Source: a virus
Taxonomy: Duplodnaviria; Caudoviricetes
Strand: one strand, 5' to 3'
Length of the DNA stretch: 46,806 nt
IMG/VR virus record: IMGVR_UViG_3300032287_002815
Coordinates: 1 to 46,806 of that record
Part shown: piece after piece, positions 1 through 46,806 of the stretch
Position numbering within the stretch: the stretch's first letter is position 1
Layout of the letters: each line of letters starts with the position of its first letter
Made by a program: the position numbers and the translations under genes
The notes under the pieces: generated by a model
Told to the model about the DNA's origin: nothing
Databases searched by the model: none
Seen by the model: the letters and a program-made list of their open reading frames with translations, nothing else

Positions 1-123
1 GAAGGAGCGCGATGATTTCGCCGCCAAGGTCACTGAACTCGAACGCGCCAAGTCTGAAGGCACTCGCAAGGAAGTCGAAGAAGCCACCAAGGCCCTGAAG
101 GCTGAGATGGATTCGATCCGCAA
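1..123. repeat. Terminal direct repeat, copy 1 (circular assembly overlap)
   Basis: Bases 1-123 are identical to 46684-46806, and a reading frame runs through the junction. Confidence 0.97.
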
Positions 124-907
124 AAACGCCGAGGAACTGGACACTGAAGTCCGGTATCTCAACTACACGCGATCCGGCGAGTACAAGCAGAAGTACGAAG
201 CGCCGCTGCGTGAAGCGTGGCAGACTGCCCTTGGAGACATCGACGGTATCCGCGTCACTGATGAAGACGGCACCGAGCGCGATGCCAATCATCAAGACAT
301 CATGACTCTCTTGAACGTGCCGGTAGCCAAGGCTGCTATCATTGCCCAGGAGACGTTTGGGCCAGCTGCGCCCGAGATGATGGCTCACCGCCGGAAGATC
401 CTCGAACTCACTCAGTCTCGAGACAAGTCCATCGCCGAGTGGAAAGAGAAGGGCGCCCAACGCGAGGTCGAGAAGTCCAAGCTCGTTGAGACCCGCCAGT
501 CCCGATCACGCGAGTTGTTTGAGTCGCAGTTTGCCGACTACGAGAAGACCCACGCTCAGCTGTTCGGCCGAGAGGAAGGTGATGAAGATGGAAACCGCCT
601 GCTGGATGAAAGCGACCGCTTGATCAAAATCGCTCTGAAGGGCGAAGGCGTCGATGCCGACATGGGCTACGACGACAAGGTGGACCTAATCACCAAGGCT
701 CAGGCTCAAGTGGCGCTGCGAGCACGGGCCTACGGGCGCGAGCGCCTGCGGGTAATACGGCTCCAGCAGAAGGTGGCCGAACTCGAGAAGAAGGTTGGCA
801 AGGTGCGGTCGTCTGAACCCGGCCAAGGTGAAGGCACTTCGACCGCTACCCGGGTGGCACCGAAGAACGCGGAGGACGCGATCGACGAACTTCCGTCAGC
901 GTACTAA
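1..907 (+). CDS. Capsid scaffolding-like protein, 3' part (joined gene 46337..46683 + 1..907, ~417 aa)
   Basis: The 107..907 ORF is in frame with ATG 46337 across the circular junction. The protein is acidic and coiled-coil with a Pro/Ala linker, and lies two genes downstream of the portal. Confidence 0.7.
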   Translation, partial: KERDDFAAKVTELERAKSEGTRKEVEEATKALKAEMDSIRKNAEELDTEVRYLNYTRSGEYKQKYEAPLREAWQTALGDIDGIRVTDEDGTERDANHQDIMTLLNVPVAKAAIIAQETFGPAAPEMMAHRRKILELTQSRDKSIAEWKEKGAQREVEKSKLVETRQSRSRELFESQFADYEKTHAQLFGREEGDEDGNRLLDESDRLIKIALKGEGVDADMGYDDKVDLITKAQAQVALRARAYGRERLRVIRLQQKVAELEKKVGKVRSSEPGQGEGTSTATRVAPKNAEDAIDELPSAY

Positions 908-1056
908 CGGGCAGCCTTGCGCCTACCAGCAGCGGCTCGGCGTTGGAACTCTTCCGCGCCGAGCTTTTTTCTGCCGATGAATGCCGCGAGAGCGCGAGGA
1001 TCGTCCGCACCTTGATTCTTCAGCTTGCGGACCAGTTTGGCGTATTTGGTTTGCAT
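904..1056 (-). CDS. Small basic hypothetical protein (50 aa, MQTKYAKLVRKL...)
   Basis: ATG at 1056 just after the upstream stop; K/R-rich; its stop overlaps the convergent scaffold stop. Confidence 0.65.
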   Translation of the reverse strand: MQTKYAKLVRKLKNQGADDPRALAAFIGRKKLGAEEFQRRAAAGRRKAAR

Positions 1057-1060
1057 AGAG

Positions 1061-1309
1061 TCACTTCCAGGATCGGCAACTCCAGTACTTGGCTGACAGC
1101 TTCGTTCCCGGGGAATCGCAGCCATGTCGAGCATTGAAGCTCTTCCGATTTTTCGCGATGTGCTTCTTAATCGGCATCTTTGGATCACCGAAGCGCACCA
1201 AGCGCACCTTGCCATCTTCCTTGGCCAGCACGGCAGACTTCTTGGACGCACCCGGCGTAGCCTTGGGCTTGTTGTAGCCGGCGAACTTCTGGCCTCGGTA
1301 GGTGATCAT
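1061..1309 (-). CDS. Conserved basic phage protein (VRFGDP...RKSFNARHGC...KYWSCRSW; DUF6321-like)
   Basis: ATGA-coupled start at 1309; motif recalled from uncultured aquatic phages. Confidence 0.7.
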   Translation of the reverse strand: MITYRGQKFAGYNKPKATPGASKKSAVLAKEDGKVRLVRFGDPKMPIKKHIAKNRKSFNARHGCDSPGTKLSAKYWSCRSWK

Positions 1310-1527
1310 TTGGTCTTGGGCAGAGCGTACCACCCAGCTGGAATCTTCACAGTCGAAGGACCGACCAGCTTACCGTCGCGGTCAAACGCGTAAACGCTGG
1401 CCCGCGTCGGCTCTGCTAGCATCACCGGGTCACCGCTTGGGACCAGGACCACCTTCGTCCGGCAGCCCAGGCAAATCGGCAATACGAGCAGCCAAATCGT
1501 TCTTGAGAGGTTTGGGAGCATTTCCAT
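1306..1527 (-). CDS. Lipoprotein, putative o-spanin
   Basis: Hydrophobic signal (IWLLVLPI) plus lipobox-like CLG-C; overlaps the upstream ORF in another frame; downstream of holin-like genes. Exact start uncertain. Confidence 0.55.
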   Translation of the reverse strand: MEMLPNLSRTIWLLVLPICLGCRTKVVLVPSGDPVMLAEPTRASVYAFDRDGKLVGPSTVKIPAGWYALPKTK

Positions 1528-1600
1528 CTTCAACTGTTGGTGCAGGCGTTTCCCGGAGCCAATCCAGGAACGCCTTCACCAGTTGGTAGATCCAGTTCAC
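1430..1600 (-). CDS. Putative i-spanin-like protein (56 aa, MNWIYQLVKAFLDWLRE...), not in ORF track
   Basis: Manually translated from GTG 1600 to TGA 1430; amphipathic/hydrophobic N-terminus; the lipoprotein gene starts inside it, as in Rz/Rz1. Confidence 0.5.
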   Translation of the reverse strand: MNWIYQLVKAFLDWLRETPAPTVEDGNAPKPLKNDLAARIADLPGLPDEGGPGPKR

Positions 1601-1611
1601 TGGTTAGCCAC

Positions 1612-1806
1612 TCACGCAGCTGGAGCAGCAGGGGGAGCCGGAGGAGTCTTGCGATTCTTCCAGACAGACCATGCAACGCCCAAGACCGTGATAAAAGCGC
1701 CGGCAAGCTCGTTAGCTTGATCAACGGTCACGAGGCCCTTGGCGACCAGGAAACCGCCACCGAACGAGAGTCCGTGGCGGACGATAGACTTGATTGAATC
1801 GTTCAT
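1612..1806 (-). CDS. Putative holin (Pam3-gp28-like), 64 aa
   Basis: Two hydrophobic segments, IVRHGLSFGGG motif, basic C-terminus. Confidence 0.7.
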   Translation of the reverse strand: MNDSIKSIVRHGLSFGGGFLVAKGLVTVDQANELAGAFITVLGVAWSVWKNRKTPPAPPAAPAA

Positions 1807-2009
1807 TTCAGGGTCATCCTACCAATAAGTTGTGCCAGCACAACCAAAACCCCGAGGCCACCAAACAGCTTCCATTGGAACTGCTTGAGGCCTTCGAGGG
1901 TGGCTTTGATTCCGTGGATGTCGGAGACCATCCCGGCGTCTTTATCACCGATGATGGTCTCCAGTCTCACGATACGTACATCAAGGTTGTGAAGGTTCTC
2001 CTCCGGCAT
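1803..2009 (-). CDS. Coiled-coil plus C-terminal TM protein (XhlA-like/holin-associated), 68 aa
   Basis: LDVRIVRLE coiled coil followed by the TM helix LFGGLGVLVVLAQLIG; ATG 2009. Confidence 0.6.
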   Translation of the reverse strand: MPEENLHNLDVRIVRLETIIGDKDAGMVSDIHGIKATLEGLKQFQWKLFGGLGVLVVLAQLIGRMTLK

Positions 2010-2184
2010 TGGTGGGGGCTGGTTGGGATTTCTTGAACTCTTCATCCTGTCGAATGAGTTCGCTAATCACAGTCACAGCAGTGCGGGCGACCTGAAAGTC
2101 ACCCTGGCGCCTGGCGACCTCAAGGGCAGCGATCAAGGCGTTGGCGGATGCGGGGTCGAGGTTGAGCGTCAGTGTTTGAAGCAT
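1981..2184 (-). CDS. Small helical protein downstream of the tail fibre (possible chaperone), 67 aa
   Basis: ATG 2184 (MLQTLTLNLD...) just after the upstream stop; function inferred from position only. Confidence 0.55.
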   Translation of the reverse strand: MLQTLTLNLDPASANALIAALEVARRQGDFQVARTAVTVISELIRQDEEFKKSQPAPTNAGGEPSQP

Positions 2185-2192
2185 GGTAGTTA

Positions 2193-2708
2193 TCAGTTCA
2201 CCGGTTCGGAAGTGTCCGGCGCAGGAGGCTCGATCACGACCGGGGACTCTGTCAAGCTGTCGCTTGACGCGGGTTCGCTGACAACCAGTTCTGGCACCGC
2301 TTGCTCGATCAGCGGCGGGACGATTTCGACGACCGGAGCGGGCGGCACGTAGTCGGACACCGTTCCAGTGGCAGAACCCCACGGGAGTGGGAGGTTCTCG
2401 GGGCTTTGTGGAGGGTTGATCTGAGCAGCGATGTCGCCATCCAAGGCAGCCATGATTGAAACAACCCCGCTTTGACCCAGAGCGTTTTGAACCCAACCCA
2501 CAACAATGTCGTTGGTCAGTTCATCGTAAGGTATAAACGGAGCTTCAGGATCAAGCGGTGTGGGCTGAATGACCTGAATGCTTGCGGTATGACCCTGACC
2601 GTCGTCAGCAACGACAGTGCAGTAGGCCGTGGTGACCACATCGGTTTGACCGTCGAAGACGGGATACCCGGTGAGGTTGGTGACGGTCCAAGTGTAGGTG
2701 TTTGGCAT
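2193..2708 (-). CDS. Tail-fibre-associated protein (DUF7936-like) with Pro-rich C-terminal tail
   Basis: MPNTYTWTV...FIPYDELTNDIVVGWVQNALG motif, typical of genes following phage tail fibres. Confidence 0.65.
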   Translation of the reverse strand: MPNTYTWTVTNLTGYPVFDGQTDVVTTAYCTVVADDGQGHTASIQVIQPTPLDPEAPFIPYDELTNDIVVGWVQNALGQSGVVSIMAALDGDIAAQINPPQSPENLPLPWGSATGTVSDYVPPAPVVEIVPPLIEQAVPELVVSEPASSDSLTESPVVIEPPAPDTSEPVN

Positions 2709-2709
2709 A

Positions 2710-4812
2710 TTAGTTTCCGTAGACGGGGATCTTGACGAAAGAAGCGTTCAAGTAGATGCGGATGAAACCAAGTGCAGCAGCAGGAAGTGCGACAGCACCA
2801 GCAGATGCAGTGTTGTAGTATGTGGTAGCACCGCCGTTGGTAGCAACAAATTGACCCGAAGAGCCGATTGAAAGCTCATTGCTTACGTTAGATGCAGACA
2901 CTCTACAAGCAACACCAAGTCCAATATTGTTTGTACCAGTACCTACATTTGAAAGCGAATCAGCACCTAAAGCAGTATTGTTTGACCCACTTGCATTTAA
3001 CAAAGAGTTAAATCCAATCGCAGTGCTGTTGCTTGTAGCGCCACCATTATACAATGCACTGACGCCCATAACGGTGTTGTTTCCTCCACCTGTTCCAGCA
3101 CCAATAGCTTGGAATCCAACCGCAGTGTTTGAGTTGCCGGTGATAAGTGCGTTAAGGGCAGTGCGGCCAACAGCAGTGTTTTGAAGTGCTGTAGTCGAAT
3201 TAGCAAGCGCAACAACACCAACCGCAACATTGTCGGAAACTGTACACTTTTCAAGCGCACCTTGACCAATAGCTACATTGTAGTTTCCAGTCTGATTGAG
3301 ATTTAATGCATTAAATCCTATGGCAACATTTGAAACGGAACTGGTTAACGCATTGCCAGCACTCCGACCAATGATGACGTTGTCAGCGCCAGAGGTCAAA
3401 GCTCGGAACGTACTTCGACCAATTCCGATGTTGTCGTCGCCTGTAATAGCACCAGAAGTGGATTCACCCGATGAAAGTCCTACAAATATATTATAGTCTC
3501 CAGCGGTTAGCGTCTGTCCGGCAGCAGCACCAATAGCTACATTGTACGTTCCAATCGTCGCAGTATTAAGAGACAGACGTCCAATGGCGACGTTATCTGT
3601 GCCAGACGACAGATATCGGAACGTATCAAAACCAATTCCGATATTGTCTCCACCAGAAATGTTGTTTGCAGAATACATCGCTGAAGTTCCAATCGCAATG
3701 TTTCTTGAGGCGGTGCAGGTTGTCGCATCATTTCCAAGTGTGGAATTTCCAATAGCTACGTTTGATGCACCCGTGGTGACGGCTCTTCCAGCAGCGAGGC
3801 CAAGAGATGCGTTGTATGCACCAGTTGTCACTAGGGTTTGTGCAAGTCGGCCAATAGCGACGTTGTCTGCTCCAGACGACAGGGCGCGTAGCGTATCCCG
3901 ACCAACGCCGATGTTGTCTCCACCGGAAATGATTTGCCCAGAAAACAACGCACTGCTGCCAACCGCGATGTTGTTGGAACCAGTGTGCAGAACGCCGCCA
4001 CCGGAGGTGGACATCGTGCTAATGCCAATGGCGACGTTGGTGGAGCCAGTGGTTACACCTGATCCTGCGGCATTTCCAATAAATGCATTGCTTCCTGCCG
4101 TAGTCAAACTGATACCAGCAGAAGTACCGACACAAACATTGTTTGCTCCTGTACTTAGAGTGCGGAGAGTCTCCGCTCCAACTCCAATGTTATTTGATCC
4201 AGAAATAACACCGCTTGAGCTTCCAGAGTTGCTTCCAACGCAAATGTTATTAGATCCGGTGATTACACCTGTAGCTTTGTAAAGCGCATTGACACCAACA
4301 GATACGTTGTAAGTTCCAGATGAAATGCCACCTCCAGAACCCGCCCCGAGAGCGGTGTTTCCAGCAGCACCAGCAGTCGTTGCTGCAAGAGAGGAACTTC
4401 CAACAGCCGTGCTGCTGCCGTCATTGACTAACCCACGCCAGATATCGACGTTGGTTCCGACCGTCAGCTTGTCGGTGGTCTTGTTGTACGTCAGACCAGC
4501 ATCACCCGCCAACACGCCGCCATCGTTGAAGATCACCTGCGTGTTCGCACCTGCGCCACCCGGGGCCGGCGGGGAAAACACGAACTTCATCATCTGGTTC
4601 ACCAGGATCGACTCGATGTCGGTCGGAGTCTGGCGAACGATCTCGTAAAACTCGTCCCACAGCTGTTGCGTGGTCAGGTTCGGGTTGAGCGGCGTGCCGA
4701 CGTTTGCGTTGGCAAGAACGGCGGTCAGCGTGGCGCGGATCTCAGAGACAGTCTTGAGGTTCAGCACCTGCTGAGCATCAGTCAGTAGGGTTTGAATTGC
4801 GGGGGTAGCCAT
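2710..4812 (-). CDS. Tail fibre/adhesin with YadA-head-like (Hep/Hag) NxAxG repeats, 700 aa
   Basis: Dozens of ~14-aa repeats (GSNNIAVG, GADNVAIG); QVIFNDGGVLAGD linker; C-terminal KIPVY motif. Confidence 0.8.
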   Translation of the reverse strand: MATPAIQTLLTDAQQVLNLKTVSEIRATLTAVLANANVGTPLNPNLTTQQLWDEFYEIVRQTPTDIESILVNQMMKFVFSPPAPGGAGANTQVIFNDGGVLAGDAGLTYNKTTDKLTVGTNVDIWRGLVNDGSSTAVGSSSLAATTAGAAGNTALGAGSGGGISSGTYNVSVGVNALYKATGVITGSNNICVGSNSGSSSGVISGSNNIGVGAETLRTLSTGANNVCVGTSAGISLTTAGSNAFIGNAAGSGVTTGSTNVAIGISTMSTSGGGVLHTGSNNIAVGSSALFSGQIISGGDNIGVGRDTLRALSSGADNVAIGRLAQTLVTTGAYNASLGLAAGRAVTTGASNVAIGNSTLGNDATTCTASRNIAIGTSAMYSANNISGGDNIGIGFDTFRYLSSGTDNVAIGRLSLNTATIGTYNVAIGAAAGQTLTAGDYNIFVGLSSGESTSGAITGDDNIGIGRSTFRALTSGADNVIIGRSAGNALTSSVSNVAIGFNALNLNQTGNYNVAIGQGALEKCTVSDNVAVGVVALANSTTALQNTAVGRTALNALITGNSNTAVGFQAIGAGTGGGNNTVMGVSALYNGGATSNSTAIGFNSLLNASGSNNTALGADSLSNVGTGTNNIGLGVACRVSASNVSNELSIGSSGQFVATNGGATTYYNTASAGAVALPAAALGFIRIYLNASFVKIPVYGN

Positions 4813-4815
4813 AGG

Positions 4816-5220
4816 TCAGACAAATTCAGCGAACGTGTAGGAGGGGTTTAAGGCGACAGGAGCGACGCTTATCGCACCGGTATAGCCTTCAAAAATCAAT
4901 GAAGATCCAGGAGTTCCAGCGGTAGCAGCGCTTTGCAAGATATAATGGTAGTCAGAGGCGGTGCATCCGGTGCCAAACTTTACGTGCAGGTGTTCAGCTT
5001 TCTGGTTTTGAATCACAAACCGACGGCGACCTGGATTCGCAGCAGCTGTCGCAGTGATGGTCAGCAAACCGCCTGTACTGGTCGTGGTTCGAGCAGCATC
5101 AATGGTGGCCGCCTGGATCTGCTGAAGTAACGACAGCAGCATCGTCTGCTGCAAGCCAGGCTCCATGCAGTCGAAGCACCCGCCGGTAGAGGCGAGTTCT
5201 TGGGGAGTTAAGACTGGCAT
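4816..5220 (-). CDS. Putative virion structural/decoration protein, 134 aa
   Basis: ATG 5220; C-terminal beta-rich domain (ANPGRRRFVIQNQ...LHVKFG...YTGAIS); between capsid and fibre genes. Confidence 0.6.
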   Translation of the reverse strand: MPVLTPQELASTGGCFDCMEPGLQQTMLLSLLQQIQAATIDAARTTTSTGGLLTITATAAANPGRRRFVIQNQKAEHLHVKFGTGCTASDYHYILQSAATAGTPGSSLIFEGYTGAISVAPVALNPSYTFAEFV

Positions 5221-5221
5221 A

Positions 5222-5485
5222 TCAGGCTTCCTCCTCCATGTTGTCCATCTCGTTCTCGGCAGCGTCTTCCTCCATGTCCTGCTTCCCGGATTCACCCAGG
5301 GTGACGCCGTCGAACGCGACAATCTCAACCGTGCCGTTCGGGGTCATACGCCAATCGACCATGGCAGAGCCGGATTCGCCCTCGAGCTTCATTCCCTCGG
5401 GGGGCATGAACTCAACGGTTTCAACCTCGGCGCCCATGCGATTCATGGCGTCCATCTTCCGCTTCCGCATCATTTTGCCGTACAT
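5222..5485 (-). CDS. Small acidic, Met-rich hypothetical protein, 87 aa
   Basis: ATG 5485 preceded by AAGGAAAGGA; follows the capsid gene. Confidence 0.65.
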   Translation of the reverse strand: MYGKMMRKRKMDAMNRMGAEVETVEFMPPEGMKLEGESGSAMVDWRMTPNGTVEIVAFDGVTLGESGKQDMEEDAAENEMDNMEEEA

Positions 5486-5552
5486 CGTAAAATCCTTTCC
5501 TTGGTGAGAGGCTGCCAGCATCCCGGACGCTCCGGGCGGCTGCCAGCACCTC

Positions 5553-5582
5553 AAAAGGGGACCCTCCCGAAGGAGAGTCCCC
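5553..5582 (-). terminator. Intrinsic terminator after the major capsid gene
   Basis: Minus strand GGGGACTCTCC-TTCG-GGAGGGTCCCC-TTTT, 13 nt after the stop. Confidence 0.85.
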
Positions 5583-5595
5583 GTTGATTGATTGG

Positions 5596-7209
5596 TTAGA
5601 TCGAGAACTCCAACGTGACGTTGGTGCAAGGCACAACTTCGGTGGTCGTACCGAACGCGCTGCTAGCCAGCTGGATGACGTTGCCAGAGACAACGCTCCA
5701 AGTACCAGAAGCGGCGCCGAACTCGGCATCCCAGACAGTCTGCAACGAGGAAACGAGCGCAGCCACAGTGGCTTCACTGATACCAGCGTTTGTGACGATG
5801 TTGTCGTTGCACATGATGGCAGTCGTTCCGAGAACGAAGTTACCGGCGTCATTGGCAACCGCCGTAAACTGCAAGGTCGGATTGCAGACGGCGTTCGTGG
5901 AGTTGTAGTCCTGGGCAGGATCGCCCGGATCAGCAGCGCAGCCAGCGATAATCACAGGGCAGGCGCCATTGACCTTGTGGAAGATCGCTTCAAGCCATTC
6001 CGGATGCTCAGGCTTCACGGCCAACTGGAAGTCAGCGATGAACTTGCCCTTGTTTCCACGGCTGTTGTCGATCGGTCGGCCGGAGCAGTCCGCGCCCAAG
6101 TCGTTGGTCGCGAACTTCCAACGCCCACCGTAATCCCGAACCATGAACGGCATATTCGGGTTCACGGCCTCGGGGCGGAACGGCAACACACGCAGAGCGC
6201 GAGGGTTGTTGATGTAGCTGATCTGGTACTGAGCCCGATCGTAATCACCGTTGAATTCAGAACGGATGCCTTCGCTCGCAGCCACGTTCTTGTACGGCAG
6301 GACCAAGGTGTAGTTGCCAGCAGTCGCCGTCGCGTTGAAGCGCAACGGGAACTGGAGCACCTTCACCATGAAGTCGCCGACGAAGCCCATGAAGCCGAAC
6401 TTGTAGAACTCCTTGGCAGCGGGAGCGAACTCACCGAAGCGCCAGGAGTCAGTCAGCTGGCTGTTGGACTTGGCGAGGTAACGGAATGTTTCCTTGTCGG
6501 TGTGCAGCTGGAGGCTGTCGTAACCTTCCTTGCCGGCCTGGATAGCACCCAGGAAGTACTGGCGGGTCACGCGACTACGGAGAATGTCCGGAGTCAACAA
6601 GCCCAAGCTAGCAGCCGTAACAGCCGCGCTGGCGCTGTCGAGAACGCGCAGGGTGGTGTAACCAGTGCCAACCCAGGAGAACGAAATCGCCGGGAGACCC
6701 GCCTTACAAGCAAAAGCGCCGCCGCTGATGCCGGTAGCGGTGTAACCAGACAATTCCATCGCCTTGCGCTGGAGGTAGTAGGTGGTGATCCAGTTCGTCG
6801 CAGGGCGAAGAACGTCGTCGATGATCTGACGGAAGTGCTCCTTGGCCTTCGTCTTCGTCATGATCTGGTCGAAGCACAGAATGTCCGAGCCCCACGCCTG
6901 CTTTTCAAGCGAGTAGTTGCTACGGGTGTAGCCCCAACCGATCTTGTTTTCAGACGGGTCACACGGTTGACCAACGCAACTGTCGCCAGTTGAGGTTTCC
7001 CATGCGCCAGTCACGTTCGGGAACACGCTGTTGAAGCGGTCGAAACGATGGGTGGTGCCGGAGTACGCGTCGAACGATCCGGTGTTGTAGTATCCGATCA
7101 ATCCGTCAAACGGACGGACATCTTTGAGAACTTCCTTGTCATACACAGGTTCCTGCGAGACGAGGAAGGAAGCGAACTGCTTACAGCTGATTACATTTCC
7201 TGTTGCCAT
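5596..7209 (-). CDS. Major capsid protein with a C-terminal extension, 537 aa
   Basis: Size, biased codon usage, own promoter and terminator; F(Q)LAVKPEHPE ending resembles podophage capsid proteins. Not confirmed by search. Confidence 0.75.
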   Translation of the reverse strand: MATGNVISCKQFASFLVSQEPVYDKEVLKDVRPFDGLIGYYNTGSFDAYSGTTHRFDRFNSVFPNVTGAWETSTGDSCVGQPCDPSENKIGWGYTRSNYSLEKQAWGSDILCFDQIMTKTKAKEHFRQIIDDVLRPATNWITTYYLQRKAMELSGYTATGISGGAFACKAGLPAISFSWVGTGYTTLRVLDSASAAVTAASLGLLTPDILRSRVTRQYFLGAIQAGKEGYDSLQLHTDKETFRYLAKSNSQLTDSWRFGEFAPAAKEFYKFGFMGFVGDFMVKVLQFPLRFNATATAGNYTLVLPYKNVAASEGIRSEFNGDYDRAQYQISYINNPRALRVLPFRPEAVNPNMPFMVRDYGGRWKFATNDLGADCSGRPIDNSRGNKGKFIADFQLAVKPEHPEWLEAIFHKVNGACPVIIAGCAADPGDPAQDYNSTNAVCNPTLQFTAVANDAGNFVLGTTAIMCNDNIVTNAGISEATVAALVSSLQTVWDAEFGAASGTWSVVSGNVIQLASSAFGTTTEVVPCTNVTLEFSI

Positions 7210-7407
7210 ATTGGCTCTCCTGCCCCGGGGTTTTCTTCACCTACCCCTCCGAGACAACGAGGCAGATTGCAGGTCTGTTAAGACCATCAATCCAACCTCG
7301 GTGGCGAGCCCGAGCCGTGGAACCGGCGAATGCCCTTCGGCACTCTTGGCCAACTGGATTAACGCGCCCAGTTCGCGCTCGGTTGACGAAACCAAGCTAT
7401 GCGTCGT
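7210..7407 (-). ncRNA. Structured 5' leader of the capsid mRNA (candidate cis-regulatory RNA)
   Basis: About 200 nt non-coding between promoter and ATG, with several hairpins (AACTGG/CCAGTT, TGCC-GAAG-GGCA, GGTCT-TAAC-AGACC). Confidence 0.45.
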
Positions 7408-7413
7408 GGCGGA

Positions 7414-7442
7414 ATCCTGCTAGCGCGACTTCCGAGTGTCAA
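7414..7442 (-). promoter_or_regulatory. Sigma70-type promoter for the capsid operon
   Basis: TTGACA (7442-7437), 17-bp spacer, CAGGAT (7419-7414). Confidence 0.65.
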
Positions 7443-7611
7443 CGGGTTTCTTGATCACCTCTGGAAGATCGTCTTCGCCCCGCAGGACATGATCCTCAAT
7501 CGCGATGATCAACACCGCCGTCTTCGTGCGCCGGGATCGAATCGCCTCATCTTCCAGCATCTGGGCGACCTCAATCGGCAGCCGGTAGCTCACTCGAATT
7601 GTGTTACTCAT
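7420..7611 (-). CDS. Ribbon-helix-helix (Arc/CopG-like) regulator, 63 aa
   Basis: IRVSYRLP beta strand followed by two helices (EVAQMLEDEA...TKTAVLIIAIEDHV). Confidence 0.7.
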   Translation of the reverse strand: MSNTIRVSYRLPIEVAQMLEDEAIRSRRTKTAVLIIAIEDHVLRGEDDLPEVIKKPVDTRKSR

Positions 7612-7670
7612 GCCGGCGAGTGTGCAGCTTGTGCTTGACACGTCAAGCCGCAGAACGCAGCCTACGGCTC
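7612..7670. promoter_or_regulatory. Divergent promoter pair (RHH gene and helicase) sharing a palindrome
   Basis: GCTTGAC-AC-GTCAAGC (7633-7648) holds TTGACA on + and TTGACG on -; on +, 17-bp spacer then CAGCCT, then ATG 7671. Confidence 0.6.
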
Positions 7671-9056
7671 ATGATGGAACTTCGACCTTACCAAGAACGT
7701 CTGGCAAACGATATCCGATGCGCCTTCGTGTCTGGGGCAAAACGGCCACTTGTAGTCAGCCCTACTGGATCCGGAAAGACAGTCCTCTTCAGCTACATCA
7801 CATCTCGGATCCTTCAGCGAGGCTCTCGGGTTGTTATCGTCGCCCACCGCCGCGAGATCCTCGATCAAATCAGTGCAACCCTGTCCAGAGTCTCGGTCCC
7901 GCACGGATTCATTCAAGCCGACAAACCCATGTCTAAGCAGCCCGCTATGGTTGCATCGATTCAAACTCTTCGTCGACGCCTGGATCAGATTGAGCAACCC
8001 GACCTGGTCATCATCGACGAGGCGCATCACTCAATCTCCAAGTCCTACGTGAATATGTTTGCTCACTGGCCTGATGCTTTGTTCATCGGCGTTACAGCGA
8101 CCCCTGAGCGCCTGGATGGCAGGGGCTTGGGCATCATGTTCGATCGCATGGTCATAGGGCCGACGGTTCAATGGCTCATTGACAATGGATTCCTCGCTCG
8201 ACCGGTCTACTACGCGCCCCGGGATGCCGTGGACCTCTCAGGTATCTCCAAGGTGGCCGGCGATTACAATCTCGGTGAGGCGGCCGAGGTAATCGACACT
8301 CCAAAAATAACCGGCGACGTGGTAACGCACTACCGGCGCTTTTGCCCAAATCAGCGAGCGGTGGCCTTCTGCATCTCCGTCGCTCACGCGCAGCACGTTG
8401 CGGCACAGTTTGAGGCTGCCGGCATACCGGCTGCATCGATTGACGGCCAGCTGGATGAGGAAACTCGCAAGAAGCGCGTGGAAGACCTGACGGCCGGCCG
8501 GATTCTGGTTCTGACCAGCTGCGAGTTGATCTCCGAGGGGTTCGATCTTCCCACGGTCAACGCGGCGATTCTTCTTCGCCCGACTATGTCGCTTTCGATG
8601 CACTTGCAGCAGCTGGGTCGCGCTCTCAGACCTTACCCCGGCAAGACCCGCGCCGTCATCCTCGATCACGTAGGGAACTGCCTACGTCACGGCCTGGCCG
8701 AGCAGGACCGCAAGTGGGACCTCAAAGGCCGCGTCAAACGAAACAAAAATTCCAAGCCCGTCGAAACCAAGCAGTGCTCGAAGTGCTTCGCGATCTTCGC
8801 CGGCACCGCCTGCCCGCAGTGCGGATCCGCACGTGAGATCGCTCCTCGGGAGATCGAAGAGGTCGATGGCGAGCTTCAGCGGCTGTCCATTGAGGACATC
8901 GCAAAGAAACGAGATGAACGCCGCGAGGAAGGAATGTGCAAAACCTTGGACGATTTTCGTTCCCTCGCAGCGAAACGTGGCTACAAACCGGGATGGGCAT
9001 ACTTCCGCTGGAAAGCTCGCTCGCGGAAGACCAGTCTCATCACCTCCATCCTGTAA
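7671..9056 (+). CDS. SF2 DEAD/DEAH-box helicase with C-terminal Zn ribbon
   Basis: ELRPYQ, SPTGSGKT, DEAHH, TATP, EGFD, QQLGRALR motifs; CSKC...CPQC. Confidence 0.93.
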   Translation: MMELRPYQERLANDIRCAFVSGAKRPLVVSPTGSGKTVLFSYITSRILQRGSRVVIVAHRREILDQISATLSRVSVPHGFIQADKPMSKQPAMVASIQTLRRRLDQIEQPDLVIIDEAHHSISKSYVNMFAHWPDALFIGVTATPERLDGRGLGIMFDRMVIGPTVQWLIDNGFLARPVYYAPRDAVDLSGISKVAGDYNLGEAAEVIDTPKITGDVVTHYRRFCPNQRAVAFCISVAHAQHVAAQFEAAGIPAASIDGQLDEETRKKRVEDLTAGRILVLTSCELISEGFDLPTVNAAILLRPTMSLSMHLQQLGRALRPYPGKTRAVILDHVGNCLRHGLAEQDRKWDLKGRVKRNKNSKPVETKQCSKCFAIFAGTACPQCGSAREIAPREIEEVDGELQRLSIEDIAKKRDERREEGMCKTLDDFRSLAAKRGYKPGWAYFRWKARSRKTSLITSIL

Positions 9057-9058
9057 CC

Positions 9059-9430
9059 ATGACCGAATCCGAACTCCAAGCCCTCATACTCAGGGCGGCC
9101 GGCTCCAAAACGCACGTCCGAGTCTTCCGTAACCAAGTGGGCGAGGGATACGTTGGCAAGGCTCTCCGAGATCCCGAAGGCGTCTTCCTGACCGATGCCC
9201 GCCACGTCCGCATGGGATTATTCCCGGGCTCTGGTGACCTGATCGGCTGGCGCACGGTTACAGTCACGTCCGACATGGTCGGAAAACCCATCGCCCAGTT
9301 TCTCTCCATTGAAGTCAAAACACCAACCGGTAAGGTCCGGCCCGATCAGCGCAACTGGGCCGATCAGATCAACGCCGCCGGCGGTCTCGCCATCATTGCA
9401 CGATCCGTTAGCGATACAGACAACCTATGA
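9059..9430 (+). CDS. VRR-NUC (PD-(D/E)xK) nuclease
   Basis: MTESELQ...FRNQVG...GSGDLIG...IEVKT...Q...GGLAIIARS pattern. Confidence 0.85.
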   Translation: MTESELQALILRAAGSKTHVRVFRNQVGEGYVGKALRDPEGVFLTDARHVRMGLFPGSGDLIGWRTVTVTSDMVGKPIAQFLSIEVKTPTGKVRPDQRNWADQINAAGGLAIIARSVSDTDNL

Positions 9431-9609
9431 GCGACACAGCGACTACAACCCAAGCCCTACTCCAAACAGCCCCCGAAAACCTCTCAGCGGAAGCCAAGTA
9501 CCGTTTCTACGAACGCCTCGGAATCCTGTGTGGCAACGCGGTAGCAACACCTGAACAACTCCGGATCGCGCAGCTGGAAGCGGTCGAGTACGATATGAAT
9601 CACGACTGA
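9427..9609 (+). CDS. Hypothetical protein, 60 aa
   Basis: ATGA-coupled to the VRR-NUC gene; YERLGI motif. Confidence 0.6.
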   Translation: MSDTATTTQALLQTAPENLSAEAKYRFYERLGILCGNAVATPEQLRIAQLEAVEYDMNHD

Positions 9610-9699
9610 AAGTGTCCCCTCTTTTGACTGCAAGTTAATGCACCCATTTCCGAGCAGTTGAAAGTGTCCCCTCTTTTCGCCCAAAGTGTCCCCTCTTTT
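9607..9699 (+). repeat. Three 17-bp direct repeats AAAGTGTCCCCTCTTTT (iteron-like)
   Basis: Exact copies at 9609-9625, 9661-9677 and 9683-9699 in an intergenic gap. Confidence 0.9.
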
Positions 9700-9703
9700 T
9701 CCT

Positions 9704-9952
9704 ATGACCCGTGATCAAATCGCAGACATCAATCCGGACCTCGTTGTCATGGACGGATTCGACGACTGCATCCTTGGGATCGGAACTCGATTCGGCAGTG
9801 AGCAATTCGTGATCTACGACTACGACAAAGTCATCACTCAGCTGGAATCCTACGGCATGACCTACGAAGAAGCCGTCGAATACCACGAATTCAACCAACT
9901 CGGCGCCTATGTGGGAGACCACACGCCAGCCTTTATGACAACCTCTCTCTAA
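9704..9952 (+). CDS. Conserved phage hypothetical protein (DGFDDCILG...EEAVEYHEFN..GAYVG..TP)
   Basis: Motif recalled as widespread in aquatic phages; ATG 9704. Confidence 0.75.
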   Translation: MTRDQIADINPDLVVMDGFDDCILGIGTRFGSEQFVIYDYDKVITQLESYGMTYEEAVEYHEFNQLGAYVGDHTPAFMTTSL

Positions 9953-9975
9953 CTCACCTCTCAGCAACTACAAGC

Positions 9976-12200
9976 ATGACCCTCACCGAACTCTCGGACG
10001 CACTCTCCGTCCGTGTCGCAGAACTCTGCGCTCAACTCCTCCCAGCCGGCCGTCAGGTCGGCCCCCAGTGGATCGTCGGCAACGTCTTCGGCGACCCGGG
10101 CGACTCCTGTTACGTCGAACTCCAAGGCCCAAAGCAGGGTCTGTGGTACGACCACGCCGCTGGTCAGGGCGGCGATCTCCTCGAACTCGTCGGCCAGCAT
10201 CACGTCTATTCCAAGGCCCAGGCCGCCCAGTGGTCCCGCGAATTCCTCGGTATCCGCGACGATTACCAGCCAGCACCCCGCACGTTTGACCCCCTCAAGC
10301 ACGGCCACCGTAACGACGCCTCCCAGCCGTACCGCTACGGCTCCGCAGCGTGGCCCTATCCCGACGCCGACGGCACGATCCGCGCCTACGTCGTCCGGTT
10401 CGACCTCCCCGACGGCTCCAAAGACGTCCGCCCACTCCGGTTCCTCCCGCCCGAAAACCAGCCTCCTGACCTCCTCAACCCCCGCCACTGCGCTGGAAGG
10501 GCTGGACCGCCCCCGAAGACGTCCCCATTTTCAACCTCCACCTCCTCGCCCGGCGCCCGAACGACCCGGTCCTCATCGTAGAAGGCGAGAAAACCGCCGT
10601 CGCAGCATCCAAGCTCTTCCCGTCCCACGTCGTCATCACCTGGCAGGGCGGCTCCAAGCGTGTCGGCCGTGCTGCTATCGACCCGCTCCTGACACGCACT
10701 ACACCCATCATCCTGTGGCCCGACAACGACAAACCCGGCCGGGACGCCATGGTCTACCTGAAGGCCCGCCTGCCCGCCGCCAAGCTGGTCCACCTCCCTG
10801 ATTCCCTCCCCGACGGCTGGGACCTCGCCGATCCGATCCCACCTGACGTATCCATCCAGGGCCTCCTCGACGCAGCTGGCGATCCACCCCGGCCGGTTCC
10901 CGCTGCGCCGCAGCCCGCGTCACCTAATCCGCTCGACGACCTCCATTACGACCCCAATTCCGGCCAGTGGTGGACCCGTAACGCCTGGGGCGATTACGCC
11001 CAGATCAACGGCGAGCGCGTCCGCACCCTCTTCACTGAGTCCGGCGTCTCCCCCACCAAGGACCAAACCGGTGCATCCGACGTCGACCGCGAACTCCTGC
11101 GGCGCACCCGGGACACCGTCATCGAATACGCCGGTCCACTCGCTGGCCACCGCGCCGGCCTGTACGGCACGATCCTCGTAACCCGCTCTGTCGTCCCGCT
11201 CGCTGCCGTCCCCGGCGACTGCGCCCGTCTCCAGACCTACCTCCACAACCTCCTTGACCAGAACGACGACCAGTACTGGCGCCTCATCTACTGGCTCGCG
11301 CTCCGCCGGCAGTCCGTCCTGACAGGCACCTGGCGATCATCGCAGGCGCTCGCCCTCGTCGGCCCCGCCGCGTGCGGCAAGTCCTTCGTGCAGTCTGCCG
11401 TTATCACACGCCTCCTCGGCGGCCGCATAGCAAAGCCATACCGCTACATGTCTGGCGCCACCGACTTCAACGGCGACCTCTTCACCTCTGAACACCTCTG
11501 CATCGAGGACGAGGCACCTGGCCGCGACATCCATTCCCGACGCACTCTTGGGTCCAACATCAAATCCATGCTGTTCGCCCAGAACCAGTCCTGCCACCCC
11601 AAGAACCGCCAAGCCATCACCCTCAAACCCATCTGGGCCATGTCCATCTCCCTCAACGACGAGCCCGAGAACCTCCAGGTCCTCCCGCCCCTCGACCCGT
11701 CCCTCATGGACAAACTCATTATCCTCCGATGCGTCCGTCAGACACTCCCCTGGACCGGCGACGAAATCACCATCCTCAAGGACATCCTCGACACCGAACT
11801 CTCCCAGTTCGCCCACTACCTCGACGGCCTCACCGTCCCAGACCACCTCGTCGAACCCCGCTGCGGCCTCAAGGCCTACCAGCACCCGGCTATCCTCGAG
11901 GAACTCATGCAGCTGTCACCAGAGCACCAACTCATCGGCCTCATCGACACCGTGATCTTCGAGAACGAATTCCTCACCTGGAGAGGTACGGCCGCCGACC
12001 TCGAGACCTCCCTGCGCGATTCCAAGTACGCCCGGGAAGCCGACCGCCTTTTCCGCTTCAACACCGCCTGCGGAGTCTACCTGGCGCGACTGCATGAGCA
12101 GGAACCGGAGCGGTTCAAGAAGACCAAATCGAAAAACAAGATCCGCTGGGCGATCACTCCGCCTCAGACTCTTGGGCTTGACAGCCAGACCATAGGGTAG
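9976..12200 (+). CDS. Primase-helicase (N-terminal domain + TOPRIM + P-loop ATPase) split by a -1 frameshift near 10479-10491 (~741 aa joined)
   Basis: The first frame gives the primase N-terminus (WYDHAAGQGGDLLEL). The frame of ORF 10749 is open from 10470 and encodes LIVEGEKT, WQGG, WPDND (TOPRIM), GWDLAD, Walker A GPAACGKS and Walker B LCIEDE. Confidence 0.85.
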
Positions 12201-12212
12201 GATGGTCTCGCC
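12178..12212 (+). promoter_or_regulatory. Promoter with overlapping inverted repeat
   Basis: TTGACA-17-GATGGT then GTG 6 nt later; AGACCAT-N8-ATGGTCT (12187-12208). Confidence 0.5.
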
Positions 12213-12635
12213 GTGAGTAAATACTTCAAAACACAACTCCTCCGGCTTCGCCCGGGCCAAGTCATCCACCGCATCGCGAATACCCCTGAAATATGGGATC
12301 AGGTCGTTGCGCTTGCGAAACTCATGCCGCACCTAGAGGTCACCGGCAGTTACATCGCCATGAAACAAAACCTGACCGACGTGAAGCTCTGCGTCTCCAA
12401 CCGCGTTCGCGACATCGTCATTCCTCCTCCCGGACGGTACACGCTCCACGACATCTGGAATATTCAGACCGAACCACGTCCCACATTCGCTTCGTTCGCG
12501 TCATCCTTTGGTATGTACGCACGTTTTAACCCGCATCTGGTCACGAAGGCGAAATCGGGCGGATACACTACGTGGATTGTACCCCCTAACCCGCGTTTGC
12601 CTTCTGATTTGCAGGGGTCTCAGGAAGAAAAGTAG
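12213..12635 (+). CDS. Hypothetical protein, 140 aa
   Basis: GTG start directly after a promoter; no recognisable family. Confidence 0.55.
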   Translation: MSKYFKTQLLRLRPGQVIHRIANTPEIWDQVVALAKLMPHLEVTGSYIAMKQNLTDVKLCVSNRVRDIVIPPPGRYTLHDIWNIQTEPRPTFASFASSFGMYARFNPHLVTKAKSGGYTTWIVPPNPRLPSDLQGSQEEK

Positions 12636-13213
12636 CACCCTGGTTAAGCGTGTTTCAAAAAACGCTAGACTCCTTACCCCCGTTTATCCCCTCATTCTCA
12701 GCATGTTTCAATCGAAAGGTAGGAACCGAGGTCGAGGGTGAGGGGGTACCCTCAGGTTCTTGGATCCGGCGGCTGGAGATTGGCGACAGACCGAGATCCG
12801 AATTCTAAGCTGCGGATTGAGCGGAACCATTAACTTCTGTGTTACCCCCTAACTCTCCACCCCCCATCCTACTTTCAATCCTAGAAGCACTAAGAGTGAG
12901 GGATAAAACGGGGTTAAGGGATACACGAATACCCCCATTAGACCCCCCTATGGCAGCTAACCTACCATCCTACCCTGTAAAGCGCTCTATGTCGGTTTGG
13001 AAAGTGTCCTAGGTATTGGGGAGGGGGTACCACGTTGAACGGTCGCCGAGTCTGGCCCCCCACCCCCGGCACCCCCCGGGGACGGTCCCGGCCCAAAGGA
13101 ATCCCTTAAACGTGCCCGCGCCCGCGCCCGCCCTCAAGGCACCGTGCTAGCATGGAAGCCCGAGGCGCTAGGCGGTGCTAGCACCAAGGACGGCGGAGGG
13201 GGATGGGATCGGG
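12636..13213. other. Largest non-coding region; candidate origin or packaging terminus
   Basis: No credible ORF; G/C tracts; ~30-bp imperfect inverted repeat (12671-12700 / 12891-12920); GAGGGGGTACC twice; GC skew flips here. Confidence 0.5.
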
Positions 13214-13567
13214 TCAACCGAGATCCGGAGGGATCGGGCCGGCGGGGCTTACGTCGAGGATCGGGGCGGAGGCTTTCCCTTTTCCAGCGGCGGCGGGACG
13301 TCGTGGCATGCCGAGCATATCGGCCAGCTGGTCGCGGAGTTTGCAGGCGGCACCAACGAGGCAGGCGCGATCGGATGGGCTCAATCCCGGGGCGCTGGCT
13401 TCGGCGTGGACGGTTTCCAATTCCCGGCGGGCGCTCAGCACCATACGGCCGGGCAGAGTGAGCCTCGCGACCGACAGGACCGCTTCATTGCGTTTCATCC
13501 TCCGGTGCAGGCTCTGGGGGCTTGCGTTGGGAGCCACCGATTCAAGCTCAGGCATGCCCTCAGACAT
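13214..13567 (-). CDS. Hypothetical helical protein, possible small terminase subunit
   Basis: Lone minus-strand ORF next to the non-coding region; no other TerS candidate near TerL. Function is inference only. Confidence 0.4.
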   Translation of the reverse strand: MSEGMPELESVAPNASPQSLHRRMKRNEAVLSVARLTLPGRMVLSARRELETVHAEASAPGLSPSDRACLVGAACKLRDQLADMLGMPRRPAAAGKGKASAPILDVSPAGPIPPDLG

Positions 13568-13632
13568 ACAATGTCCGACGCCATTTTCAACCAATGTTTA
13601 CCGAGGAATTCCGCAAAATCTGCAAACCAGAC

Positions 13633-13662
13633 TTGACGACATAAAGCGTTCTATGCAAACCT
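13633..13662 (+). promoter_or_regulatory. Putative early-operon promoter
   Basis: TTGACG at 13633 with a weak -10; shares CCTACGGC with the helicase promoter; imperfect palindrome CATAAAGCGTTCTATG in the spacer. Confidence 0.4.
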
Positions 13663-13675
13663 ACGGCCCTACGGT

Positions 13676-13789
13676 ATGAAAAACGAAACGAAACGCACTC
13701 TCCGCAACGCAGCGCTGGCCCTTCTCGGGCTGGCTGTTCTGGCCCTTCTGGGCTGGCTCGAAACTCAAGCCGGACTCCCTAACCACTAA
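13676..13789 (+). CDS. Small membrane peptide, 37 aa (MKNETKRTLRNAALALLGLAVLALLGWLETQAGLPNH), not in ORF track
   Basis: Manually translated; basic N-terminus plus one TM helix; first gene after the promoter. Confidence 0.6.
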   Translation: MKNETKRTLRNAALALLGLAVLALLGWLETQAGLPNH

Positions 13790-13800
13790 CCAACCCAACC

Positions 13801-14874
13801 ATGGAATACCACGATATCGACACTGCGACGGTGCAAGCCCTCCGCGATGAATGCCGCAAACTGAAACTCGGGACCGGGATGCAAATCGCCGGCGCTTCCA
13901 AGGCAACGCTCCAGACGGCGCTTCGGTCCAATGCATGGCCGGCCCCGGCTCCCGCTCAGGATCCAGCGGCGGCCCTGACGGCCGCACTGGCCGCACTGAT
14001 GCCGGCTCCCGGGATCGACGAAGACGCCGTGCGGCGTATCGTGCGGGAAGAGATCCCGGCCCCACCGACGATCCGGATTGAGATCCCGGGCCGGCCCGAG
14101 GTTGAAATCGGCCGGCAGCACGAGCGGTTCCCGCTGCTGCTGCAGGTGCTAGCGTGCGGTCTCAACGTGCTCCTCGTGGGCCCGGCCGGCACCGGGAAAA
14201 CGACGGCGGCGAGGAAGGCGGCCGAGGCTCTCGGGCTTGGGTTTTCCTGCCTGTCGGTGGGTCCCCAGACGTCGAAGTCCGATCTCCTCGGATTTGTGGA
14301 TGCCGGGGGCACGTACCGGGAGTCCTTGTTCGTCCAAGCCTATCGGGACGGGGGCGTGTTCTTGTTGGACGAGATCGACGCCGGGAACGCCGGCGTGTTG
14401 ACCGTGTTAAATGCGGCGCTGGCCGGCGACGTTATGGCCACGCCGATTGGGATGGTTGCCCGGTCCCCCCGGTTTTTGACGGTGGCCGGCGCGAACACGT
14501 ACGGGCAGGGAGCTTCCCGCCAGTACGTGGGAAGGAATCAGCTGGATGCGGCAACGCTGGATCGTTTCGCCGTTTTGGACTGGCCGGTGGACGAGGGACT
14601 GGAATCCGCGATGGTTGGGCTCCCGGCGCCGGCGCCGGTGCTGGACCTCGGCCGGGGCGGTTTGCTGGATGCGGCCGGGTGGCTCGCCCGGGTGCGTGCT
14701 GTGCGTGCTAGCGTTGAGAAACAACAGGTGCGAGCCGTCGTGAGCCCTCGGGCGACTCAGGCCGGCGTGGCGCTGCTAGCGGCCGGCGTGGGCCGGTATT
14801 GGACCGAGGAGATGGTTCTCTGGCGGGGGATGCCGGCCGAAGCCCGGACCCGGGTGGAAGGGGGCGCGAAGTGA
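13801..14874 (+). CDS. MoxR/CbbQ/CobS-like AAA+ ATPase
   Basis: Walker A GPAGTGKT, Walker B FLLDEID, sensor GANTYG, YVGRNQLDAATLDRF. Confidence 0.92.
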   Translation: MEYHDIDTATVQALRDECRKLKLGTGMQIAGASKATLQTALRSNAWPAPAPAQDPAAALTAALAALMPAPGIDEDAVRRIVREEIPAPPTIRIEIPGRPEVEIGRQHERFPLLLQVLACGLNVLLVGPAGTGKTTAARKAAEALGLGFSCLSVGPQTSKSDLLGFVDAGGTYRESLFVQAYRDGGVFLLDEIDAGNAGVLTVLNAALAGDVMATPIGMVARSPRFLTVAGANTYGQGASRQYVGRNQLDAATLDRFAVLDWPVDEGLESAMVGLPAPAPVLDLGRGGLLDAAGWLARVRAVRASVEKQQVRAVVSPRATQAGVALLAAGVGRYWTEEMVLWRGMPAEARTRVEGGAK

Positions 14875-15656
14875 GCCGCACGACGATCGAATGCGATGGG
14901 CTCGCGGCGTTCCTGAGCCCGGGACCGAGGCAGGCGCTGCCCGAACGCGATAGCAGCGAATCCGGCACGCTGGAATTCACCGGGACCAGATCCTACGGGG
15001 AAGCCGTCCGGATTATGCGCGAGGGGTGGCCAGAAGCTGCCGAACAGGCCCGGGCGCTGAGTGCTCAGCTGAACAGCGAGACGGCCGACAGCATGACGTG
15101 CGAGCGGCCGTCCCCCGTTTGGGACGTGGCCGGCGACGATGCCGACGTGGCGCGATATCTGGAAGGCGAGCCCGAGAATATGGTGGCTTGGATGCCTGAT
15201 CCGGTGCCGGCGGCGGGGCGGGTTGTGCGTCTGCTGTTGGGTGGCCGGGTGGCGTTTCACGTCACGGCCGAGATGATGCGCACGGCGGCCGTGATGCTGG
15301 CGGCAGCGGCCGATGCGCTGGAAGCCCGGGGCGTGCGGGTTGAAATCGTGGTCGCCTATGCCGTGTCGTGGGGAACAACCATGCTGGAAATCCGGCACCG
15401 CCTGAAAGCGGCCGAGGAGCCGCTGGACCTGCCCCGGGTTGTGGCCGGGATGCATCCGAGTGCGTTCCGCCGGGTGGCGTTCCGGTGGATGGAAACCGTG
15501 GCGGACCTGCCGGCCGGGTATGGTTGCGGCGGGACCATCACGACGGCCGAGGGGGACGTGGTCTTGAACATCGAAAAGCTCTCCGCGATCAAGCCCGAGG
15601 GCCGGGTGGCGTGGTTGAGGCAGCAAGCCGAGGCGGTGCTCGGGATCCCGGCCTGA
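14871..15656 (+). CDS. AAA-partner protein with a degenerate VWA-like domain
   Basis: GTGA-coupled to the ATPase; FTGTRSYGEA...GW, DVARYLEGEPENM, ADALEARGVRVEI, HPSAFRR motifs. Confidence 0.7.
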   Translation: MSRTTIECDGLAAFLSPGPRQALPERDSSESGTLEFTGTRSYGEAVRIMREGWPEAAEQARALSAQLNSETADSMTCERPSPVWDVAGDDADVARYLEGEPENMVAWMPDPVPAAGRVVRLLLGGRVAFHVTAEMMRTAAVMLAAAADALEARGVRVEIVVAYAVSWGTTMLEIRHRLKAAEEPLDLPRVVAGMHPSAFRRVAFRWMETVADLPAGYGCGGTITTAEGDVVLNIEKLSAIKPEGRVAWLRQQAEAVLGIPA

Positions 15657-15752
15657 GTAGAGCACGGCCGGCCCTTCGGGGCCTGCCCTCTCTGCCCAGA
15701 CGGGTTGACGGACGCCGGGCCGATCCCGGCGGGAAACACGACAGGAAAAACT

Positions 15753-16388
15753 ATGAAGACGACAGAACAGGACCCCCGCACGGTGCTAGCTAAGAGCCTC
15801 CGGATTGATCCAGCGGCGCGAACGATCACGCCGGCGGTGGACAGCTGGAATTCGGCGCTGGAATGGATCGGGGCGGACTTGCTCGAACGGGTGGGGTGCG
15901 GGGCCGGCGTTGACTGCTGGATTGACGAGGAAGGGATGCTCCGCGACGGGGCCGATCACTGGATTCTCGGGGGCGAGCAGCTGCTGGCCGGCCGGGCCGT
16001 CGTGGTGGGCGGCGTTGGTGGGGAGTGGACGGATTTACCGATCCCGACCGGAGTCGTTGCAGCGGCGGTGGGTTGGATCCCGAACGCGTTCAGGGCGCAG
16101 GCGCAGGAGATCGCGGACGGGATGCGGCCGGTGGCCGTGGCGTGGAACGCCGATGGGATGGCGCAGCTGGAGAAAATGAACCGCGAGCACGCCGGCCGGG
16201 TGGAATTGCTGGCCGTGGCGTCCGTGCAGGGAATGGAAATGCTAGCACTCGGGGACTGCGTGACCGGTCCGGACGGGATAACCGGGTTTGTCCAGGCGAT
16301 CAACGGGGACCGGGTGACGGTGCTGACGTTGGACGGGACGCCGGTATTTGACCGGACGGAGTTGGTGAAGGTTGAGGAAATCGACTGA
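15753..16388 (+). CDS. Early hypothetical protein (DUF3846-like, WIDEEG motif), 211 aa
   Basis: ATG 15753 after AGGAAAAACT; DCWIDEEGML...LAGRAVVVG. Confidence 0.65.
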   Translation: MKTTEQDPRTVLAKSLRIDPAARTITPAVDSWNSALEWIGADLLERVGCGAGVDCWIDEEGMLRDGADHWILGGEQLLAGRAVVVGGVGGEWTDLPIPTGVVAAAVGWIPNAFRAQAQEIADGMRPVAVAWNADGMAQLEKMNREHAGRVELLAVASVQGMEMLALGDCVTGPDGITGFVQAINGDRVTVLTLDGTPVFDRTELVKVEEID

Positions 16389-16452
16389 CCCGGCGGGGCC
16401 CTGAGTGACAGGCGGGGCCCCTGCGGATCGGTTGATCCAGAGACAACAAACT

Positions 16453-16731
16453 ATGAAAACACATAACAGCCCCGGCCCGTGGCATACCCAAGGATGCACG
16501 ATCTACGCCGGAAAGAACCGGGTCGCTCAAACATGGGACACGTGGTACGACGGCCTGCCGACGCCCACGATGGAAGCCGATGCGGGTTTGATCGCAGCTG
16601 CGCCGGAGATGCTAGCGGCTCTCCAAGCGGCCCTAGTCGCCGTCCGATACCTCGATGATCACGAAGGCGCTGAGGAGCTTATGAAGCAGGTGTGCGAGGC
16701 GATTATTAAGGCCAAGGGGGGTGTGAAGTGA
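16453..16731 (+). CDS. Phage hypothetical protein (PGPW...LIAAAPEML family), 92 aa
   Basis: Characteristic widespread phage motif; ATG 16453. Confidence 0.8.
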   Translation: MKTHNSPGPWHTQGCTIYAGKNRVAQTWDTWYDGLPTPTMEADAGLIAAAPEMLAALQAALVAVRYLDDHEGAEELMKQVCEAIIKAKGGVK

Positions 16732-16946
16732 AGTTCTACAGTACGCCGCAGCCGTTTGGTGAAACACCGAAACGCCGTGAGCCGATGACATATCCCAATC
16801 TTCAAGGGATGGCGTTACTTATCCGGTTGGAAAACGACTATACGGCATACCGCGAAAGCTGCGATCTCGGGTATTGCAAGGACGACCCTGAGGTTCACGC
16901 CAAGTTCGTTGCCGCCATCTCCAAGGCCGAGGGAGGTGCCCGATGA
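16728..16946 (+). CDS. Hypothetical protein, 72 aa
   Basis: GTGA/ATGA coupling at both ends. Confidence 0.65.
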   Translation: MKFYSTPQPFGETPKRREPMTYPNLQGMALLIRLENDYTAYRESCDLGYCKDDPEVHAKFVAAISKAEGGAR

Positions 16947-17224
16947 CCTCCACCCACGCCTTCCACGTCGCATTCGCAGCGGCTCAGCTATCCGCACGCA
17001 TCGAGTCCGGACAGATTGCAATCTCCGAGAAGATCGCAGCCGCCGCTGTCGGCATGGCTGACGCCGAGGCTGAAGGAATCGACTGGGGACAGGTGAATTT
17101 CGACGATGTGTGCGACCGAGTCGCAGAAATGATCCGAGGTCACCTTGTCCACTCAGACGCCGATCTGGAAGACCTGCGCCGGGATGCGGCCCAGATTGTC
17201 AGGAAGGAGGCTCGCCGTGCGTGA
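16943..17224 (+). CDS. Hypothetical protein, 93 aa
   Basis: ATGA coupling with a GGAGG upstream. Confidence 0.65.
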   Translation: MTSTHAFHVAFAAAQLSARIESGQIAISEKIAAAAVGMADAEAEGIDWGQVNFDDVCDRVAEMIRGHLVHSDADLEDLRRDAAQIVRKEARRA

Positions 17225-17456
17225 CCTGACAATCGAACGAGGCCGGGGAGCGACGTACCAGAGCGAACGCTGGACTGTCTACGAGCACGGGATCTACGGC
17301 CGTGACAGCGTGTTGTCTGACCAGAGTCGCCGCAGCTGGCTGGATGACTTCGACACGCTGGAAGAGGCCCAGAAGGCGTATCCAGATGCGGTCGTGTGCG
17401 CTGGCTCGACATACCATCCGCCGTGTCTGAACCACCTGCCCGGGGAGGATGAATGA
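17217..17456 (+). CDS. Phage early hypothetical protein (YGRDSVL...RRSWLDDFDTLEEA), 79 aa
   Basis: GTG 17217 after AAGGAGG; overlaps the previous stop. Confidence 0.65.
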   Translation: MRDLTIERGRGATYQSERWTVYEHGIYGRDSVLSDQSRRSWLDDFDTLEEAQKAYPDAVVCAGSTYHPPCLNHLPGEDE

Positions 17457-17716
17457 CCCTCGACGAAGCTCAACTATCGACCCGGCTGGCCATGCTCGTG
17501 GGGCCCGAGTCCGTTCGAGGCCCGGTGTTGTCGGCCTATGACGCGCTGCTTCTGGCCCGGGAAATCAGCAGGTGGGGTCGTGACCTCCCGGTCGGGGCCG
17601 AAGAGTTTCTGGCCGGTTGTCTGCGCCGTCGTGAGCGCCGGCTGACGAAGGATTCCGCCCGGGATCTGGTTGTGTTGGCCGTTGACTACTGCGGCAAGCG
17701 GATTACGGTTTACTGA
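17453..17716 (+). CDS. Hypothetical protein, 87 aa
   Basis: ATGA coupling after GGAGG. Confidence 0.55.
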   Translation: MTLDEAQLSTRLAMLVGPESVRGPVLSAYDALLLAREISRWGRDLPVGAEEFLAGCLRRRERRLTKDSARDLVVLAVDYCGKRITVY

Positions 17717-17722
17717 TTCACA

Positions 17723-17753
17723 AGGAGGGCTCCTTGCGGGGCCCTCTTTTCTT
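17723..17753 (+). terminator. Intrinsic terminator ending the early operon
   Basis: GAGGGCTCC-TTGC-GGGGCCCTC-TTTTCTT. Confidence 0.7.
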
Positions 17754-17757
17754 GCCT

Positions 17758-18120
17758 ATGAAACCTGAATTGCTAGCAGCACTGATCGCCGTGGAATCCG
17801 GCGGGAACGACATGGCGCGGGGCCGGCACGGCGAGCTTGGTGCTTTGCAGGTGCGCCCCTGCGTTGTGGCCGATGTGAACCGAGTCGTCGGGGCGCACTA
17901 CCGATGGTCTGAGATGACCAACCGGGCGACGGCCATCCGAGTCGCCGAGGCGTATCTCAACCACTGGGGATCACCGAGTCGTCTGGGGAGAAAACCGACT
18001 GATCGGGATCTGGCCATGATCTGGCACCATGGACCGAGAGGATGGAAGCAACGTGATGGCGCGTACTGGAAGAGAGTACGCAGCCGAGTCGTCTTGGGAA
18101 GAGTCGTCGCAGCGAAGTGA
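17758..18120 (+). CDS. Lysozyme-fold enzyme (SLT / i-type destabilase-like), probable endolysin
   Basis: ALIAVESGG (catalytic Glu), GALQV, IWHHGPRG, YWKRV motifs. Confidence 0.8.
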   Translation: MKPELLAALIAVESGGNDMARGRHGELGALQVRPCVVADVNRVVGAHYRWSEMTNRATAIRVAEAYLNHWGSPSRLGRKPTDRDLAMIWHHGPRGWKQRDGAYWKRVRSRVVLGRVVAAK

Positions 18121-18183
18121 CTCGGAGCACGGAGATCAGCGCGTCTGGTCTCCCTCTCCGCGCCAGTAACGCGGCATACTAAC

Positions 18184-18483
18184 ATGGAAAACGAAACACC
18201 AGTTCAACCTAGTGAGGTGCAGATCGCAGCCTCTACGCTCGGCCGACGTGGCCGTGGCAAAACGAAGACCATCACTGACGAAGATCGCCAGCGGCGTTCC
18301 GACCAGATGAAGGAGATCAACGAGAAGCGCCGAACGATCCGAGTTCAGGGCGTAGTCGTGAACAGCCCGGGTGGTAACACGCAGGTGAATCAGATTGTGA
18401 AGAAGATCGAGCCCGTGACTGACCCCCGAGTCGTCGCGGCGATCGGGCGCACCGTGCGTTCGCAGGGGAGGATCGTGCAATGA
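18184..18483 (+). CDS. Basic hypothetical protein, 99 aa
   Basis: AASTLGRRGRGK motif; ATG just after a -10-like CATACT. Confidence 0.65.
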   Translation: MENETPVQPSEVQIAASTLGRRGRGKTKTITDEDRQRRSDQMKEINEKRRTIRVQGVVVNSPGGNTQVNQIVKKIEPVTDPRVVAAIGRTVRSQGRIVQ

Positions 18484-18695
18484 AGCGCAAGGTCGTGATC
18501 GTGCTGGAGGATTCTGACGACGGGTTCTCCCGCCAGATGTACGTCGAGCCGCCGCTACCTGCGGATATGAACGAGACTCAGCCTACACCGGCATTGCTCT
18601 GCGCGATGGTTGTGCATCGAGCGATTCAGGCGTTCGTGGAAGCGGGGGAACCGGAGGAGAAACCCACGCAGGAGAAAGCCGATGACCAAAACTGA
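18480..18695 (+). CDS. Hypothetical protein, 71 aa
   Basis: ATGA coupling. Confidence 0.6.
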   Translation: MKRKVVIVLEDSDDGFSRQMYVEPPLPADMNETQPTPALLCAMVVHRAIQAFVEAGEPEEKPTQEKADDQN

Positions 18696-18984
18696 CCTGA
18701 TCCATGCGCTTGCTGAAGAGTGCGGTCTGCTGGTTCCTCACGCTCGGCAGATTGTCGATCGGATGTTCGACCTGATGATGGACGCGACCTTGGCCAGTGG
18801 GTTTGAGGTCAGGGGATTCGGCTTACTGGAGACTCGAATGACCAAGCCGATGATCGGACGGAACCCGCTGAAGCCCGATGTTGAGATCGTGATTCCGCCC
18901 CGGCCGAAGGTAGTATTCCGTCCGTCGAAAGAGTTCCGAGATCGGGCGATCAAAACACTTGCGGTTGGGGGTCGTAAAAAGTAG
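18682..18984 (+). CDS. HU/IHF-family DNA-binding protein, 100 aa
   Basis: MTKTDLI...EVRGFG...GRNP..P....IP....VVFRPSK signature. Confidence 0.88.
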   Translation: MTKTDLIHALAEECGLLVPHARQIVDRMFDLMMDATLASGFEVRGFGLLETRMTKPMIGRNPLKPDVEIVIPPRPKVVFRPSKEFRDRAIKTLAVGGRKK

Positions 18985-18987
18985 GAT
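18959..18987 (+). promoter_or_regulatory. Promoter for a short non-coding transcript
   Basis: TTGCGG-17-TAGGAT with no ORF before the terminator. Confidence 0.5.
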
Positions 18988-18993
18988 ACCACC

Positions 18994-19054
18994 GCTTGTA
19001 GTGCTGTTCATAGTTGTCGAGCCCCCTAGGATTGAGAGGTCCTAGGGGGTTTTT
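18994..19054 (+). ncRNA. Candidate ~60-nt antisense sRNA
   Basis: Promoter, then a single-stranded TTCATAGTTGTC seed, then a terminator. Confidence 0.45.
19022..19054 (+). terminator. Intrinsic terminator
   Basis: CCCCCTAGGA-TTGAGAGG-TCCTAGGGGG-TTTTT. Confidence 0.9.
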
Positions 19055-19149
19055 GTTGGTCACCCCTCCCGGCGTCCGACCGAGAGGGGCACAAGCCGAT
19101 ACCAGACCGATGGGTGGGAAAAACTATGAAACCACCCCGGCCACGTCGG

Positions 19150-19359
19150 TTACCCAAAAGTGGCTGATAGCACGCCTGGAACCTTGCGGAGGTTCGCCAG
19201 GAGCGCGTCAGGAGTCTGCGAGTTGGACACGCAGATGCCAATGAGATCCTTGCGAGCGCGGTCGCTGAGATCCTTGGTGTCGATTACGACCACCCGGTTA
19301 CCGGATAACGCGATCCGATGGATGCCGGTGGATTGCTTCGATGATGCGGGCGTCTTCAC
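19150..19359 (-). CDS. Hypothetical protein, ~69 aa
   Basis: Last ORF of the leftward operon; ends ...LRKVPGVLSATFG; start uncertain. Confidence 0.55.
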   Translation of the reverse strand: MKTPASSKQSTGIHRIALSGNRVVVIDTKDLSDRARKDLIGICVSNSQTPDALLANLRKVPGVLSATFG

Positions 19360-19501
19360 GGGTCATGGCTTGGTAACGTCTGGAGACCTGCTGGCAGTTC
19401 CAGCACGGCTCGCGGAAGCAGCCGCATCCGAGCCGCTCATACAGCTGGCGGGCTATCGCTTTGAATCTGGAGAGTTCGTCGTTTTCGTGGTTGGAGTCCA
19501 T
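19298..19501 (-). CDS. Small Cys-containing protein (CGC...CWNC), 67 aa
   Basis: ATG 19501; possible Zn-binding site. Confidence 0.5.
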   Translation of the reverse strand: MDSNHENDELSRFKAIARQLYERLGCGCFREPCWNCQQVSRRYQAMTREDARIIEAIHRHPSDRVIR

Positions 19502-19679
19502 CGTGGTGACGGTAGCGGTTGATGGTTGTGTAGGAGACATCGAGGATACGTGCTAGCTCGACATCGGTCACGTGCATCGGGGCGCCTTTGATTGCCAGTC
19601 GCTTCTCGATCGGGATGCGCGGTCGGCCTGATGGTTTGATGATGCCGAGGAGCTTCTTGATGCGGTGGATGAGGTTCAT
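19437..19679 (-). CDS. HTH DNA-binding protein, 80 aa
   Basis: GRPRI...TDVELARILDVSYTTINRYR helix-turn-helix. Confidence 0.7.
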   Translation of the reverse strand: MNLIHRIKKLLGIIKPSGRPRIPIEKRLAIKGAPMHVTDVELARILDVSYTTINRYRHHDGLQPRKRRTLQIQSDSPPAV

Positions 19680-20218
19680 TCGCAGCTGTAGATTTCGGTG
19701 GTGGTTTTGAGATCCGTCGGCCACTCGGGGGTGACGAAGGAGAGGTCGTGGAATAGGACTTTGTCCGTCGGCTGGATCGTGAGCCGGCCGTTGTCCAGCT
19801 GGATAAAGCAGAACTCCTTGGCCTGTTCGGGATACCGAGAGAAGCCGTCGTCGATGGGTGCGGCTGTGAAGAGGTACTGGCCTTTGCGAAGCAGGCTACC
19901 AGCCTTCGGTTCGGCGGTGACGCCGCGCAGATAGGCGTACTCGATGGTCGTGAACTCCCGGCCGTAGCAGTCCCACCGTTGCGCGTGCTCGATACGCCAG
20001 TCAGGTTCCGGGTTCTCATTGAATGCTAGCGCGTGCGGTGGCACCGCCCGGTAGACGGCCCCGCATTCGAGCATGATCGTGCAGCCCCAGGCGCGTCCAG
20101 GAATCGAGACCAATCCGAACCAGACGCAGGGCATGAGGCCGATTTTGTCGGAGATAAACGATGCATCGACGTAGCAGTATTGATGGTGTGGCAGCTGGCC
20201 AGATTGTGAGAAGGTCAT
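19676..20218 (-). CDS. Conserved phage hypothetical protein, 180 aa
   Basis: WFGL.S.PGR...LECGAVY...Q.WDCY...LDNG....QP motif; ATGA coupled at both ends. Confidence 0.8.
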   Translation of the reverse strand: MTFSQSGQLPHHQYCYVDASFISDKIGLMPCVWFGLVSIPGRAWGCTIMLECGAVYRAVPPHALAFNENPEPDWRIEHAQRWDCYGREFTTIEYAYLRGVTAEPKAGSLLRKGQYLFTAAPIDDGFSRYPEQAKEFCFIQLDNGRLTIQPTDKVLFHDLSFVTPEWPTDLKTTTEIYSCE

Positions 20219-20418
20219 GGTTTGGGTTTAGTGTAGAGGTAGATTCCGGTTTCCAGAAGCTGGTGAATCAGATGGCCTTGGTAACTGAGAACCCAGGCCG
20301 CTGGTGTCGGCTTGCGGTGGATCATGCCAACGGTCACGGCTTTCTTCGCTTGGGCGGCTTGGTAGAGTTCTGCGAGGGTGTTGAGTCGGGTCGGTAGAAT
20401 AGGTGCGTCCGCCGGCAT
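20215..20418 (-). CDS. Hypothetical protein, 67 aa
   Basis: Coupled to the downstream gene; PAAWVLS motif. Confidence 0.55.
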   Translation of the reverse strand: MPADAPILPTRLNTLAELYQAAQAKKAVTVGMIHRKPTPAAWVLSYQGHLIHQLLETGIYLYTKPKP

Positions 20419-20510
20419 GAGATGCAGGTTACTTTGGATTTGTCTTCGGTGATGTTTGGAAGGAATCGACCGCACGCGGTGCGCAGGTATCCGTAGTAGT
20501 GTGTGGTCAT
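20334..20510 (-). CDS. Small Zn-finger protein, 58 aa (MTTHYY...TACG...VTCISC...), not in ORF track
   Basis: Manually translated; ATGA-coupled to the upstream stop; H...CG...VTCxxC pattern. Confidence 0.6.
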   Translation of the reverse strand: MTTHYYGYLRTACGRFLPNITEDKSKVTCISCRRTHLFYRPDSTPSQNSTKPPKRRKP

Positions 20511-20749
20511 GGCTTCAACGCCTCGACGGCGATCTGGGATTCAGTCGAACGGTTGCCTCGGTAGTCCTGATTGGCGATCTTTCGGAGGGCAGCCTCCAGC
20601 CGCTTTATGCGTTCTTGAATCTGCGATGCATACCTGCACGCCATGGACGGAATCTGAGTGTCTGATCCACACTCAAACCTGCGCGTGTTAACTCCGTTAA
20701 AATGCCAGAACGGAGCGTTACACCGAGGGCAGTTGTGTTCGTTGCTCAC
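20507..20749 (-). CDS. Zn-ribbon plus coiled-coil protein (CPRC...FECGS...C; RIKRLEAAL)
   Basis: GTGA-coupled start at 20749. Confidence 0.65.
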   Translation of the reverse strand: MSNEHNCPRCNAPFWHFNGVNTRRFECGSDTQIPSMACRYASQIQERIKRLEAALRKIANQDYRGNRSTESQIAVEALKP

Positions 20750-20967
20750 GGCTTGGCCTCCTTGTCCCACGATTGAATAGCTTCTTGAGTACGACGAATT
20801 ACTGAACCTTCTCCAGACGCAACTGTTCCGATGTATGAGGCGCAGTTGCGGAGTTCATTGCCAGCAGTCTCCAGCCGCTTAATACGTTCACGAAGCTCTG
20901 ATTTGTCCCGATCAAGTTCGCTTATCGTTTTGCAGTAGGCCACATGGGCATCGACAATATGGCTCAC
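20746..20967 (-). CDS. Coiled-coil protein (RIKRLETAG...WDKEAKP)
   Basis: GTGA-coupled start at 20967. Confidence 0.65.
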   Translation of the reverse strand: MSHIVDAHVAYCKTISELDRDKSELRERIKRLETAGNELRNCASYIGTVASGEGSVIRRTQEAIQSWDKEAKP

Positions 20968-21206
20968 GGTTTGGCTTCCTTGGCTTTGTTCCACACCTTA
21001 ACACGGTCTGGATAGTATGAGTTCTCAATCGCTCTATCCCCCGCCTCCTCCAACCGGCGAATCCGATCAGTCAGATTGAGGGCGTGGATATTCAGTTTTC
21101 GTAACATCTCATTGGCCGCGTTGAGTTCGCGTTCCATCTTCTGCGATTCGGCGAAGAGCATGTGGAACGACCAGTCGAAGTTGTCCGTCCTCGGTGTATC
21201 GCTCAT
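20964..21206 (-). CDS. Coiled-coil protein (MSDTPRTD...ERELNAAN...RIRRLEEAG...KEAKP)
   Basis: ATGA-coupled start; the SDTPRTD start is common in phage accessory ORFs. Confidence 0.7.
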   Translation of the reverse strand: MSDTPRTDNFDWSFHMLFAESQKMERELNAANEMLRKLNIHALNLTDRIRRLEEAGDRAIENSYYPDRVKVWNKAKEAKP

Positions 21207-21391
21207 TTCGCCTCCTTCACTTTCACCATCGGAACAAAATCCAGCCGGTTGTTGTCGTCGATTGCGATGCCCCAGTTGTTCCTTCGGCAACACAGTTCGG
21301 TTGCGTTGTAGACCTCCATCATCGTCTTCTCAGGCAGATAGAGAGATAGAAGCCCTTGGAACGTGATGCGGATTGTGTCTTGGTCGCTCAC
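21203..21391 (-). CDS. Hypothetical protein, 62 aa
   Basis: Coupled at both ends. Confidence 0.6.
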   Translation of the reverse strand: MSDQDTIRITFQGLLSLYLPEKTMMEVYNATELCCRRNNWGIAIDDNNRLDFVPMVKVKEAK

Positions 21392-21597
21392 GGCCGTCCC
21401 TCCTTAATGATCGCCCAAACGGCTCGCTTCTTCACGCCGATAGCCTTCGCCACGTAGGCCAAGCTCTGACCTTCGTTCCACAATTTCCAGGCGCGTCTGG
21501 CATTGAATACCGGAACCGGTGCCCGTGCTGGCACCGCAACTGGATCGGGGAAACTGATCCACCCACGGGCGACTGCGTTTGAGATGAGTGCATTCAC
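21388..21597 (-). CDS. HTH-containing protein, 69 aa
   Basis: GQSLAYVAKAIGVKKRAVWAII. Confidence 0.6.
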   Translation of the reverse strand: MNALISNAVARGWISFPDPVAVPARAPVPVFNARRAWKLWNEGQSLAYVAKAIGVKKRAVWAIIKEGRP

Positions 21598-21821
21598 GAT
21601 TTACCTCCATTGATTACGTTCCAGATTACACTGTGCGACCGTTTGAATTTCTTGGCCAACTCACGATAGGTGTACGTCGGATTCTTGCGCTTAGCCTCGA
21701 TGATCGCTTTGCATTCGGCATCGGTCATCTGTCTCCAGGTGCCGCTGGGTTGCTCTTCGATAATCGGAACCGGTGGCTGCTTTCCGATCACACGCTCGAT
21801 GGCTTCACGGGAGAGTTTCAT
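21594..21821 (-). CDS. HTH-containing protein, 75 aa
   Basis: TYRELAKKFKRSHSVIWNVING. Confidence 0.65.
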   Translation of the reverse strand: MKLSREAIERVIGKQPPVPIIEEQPSGTWRQMTDAECKAIIEAKRKNPTYTYRELAKKFKRSHSVIWNVINGGKS

Positions 21822-22599
21822 CTTTGAGGATCCAGGTGGGGGATTGAATGATCTGGATGGAATCGCCGTTGTACCCGGGCCAGCTGTCGGTGTCTTCGCA
21901 GATCATCCACTGGCGGATCCACGACTGCCACGTGCTGGAACCCTTGTCCAAGGATTCGGTGTCCAGCTGGTACACAGCGACCGCGTATGGCGCTTGGTCT
22001 TCGACACAGATCCACTGCCATGCGCGTGTCTCGCCGGTGATGTCCCGGTACAGGTCACGGTAGTAGGCAGCCTGCACGTCATAGCGCAGCTGGCCAATCT
22101 GGCGCCGGAACCCGGCCTTGCTAGCATCGCGGCATTTCTTCAGGTCCACGATTACCGGGGTCGTGTTAGGCAACCAGTCGATCAGGCCCTTGCGTTCGCA
22201 GGACTCGAACTCACCGAACATCCCGACCTGGGCCTTGCCCGGCTCGGCTAGTAGGCGGCCGGCAACCGGGTGTTCGCGAACGGCCTCGACCATGCGCTCG
22301 ACGGTTTCGATTGCGTCCTGCTTGAATACGGTGACGCCTCGGGCCTCCTGCTCGTCTCTCCAGCTGCGTGCCTCCTTGGTCCGGTAGTCATCGAATGGCG
22401 ACGTGGTCCAGAGGTAAGGCGTGCCGAGGACCTTGTGGTCCAGTAGACTGCCGATGTTCATGGCGTCCGTGGTTTCCTTCTCTTCCTCAAAGCCGACCAT
22501 GGCGTGCGCCGGTGAGCGGGAGAATGCCTTGAGACTGGAGATGTTGATCGCCGGGTGTTGGCGATACGTGGCTACGTCGATGGGGTGGACTAGCTTCAC
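21805..22599 (-). CDS. RecE/Exonuclease VIII-like PD-(D/E)xK exonuclease (DUF3799)
   Basis: SSLK...SPAH, KGLIDW...IVDLKK, YDVQAAYY, WPGY motifs. Confidence 0.88.
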   Translation of the reverse strand: MKLVHPIDVATYRQHPAINISSLKAFSRSPAHAMVGFEEEKETTDAMNIGSLLDHKVLGTPYLWTTSPFDDYRTKEARSWRDEQEARGVTVFKQDAIETVERMVEAVREHPVAGRLLAEPGKAQVGMFGEFESCERKGLIDWLPNTTPVIVDLKKCRDASKAGFRRQIGQLRYDVQAAYYRDLYRDITGETRAWQWICVEDQAPYAVAVYQLDTESLDKGSSTWQSWIRQWMICEDTDSWPGYNGDSIQIIQSPTWILKDETLP

Positions 22600-23585
22600 A
22601 GCGCACCTCCGGCCTTCATCATTGCACGGCCGATACCGCGCTTATTCCGGATGATCCAGTTGCAGATATCAGGAGGGAGGTCCGCCACCGTGGGATAGTC
22701 TTCGGGGCTTTCCCACCACTTAAGATCCTCAACGAGCTTCACCAGCTGCTCGTAGGTGATCCCAGCGGATGCTAGCGTCCCTTCGACGGTTTCAAGCTCA
22801 GGCTCCGGTGCGGGAACGGGTGCGACCGGGGCGGGTGCGGTCTCAACGATCTCAGGTGCGGGTTCAGGAGCGGCAGGAGCAGGCGGCTCCACGATTGCAA
22901 TAGCCTCGGCCTCCTTCTTCTTGCGGGGTTTCGGTTCGGGCGGCGTCGGGGTCACGTCCACAACGGAACTGGTCACGGTGGTAGCGACAGACGGCTGCAC
23001 GACCTGCTGGGCTACCTGAGTGTCGTGGATCTCTTCCGAGGTGTGCATACCCAACGCAATCTCCGGCGCATAGGCGCGGCACCAGAACGCAGCTGCGCGG
23101 TACTGAAGCATCTGCTCCGGCATGGTCTTCCATTTACTGCCAGACTTGCCATACCAACCCTCGGCCTTGGCCATGGCGATCGTCACCAGAGCGCCAACAA
23201 GCTCGAGGTTGCTCTCGCGCTCGACTGCAAAGGCGCGGCAGCCCCAGTCATCCGTCCCCTCTTTTCCGACCCAGCGGAAACGCATCGGGGAGAACCGACC
23301 GCAGCTGTTGACCGTGGCAATAAGGAACGAGGCAGACCACGTGGGCTTGCCGTGGATTGGAACCATCGACTGCATGACGGCCATGACCGAGGCGCCGATG
23401 CGCTGACTGAGTTCCAGCGCGATGATGCAGTTTCCGAGGTTGGCTTCGCCCCGATACGAATCAGGAACGAGCGTGCTAGACGCAAGGGCCTTTGCCATGC
23501 GCTGGACGGACACGAACGCGTTCTCCGAAGAGAAGGCGCTCAGGGGTTGCGATTGCTGTGTTGTTGCGACTTGTAGGTTGCTCAT
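22596..23585 (-). CDS. RecT-like single-strand annealing protein
   Basis: NCIIALE...VMQ...IHGKPTW...WKTMPEQML.YRAAAFW.R..APE motif; paired with the exonuclease. Confidence 0.82.
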   Translation of the reverse strand: MSNLQVATTQQSQPLSAFSSENAFVSVQRMAKALASSTLVPDSYRGEANLGNCIIALELSQRIGASVMAVMQSMVPIHGKPTWSASFLIATVNSCGRFSPMRFRWVGKEGTDDWGCRAFAVERESNLELVGALVTIAMAKAEGWYGKSGSKWKTMPEQMLQYRAAAFWCRAYAPEIALGMHTSEEIHDTQVAQQVVQPSVATTVTSSVVDVTPTPPEPKPRKKKEAEAIAIVEPPAPAAPEPAPEIVETAPAPVAPVPAPEPELETVEGTLASAGITYEQLVKLVEDLKWWESPEDYPTVADLPPDICNWIIRNKRGIGRAMMKAGGAL

Positions 23586-23623
23586 ACGTCAGTCACCGTA
23601 TAGCAACTGACGTCACGTGTCTA
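23586..23623 (-). promoter_or_regulatory. Promoter of the recombination operon with an inverted repeat
   Basis: TAGACA-17-TACGGT, ATG 9 nt later; ACGTCAGT-N12-ACTGACGT (23586-23613) flanks the -10. Confidence 0.55.
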
Positions 23624-23629
23624 GCGTAA

Positions 23630-26600
23630 TCAGAACGAATTTTTCAGATTTGTTCTGGCATTTCGGCGAATGCGGTCTGCGTTCTTGTCGATGAAGTCCG
23701 CTGCTTCGGTAGGCGGGAGTGCCAGCAGACGCTTGGAATTCTGCTCGATGAACTTGCGATAACCCTGACCAACGGCCCGTTGGTACGCGTATTTCTCTTC
23801 GCGGGTCATCTCGCGACGAGTGCCGTTCTCGTTGACCTTCACGGTGATGGCAGGCGTCGGCATGAACACGCCCCGGCTGGCGAGTTGGCCCAGTGTATTC
23901 CAGGCGGGATCCTCAGAGCGTTGAGTGACCCAACGGCTGTACGGATAGCGTTCAACGCGCACCGGTTCACCGAGCACGTTCAAGATCGGACCCGGCCCGA
24001 TTTCGCGACGGGCAAATGGCACCTGCTGAAGGAAGTATTCGTGACCCAGCCCACCCGGCTCAGCCTTGAAGATCGACGGATCAGACCACGCATCGACTTC
24101 CTTCAGGATGTTGGGCACGAACGATCCACCCAGACGCGCCAGATAACGCGGCGCTGACTTCTCGACGATCTCGTTGGTGTCGTACTTGTAAGCGTTGGCG
24201 AAGCCCAGGAACTCCGTGAGACCGGAGATTGCGGACGAATCCTTCACGATGAACAGGCCGGCCGTCGCTGCATCCTGAACCTTGGCGATGATCCCCTCCT
24301 GATTCCACTTCTCGGGCTCGAACAGCTGGCGATCGCGGAGTTCGCCAATGGCTCCCAGAAGACCACCGAAGCCCAGCTGGCGATAGGAGATGTAGGTATC
24401 ACCAACGCGGATCGAGTACGGCTGACGGCCTTCCGCTAGCAGCTGCTTGCGCTTGTTCGGATCGAGGGATTTGAACGACCCAGTAATGTCGATGTCACGA
24501 TCCTCTTCCTTGTCATCATCACCGAGGAACAGCGCCGCTGCTGTTGCGCCCAGCGCACTGCCAATCACAGCCTTGGCCCGCAAGAGATCGCGACGGGCCG
24601 GCGTGTATTGCAGGCCGCCGGGCTGGTCAGACTTGCCAGGTGCAGATTGAATCCAGCGATAAACCGCGATGGGGGCCGCGTAGTTGAGAAGCTCGTTGGT
24701 GTAGTTGGCGGCGAAGCGAACGAAGTTGGTTCCGGTCAGGAACTTCAGTGCGGGGAACTTCCGCGAAGCTGCATTCAATCCCTCGTACAGCGAGCCCATC
24801 ACGCCTTGAGGAACCTCGGTGAACGTAACGGCCTCGCGGATGTCCTTCGAGGTCATCAAGACATCGACCGGAAAGCTCTCCTGGAGAATCTCGCGGGTGC
24901 GCTTGTTCACCAAGTCGGGCCGTGTTCCTTCAGCAATGGCGCGATCGCGTGCGGCCTTTACTATGTCCGCTTCTGGAAGCATCAGGTTGCGTGCTTCTTC
25001 GGATCCGACCTCCTTGTTAAGCGCGTAAGCCTTTGCGGCTCCGTCAGACATCATGGCGGTCACATGATCCAATGCCAGCATCAAACGGCTCACGTACTTG
25101 GCTTGGCTCAGACCCTTGGCAAACAAGTTGCGCGATTCACCGAGGCCTTCGAGTGAGTTACCCGGCTGGTCAGGGTTGAAGTTGACGGAGCGGTAAAGCT
25201 CGCCACGCCAGAGCATGGGCCAGAAGTCGCGGATGCCTTCGTCGAGTCCTTTGAGTGCGGACTTCGTGATCAGGCCAGCTTCCTTGCCAGACAAGCCAGC
25301 CAGCATCACGGTGTTCAGCGCGCCATTGAGAATGTTGAGTGCGTTATCCAGCTGCGTCCGTGTGCCAGACAGCACAGCTGCATACCAGTAATCCCGCAGG
25401 ACATCGGAGAACCGCACGCCGCCTTCGCGGGCCATGAGGCGGAACATCTCCTGGATAATCTGGTTTCGATTGGTGCCCTGGGCAGCCTGCGCCCGTTGTG
25501 CTAGCTCGGTGAGCTTGCGAGCGGTAAGGCCGTTGATCTCGGCCACACCAAACTCAGGCGCCACTGCATCACGGAAAGCCTGTTCCCACAGAAGGAATGT
25601 GTCGGGGCCATCGGTGGTGACCTGCTCTCCAGGAGTAGCCCTGGCGATATTCGCGTACTTCAGGATGCGTGGCAGGGAACGGAAGAGTTTCTCCCGAGCA
25701 TCGGGCTTGACCGTCGGCAGCGGAACTTTCTTAGCAAACTCGGCTCGGAAAATCTGGTTCCGCTTGTTCTCCCAAGCAGTCGTCAGGAGGTTGGTGATCT
25801 CCGCGATGCCAGCAGGACTGAGGTTCTTCAGGCGAGGATCGGCGAGAATGACCTGGAGCATCTTCTGGCGGACAGAACCCTGAGTTTGCAGGGACTTCGT
25901 CAGTATCTCGCTCCATTTGATCTCGATTGGAGGACCTTTGGCTTCACCGGCAACCTGTTTGATCTTGCGGAACTCGCGGGCAAACACGTTGTCCGCTTCC
26001 TTCATGGCCTCTTTGACCTGATCAATCGCTTGCTGACCAGACTCGACGAGCCAGTCGCGCACCTGCGAAGCAGTGATCTCGGGGAACGGGATCTTGCGCT
26101 TCTGCTGCTCGTTTATCAGCCGGCGATAGACCAGCTGCGGAACCATCCACGCATAGCGAGCGAACGTCAGCTGGCGAGCGCGGCCCTGTTTGCCGAAGTC
26201 GGATCCCGCTTGAACCAATGCAGCCGCGATGCGCGCTTGCAGATTCAGCGCACGCAGGAGGTCTATCGGATTCTTGGCGCGTGCGACATCAAGTTCGGAT
26301 CGCTGAAGCAACTCGCCACCAACGTATTCACGCAGCGCCTTGTCGATGTCGGCGCCCATAAAACCCTGAAACGCCTGCTCCAGGTTACCCTTGTAGAAGT
26401 CCACCCACTTGCGGGCTTCGGCCTGCCAGTTCGCATCGGTGTCGCGAGTGACTTCACCACGGAAGATGCCCCGCGATTCAACACGTTCAGCAGGCGACGG
26501 CGGCTGCGGACGCTCAGGCGTGCCAGCAGGGATCTCCTGGTTCGGGAAAGCCTTGATGTGCTCCTCGAAGTTAGCAGCAGTCTCCGGCTCGTTATCCAGC

Positions 26601-29600
26601 TGGACGTGAGACTTAATGTAATCCATGCCAGCATCACGAGCGGCCACCCATGACTTGGTGGACTGATAGATACGCAGCGCGATCTTCGAGGCTTGATAAA
26701 CCACGAAGTTCGACAACGCAGCCACGGCCTCGAACGCCTTGCCACGGGGATCGGTGGCGGCGATTACCTTACCGAGAGCGGCCTCGACGGTGTCGGGGCG
26801 TTGATTGCGCTCAGCCTCAGCATCCAATCGGGAAATAAAGGTAATATCGGAGACAATGTCAGCAGTCGCAGTAGATTTGTTCGGAATGCTTTGTAGCCAT
26901 CGAACGTATTCTGGCGCAGCCTCATCCGAGATTGATTGCAGATCGGAGATAACATCTCCAAAGGTCGCTTGTTCTCCAGTCGATGGATTCGTAAATCGCA
27001 CCCGGCGAGTAGCTTCGTCGGTATCATTCCTAGCCCAATCGGACAGTCGCTTTCCGATTCCACGGTTTGAACCAGATACTCCGCGAATGTCAGCCGTGCT
27101 AGCTTGGAAACGCTGGCTCAACGGAACGACGTTGCCTTGATCGTCGCGGGTGACGGGATCAGCGGATTTGATCTGGGTGGGATCAAGGGCAATGCGGATG
27201 GTTTGAAGCTCCCTGTCTACAAAATCACCGCTGATTTCCACACCGTCATAACCTTGAGATTTCGCCCACCTTCGGAATGCGTCCACGCTCCCGTGGGCAT
27301 CTTTGACTTCTGAACGAAATGCTTCGAGTCCTCCGACGCCATCAAAGCGCAATGGATTCTGAAGACTGAGAAAAGCGCGTACAACCTTAGGTCCGTACAG
27401 TTTTTTGGCCGTAGCTGCGTTGTCTGTGAACCAACTTCCTACCGTATCAAGTTTGAGACCAACGCGATCTTTTGCAGCAGTAAGTCGGTCGAAGACCGTG
27501 AAGTTGCGACTGGTTCCGTGGTAACCTTCATTCCTGAATCCAGCGGTATAAGCCGCCTCATCAACCATCCGCTGAGCCTTAGCCATGTCGCCACTGGCAA
27601 CAGCAGCTGTGTATTCAGCATCTCGAATCAGTCGATCGGCCAACTGGATGTCGTCAGTAGGATCATTCGGAAACTGCTGTCTAGCCTGCGCGATCGCTTG
27701 ACGGATCGCCCGATCTACCGCAACGCCGGCTTGAATTAGGCCCTTGGCAATTTGCAGTGCTAGCTTCGCCAGCGGCGTTAGGAACAACGGGTCTGAGTAT
27801 TGGTTTTCGGAGAGGCCTTTGCTGACTTTGTCGATGGCGTCGATGGCAGATTGGGCCGCCGTCTTTCTCGGCCCAAATCCTTTCTGTCCAGCCGGCAAAC
27901 GACTCGGAGCGTTCGGGCCATACCGGGATGAAATCTCGCGACGAAGGTCTGATCGACGATCAAAGTTTGCGCGAGCCCTCAATGAAATTGGATCACTTCC
28001 TTTGAGGGTTTCCGAAGTCAACTCTGACCCACGACCTACTGCAATAAGCTCATCAGTGATGGCAGAGCTTTCGGCGTCCAAGCGATCCAACTCTTTGTTG
28101 ATCTCGCTGGCCGTCATGGTCGCGGGATCTTTGGTGGCTTTCTTGGCAGGAGCGGGCGCAGCTGGAGTTGTGGCCGGTCCCTCCGGCATTTTTTCGCCCA
28201 ACCTTACGGTCTTGTTCCATTCTTTCGCGTACTCGTAAAATTGTTGTTCAGTGATTTCACCTTCTCGCAATAGGCCTTCAACTTCATTGCGTGTTTTTTG
28301 AAGCAACTGTTCCTTTGTAAGACGCTTTCGTTGTCCTTGAATCTTGGCAAGTCCGGCTTCAGCGCGTTGTTGAATAGCGCCAAGTTTTTCAACACCAGTG
28401 GCCAATGCTGATCCAGCAGCTGGGCCTTCCGATGCGGCAATCCTCTCTTTGTACGCCGCAGACTGAGGATCATTTGCCGCATCCCAAGCCAGCACGGCGC
28501 GTTCTCGAAGCGCATCGCTAAGATTTGCTTGCGCTGCTTTTCGCTCTTCCGATTGACGCGTCCCATCGGCGAGTGATTGCTGTCCAGTCGGAGTGAGTTT
28601 CGGATTCTTGGCAGCAGTAAGAAGGCCCGAATCTTGAGCCTGCTTGATGAGTTCTGGTGTGAGATATTTCGGTTCGTAAGGCCTCTTTGAAGCGCGATTA
28701 GCAAGTGCCTGAAGAGTGTAAAAAATCTGCGGAGGCCGGGGCGGCAAAGATGGATTTGTGCGAACCTGTGTGACCGCCATGTCAGCGGCCGCTTCACGAC
28801 TTGGAGCGGCAGCAAAATCTGCATCCGTGTATCCACGGGTGGGGGTTGCAGGAGCCGGTCCAACTGGTGCAGGTGCAGGAGCGCCAGCAGGCCTAGGCGC
28901 CTGACCAGCCATCGCTTCCTGCTTGTCGCGCAGAATAAAACCTTCGTCCGAAGGATTGCCTGTCACTTGAGATTTCTCACGCAACAGAAACTGGTCGGTT
29001 TCTTGAAGGCCACCAGAACGGGTACGTAGAACCAGCCTTTGTCCAGGGGCTAGTTTTTTGATCTCATACAAACCCTTGCCAACGGCTGTAGCCTTAGCCT
29101 TAAGCGTTTGAAACAGCTTGTTGATTCGTGCCGGGGTATACTCAGGAACAGGTGCAGGGGCCGGGGCGGGTGCGGGGGCCGGGGCGGGTGCGGGGGTCGG
29201 AGTGGGCGCAGGGGTAGGCGTAACCTTCACCTCGGGCATCGAAATCGTCACCACCGGCACAGTCAACGTGGCTGGCTTCTGAGAAGTTCCGCCCTTAGTT
29301 TGGGATGCTAGCTTCTTGAGTTCAGCGCGAACCTGAAGACCGTGTTTGCGGACTTCTTCGGGAGTTAGCCCAGAGACTCCGACCGCCCAGTTTAAGTAAT
29401 CCGCGTCACGCTTAGACGGATTCTTCTGAGTGACAATGAACGCTGCACGATCGAAATCGCTGCCAAATGTCGGCAGATACGCATCCATCGAGACGTTGTA
29501 GCGCGGCTTGGCGCCAGCAAGATCCTTGGGGAGCTTCGCGGATTGGACAGCTGGAGTGACAGGGGTAGGAGCGGGTGTAGGCGCAGGCGCCGGAACCGCC

Positions 29601-31231
29601 TCCGCCTTTACTTGCTGTACTTCTTCCGGGGTGACTTCGGCTTCGGCCCCTCCGACTTCGGCAGGCCGCCCTCCTTGATCCACTTGTCGCAGTCCTACTT
29701 CGACTGGGGGTTGCGGTTCTTCTCGGCGTAGCACGCCTTCATCTGGGCCTTGTTTTTGAACGGCACTGGGTGTGGGGGTTGGGGCTTGTGTTGCAGCCGG
29801 CTCGGTGCCCAAGCGGGCGCGATAGGCCGCGAGAGTGATAGCACCTTCCTCGCTCAGGAGTCCGGCGTCCTCGGCCGTGATCAACTGGTCGAGTTCGTCC
29901 TGCTCGTCGGGAGTCAGGCCGGTCTCGGTATCGACAGGTGCGGCGGGTGTGGGGGCGGGCTCAGGTGTGACTGGCGCGGGCTGGGCGGGAGTCACGACAG
30001 CCTGCGGTGCCGGCGCGGGTGCGGGTGCCTGCTCCTCCGGCATCGGAATCCCAGCCTCCTGGGACATCCGAAGAACATCCTCCGCAGTGATCTCGGGTTC
30101 GATTTCGATCGGGCCGGTGGGTTGAGCACCATCCTCGATGCCGGACACGGTGGCCGCAGAACGGGGCAACGGGTTGGCAGGATCAGCGCCCGTGGCTTCA
30201 GCGACTGCATTTGCAGTGGCGAGATTCGGATTCCGCTCGGAACCAACGACGCCACCGACCAGTCCACCAGTCGCAGCACCGATGAAACCAGCCTGAGCGA
30301 CACCATCCATGATGCCGCGCTCGGGATCGTATGTGACCTTGGCAGCCATGTTGCCCATGGTCTGCTCGAGAGATTCTTGGAGACCCTCGGTGACAGCGCC
30401 TTCTACGCCGCCTCGGATCATGTTCTGAGTGCGGACGCTAGCAGCCTTTGGAACCAGTCTCTCAGCCAAGCGCTCGCCAACGCCGCCGATGGATTTGCGT
30501 CCGTATCGCAGTTTGCCAGCAAGACCTAACGTGCCTTCCGAAACGGCACCGATAGGAGCATTCAGCGCGAATGCTTGGGATTCCAGTTGTGATGCTTGAG
30601 CCTGAAGATCGTTGGCGCCCTGCGTGTCACCCGCAGCCAATCGCTCGGCAATGCGTCGGTTGATTACGCGACGGGCATCTTCGGCTCCAGCTTCACCTGC
30701 TGAGAAGCCGTAGAGAGCGCCGGCGCCGACGGGTCCAGCAATCAACGCACCTGGAAGCACGGACAGCGTGCTACCGATGCCTCCAGAGATTTGAGCCGGA
30801 ATGGTTTCTTGAACCCCTGGCAGCGAAGGCATTGCCTCGCCGGCTGAAATCAAACTCTCGCCAGCTGCGGTCACCGGGCTTCGAGCCGCCATCTGTCGCT
30901 GCTCTTGAACCGTTGATTCAGTGAATGGATCGCCCGACTCAAAGACCCGTGCGAAGCCTTTCGCCGCTTGGCCGAGACCGCTCAATGCAGCCTTCGGTAA
31001 TTCCGCAATTTGTCCGCCCAGCGTCTCCAGCGTACCGTACTCGCCGGCACGGTATTTCGCTGCCTCGAGTTGGGCGGTCTCGTCAGCCATTTCCTGCTGA
31101 CGGCGCTGAATCAGGTTCTGGCGGATCTGGTTCCGATTCTGCTTAACAAAGTCGAAGACCTGATCCTGAGTGTAATCTTCAGGGAAGACTACAGTTCCAA
31201 GTTCCGTTCCAAAATCGACTTCGATGGGCAT
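23630..31231 (-). CDS. Large polyvalent internal virion/injection protein, 2533 aa, with an ART-PolyVal-like domain
   Basis: Last gene of the tail/injection operon; Gly/Ala membrane-like N-terminus, Pro/Ala linkers, YHGT..F..F...G.WFT...NPL...GYDG...QIKS domain, LPD38-like QPYSIRVGD.YISY C-terminus. Confidence 0.85.
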   Translation of the reverse strand: MPIEVDFGTELGTVVFPEDYTQDQVFDFVKQNRNQIRQNLIQRRQQEMADETAQLEAAKYRAGEYGTLETLGGQIAELPKAALSGLGQAAKGFARVFESGDPFTESTVQEQRQMAARSPVTAAGESLISAGEAMPSLPGVQETIPAQISGGIGSTLSVLPGALIAGPVGAGALYGFSAGEAGAEDARRVINRRIAERLAAGDTQGANDLQAQASQLESQAFALNAPIGAVSEGTLGLAGKLRYGRKSIGGVGERLAERLVPKAASVRTQNMIRGGVEGAVTEGLQESLEQTMGNMAAKVTYDPERGIMDGVAQAGFIGAATGGLVGGVVGSERNPNLATANAVAEATGADPANPLPRSAATVSGIEDGAQPTGPIEIEPEITAEDVLRMSQEAGIPMPEEQAPAPAPAPQAVVTPAQPAPVTPEPAPTPAAPVDTETGLTPDEQDELDQLITAEDAGLLSEEGAITLAAYRARLGTEPAATQAPTPTPSAVQKQGPDEGVLRREEPQPPVEVGLRQVDQGGRPAEVGGAEAEVTPEEVQQVKAEAVPAPAPTPAPTPVTPAVQSAKLPKDLAGAKPRYNVSMDAYLPTFGSDFDRAAFIVTQKNPSKRDADYLNWAVGVSGLTPEEVRKHGLQVRAELKKLASQTKGGTSQKPATLTVPVVTISMPEVKVTPTPAPTPTPAPAPAPAPAPAPAPVPEYTPARINKLFQTLKAKATAVGKGLYEIKKLAPGQRLVLRTRSGGLQETDQFLLREKSQVTGNPSDEGFILRDKQEAMAGQAPRPAGAPAPAPVGPAPATPTRGYTDADFAAAPSREAAADMAVTQVRTNPSLPPRPPQIFYTLQALANRASKRPYEPKYLTPELIKQAQDSGLLTAAKNPKLTPTGQQSLADGTRQSEERKAAQANLSDALRERAVLAWDAANDPQSAAYKERIAASEGPAAGSALATGVEKLGAIQQRAEAGLAKIQGQRKRLTKEQLLQKTRNEVEGLLREGEITEQQFYEYAKEWNKTVRLGEKMPEGPATTPAAPAPAKKATKDPATMTASEINKELDRLDAESSAITDELIAVGRGSELTSETLKGSDPISLRARANFDRRSDLRREISSRYGPNAPSRLPAGQKGFGPRKTAAQSAIDAIDKVSKGLSENQYSDPLFLTPLAKLALQIAKGLIQAGVAVDRAIRQAIAQARQQFPNDPTDDIQLADRLIRDAEYTAAVASGDMAKAQRMVDEAAYTAGFRNEGYHGTSRNFTVFDRLTAAKDRVGLKLDTVGSWFTDNAATAKKLYGPKVVRAFLSLQNPLRFDGVGGLEAFRSEVKDAHGSVDAFRRWAKSQGYDGVEISGDFVDRELQTIRIALDPTQIKSADPVTRDDQGNVVPLSQRFQASTADIRGVSGSNRGIGKRLSDWARNDTDEATRRVRFTNPSTGEQATFGDVISDLQSISDEAAPEYVRWLQSIPNKSTATADIVSDITFISRLDAEAERNQRPDTVEAALGKVIAATDPRGKAFEAVAALSNFVVYQASKIALRIYQSTKSWVAARDAGMDYIKSHVQLDNEPETAANFEEHIKAFPNQEIPAGTPERPQPPSPAERVESRGIFRGEVTRDTDANWQAEARKWVDFYKGNLEQAFQGFMGADIDKALREYVGGELLQRSELDVARAKNPIDLLRALNLQARIAAALVQAGSDFGKQGRARQLTFARYAWMVPQLVYRRLINEQQKRKIPFPEITASQVRDWLVESGQQAIDQVKEAMKEADNVFAREFRKIKQVAGEAKGPPIEIKWSEILTKSLQTQGSVRQKMLQVILADPRLKNLSPAGIAEITNLLTTAWENKRNQIFRAEFAKKVPLPTVKPDAREKLFRSLPRILKYANIARATPGEQVTTDGPDTFLLWEQAFRDAVAPEFGVAEINGLTARKLTELAQRAQAAQGTNRNQIIQEMFRLMAREGGVRFSDVLRDYWYAAVLSGTRTQLDNALNILNGALNTVMLAGLSGKEAGLITKSALKGLDEGIRDFWPMLWRGELYRSVNFNPDQPGNSLEGLGESRNLFAKGLSQAKYVSRLMLALDHVTAMMSDGAAKAYALNKEVGSEEARNLMLPEADIVKAARDRAIAEGTRPDLVNKRTREILQESFPVDVLMTSKDIREAVTFTEVPQGVMGSLYEGLNAASRKFPALKFLTGTNFVRFAANYTNELLNYAAPIAVYRWIQSAPGKSDQPGGLQYTPARRDLLRAKAVIGSALGATAAALFLGDDDKEEDRDIDITGSFKSLDPNKRKQLLAEGRQPYSIRVGDTYISYRQLGFGGLLGAIGELRDRQLFEPEKWNQEGIIAKVQDAATAGLFIVKDSSAISGLTEFLGFANAYKYDTNEIVEKSAPRYLARLGGSFVPNILKEVDAWSDPSIFKAEPGGLGHEYFLQQVPFARREIGPGPILNVLGEPVRVERYPYSRWVTQRSEDPAWNTLGQLASRGVFMPTPAITVKVNENGTRREMTREEKYAYQRAVGQGYRKFIEQNSKRLLALPPTEAADFIDKNADRIRRNARTNLKNSF

Positions 31232-31232
31232 A

Positions 31233-32426
31233 TCAGAGTTCTACGGGGTTTTCGCTGTCCGGCTGGTTCAGAATGGCGTCCCACTCTTCCGGTGACAACT
31301 GGATTGGTCCAGAAGCCGGAGTCTGCGGGGAAACCACTTCGGTTTCTGGCATAGCCATCGGAGCGGCAGTACGAGGCAGTGCGCCTCCCATGATCTGTCC
31401 GAGAGTAAATCTCTTGGTTTGCTGAGCCGCCGCCTCGGCGCGGTTCTTGGGTTTTCCAACAGCAGGTGCGCCTGACATCTGACTACGGCGCATACGTTCT
31501 CCTTCCAGTCGAGCCACCGCTTCTTTAGCCGTAAGTCCCGACGATTCACCCATGAAACCAGCCACGTCCGGACGCACATCAATGTTGCCCTCTTTGGTCC
31601 GATAGACATTAACGTCGCCTTCACTTTTTGCGCTCAACGTCTTGAGCTTCTTCAGCGCAGCGTCGATGTCGTCATACAAACCGGGTTCCTTCTCGGGGGC
31701 AGCCAACAACGAAGCGCGATAGGCACGCGCCTCTTCAGGGGTTCCTTCAAAGACTTCCTTGGGTCCATTGGGTCCTTGTTCGATTTTAACTCTCGGACCC
31801 TTCGCGGCCGCAGCTCTCGGGCTCGGGCCAACGTAGGCGTACCTAGAGCCACCGATCGTGGTCTGAGGATACTGCGAAAGATCCTGTTGCCCCTGGAGAA
31901 TCCCAGCTGTGGTCGGTCGGGCGGCGATTTGATCTTCCACGACTCCTGGAAGTTTGACCAAGCCGCGACGTGCTAGCGCGTTCTCGTAGGCAGACGTGCG
32001 CTGAAGCTGACGCGCCATGCCTTGGTTGTACGCCAGCTTGTACTCGGGGCTTTCGATGATCTCAGGCGCCAACGGTTCGTTGACGTTGAACTCGCCGGCA
32101 CGGGCGCCGAGGGCAGTGCGTAGCTGCTGAGTTTGGAGGCGCTGATCCCGCTTCACAGCTGACCCTGCGTAGTCGGGTTCACCTTGAGGATTCAGCACAA
32201 GATCCTGACCAAACTGTCCCGCCGCAGCATCGAGACGAGCTTTGATGCGCTCATCGAGTGCAGCCCTTCGTTCGATACCCAGCTGGTTGTAATAGTCCTG
32301 CCGGATCCGCGCCTCTTCCTGCCGTTGCGCTGCTGCTTCCTCCCTATACTGCCGCTGATTCGCCAGCTGCACGCCTTGGAGGTACGACTGCCCGATGTTT
32401 TCGAGTCCTGAGAAGGGGTTTGCCAT
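31233..32426 (-). CDS. Putative internal virion (DNA ejection) protein, 397 aa
   Basis: Position; MANPFSGLENIGQSYLQG start; Q/R/A-rich helices. Confidence 0.65.
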   Translation of the reverse strand: MANPFSGLENIGQSYLQGVQLANQRQYREEAAAQRQEEARIRQDYYNQLGIERRAALDERIKARLDAAAGQFGQDLVLNPQGEPDYAGSAVKRDQRLQTQQLRTALGARAGEFNVNEPLAPEIIESPEYKLAYNQGMARQLQRTSAYENALARRGLVKLPGVVEDQIAARPTTAGILQGQQDLSQYPQTTIGGSRYAYVGPSPRAAAAKGPRVKIEQGPNGPKEVFEGTPEEARAYRASLLAAPEKEPGLYDDIDAALKKLKTLSAKSEGDVNVYRTKEGNIDVRPDVAGFMGESSGLTAKEAVARLEGERMRRSQMSGAPAVGKPKNRAEAAAQQTKRFTLGQIMGGALPRTAAPMAMPETEVVSPQTPASGPIQLSPEEWDAILNQPDSENPVEL

Positions 32427-32432
32427 AATCGT

Positions 32433-33191
32433 TTAGAGTAGTCCCTCACGGCCGTAGCCAGTCGGCATTCCAGTTGAATAATTCCAATCACCACTGCCAC
32501 CGCCAGCAGCGCGACTCTGCGCTCCCAGCTGCGCAAATCCAAGGTTCGTCAATCCGGATCCAAGTGATCCAAATGCTTGCCCGGCAATTCCAGTTGCGCT
32601 CGGCATACCTGCAACACCAAGGAGCGCCTGCTGTTGTGCGCTGCGTTCACCACCGCGCAATGCGGCAATCTGCTGTGGCGTGAACTCGTAGTTTGCCAGC
32701 GGAGCCAGTGGTGTGGTTCCAAGGATGTTGGCGAACTGTTGATTGCCGAGGTTTGCGAAGTCCAAGCTGGTTCGTCCGAGGTCCCGGGCAACGAGGTTTC
32801 TGCCAGCTGCGCTTCCAGCATATCCGCCCTGAAGAGCTTGGCCGGCTGCTTTGCGTTGAACCTGCGCCGCGACATCAGGCGGCAGTTCCCCTCGAAGCAG
32901 TGCTAGCGCGTTCTGAGTACGCTGCGCTTGGCCCTCTTGATAACCAGGTATCTGTATGCCAAGCGACTCCAGCAGCTGGGCGCGGTTGAACGCGTTACGC
33001 TCGGCCTCCATCTCGCGGGCGCGGGGAGCATTCAAGGAGGACTCTCCAAGAACGGACCCGATGTTAATGCCAGGAAGGTTTGCGGCATCGCGGGCCTGCC
33101 GGCGCCCCGCGCTCGCAGACGATGCCTGCATTGCTGCGCCCGCCGCTGATCCGGCGGTCCCAAGTGCTACTGCTGTTCCTACCCAAGACAT
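32433..33191 (-). CDS. Putative DNA pilot/ejection protein, 252 aa
   Basis: MSWVGTAVALG hydrophobic Gly/Ala N-terminus; Q/A/G-rich. Confidence 0.7.
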   Translation of the reverse strand: MSWVGTAVALGTAGSAAGAAMQASSASAGRRQARDAANLPGINIGSVLGESSLNAPRAREMEAERNAFNRAQLLESLGIQIPGYQEGQAQRTQNALALLRGELPPDVAAQVQRKAAGQALQGGYAGSAAGRNLVARDLGRTSLDFANLGNQQFANILGTTPLAPLANYEFTPQQIAALRGGERSAQQQALLGVAGMPSATGIAGQAFGSLGSGLTNLGFAQLGAQSRAAGGGSGDWNYSTGMPTGYGREGLL

Positions 33192-33643
33192 AGTAAATAT
33201 TTGTTATTCCTCACGTAAGTGAGGTCGTTGCGTATCTCTTCGTGATCTTTCTTGTTCTGAGGATTGGGATGGACTGTCACCCAGACCGTATCCTCTTGAA
33301 TCAAAATCGCCCTTCGCGTCTGCGGCAGGGTAATTCCGTACATCGGCGCCGTGTAGGTCACCAACCCCTCGGTTTCACTGATCACCGTGAGCTTTCCTTG
33401 AAGCAGGAAAAACGGGTGATCGAACTTGTGAATACGACTGGTGATGATTGATCCAGCTGGCGCAAAGATTTCCCGCACGTACAACCCCTCTGGGTAAGTA
33501 TGGTTGAGCGGGCACTCGATCTGCGGCTTGTCCGAGACAAACGCTTCCCAACGATCCAGTCGATCGTCGAGCGGAACGTCTGCGTCGGTCAGAAATTCCA
33601 ACCACGTCACCGGCTGCACTACAACTGGAAGCTCTTCGGTCAT
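33179..33643 (-). CDS. Cupin-fold protein
   Basis: GLYVREIFAPAG...IHKFDH.F...G...EDTVWVTVH; usual position before ejection genes. Confidence 0.75.
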   Translation of the reverse strand: MTEELPVVVQPVTWLEFLTDADVPLDDRLDRWEAFVSDKPQIECPLNHTYPEGLYVREIFAPAGSIITSRIHKFDHPFFLLQGKLTVISETEGLVTYTAPMYGITLPQTRRAILIQEDTVWVTVHPNPQNKKDHEEIRNDLTYVRNNKYLLCLG

Positions 33644-34734
33644 CAGATAAATCCACCGAAGATGAACTGAGTCTTTGCCGATCCGAATGGCTGCACGTTG
33701 ATCACGCTGCGCTCGTTCGGGCTGTAGGCTTCGAGTTCGTTTCTGAGGGATCGCAGTGACAACTGGATCTCGCGCTCAGCCTCGGTGTACTGATTTCGGT
33801 CCTCCTTCTGGATGGCCTTCATCATGTGCTTGATCGCCTGGAGATTGCCGATGAACAGCCAATCGGAGTCAACGATGGCCGGGATGAACTCCAGGCGCAC
33901 GATCGCCTCGACTACCGTGTTGGTGCATTCCTCATCTGGAGGCACGCATCCGTCGCCGTGGTCGATGCAGTCATTCTCCGCTTGCGCGTTGCACCCAGAG
34001 GTTCCACCGCAGACCTCGGGCATACCAATCAGGTAGGTCCGGCGATACTCGGGGTTTTCTTCGCTGGGACCCCAGACGGCCACCTGTGTAGAAATCGTCG
34101 TGGTAGGGTTGTAGGCCACGATCGTGACGCGTCCTTGAGTCAGCGGCTTCTGGGCACCATTGAGACCAGGCTGCTTAAACAGGTTCGTAGTCTCAACGAA
34201 CGGCGTGATAGCAGGGTTCGGCAACGTGACGTACTCGCCCCAGACGTACTCGCCGCTCACCGTATCCAGCGTGCGGATCTCCTCGTTGGTCGCGGGATCT
34301 ATGCCCTGAAGTAGGATACGTTTGCCGGCATCGGCCGTCAGAGACGGGTACACACGGAACTTGCAGCTGCCTACTGAGTCCCGAAACTGCGTGACCATGC
34401 CCCGATCCAGCAACTCTTCAGCTTCACAACCCTCACGGCCGCAACCGGTGCGCGGCGCTCGCTCGTCGGTCTGGAACTCGTACCACTGATTCTGGATCGG
34501 GATGTTGTACCCGCAAAGGTTCATCGCTTCGATCGTCTTGACCTCGCGAGGCCAAGTGATGCAGCCGGCGGTGACGCAGATGCGGAGCTTCTTGTACGTG
34601 CCCCACCACTTGCCCATGTCGGCAAGCCGCGCTTGAGCCTCGTTCAGCAGCTGGACGAAACGCTCGTCGCAGGTGGCCAGACCAACAGCCTGTGCGATCG
34701 TGGAGTTCTTGGCTTGGGCGAGGGTTTTTCTCAT
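33643..34734 (-). CDS. Tail tubular protein A / adaptor-like, Cys-rich, 363 aa
   Basis: LNEAQARL N-terminal helix, position in the tail operon, helical C-terminus. Confidence 0.6.
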   Translation of the reverse strand: MRKTLAQAKNSTIAQAVGLATCDERFVQLLNEAQARLADMGKWWGTYKKLRICVTAGCITWPREVKTIEAMNLCGYNIPIQNQWYEFQTDERAPRTGCGREGCEAEELLDRGMVTQFRDSVGSCKFRVYPSLTADAGKRILLQGIDPATNEEIRTLDTVSGEYVWGEYVTLPNPAITPFVETTNLFKQPGLNGAQKPLTQGRVTIVAYNPTTTISTQVAVWGPSEENPEYRRTYLIGMPEVCGGTSGCNAQAENDCIDHGDGCVPPDEECTNTVVEAIVRLEFIPAIVDSDWLFIGNLQAIKHMMKAIQKEDRNQYTEAEREIQLSLRSLRNELEAYSPNERSVINVQPFGSAKTQFIFGGFI

Positions 34735-35726
34735 GGCGGGGTGTAGAGGGGATTCAGAGCCGTCGCGTAGACCTTGATTCCGTAGTCAGCGGGAACCATA
34801 AAAGCAGATACAAAGAAGAGCGTCGGAAAAAGATCGTTGGACGGAGGGGCCAACGTCGGAAGCTGGCACCAAACAGTGACGTTGCTGGCATTGGCAACGG
34901 TGAGAAAATTCGGAGCACCATTCGGAACACCGCCCTGATGAACCATCATTGCAGCGTCAATTTCTTCTCCTGAGTACCAAGTGAAAACCTTTCCTGACGA
35001 ACTGGTCCAAGCAACACTTCCGGCCGCAGTTCGCTTGATTACGGTGCGAACCATGAACGGAATGATTCCAAGTCCTGTCGAAGGATTTGAAAACCCATGA
35101 GGAAACAGTAACGCCGTGCCATCTGCTGGTATCGCTTGGATTGCCGACTCATACGTCAAAAACTGCCGCAAGCTCTGCCGCGTCAAGTCCCGCTTCTGCG
35201 TGATCAACTGGAAATTCACGCCATCAAAGAGCACGGTAACCACCTGACCAACCAAGATGTCGTTGGCGGTCAACGCTGATAATCCGTCTTTGGTTATCGT
35301 CTTGGCACCGCGTCCATCCACATTCAGCGTGCAAGCGCCAGCATTGGTGTGGTTTGCGAGGAAAGTGTAAATCTGACCAGTCCGGTAGGCCGAAGCAGCA
35401 TTGGGGTAAGCCGGCGAATTGGTAACCGCATAGTTTCCACCTGCACCTGTTGCCGTGCCTGCAAACACCACTTCGCTGCTGGATCGAATCCATGCCAGAT
35501 CGGTGGGGTTTCCAGACCACTTCATCACGTCGATCGGTCGATCAGACGAATCGGTACGCAGCCAATAGAGCGCAGTGTTTCCGGGTGCAGTTTGAGACGT
35601 CACCCATTCCGCGCCGGTATTCAGGTTTCCAATCAGCGCAGCCGCGTAAGCGTCCAGGCGATCCTGTTCGCTCGCGTAGCATTGGGGAGGCGGAAGCTCT
35701 CCGGCTGTGATGTCAATCGTTGGCAT
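34731..35726 (-). CDS. Tail fibre-related structural protein, 331 aa
   Basis: TNAGACTLNVDGRGAKTITK...L.ANDI..GQ.V...FDG.NFQL motif typical of tail-fibre N-terminal domains. Confidence 0.7.
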   Translation of the reverse strand: MPTIDITAGELPPPQCYASEQDRLDAYAAALIGNLNTGAEWVTSQTAPGNTALYWLRTDSSDRPIDVMKWSGNPTDLAWIRSSSEVVFAGTATGAGGNYAVTNSPAYPNAASAYRTGQIYTFLANHTNAGACTLNVDGRGAKTITKDGLSALTANDILVGQVVTVLFDGVNFQLITQKRDLTRQSLRQFLTYESAIQAIPADGTALLFPHGFSNPSTGLGIIPFMVRTVIKRTAAGSVAWTSSSGKVFTWYSGEEIDAAMMVHQGGVPNGAPNFLTVANASNVTVWCQLPTLAPPSNDLFPTLFFVSAFMVPADYGIKVYATALNPLYTPP

Positions 35727-35728
35727 GG

Positions 35729-38700
35729 CTAGATTCGATAGCTGTAATCGTTGGGCTTACACGGGCCGGGGTCGCATTGAAGATCGAGACACCCTTCCGG
35801 GCAATCGAAATAGAAAAATTGATCCAGCGGCGCAACGCACCGGTCTGGACGTCCAGCCAGGAACGATGCTCCAAACCGGCCGCCGTTGTTCCGGACAAGA
35901 TCGTGACCACTCAAACGCCGCACGGTGTTGCACGTGATCTGGACGTTGCTGACGTACCGGAAAAAGCTGCCGGTTGCCGATGTAAACGCCACGTCCGGGC
36001 CGACATTCGCGCAGGTGAACGTGGTTGGAGTCGGCGTTCCAGTGACGATGTTTTCGTCGTTGAAGCTGGTGTTGATGAAACCCTCGGTCGTCACGTGATC
36101 ACCGATGGACAGGTGATGCGCCTTGTTCGTGGTGAACGTCGCGACGTTTGATGTCCGCTGGTAGGCGATGGGCAGCATTTCCCAGGGGAATTTCACCGGG
36201 AGGTTGATGCCAACAAAACCGCCGCTAGATGAAACGACGGCGCCGGGATTGGTAACCGTGAACTGATTTGCAGCTGGTACGGTAAGAACCGTGAAAACGC
36301 CATTGAATGTTCCGTCAGCAACTCCAACCACGGAAACTTCCATTCCAACCTGAAGTTCGTGCGCCGATTGCGTTGTAAATGTTGAAATGCCGCTCCCATC
36401 TCTTGACGCACCTGCCGGAGACGCCAACGGGGGGTTGATCGGAATCTGATAGTCCGTCGGATAGTACCACGCGCTCCTGTTGACATCGTGGTTCAAGGTC
36501 AGGAAGGCCGCATCCAGTGGGTCGTATGCGGTCTGGTAATACCAAGTACCGGGCCCTTTCAGCACCACGTCGTTGTTTTCGACGAGCATATCCCGGTGAG
36601 CGGAGATCAGCGTCGAGTAAGCCTCTGGGTTTGCCAGACCAGTTGCGGCAATGATCGAGTACCAATCCTGCACGTTGAGTGCGATGAAGGCAGCGATCTC
36701 AAGCGCCGAGTTGTCGTGAATGTGCGTTCCGAAATGCCGGTACGAATCGACGTAGAAACACGTACCCGTAAATCCGTCAAAGTTGTTGTAACGGATCTTT
36801 GCGTCCTGCGTTTCACGAACTGTGATCGCATGAACCGGGCTCTGCTGATTGACCGGGTTTGGTCCGCCTCGAACCTCGTTGTACTCGAAGGTGCAATCCT
36901 TCGCCAGGATCCGCTGGCTGCGAAGCATGGTTACATTCCCGTCGATGTAAGCTCCTGGGGAGATGTTGTTTCCAGCGATATTTGCAGTGAATCGGTAAGA
37001 ATCTGGCGTTGATACGACCGTCAACGATCCAGAGAGCGCCAGATTTACAGCACCGTATCCGGTCACCACGATTGCCGGAAAAACATCAACCCCCACCTGG
37101 GCAACAGTGAACGTCAAGTCATTGATTACGTTCACGACCGCAAAAGATCCGTCGAACGAGTTGTCGCTTACATCAACCGAAACGGTGTTTCCAGGTGCAA
37201 GGAAATGCTTTTGCGATGTTGTAAACGTAACGACATTCGATTGCCGCTGAGCAGAGACAAGTCCAAAGACGTAGTTCCCCATCGTCACCGGCACCACATC
37301 CCCCACCCGCAACGTGTGCTTCATCACGCAGGTGTACGTGGCCACGCCAGCGGATCGGGAAACCACGTTGATCGGATTCACAAGGCTCGAATAGCCACCG
37401 ATTGCACACTGGGTATTCGCTTCCGCATCACCGGGATACAGTGTGCTTTGGATCGAGTTTCGACCTTGGTATCCGAACTTGTTGTTGATGATCCGCGCAC
37501 CTGGCGTCTTGTTGTCCACCGTCATCGGTAGGAACGAGAGGGCGATGAACGTCTCAGCGTCTGCGATACCAACGCCGAAATCGTAAAACTGGTTGTCGCG
37601 GAACACCGCGTTTTCACCGCGATGATTGATTCCTGCTACCGTGTAGGACGAGTTGACTCCTGCGGTCGTTTGAGCGGTGGCAAGAACGTCAGGGTAGTAG
37701 GTCGGAGAGTAGACGCGGCCGTTTTGCGCAGGCAGTGTTATCGGAGCGGTAACGCGAGAACAATAAAACTCCTGACCGCCAGGAAGGAATCCAGCCACGG
37801 TTTTTGTGCCATTGAAGGCTGGGTCCGTCATCCCGGTAATGACAACGCTATCACCGATCGTGAAACCAAAGTTCCAGTCTGGATGCTTTGTGTAAATGTC
37901 AGCAAAACCGTTGTTTCTACCGCCGATGATTACAGCACGAATATCGCGCTGGAAAGTGGACTGGGTTATGTTCTGAACATTTCCATACCCAGTGAATGAC
38001 CCATCTGCAACACCGCCTGTTTTTACGTTTACAATGTACTGATTGATTTCGCTTACATTGGTGTACGGAGGCGGGACTATTGGCGGAGAATACGATGGAG
38101 TTACCTTCGTAGTTATGAAATGCGGGTAGGCCGTCGTGTACGTGTTTACTCCAGCGGTTCTTGAAACGGATGAAATCGCGATGTCAGCGACCGAGTTGTT
38201 CGTGTAGTTACCGTCGAATGTGATGCCCTGAATCAGCGTGTTCTTGCAGTTCGCTGCATCTACCGGCTTGCCCGGGTACGCCCCAACACCGCCAACTGCG
38301 CCATTGCCGGGATAGTTCCCCAGCGTCTTGATCATCTGGATGTTGAATCCATAGGTATCAAGTCGTTTGGTTGACGTGTGGTTTGCGAACTTCAGCGTCG
38401 TTTGCCCGATGCCTTTGCCGACAAACTCCACGTTGTTGATGGCATTTCCGTAGCCCAGGACCAGAGATGAAGTGTAGCCGCCGCCGATCAGGTTGATCCA
38501 GCCGTCTTCCGTGACCAAACCAGTGTCGGGTCCAGGAACCGCTGCCGTGAATCTGGTTGGGTTAATGATTGAAACAACTGAGAACCCAAACAGAGCCGGG
38601 CCTGTCCCGTTGAATGTTGAGTCGGAAAACCCGTAAAGCGTGATTTTTTCGCCAGCAACAAGCCCGTGCGGTGTAGACGTGTTGAATGTCGCCACGCCTC

Positions 38701-38869
38701 CAGTCCGGATTCGATTGATGATCTTCGCTCCCGGACTCGACCCCAGCAGAAACGTGCCTGCCGGGAAATCGCATCGACCAGCTGCGAGCAAGCATTCGTT
38801 GATCGCCCACGCGCTGTTTCGTAGCCCGCAGGGATCCGCTCCGTAATCAACTGGGTTTGAAGAGGGCAT
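35729..38869 (-). CDS. Tailspike-like beta-helix protein with repeated inserted modules, ~1046 aa
   Basis: NPVDYGADPCG...AINECL...FPAGTF (pectate-lyase-3-like start), GKGIGQTTLK, ITFDGN; ~7 copies of a ~60-aa module; ATG 38869. Confidence 0.75.
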   Translation of the reverse strand: MPSSNPVDYGADPCGLRNSAWAINECLLAAGRCDFPAGTFLLGSSPGAKIINRIRTGGVATFNTSTPHGLVAGEKITLYGFSDSTFNGTGPALFGFSVVSIINPTRFTAAVPGPDTGLVTEDGWINLIGGGYTSSLVLGYGNAINNVEFVGKGIGQTTLKFANHTSTKRLDTYGFNIQMIKTLGNYPGNGAVGGVGAYPGKPVDAANCKNTLIQGITFDGNYTNNSVADIAISSVSRTAGVNTYTTAYPHFITTKVTPSYSPPIVPPPYTNVSEINQYIVNVKTGGVADGSFTGYGNVQNITQSTFQRDIRAVIIGGRNNGFADIYTKHPDWNFGFTIGDSVVITGMTDPAFNGTKTVAGFLPGGQEFYCSRVTAPITLPAQNGRVYSPTYYPDVLATAQTTAGVNSSYTVAGINHRGENAVFRDNQFYDFGVGIADAETFIALSFLPMTVDNKTPGARIINNKFGYQGRNSIQSTLYPGDAEANTQCAIGGYSSLVNPINVVSRSAGVATYTCVMKHTLRVGDVVPVTMGNYVFGLVSAQRQSNVVTFTTSQKHFLAPGNTVSVDVSDNSFDGSFAVVNVINDLTFTVAQVGVDVFPAIVVTGYGAVNLALSGSLTVVSTPDSYRFTANIAGNNISPGAYIDGNVTMLRSQRILAKDCTFEYNEVRGGPNPVNQQSPVHAITVRETQDAKIRYNNFDGFTGTCFYVDSYRHFGTHIHDNSALEIAAFIALNVQDWYSIIAATGLANPEAYSTLISAHRDMLVENNDVVLKGPGTWYYQTAYDPLDAAFLTLNHDVNRSAWYYPTDYQIPINPPLASPAGASRDGSGISTFTTQSAHELQVGMEVSVVGVADGTFNGVFTVLTVPAANQFTVTNPGAVVSSSGGFVGINLPVKFPWEMLPIAYQRTSNVATFTTNKAHHLSIGDHVTTEGFINTSFNDENIVTGTPTPTTFTCANVGPDVAFTSATGSFFRYVSNVQITCNTVRRLSGHDLVRNNGGRFGASFLAGRPDRCVAPLDQFFYFDCPEGCLDLQCDPGPCKPNDYSYRI

Positions 38870-38870
38870 A

Positions 38871-40922
38871 CTAGGCAGAGAGTAACGGGCAGGCCACTCG
38901 GCTGAGATCGCCGTATATGTCCTCCTGGAGACGTTGGGCAACCATGGCAATTCGCTTCAAGCGAAACCTGCCGGTGTTTACATAACGCAACTGGAATTCG
39001 TAGCCATCGCGAGTGAAACCGCCGGTCTGCACGTCGCACTTGTCAGGCGGCTGCGGCAAGGCGATGCGCGATCGGGCGGGCGGCTGGTAGTATTTGACCT
39101 CTTGGCAGTTGATCACCGCCGGCGGGCACGAAACCTCACCGGGCTCGCAGTTGCGGTACTTGGCGCAGTCCTTGAACTCCGCCCATGGTTGCCAACACTC
39201 ACCCTCGTTGGCCTTAAAGTAGACCTTGGATTCGATGTTGCCCATGACCTGATCGTACCATTGCTCGGCACTCATCAGGCGCTTCTTGTTGGCCGGCTCT
39301 GCAAACGTGAGTGAGCGCGTTTCGATAATCCATTCGATCGGCGAATCATCGAACCCATCGAAATCAAACTGACCAGTGCGGGTAATCTCGTAGAGGCCGA
39401 TCTTTCCCTGATTCAATCCAAAGAGAAAACAACGGTCAGAATTCTGAACTCGAACCGTCAGCATTTGGAGAATGTCAGCGCCCGTCCAGACACCCTCCCA
39501 AGCAGGAGGGAGCTTGCGGCCCATTCCGGAAACCAAGTCGAAATCCATGACCACCAGCCCTCGATGCACAACACCGCGACCGTTCACCTTCTGCGGCTGG
39601 ATGGTCATCAGCATCCGGTTATCGAAGTTCACGGAGCTAGCAGCCTTCAGGTAAAACTCCGTGTCGTAGGCCAAGGCCCGCACAACCTGCCGGCTGATAG
39701 GGGTGTTGCCCCATTCGGTGAAATCGCGCCTGGCGTAGATCAACGACCGAATGCCGTCCTGCGCACGAAATATCAGATCACCGTTCATGGGAACGATGGA
39801 TTCGTGATTGAACGAACCAAAGTTCAGCAATGCGAATCGCTGGATCGGATAGCTGAGATCCTTCCAAACGTCGCGGTCCACTGGGGCTGCGAACGCGTAG
39901 GTCGCGGTCGGCGTGAATACCAGCAGGTCGCCATCTCCTAGCGACGTGTCCAAGTTGGCGCCAAACGCCAGTCCGGTGATCGGGCCATTGGAGACGGCGA
40001 AGGCACCGCCCTCATTGAGGAATGTGTTCTCGGTGAATCGAATGACGGAGTTGCGGCCGTAAGCTGGATCTCCATAGACCAAGTCGCCACCGTAGTATTC
40101 TGATCCACTGGCTACCCAGAGGCGCCCCTTGCCGTAGGCCATCGGGCCTCCAACTGGAACTTCTTCACCAGTGGCGCGCCGAAACGTCGTTCCATCAAAC
40201 AGGTACGGGGCATTCAGCTGGTCTTGAACAATCAACCAGTTTTCCGCCTGTTGGAAGAATACGTGATCCGCGTTTGGGTTGTTGGCTTGCAACCAGTATC
40301 CAGCAAATTGAGGTCCCAGCAACGGCCCAGCATCTATCCCCGGGCTGTACGTCGTAAATGTCGTTGGGGTCGGAGTGTTTTGAACCACGAAGTCGCCAAA
40401 GAACCCTTCGGGAAACGAAGCCCCAACAATTTCCGGCAGCCTGACCACCATCCCGGGAAACAATCCGTGCGGCGCGGCGCAAACATAAGTGGCCACGTTG
40501 GAAACGCGTCCCCGTGTTTGAACAACAAATGATCCCCCCTGCGGGGTCTGATCCGAAACCAAAAAATTGTTCTGAATGTCTATCCGAAAAAGTTTTCCAC
40601 TGATCGAAGCGAACAGATACGGCGTGCCGTCATCGTTCACATAGGCGCCGCACCCTTGGAAATACCCAGTCTTGAATGCGTCTTGAACAGCTGCGTTGTA
40701 GTAAATTTCGCCAACTGCCGTCGTCAGCGTTTGAGTGGGATCCGGGAACGTCAACCCTTTCAACCAGATCCCCGGCCGCGCCTTGGGAAAACCTCCACGG
40801 ACAGTCGTGTTCACCGCCCAAGCCAGTTGGTTGGGTTGAATCAATGACGGAGAGAACCCGCTATCTACACCGCCTTCTGCGGTGAGCAGGCCGTCAACCA
40901 AACGATTCTTTTCGGCGACCAT
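38871..40922 (-). CDS. Tail tubular protein B / nozzle (stabilisation protein), ~683 aa
   Basis: N-terminal GGVDS...WAVN.TVRGG....RPG pattern, beta-rich, size and position; ATG 40922. Confidence 0.7.
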   Translation of the reverse strand: MVAEKNRLVDGLLTAEGGVDSGFSPSLIQPNQLAWAVNTTVRGGFPKARPGIWLKGLTFPDPTQTLTTAVGEIYYNAAVQDAFKTGYFQGCGAYVNDDGTPYLFASISGKLFRIDIQNNFLVSDQTPQGGSFVVQTRGRVSNVATYVCAAPHGLFPGMVVRLPEIVGASFPEGFFGDFVVQNTPTPTTFTTYSPGIDAGPLLGPQFAGYWLQANNPNADHVFFQQAENWLIVQDQLNAPYLFDGTTFRRATGEEVPVGGPMAYGKGRLWVASGSEYYGGDLVYGDPAYGRNSVIRFTENTFLNEGGAFAVSNGPITGLAFGANLDTSLGDGDLLVFTPTATYAFAAPVDRDVWKDLSYPIQRFALLNFGSFNHESIVPMNGDLIFRAQDGIRSLIYARRDFTEWGNTPISRQVVRALAYDTEFYLKAASSVNFDNRMLMTIQPQKVNGRGVVHRGLVVMDFDLVSGMGRKLPPAWEGVWTGADILQMLTVRVQNSDRCFLFGLNQGKIGLYEITRTGQFDFDGFDDSPIEWIIETRSLTFAEPANKKRLMSAEQWYDQVMGNIESKVYFKANEGECWQPWAEFKDCAKYRNCEPGEVSCPPAVINCQEVKYYQPPARSRIALPQPPDKCDVQTGGFTRDGYEFQLRYVNTGRFRLKRIAMVAQRLQEDIYGDLSRVACPLLSA

Positions 40923-40927
40923 GACGC

Positions 40928-40956
40928 TTGAACCCATTGAAAGGCCATCGCAGGAT
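40928..40956 (+). promoter_or_regulatory. Promoter for the terminase-portal operon, in a 43-bp divergent gap
   Basis: TTGAAC-17-CAGGAT, ATG 9 nt later; GCAGGATTCC shared with the capsid promoter. Confidence 0.6.
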
Positions 40957-40965
40957 TCCCGCAAG

Positions 40966-42738
40966 ATGAATGAAAGCCCCGATTACTTGTCCATACCGTG
41001 GCGTACAAAAGACCGTTTCTTGATCGAGGCTGAGATGGTGCGTCGTGGCGGGTACATTCACAACGCCGGCGTGAAGTACGGTCAGGGCAAGTATTACCAC
41101 TTCCGCGCTGCCATGACGGCGCTGTGGCCGCACTTCGACTGGCATGAATGGTCGGAGCTTCTGATCCAAGCATTCGTCGAGAACCAAGAGGTCGGCATCA
41201 TGGGGCCAGGTTCATCTGGCAAGACGTACAACTCCGCAGCTTTCGGGCTGTGCTCGTTCTACATCTGGCCGAAGGGCACCTCGATCATCATGTCGTCAAC
41301 GACGCGTGAGGGTCTCCAGCTGCGAATCTGGGGCTCGATCAAAGAGCTTCACAACAAAGCCAAGGAACGCCGCGAGTGGCTCCCGGGCCGCGTGATTGAA
41401 AGCCGGTTCATCCTGACCAGTTCGGATGAAGATGCCGAAGCGCAGGACTTTCGAGACGGCATCATCGGTGTGGCGTGCAAGGTGGGCGGCACCTTTGTCG
41501 GCCTCTCGAACTACGTCGGATTGAAGAACGACCGCGTGATGTTGATCGCGGACGAAGCCTCACTGATGGGGCGCGGTTTCTTGGACTCGGTGGCTAACCT
41601 TCGCAAGAACCCCGAGTTCAAGCTGATCGCGATGGGCAACCCCAAGGACCGCAATGATGCGCTTGGCGTAGTGTGCGAACCGCATCCGACATTCGGCGGC
41701 TGGGAGGGTCTCGAATACTTGGAGAAAACGCGCACCTGGAGAACGCGGGCGCCCGGTGGGTTGGCTGTCCAGCTGTGTGGATACGACACGCCGAATGCAA
41801 AATTCCCCAAGGGCACGAATCCGTACCGAGGCATCATCACGCCGGAGCAGATTCAGGCGGACCTCGATTACTACGGCCGGGACTCGTTGCAGTTCTCGAT
41901 GATGAACCTCGGTCTGCTGCCTCGGGACGGTGGCACCAGGCGCGTGGTCACGATGTCGTTGTGCGAGCAGAACCAAGCGTTCGACGATGTCGCGTGGGAC
42001 CGCGCTGACAAGATCATCCGCGTGATCGGCATCGACGCTGCGTACTCGGGCGTCGGCGGTGACCGATGCGTTATGACAGACCTCAAGTTCGGACCAGATG
42101 CGTCCGGTCGCACGGTGCTAGCATTCGCAGAACCGCCCATCGTGATTCCGGTCACGGCCGTCAAGGCGCAGCAGGCCGAAGAGCAAATTGCCGAGTACGT
42201 GTTGCTGTACTGCAAGCAGCGCAATATCAACCCGGAGCAGGTTGGGTTTGACTCCACTGGACGCGGCACACTGATGTCTGCTTTCGCTCGTCTGTGGTCT
42301 CCGCAGGTGGTTCCGATTGAGTTCGGCGGCAAGCCACTGGATCGTCCGGTACGCCAAGGGGATGCGAAGACCGAGCGCGAGGCCTACGGCAAGATGGTGA
42401 CTGCACTCTGGTATTCGTCTCGCCTACTCATCGAATCCAAGCAGTTGCGGAAACTGCCCCGTGAAGTCGCCGAGGAAGGTGCGATGCGCGAGTGGGGTAT
42501 CGCCCGTACTGGATTGATCGACGTGGAGCCGAAGCACAAGACCAAGGAACGCATGGGCCGATCGCCTGACTTGTGGGATTCGTTCGTGGTTGCGCTCGAA
42601 ATGGCGCGCCGAAACGGTTTTGAGATTGCAGGCGGCCACGGTGTTGGTATTGTCAAGCGACAGACACCAAAGTGGCTGACGCGTATGTCTGACAAGCGCC
42701 GGTCAGTGGAGTCTCAACATTCGCTAACCTACTCCTAA
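40966..42738 (+). CDS. terL: Terminase large subunit, ~590 aa
   Basis: Walker A GPGSSGKT, Walker B LIADEA, MGNP, RNase H GIDAAY...GDR, DSTGRG, GRSPDLWDS. Confidence 0.92.
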   Translation: MNESPDYLSIPWRTKDRFLIEAEMVRRGGYIHNAGVKYGQGKYYHFRAAMTALWPHFDWHEWSELLIQAFVENQEVGIMGPGSSGKTYNSAAFGLCSFYIWPKGTSIIMSSTTREGLQLRIWGSIKELHNKAKERREWLPGRVIESRFILTSSDEDAEAQDFRDGIIGVACKVGGTFVGLSNYVGLKNDRVMLIADEASLMGRGFLDSVANLRKNPEFKLIAMGNPKDRNDALGVVCEPHPTFGGWEGLEYLEKTRTWRTRAPGGLAVQLCGYDTPNAKFPKGTNPYRGIITPEQIQADLDYYGRDSLQFSMMNLGLLPRDGGTRRVVTMSLCEQNQAFDDVAWDRADKIIRVIGIDAAYSGVGGDRCVMTDLKFGPDASGRTVLAFAEPPIVIPVTAVKAQQAEEQIAEYVLLYCKQRNINPEQVGFDSTGRGTLMSAFARLWSPQVVPIEFGGKPLDRPVRQGDAKTEREAYGKMVTALWYSSRLLIESKQLRKLPREVAEEGAMREWGIARTGLIDVEPKHKTKERMGRSPDLWDSFVVALEMARRNGFEIAGGHGVGIVKRQTPKWLTRMSDKRRSVESQHSLTYS

Positions 42739-42742
42739 TCTT

Positions 42743-43165
42743 ATGGCCTCATTCAACAAAGTCATCCTAGTCGGAAACCTGACCCGCGACGTAGAACTCA
42801 AGCATCTGCCGAAGGGAACCGCCGTCTGCAACCTGAGCATGGCAGTCAATCGCCGCTGGAAGACTGAGTCCGGTGAAGACAAGGAAGACGTCTACTATGC
42901 TGAGTGCAAGGCCTTTGGAAAGCAGGCTGAAACGATCGCCCAGTACGTCAAGAAGGGGCATCCGTTGTTGGTTGAGGGGCGTCTGACTCGGGAAGAGTGG
43001 GACGACAAGAAGACCGGCGAGAAGAGGTCCACCACTCGGATCATGATTGAGACCTTCCAATTCCTGAAGGGTCGCGATGAAGGCGCTGCGCCGGCTCCGC
43101 GCCGCGAGTCTGCCCCAGCCGCTCCCAAGCCTGATCTGGACGATTCAGACGATGTTCCGTTTTAA
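42743..43165 (+). CDS. ssb: Single-stranded DNA-binding protein
   Basis: NKVILVGNLTRD OB fold; acidic tail DDSDDVPF. Confidence 0.97.
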   Translation: MASFNKVILVGNLTRDVELKHLPKGTAVCNLSMAVNRRWKTESGEDKEDVYYAECKAFGKQAETIAQYVKKGHPLLVEGRLTREEWDDKKTGEKRSTTRIMIETFQFLKGRDEGAAPAPRRESAPAAPKPDLDDSDDVPF

Positions 43166-43174
43166 TGCTGCCGT

Positions 43175-43450
43175 ATGAGCAACATGAATCTGACTTCGTT
43201 CCCCAACGGTGGATGGCAGTATTACCAGCCCGAAACCAAGTGGAATAAACCCAACCCGATGAACGATGATTTCTACGAAACGGCCAGAATCATCGCGCAG
43301 CATCGGGCCGCCAACGGTCTGCCAGCTTCACTCGAGAAGGCTCAACTGGACCTAGAGAACTACACCAAGGCCCGCTTTCCGTCCACGTACTCAACACCAG
43401 GATCCAATGTACAACCAAGGGTTTCAGGCTGTCGCACGTGCGGCCGCTAA
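43175..43450 (+). CDS. Hypothetical protein ending in GCRTCG, 91 aa
   Basis: PNGGWQYYQPET...HRAANG motif; C-terminal CxxC. Confidence 0.7.
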   Translation: MSNMNLTSFPNGGWQYYQPETKWNKPNPMNDDFYETARIIAQHRAANGLPASLEKAQLDLENYTKARFPSTYSTPGSNVQPRVSGCRTCGR

Positions 43451-43799
43451 ATTGCGCCAGACAGCTCAGGGAGCGCGCATCCTAGCAGAATGGCTGGGTG
43501 ATGGTGGTGTGCCTGTCGATCGACGGCAGGCGCAGGATCGCATTGATACCTGCAACCGCTGTATTCACAACAAACCCACGGATGCACGGTCGGTTACCAA
43601 GACCGTGGCCGAGGCTATTCTTGAGCAGGAACAGGCGCGCAATGACATGGCGATGTTTCTGCAAGGGGAGGGGCTTGCTGGCACCTGCGAAGTCTGCGGA
43701 TGCTACCTGAAGCTGAAGGTCTGGGTCCCTCTTTCGTATCTTGGCAAGACCGAAATGCCCGATAATTGCTGGATTTCGCACGAACGGAAAGCAATCTGA
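43407..43799 (+). CDS. Cys-rich Zn-binding protein (DUF6171-like), 130 aa
   Basis: R..TCNRC...CEVCGCYL..K.....CW. Confidence 0.7.
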   Translation: MYNQGFQAVARAAAKLRQTAQGARILAEWLGDGGVPVDRRQAQDRIDTCNRCIHNKPTDARSVTKTVAEAILEQEQARNDMAMFLQGEGLAGTCEVCGCYLKLKVWVPLSYLGKTEMPDNCWISHERKAI

Positions 43800-43806
43800 C
43801 ACCGAT

Positions 43807-46080
43807 ATGAGCTTCAAGGAACCCAGCAGAGTCTGGAACGTCGTTAGCGCCATGCTCGAAGCGGAACAGCCGCGCTCCCGCAACCGAGCGCGCATCAACT
43901 CTTGCTTCAACGGCAACCCTCCATACACTCAGGAGGAAGCACGCGACAACCGCATCCAGACGAACGTTAACTTCCTGGAAGGCACCCGGATCATCCATGC
44001 CTCTCGCCAGCAGTTCACGAACGCGTTCCTGAAGCCGCAGAATTACTTCTCGGTTGGTCTCGACATCGGACCCCGCGACAAGCGCACCCAGTGGGGCAAC
44101 ATCATCACGAAGCAGCTGAACCGCGTGATGAAGCGGTCTCCGAAATACTCCACGGTCTTGGAGTCTCAGTTTGCGGCCACGGTGCTTCACGGCATCGGGC
44201 CAGTCACTTGGCTTCGTGATCGCGACTGGTGCCCATCGGCTCGCGGCACTGAGGACATCTTGGTCCCGACCAACACGTTGACCACGATGGAGAACCTGTC
44301 GCACTTCGCGATCTACACGTCCTTCACGGCTCAGGACCTGATTCGCATGACCCGTGGTGAGAACGTGGACCCCGGCTGGAATCTGAAACTGGTGAACCAG
44401 CTGCTGGCAGCGATGATTGAGCGCGAGGCTACCAGCCTCCAGGTCAACGACTGGTCCGGCCAATACTTCCCTGAGAAGATTGAGGAAGATTTCAAGGAGA
44501 ACTCCGGCTACTGGGGCTCCGACGCGACACCGGTCCTGCGTTGCTACGACTTCTACTTCCTGGACACGACCAGTGACGACCCCTCCTGGCGCCGCCGGAT
44601 CATCGTTGACCAGTACAACAGCGGCATCGGCAATATGCAGACCGCTGGACAGTGGCTCTTTGATGCGGGAGACCGGTGTTACGGCCGCGACATCTTTGAA
44701 CTGATGCACGTCCAGTTTGCCGACGGCGCTGTGGTGCCTCCGTTCCGTTGGCATTCCGTGCGGTCACTCGGATACCTGCTGTACTCCGTCTGCCATCTCC
44801 AGAATCGGATGCGCTGCAAATTCACCGATTCGGTGTTCGAGCAGATGCTGTGGCTTTTCCGCAACGTCGCTGACGGTGACATGGAGCGGATGGAGAAGAT
44901 CGACCTGTTCAACATGGGCGTGATTCCCGAAGGACTCTCATGGGTTCCGCAGTCTGAACGTCACGTGCTGGACTACCCGATGCTCTCGGGTGCCATGGCC
45001 ATGCACCGGCAAATCATGGCCGAGTCCAGTGCGGCATACACGCAGGACGTGAACGACGGTTCATCGAAGGAACTCACGGCGACCGAAGTGATGGCCCGCG
45101 TGAACAACGCCAATGCGCTCATGGGCTCGATGCTCACCCGCGCCTACACCCAGCAGACCTTCCAGTACCGCGAGATCGCTCGCCGGTTCTGCACGATCGA
45201 CCATCCCGACTGCGTTCAGTTCCGTCGCAAGTGCGAAGCCGAAGGCGTCGATCCGTCCGTGTTCAACAACCTCGACAGCTGGGACATCATGCCCGAACGC
45301 GTCATGGGCTCCGGCAACAAGATGCTCGAGATCGCGCAGGCTGACCGCCTCATGGCCATTCGCCCGTTGCTAGCACCGGATTCACAGGCCGAGGTGGTTC
45401 ATATGTACGTCGAAGCAAACACCGACGATCCCCTCCTGGCGAATCGCCTCGCACCGGTGGACAACAAACCCGTCTCGCCGGCCGTCGAGCGCGCTACGAT
45501 GGCGTGGGGCACGCTCATTGACGGTCAGCCGGTTGTTATCGCGACTTCGATCAATCGGCCCGAGTACATCCAGACGCTTCTCCAGATGCTTGGTGGCGCC
45601 ATCGGGCGCATCGAGAAGGAACAGAACGGTATGCCGACCATGGAACGCGTGCTTGGCTTGGCCAACGTCATTCAGCACATCCAGGAGCAGATGCAGCTGA
45701 TCTCCCAGGACCCCGGCCAGGAGCAGAACATGAAGCTCTACAACGACGGCATCGCTCAGGCCTCAAACTACATCAAGGGCTACGTGCAGCGTCTCCAGCA
45801 GCAAGCTCAGGCTCAGGCCGAAGCGGGCGCAGCTGGAAATGGAATGGATGCCGAGACTGCTGCAAAGATCCAGTCGATGCTCATCACCGCGCAGTCCAAG
45901 GCTCAGATCGCTGCCGCGAACTCCGAGCAGAAGCGCGTCCAGAAGCAGGTGGCCTTCGAGCAAGACCAACAGCGCAAGAACGCCAACACGATCGCCGAGG
46001 CTCAGCGCAAGGGCGCGCTCACTCGTGCGGACATCGCCGCCATGGATCTCAAGACTCAGGCCGACATCCTTAACCAATGA
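43807..46080 (+). CDS. Portal protein, ~757 aa
   Basis: Size, position after TerL, TATEV motif, Q/A-rich C-terminal barrel as in P22-type portals. Confidence 0.85.
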   Translation: MSFKEPSRVWNVVSAMLEAEQPRSRNRARINSCFNGNPPYTQEEARDNRIQTNVNFLEGTRIIHASRQQFTNAFLKPQNYFSVGLDIGPRDKRTQWGNIITKQLNRVMKRSPKYSTVLESQFAATVLHGIGPVTWLRDRDWCPSARGTEDILVPTNTLTTMENLSHFAIYTSFTAQDLIRMTRGENVDPGWNLKLVNQLLAAMIEREATSLQVNDWSGQYFPEKIEEDFKENSGYWGSDATPVLRCYDFYFLDTTSDDPSWRRRIIVDQYNSGIGNMQTAGQWLFDAGDRCYGRDIFELMHVQFADGAVVPPFRWHSVRSLGYLLYSVCHLQNRMRCKFTDSVFEQMLWLFRNVADGDMERMEKIDLFNMGVIPEGLSWVPQSERHVLDYPMLSGAMAMHRQIMAESSAAYTQDVNDGSSKELTATEVMARVNNANALMGSMLTRAYTQQTFQYREIARRFCTIDHPDCVQFRRKCEAEGVDPSVFNNLDSWDIMPERVMGSGNKMLEIAQADRLMAIRPLLAPDSQAEVVHMYVEANTDDPLLANRLAPVDNKPVSPAVERATMAWGTLIDGQPVVIATSINRPEYIQTLLQMLGGAIGRIEKEQNGMPTMERVLGLANVIQHIQEQMQLISQDPGQEQNMKLYNDGIAQASNYIKGYVQRLQQQAQAQAEAGAAGNGMDAETAAKIQSMLITAQSKAQIAAANSEQKRVQKQVAFEQDQQRKNANTIAEAQRKGALTRADIAAMDLKTQADILNQ

Positions 46081-46340
46081 TACAATCCCCCAAGCAAGAG
46101 TTTCAGCGCGACAAGCAGCGCCTCCAATCAGTCGAGCGAATGCTCGAAACGCCCGAACTCCAAGCCGCGCTCTTGGCGGCCTTCAATAATTTCTGCTGGA
46201 ACCTTCCGCCCTCGGAGAACCCGCAGCATGGCTGGAATGCCAACTGCAAGCGCGCCGGTGCGCGTGCGTTCATCGAGGAACTGAATGGTCTGGTGGAAAT
46301 GCAAAAAGAAAAAACGACTCTTAATCAGAACCTCGAATGA
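46077..46340 (+). CDS. Small protein between portal and scaffold, 87 aa
   Basis: ATGA coupling at both ends; GARAFIEEL helix typical of post-portal genes. Confidence 0.7.
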   Translation: MIQSPKQEFQRDKQRLQSVERMLETPELQAALLAAFNNFCWNLPPSENPQHGWNANCKRAGARAFIEELNGLVEMQKEKTTLNQNLE

Positions 46341-46806
46341 ACCCGCTGCTATCACCAGATGCTCCAACCGAACGGGGCGCAGATTATTCCGAAGCATTTT
46401 CCGGCATCGACGCTATCGAAGGGCAAGGTCTGGACAACCCGATGGGTTCAGCCATGCCTGCGCCTGCTGCTGCACCGACTCCTGCTCCTGCTCCTGAGCC
46501 GGCCCCAGTTGCTACCACCACTACCCCGGCTGCCGAAGCTCCGAAGCCGAAGGTTGAAGACCTGTTCAACCTGGATCGGTTCACTCCGAAGAAGGAAGAG
46601 TCCGCACCTGCTGCGAAGATGGAACCCGCCAAGCCGGAACCGACCTCGATCAAGCAGTTCCGCGAGCAGTACGAGATGACCAAGAAGGAGCGCGATGATT
46701 TCGCCGCCAAGGTCACTGAACTCGAACGCGCCAAGTCTGAAGGCACTCGCAAGGAAGTCGAAGAAGCCACCAAGGCCCTGAAGGCTGAGATGGATTCGAT
46801 CCGCAA
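46337..46806 (+). CDS. Scaffold-like protein, 5' part (continues at position 124)
   Basis: ATG 46337 (MNPLLSPDAPTERG...) is open to the window end and in frame with ORF 107..907. Confidence 0.75.
   Translation, partial: MNPLLSPDAPTERGADYSEAFSGIDAIEGQGLDNPMGSAMPAPAAAPTPAPAPEPAPVATTTTPAAEAPKPKVEDLFNLDRFTPKKEESAPAAKMEPAKPEPTSIKQFREQYEMTKKERDDFAAKVTELERAKSEGTRKEVEEATKALKAEMDSIR
46684..46806. repeat. Terminal direct repeat, copy 2
   Basis: Identical to 1-123. Confidence 0.97.

Follow-up and report, generated by a model that had tools for sequence, protein, structure and literature searches.

A predicted small RNA at the end of a phage HU gene complementary to the leader of the phage's own primase-helicase gene

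The window considered here, i.e., the whole stretch of 46,806 nucleotides that was analysed, is a tailed-phage record (46.8 kb) in which the end of an HU/IHF-family gene carries a conserved unit that is likely a small-RNA gene with a predicted transcript. The promoter boxes and the terminator of this unit are conserved, as is the complementarity between the first bases of the predicted RNA and the leader of the primase-helicase gene, in which compensatory change has occurred. From these comparisons we consider it probable that a trans-acting small RNA, transcribed from the HU end, pairs with the primase-helicase mRNA and represses its translation. A trans-acting RNA directed against translation starts had already been proposed for this position; this part of the original prediction is well supported, but the target kept across the family is the primase-helicase start, which would be reached through the 5' end of the RNA.

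In addition to the primase-helicase, the window encodes a terminase, virion proteins, RecT/exonuclease VIII, a helicase and a VRR-NUC nuclease, and its early region contains an AAA_5 ATPase (PHROG 249) with a DUF7192 partner (13801-15656). A small TraY-like gene is a candidate repressor. No integrase was detected among 45 ORFs (Pfam) or 26 (PHROGs), which does not settle the lifestyle of the phage. The features discussed here are listed in Table 1.

Table 1. Positions of the genes, signals and predicted RNA elements in the window
Feature	Position	Strand	Evidence or remark
Small TraY-like ribbon-helix-helix gene	7420-7611	-	divergent from the helicase operon
Predicted secondary target GACAACCUAUGAGC	9419..9432	+	start of a 60-aa gene in the primase operon; rank 1/60
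Primary target site ACUACAAGC	9967..9975	+	non-coding, directly before the primase-helicase AUG
Primase-helicase gene	9976..12200	+	PHROG 239 DNA primase/helicase, E 2e-15; weak Toprim; DUF6371 and DUF5906 (full-length proteins of relatives)
Predicted secondary target, start of gene 15753	15749..15757	+	9-nt exact complement; rank 3/60
Predicted secondary target, start of gene 16453	16442..16457	+	9-nt exact complement plus GACAAC; rank 4/60
HU/IHF-family gene	18682..18984	+	PF00216, E 1.6e-15; last codons and stop hold the predicted promoter
Predicted -35 box TTGCGG	18959..18964	+	TTGC invariant in 49/49 distinct versions
Predicted -10 box TAGGAT	18982..18987	+	overlaps the HU stop; T1, A2 and T6 invariant in 49/49
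Predicted small RNA, ~61 nt	18994..19054	+	conservation of promoter and terminator; 5' end inferred from the -10 spacing
5' seed GCUUGUAG(U)	18994..19002	+	complement of the primase-helicase leader; invariant in 94/94 HU records reaching the region
Variable G/U-rich region, predicted second seed	19003..19018	+	clade-specific UUCAUAG and invariant GUUG (19013-19016); alignment and target ranking
Intrinsic terminator hairpin and U-run	19019..19054	+	stem 19019-19052, T-run 19050-19054; top terminator match

The relatives of the window phage come from freshwater-type collections, and a search with the primase lists about 50 clusters close to it. Ten further genomes were read besides the window (11 in total, labelled G), giving 598 called starts; the gene caller was home-made and overlooked some short genes, including HU and 17758 in the window. 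For the HU locus, 27 viral and 69 metagenome loci were gathered, which together with the window make 97 records. Three of these stop short of the region and one is without the terminator end; the remaining 93 carry the whole unit in 49 distinct versions, the records including the same contig from two collections. Across the records carrying the region, HU identity ranges from 47 to 100%.

The predicted promoter lies within the coding sequence of HU, in which 29 residues separate the PRPK motif from the stop, as they do in all homologs that were parsed correctly. TTGCGG spans the codons of a Leu-Ala pair and the TAG stop supplies the first three bases of the -10 box, the two boxes being separated by 17 nt in all 49 versions. 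Positions 3-5 of the -10 box vary among the versions (TAnnnT), and the encoded HU tail varies too. Codon choice is also unusual at these positions: the Leu codon in the -35 box is CTT in 48/49 versions vs 14% of Leu codons family-wide, and the lone Leu-to-Val version still has TTG. Moreover, HU ends on TAG or TAA in 49/49 versions and never on TGA, the stop of 198/336 called genes. A scan with the promoter consensus did not place the HU-end promoter among its listed promoters (8/12 matches), so that the support for this promoter comes from conservation and not from the consensus scan. The boxes and the 17-nt spacer are thus where TTGCGG-17-TAGGAT had been placed originally, but the promoter is not free-standing, as it overlaps the HU 3' end that had been overlooked.

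Downstream of these boxes, GCTTGTAG begins 7 nt past the -10 box in 94/94 records; in the window, GTGCTGTTCATAGTTGTC occupies 19001-19018. The consensus fold consists of the terminator stem only, with the seed unpaired at the 5' terminus; this stem has 11 consensus pairs, none of which is broken in the 49 sequences and two of which show changes on both sides. Together with the fold z of -4.6 (18994-19058) and the rank of the terminator, this conservation bears out the earlier view of a unit of about 60 nt bounded by a strong terminator. It is by conservation, too, that the unit appears bounded upstream by its own promoter. Twenty-two RNA runs contain part of the window stretch. In four of these, contigs of a relative 90-99% alike run across HU and the unit, although they cannot show ends, strand or RNA origin; the depth of the assembled contigs across the terminator drops in two runs (42 to 8 and 15 to 4) and continues in two, and likewise gives neither ends nor strand. 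Rfam covariance models (including C4) gave no match at the gathering score over the whole window. Beyond the terminator, a second conserved hairpin (19055-19100) lies at the end of a convergent minus-strand operon, and relatives also conserve an unannotated 69-aa gene on the minus strand (19150-19359).

The HU stop codon is straddled by an imperfect inverted repeat (18961-18995), which could hide the first seed bases within a long HU mRNA. The same RNA-RNA pairing could also be brought about by the HU operon mRNA, its 3' UTR or a processed fragment supplying the seed with no promoter of its own. The unit does use the HU terminator, and the inverted repeat would offer a possible processing stem, with 81% of cells paired and two pairs changed on both sides. 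However, RNAalifold drops this stem from the consensus fold, two of its eight pairs being broken in 16 and 37 of the 49 sequences, and a -35/-10 signature of fixed spacing followed by the seed at exactly the same distance in all versions argues for transcription from the unit itself. We regard processing from the HU mRNA as improbable and retain a small RNA with its own promoter.

The seed points to a single distant site. The window contains exactly two copies of ACTACAAGC, one at 9967-9975 and the other as the reverse complement of 18994-19002, vs 0.10 copies expected, and none of 100 shuffles reaches two. No exact complement to the single-stranded part of the RNA is longer than 9 nt, and the copy before the primase-helicase ATG is one of those that reach this length; it is the best conserved one and had been passed over when the complements were originally chosen. 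CUACAAGC, the complement of the seed, stands 0-4 nt upstream of the primase-helicase start in 11/11 genomes, and CTACAAGC precedes this start in 27/27 viral loci (the ten read genomes included), in a non-coding gap whose flanks vary. Among the 598 starts, CTACAAGC is also the only 8-mer found in the -20..-1 region of some called start in all 11 genomes. A role of CTACAAGC as an alternative Shine-Dalgarno sequence was discarded, just 12/598 starts bearing it. Relative to the AUG, this tag occupies positions -8..-1 or -12..-5 of an unstructured C/A-rich leader. It should be added that extra early genes with CTACAAGC 0-2 nt before their own start were seen in G008 (gene at 14437) and G010 (near 14121).

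The primase-helicase is intact in the relatives (737-745 aa). In the window it is split into frames of 201 and 483 aa, one base being short near 10490 compared with L199, which may reflect an assembly error or a true pseudogene.

In an accessibility-corrected pairing scan (43-61 starts per genome, four window genes having been added by hand), the primase start comes out on top in 6 of the 11 genomes and in second place in the other 5. Shuffled RNAs never reach the real primase energy of their own genome (0/154), and they place the primase among the top two in 29/154 trials, from which it follows that its leader is compositionally easy to pair. All 24 distinct pairs of RNA and leader on the same contig share 8-10 contiguous Watson-Crick pairs counted from RNA base 1. 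The target lies 9 kb from the RNA unit, and no conserved gene is found on the opposite strand at the unit. The complete distant phage G011, with a primase about 50% identical, has neither an HU homolog nor the tag, which is a single case, and at thirteen distant primase loci no terminator-linked complement above 8 nt was found. A compensatory RNA in G011 was considered and rejected, since none of the 7 plus-strand copies of the leader complement falls in a promoter-terminator unit. G011 (L312/L311) also carries repeated GTCTCTCCGGCTGTC units, intergenic, between the exonuclease and RecT genes.

In one relative, both partners of the pairing have changed together. On the L316 contig, the RNA reads GCUUGUGG and the leader CCACAAGC, the RNA unit beginning with GCTTGTGG 7.6 kb downstream of the variant leader; an A-U pair has thereby become G-C at seed position 7. 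As L316 branches from within the family tree, next to the G005 clade (support 94/96), both of its changes are derived. The L316 RNA may still act on the common leader through G-U pairing. At position 9, the G001/G004 clade has G-C where its sister clades have U-A; the MELHEL clade has a mismatch there, and its site lies 4 nt further from the AUG. Two events make up the compensation of the seed, one within the 8-mer and the other at position 9, and the counts given above are not independent because the genomes are related. The seed, which is conserved and complements a translation-initiation region far away, shows compensatory change. For the variable region, own RNAs pair with their own starts no better than the RNAs of relatives do, and co-evolution of this region is therefore not shown. 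Among seven family primases in genome bins, four have CTACAAGC, two have CCACAAGC and one (L319) has neither; on the contig of L318, which has the variant tag, no RNA unit was found, and an RNA with GCUUGUGG is predicted for this type of phage. Tandem copies of the tag (CCACAAGC followed by CTACAAGC or CCACAAGC) were observed in primase leaders (L315:2028-2049, L317:5505-5527 and L318:5701-5723) and are a possible intermediate for seed switching.

Conservation of this kind could also come from CTACAAGC being a DNA site, i.e., an operator or a primase/origin signal, of which there is one copy in each orientation, with no pairing of RNAs. A site for a protein would likewise be kept at both places, both would change if the protein changed, and one copy does overlap the predicted transcription start. 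On the other hand, the match ends exactly at the predicted +1, and the other copy is tied to the start codon (0-4 nt) and has nothing resembling promoter boxes nearby (scan from 10000 onward; 9920-10020 read directly). Moreover, the orientation is that required for RNA pairing, and additional pairing goes on with bulges and G-U pairs. A DNA site has a slim chance of being the explanation, and pairing between the small RNA and the primase-helicase leader accounts better for these features.

The variable half of the RNA may reach further starts. The top four of the 60 starts scanned in the window with correction for accessibility are 9427, 9976, 15753 and 16453. The start of the 60-aa gene (9427), for which no family was found in PHROGs or ESM Atlas, ranks first also in G003 and G007, and is within the top seven in 9/11 genomes. 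In most clades the GUUG block pairs with the start of this small upstream gene (GACAACCUAUG/GUG), best when UUCAUAG is present, but the site is also constrained by an overlapping stop codon. It is plausible, though not established, that 9427, 15753 and 16453 are clade-specific secondary targets. The recT start (23585, minus strand), suggested by a duplex scan without accessibility, was not retained, as it ranks sixth with accessibility and enters the top seven in one other genome; in such plain duplex scans of whole loci, G-U-rich noise dominates. Stable hairpins were seen just upstream of the A/C-rich leaders of 15753, 16453 and 17758 (15655-15750, 16385-16440 and 17722-17750).

Two of these starts, 15753 and 16453, had been named in the original prediction, in which the RNA served mainly to silence, through UUCAUAG, early phage genes and host genes that have CUAUGAA-type starts. 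Apart from their ranks, this role is favoured by AACTATGAA, which occurs four times in the window vs 0.15 expected, a number reached in 0/100 shuffles; the sites are 15749 and 16449 (gene starts), 19007 (minus strand, in the small-RNA element) and 19122. The fourth was set aside, since it opens a frame of 13 codons only and is altered in 5/7 close relatives. UUCAUAG itself, however, is found in 37/93 records and in 15/49 distinct versions, whereas the 5' seed is found in all, so that UUCAUAG is not the conserved seed it had been taken for. Moreover, CTATGAA starts also occur in relatives without UUCAUAG, which speaks against a general shut-off of such starts. The third proposed target, 17758, also opens with CTATGAA, but its duplex is weak (-13.3 kcal/mol) and outside the top seven; the gene encodes an SLT transglycosylase (PF01464), not shown to be a lysozyme as it had been labelled.

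When viral contigs were searched for GTTCATAGTT followed by a G4-T5 terminator end, at least 119 matches were listed (about 140 estimated), 32 of them distinct and falling into 12 clusters. A terminator hairpin is present in 11 of these clusters, and the remaining one represents a genuine gene start on the opposite strand. With two scrambled controls, the matches numbered 4 and 8, with a hairpin in two of three and two of five clusters, respectively, and the sense control gave none. Counted by lineage, GTTCATAGTT exceeds the controls about five-fold, a figure based on a single motif and three controls, and TAG is also a stop codon in two clusters. Unrelated phage lineages in which GTTCATAGTT directly precedes a terminator hairpin, the opposite strand lacking a long ORF, are represented by L009, L010, L015, L027, L028, L031, L058, L008, L113 and L122. 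This recurrence adds to the case for silencing through UUCAUAG, which as the main role of the RNA nevertheless seems very unlikely to us. That the motif is merely chance, or that a real gene on the minus strand begins there (MNST..., 18823-19011), the latter having been raised at the outset, is hardly credible, for although a 62-codon frame opens there with an ATG, this frame measures 28, 62, 100, 140 or 142 codons in near-identical relatives, lacks the ATG in most clades, belongs to no Pfam family and is antisense to HU.

For the small RNA directed at the primase-helicase, the following mechanism is proposed. A predicted host-type promoter in the HU end would start the RNA at 18994, and transcription would end at the terminator common to the HU gene and the RNA unit. 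The 5'-terminal 8-10 bases of the RNA would pair with the leader directly before the primase-helicase start; as this pairing would lie inside the ribosome footprint, next to the AUG, it would occlude the 30S subunit and lead to repression. The variable G/U-rich half would add pairing with the primase leader and the clade-specific secondary targets, the extra bulged pairing stabilising the duplex without Hfq. Most likely, the RNA would serve to cap or delay the primase-helicase as a replication enzyme.

The RNA would probably act without Hfq. Close primases lie in genome bins labelled Verrucomicrobiota in 3/7 cases and in bins of four other lineages once each, and one further close primase is also in a Verrucomicrobiota bin, so that the bins, although weak evidence, suggest a verrucomicrobial host as likely. 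Hfq was found in none of 61 sampled genomes from the class of the L316 bin (G012), the host itself being suggested by the bins alone.

Antisense RNAs of plasmids control the translation of Rep proteins, are encoded in cis and have long complementarity; the HU-end RNA would resemble them as an RNA control of a rate-limiting replication protein. RybB-type sRNAs are chromosomal and Hfq-bound, with a 5' seed or an origin in a 3' UTR. The HU-end RNA is similar to them in its 5'-terminal seed and in having its gene in a 3' UTR with an internal promoter.

Among phage RNAs covered in the part of PMC12197685 consulted, c4 of P1/P7 is a trans-acting RNA of 77 nt which, through complementary sequences in loops, pairs close to the ribosome binding site on the antirepressor mRNA of the phage and blocks its translation; its differences between P1 and P7 lead to heteroimmunity. 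The HU-end RNA is likewise short and would act in trans by blocking a phage ribosome binding site, but it differs from c4 as described there in its 5'-terminal single-stranded seed, its one terminator stem, its primase-helicase target and the absence of an Rfam match; neither an antirepressor (ant) target nor a multi-stem display of loops was found. The same part of that source describes sar (P22) and OOP (lambda) as promoter-to-terminator RNAs of 68-77 nt which lower the translation or stability of phage mRNAs and target lysis-lysogeny regulators (ant, cII), OOP being encoded opposite its own target (PMC12197685). Unlike these, to the extent that they are described there, the HU-end RNA is not encoded opposite its target, which lies 9 kb away and is contacted through a core of 8-10 bp. 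PreS (lambda) and VpdS (VP882) are trans-acting phage sRNAs that influence phage DNA replication, both need Hfq, and PreS acts on host dnaN (PMC12197685, same part). By comparison with what is given there, the predicted target of the HU-end RNA is the phage's own replication gene, in a likely host class with no Hfq in the sampled genomes.

Searches of an open-access library gave no description of the HU-end RNA, nor of any sRNA with which a phage acts on its own primase. Four seed strings are absent from six supplementary files of PMC10690425; three other files of that paper could list the RNA as a candidate. The phage-on-phage antisense RNAs in the consulted part of PMC12197685 hit lysis-lysogeny or lysis genes, and none hits the phage's own replicative primase-helicase.

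As the RNA and its predicted target site are both defined and a compensatory pair exists in nature, the mechanism becomes testable with two short constructs. The compensatory change gives comparative support to phage RNAs directed against starts, and the HU-end RNA suggests riboregulation without Hfq in a host that is likely verrucomicrobial. A bolder reading, which is speculative and in our opinion rather unlikely, is that the RNA would serve as a replication-licensing and incompatibility device. Nearly all members of the family share the same seed and primase tag, and in this reading the RNA of a resident phage would therefore also mute the primase-helicase of co-infecting relatives; L316-type phages would be escape variants, and the RNA would belong to a widespread, undescribed group of terminator-anchored, start-mirroring phage RNAs in hosts lacking Hfq. 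If this were true, the escape types would resemble plasmid incompatibility groups, within a phage.

Follow-up and report, generated by a model that had tools for sequence, protein, structure and literature searches.

A recurrent, predicted three-way RNA element behind a leftward phage operon, with a variable loop that may pair with early gene starts

The window, that is, the whole stretch of DNA analyzed here (46,806 nucleotides, 46.8 kb), represents a complete phage record in which a 123-nt terminal repeat is present. Its rightward region carries genes for an AAA ATPase, a DUF7192 protein, a DUF3846-like protein, an SLT-domain protein and HU, together with small genes. The long leftward region, which terminates at 19150, carries small genes and those for a 2533-aa ART-PolyVal protein, RecT and a DUF3799 nuclease. 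The rightward and leftward units converge on a 165-nt gap, which is the site of the element described below (Table 1). The plus-strand site at 19019–19052 is the only terminator call in this gap, and no minus-strand intrinsic terminator (GC hairpin plus U-tract) was found there. RNA contigs of relatives stop near 19000. No match was obtained when 15600–20100 was compared with an annotated phage collection. The 2533-aa protein is encoded at 23630–31231 on the minus strand, and its ART-PolyVal domain comprises residues 1237–1358. Three copies of a 17–19-nt repeat (AAAGTGTCCCCTCTTTT) lie between replication-region genes at 9607–9700 and are possible origin or operator sites.

Table 1. Coordinates of the element, its parts and neighboring features in the window, and the distant copies.
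Feature	Position	Strand	Basis or remark
Whole element, predicted three-way RNA	19058..19154	-	Fold; single copy by covariance model
Arm 1, long irregular stem with conserved core	19096..19149	-	Covariation, 19 sequences
Arm 1 apical loop UUUCAUAGUUUUUC, 14 nt	19118..19131	-	Complementary to 15745-15758; variable among relatives
Arm 2, hairpin of 12 bp, three of them G-U, with a 5-nt loop	19062..19090	-	Fold; compensatory changes in relatives
Last gene of the leftward unit, 69 aa, no family	19150..19359	-	Unit also carries RecT and the DUF3799 nuclease
Intrinsic terminator of the rightward HU-containing unit	19019..19058	+	Borders the element; minus strand without U-tract
U/G-rich segment of the HU 3' region (other sRNA seed of the sequence-only reading)	19007..19019	+	Also complementary to AACUAUGAA
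Predicted target: A-rich leader, weak Shine-Dalgarno-like AGGA, start codon	15744..15758	+	Best genome-wide loop partner
Start of a 92-aa cassette gene (at 16453), a second candidate target	16448..16458	+	11-nt exact match, -11.1 kcal/mol
Distant copies: L176/L208, L254, L249, L258, L263, L264, L279, L314, L315, L324, L371, L385			

Two types of structured leader recur before early-region genes, at 15655–15755 and 16385–16455 in the window and also in records G001–G010. They begin with AGAGCACGG or GACCCGGCG, and both finish in an A-rich start. The genes behind both types differ among relatives, in the manner of exchangeable cassettes, and neither leader type has an Rfam match. Ahead of the HU terminator (18985–19058), nearly every relative read, even where the element is missing, retains the segment CCGCTTGTAG and a GTTGT motif, and the anti-AUG seed between the two varies.

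The element (19058–19154) sits directly behind the last leftward gene and overlaps its stop codon. A covariance model scores it at 80.9 bits in this genome, the next match reaching 11.9 bits. A sequence-only reading of this DNA had placed a hairpin loop with a start-codon match in the gap, and the minus-strand fold bears it out: positions 19137–19132 pair with 19117–19112 and enclose a loop at 19131–19118 with an unpaired probability of 0.98. Thirteen of the 14 matched bases lie inside this loop, and one is the closing stem base. The second GC-rich hairpin of that reading is likewise recovered by folding, as a 12-bp hairpin at 19090–19062. Both hairpins are real; what was missed is that they form the arms of one recurrent three-way RNA, in which the stem, not the loop, is conserved. 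Arm 1 is built, from its base, of a 4-bp helix, an internal loop, a 5-bp helix, a 2-nt bulge and a 6-bp upper helix. When copies are folded with the core forced, a third stem closes around both arms in 12 of 20, namely 9 of 10 distant copies vs 3 of 10 from the window's phage group; in the window itself, this closing stem has 3 bp only. The folding z-score of the minus strand is −2.1, and such z-scores are by themselves modest. The arm-2 loop (19074–19079, minus strand) contains GGA throughout the window's phage group; most of the distant copies have instead a CUC bulge, located on the 3' side of arm 2.

The element does not correspond to an annotated RNA family in the searches made. ARAGORN reported no tRNA or tmRNA gene in the window, and Rfam gave no match at gathering score either in the window or in 12 loci. 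At E values up to 1, only a neighboring tRNA was matched, in five loci, with the element itself unmatched. Five weak Rfam hits fall in the gap, and RF01695 is not among them. Likenesses to group II intron domain 5, HDV, the hairpin ribozyme, a T-arm, CsrA sites and Y RNA were considered and dropped for want of tool support.

Relatives were collected by protein and pattern searches. In an alignment of 19 sequences, 91% of the arm 1 cells are paired, and 7 of the 15 pairs show two-sided changes. None of 500 shuffles reached any of five covariation measures, in a control that takes no account of kinship, and slid registers pair in 31–53% of cells. Both hairpins carry compensatory and G–U changes in the relatives that are workable only on the minus strand. 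Pairs that are G–U rather than A–C identify the minus strand as the one that would fold, and the proposal that a minus-strand transcript would display the loop is backed by covariation and wobble pairs alike.

The stem also recurs without the neighboring genes, in 12 further copies from 11 unrelated phage or prophage-like records. The records bearing the motif include 46-kb, Mu-like, 70–90 kb and 199-kb ones, and several are tied to Verrucomicrobia assemblies; as three of the later-found copies come from such assemblies, Verrucomicrobia is a reasonable guess for the host and only that. In eight of the 12 distant copies, the flanking genes are encoded on the same strand as the motif. Among their sites are the interval between RecT and an exonuclease (L385), a position before an exonuclease, and one before a head protease (L264). 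The core bases are constant across the unrelated records, an invariance that is inflated and partly built in because members were found by exact patterns on those very bases, and the loops range from 4 to 28 nt, some being hairpins themselves. Judged from these sequence comparisons, the RNA scaffold is real by covariation and recurrent in unrelated phages.

Some observations on individual copies are recorded here. One Verrucomicrobiales assembly (record G013) holds two copies with different loops, L258 and L263, each followed by a similar terminator-like hairpin; one of them is about 500 nt from a tRNA gene. In record G012, a second large folded region lies about 200 nt upstream of the L254 motif and contains GACCCGGCGG and AGTGACA, both of which also occur in the second leader type of the window. 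Further upstream in G012 is a run of small paralogous genes whose products begin with MIPE.

Within the family, 26 loci have a readable region downstream of the last gene; 9 of these lack the element, with a clean break at the stop codon. The six element-less loci that could be placed on the tree form one clade, so the absence probably reflects a single event. Of 79 pattern matches in metagenomes, 41 were unrelated sequences without the structure. Later pattern scans, with 100 loci scored, returned two known copies, two new ones and two borderline cases (L465 and L397), which were not counted. A model search of 151 genomes of one host phylum produced two matches, a known copy and a probable coding chance; it scored 36 candidates per genome out of several hundred to three thousand and is silent on absence.

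A small part of the region is represented in twelve RNA-library runs. In all four RNA runs examined, the element is covered by contigs of related strains, although these data are strandless and DNA carry-over is possible, and one RNA-library contig is identical to the window over 19029–19179. The depth of the element lies below that of the HU unit in the three runs that cover the HU unit. The near-zero contig cover of 15000–17575 is uninformative since relatives differ there.

The 14-mer GGAAAAACTATGAA occurs exactly twice in the genome, at 15744 and 19117, as the sequence-only reading had stated. Under Markov models of orders 0–4, about 1e-4 further copies are expected for a given 14-mer. The genome contains 39 exact repeats of at least 14 nt besides the terminal repeat, where simulation predicts 12–21, so that such a repeat alone is not rare. 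The unusual feature of the 14-mer is its position at a start codon, not its repetition. None of 2000 loop shuffles equalled the 14-nt match against start-codon windows, and the energy of the loop–start duplex was equalled by 1 of 150 shuffles and, separately, by 0 of 200. No window of the genome pairs better with the loop than the DUF3846-like start, at −18.6 kcal/mol, and 15744–15758 is predicted to be open, with a mean unpaired probability of 0.81. The gene behind it (15753–16388, plus strand) encodes 211 residues. Its start region is indeed the site matched; its assignment goes as far as DUF3846-like, the Pfam score being 21.6 bits against a cut-off of 27.5.

We propose that the minus strand of 19058–19154 encodes an RNA of about 95 nt with a predicted three-way junction, and that the exposed loop of this RNA probably base-pairs with start-codon regions of early cassette genes in the same phage and blocks their translation. 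Transcription of the long leftward unit, with its virion-type, RecT and nuclease genes, would yield the RNA as a 3' tail, which would then be released or protected by processing. The invariant irregular helix may provide a handle for a protein or nuclease, and pairing would silence early genes at a later stage of infection. In this scheme, the loop would serve as a swappable targeting module, one that has degenerated in certain lineages. This proposal starts from the sequence itself, the covarying stem, its recurrence, the exact 14-nt complement and one reciprocal loop/target change. A c4-like phage RNA of this kind, with a fixed scaffold and a variable targeting loop and outside the C4 family proper, seems to us a real possibility that falls somewhat short of an even chance.

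The main rival, which we rate only slightly lower, is that the conserved irregular stem does the work between or behind phage genes, as a protein-binding, processing or stabilizing signal, an RNA-polymerase-modifying element or a small ribozyme, and that the loop is an accessory. The likeness of the loop to a start codon would then be one captured or U-rich sequence inherited within a phage group. The constancy of the core bases beside such variable loops fits this explanation, as do copies placed between co-directional genes, such as L385 and L264. Strict nucleotide conservation is, in the available part of PMC5737381, typical of ligand-binding or catalytic cores and not of antisense RNAs. 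RNA contigs that run unbroken through the element speak against it weakly, given possible DNA carry-over.

Half of the 40 distinct family rows (20) retain an intact anti-AUG triplet. Among them are all seven rows from the deep clade, in which the flanks around the triplet differ (complements of AUGAGA, AUGACA, AUGGAA and AUGAAA). The remaining rows pair through G–U (2/40), carry a central mismatch (4/40), are of an ACG type without the anti-AUG (12/40) or have a four-base loop (2/40). Record G002, a distant relative, has a changed start in its orthologous DUF3846-like gene, and each loop favors its own start (−18.6 vs −13.6 and −15.7 vs −12.7 kcal/mol); the reciprocal change of loop and target is seen in one pair, G000/G002. 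Of 111 candidate starts in G002, those of its three cassette genes rank highest. G003 and G006 have exactly the window's start, GGAAAAACTATGAAG, but their loop has changed and pairs only at −9.0 kcal/mol, which is at shuffle level (231/1000 and 590/1000). The expectation that loop and target change together finds support in G002 and fails in one large group, to which G003 and G006 belong. G001 has retained CAU, yet has no good partner in its own genome.

Statistical tests of the loops gave a similarly divided result. When cassette starts only are considered, four of eight records beat shuffles (0, 1, 9 and 34 of 1000), three of these four being close kin. A single start rule applied genome-wide is significant in 1 of 11 records, for the window's own loop, and four others reach 14–16/150. 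With an automated start list, one of nine records, again the window, is significant; this list misses several cassette starts, and the 11-record test is the fairer version. Anti-start pairing, as first proposed from the letters, is supported in the window and a minority of relatives; most other records show no significant pairing. In record G170, small genes upstream of the L506 motif (7700–9900, motif strand) share an A-rich leader, and the best of 45 starts for the L506 loop is one of these genes, only at 16/150 shuffles.

Among nine more distant records, 14 of 16 loop tests were not significant; the partners of prophage-like copies were sought within their own contigs. The loop of one distant copy (G167) matches 12 nt just upstream of a gene start of its own (10/2000 shuffles), and the arm-2 loop of another (G011) matches 10 nt of its own ribosome-binding site (0/100). 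CAU is present in 6 of the 12 distant loops against a shuffle mean of 2.4 (p 0.016), an excess that is lost in a screen of all 64 triplets, where TTC and GTT rank higher. Loops that are lost or off-target in many relatives agree with a working stem and an accessory loop. That explanation does not account for the reciprocal change in G002, for a CAU that persists in the deep clade although its flanks vary, or for the two distant matches at gene starts. For the window's lineage, an antisense role is plausible, unproven and not universal.

A very improbable alternative places the pairing in cis: the loop would pair with a same-strand copy of AACUAUGAA at 19015–19007, and leftward read-through transcripts would control their own termination or processing. 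The model here is the CI system of phage P4. This complement of 9 bp lies about 100 nt downstream on the same strand, loop and site share an ACU-to-ACA change in G002, and the gap has no intrinsic terminator on the minus strand. The pairing is, however, no better than that of shuffled loops in the window (39/100). Over 19 copies, 4 of 38 flank tests are at 4/100 or lower, with no site in common, and the frame that opens at 19011 on the minus strand can be as short as 20 or as long as 140 codons. Action of the structure as single-stranded DNA, a replication or recombination signal, is very improbable. The window copy and two distant ones do lie in operons with RecT or exonuclease genes, but many G–U type pairs are retained on one strand only, and the orientation matches transcription of the flanking genes in the eight of 12 distant copies noted above.

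The least credible view, highly improbable to us, gives the role to the plus-strand copy, as a decoy for the plus-strand seed or as the start of the 13-codon ORF or of a deleted gene: a read-through transcript could pair seed and copy, the copy at 19117 resembles a cassette start, and the 13-codon frame is confirmed, opened by an ATG at 19126, but 18 of 40 rows have other bases in place of this ATG and 2 have lost it by deletion, the frame measures 13 vs 39 codons, the stems hold A–C mismatches when read on the plus strand, pairing on that strand is disrupted by two transition variants that keep G–U pairs on the minus strand, a strong terminator lies just upstream, and the site lacks either cassette leader type. 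Neither the decoy, an alternative in the sequence-only reading, nor the deleted-gene remnant, which that reading named as a refuting case, is supported. The plus-strand seed behind HU is retained in near relatives and in some ACG-type phages and is replaced elsewhere. The two-strand locus envisaged from the sequence would therefore apply to part of the family only, as a lineage-limited arrangement.

Whatever its role, the element is a new object, since it has a covarying scaffold, recurs in unrelated phages and belongs to no Rfam family. If the loop is a targeting module, the RNA would be a simple off-switch for early phage genes, and the natural loop variants (intact, wobble, mismatched, deleted and absent) make targeting directly testable. 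If the core does the work, it would suggest that phages of little-studied hosts possess an unknown RNA–protein interaction or catalytic motif. The broadest form of the proposal, an undescribed RNA family across very different phages in which one fixed protein-binding scaffold carries exchangeable loops aimed at translation starts, appears rather unlikely to us. Such a family would constitute a naturally reprogrammable silencer of the phage's own early cassette genes, and perhaps also of host or rival-phage mRNAs sharing the A-rich AUG context.

Four known systems offer points of comparison. The CI RNA of P4 has a branched fold, pairs with phage transcripts through its single-stranded parts and acts on sites in its own leader. 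The branched fold is alike; however, cis pairing of the present element is not significant, and it has no Rfam match. Trans-acting sRNAs derived from 3'-UTRs use U/G-rich seeds, and those of the GcvB type target A/C-rich leaders. The element resembles the latter in its proposed origin at an operon tail and in a U-rich seed complementary to A-rich starts, but it holds the seed in a closed loop of a conserved three-way scaffold and lacks an intrinsic terminator of its own. The viral structured RNA candidates reported by Fremin et al. 2023 (PMC10690425) are, as far as the available text indicates, the same kind of object from the same type of data (IMG/VR contigs). The core motifs of the element were not found in six supplementary files of that work, a partial sample of its supplements. 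Full-text literature, to the extent accessible, yielded general or C4 papers only and no description of the three-way motif. The motif is thus apparently undescribed, and a listing among the remaining supplements of PMC10690425 is possible.

The fourth system is the c4 antisense RNA of phages P1 and P7 (RF01695). As described in PMC5320573 and PMC12197685, this small RNA has three stems; its frame is conserved, its variable loops pair with ribosome-binding regions of the phage's own mRNA, and it is cut from a longer transcript; further C4 sources are a table row in PMC2864571 and, in part, PMC5737381. Maturation of its 5' end by RNase P is another feature of c4. The element shares with it the three-stem design, conserved frame and variable loops, and cutting from a longer transcript would be a further likeness. 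Conversely, the RF01695 covariance model gives no match at E up to 10 in the element's own genome. C4 targets the adjacent antirepressor (icd/ant) leader in the same transcript, whereas the element has no significant cis site: the start with which its loop is predicted to pair belongs to an early cassette gene instead of an antirepressor leader, and is encoded at a distance of 3.3 kb on the opposite strand. Unlike in c4, one loop of the element covers the AUG itself. Since it fails both the family model and the cis-target feature, the element is not a C4 member. C4 of P1/P7 is nonetheless the closest described system.
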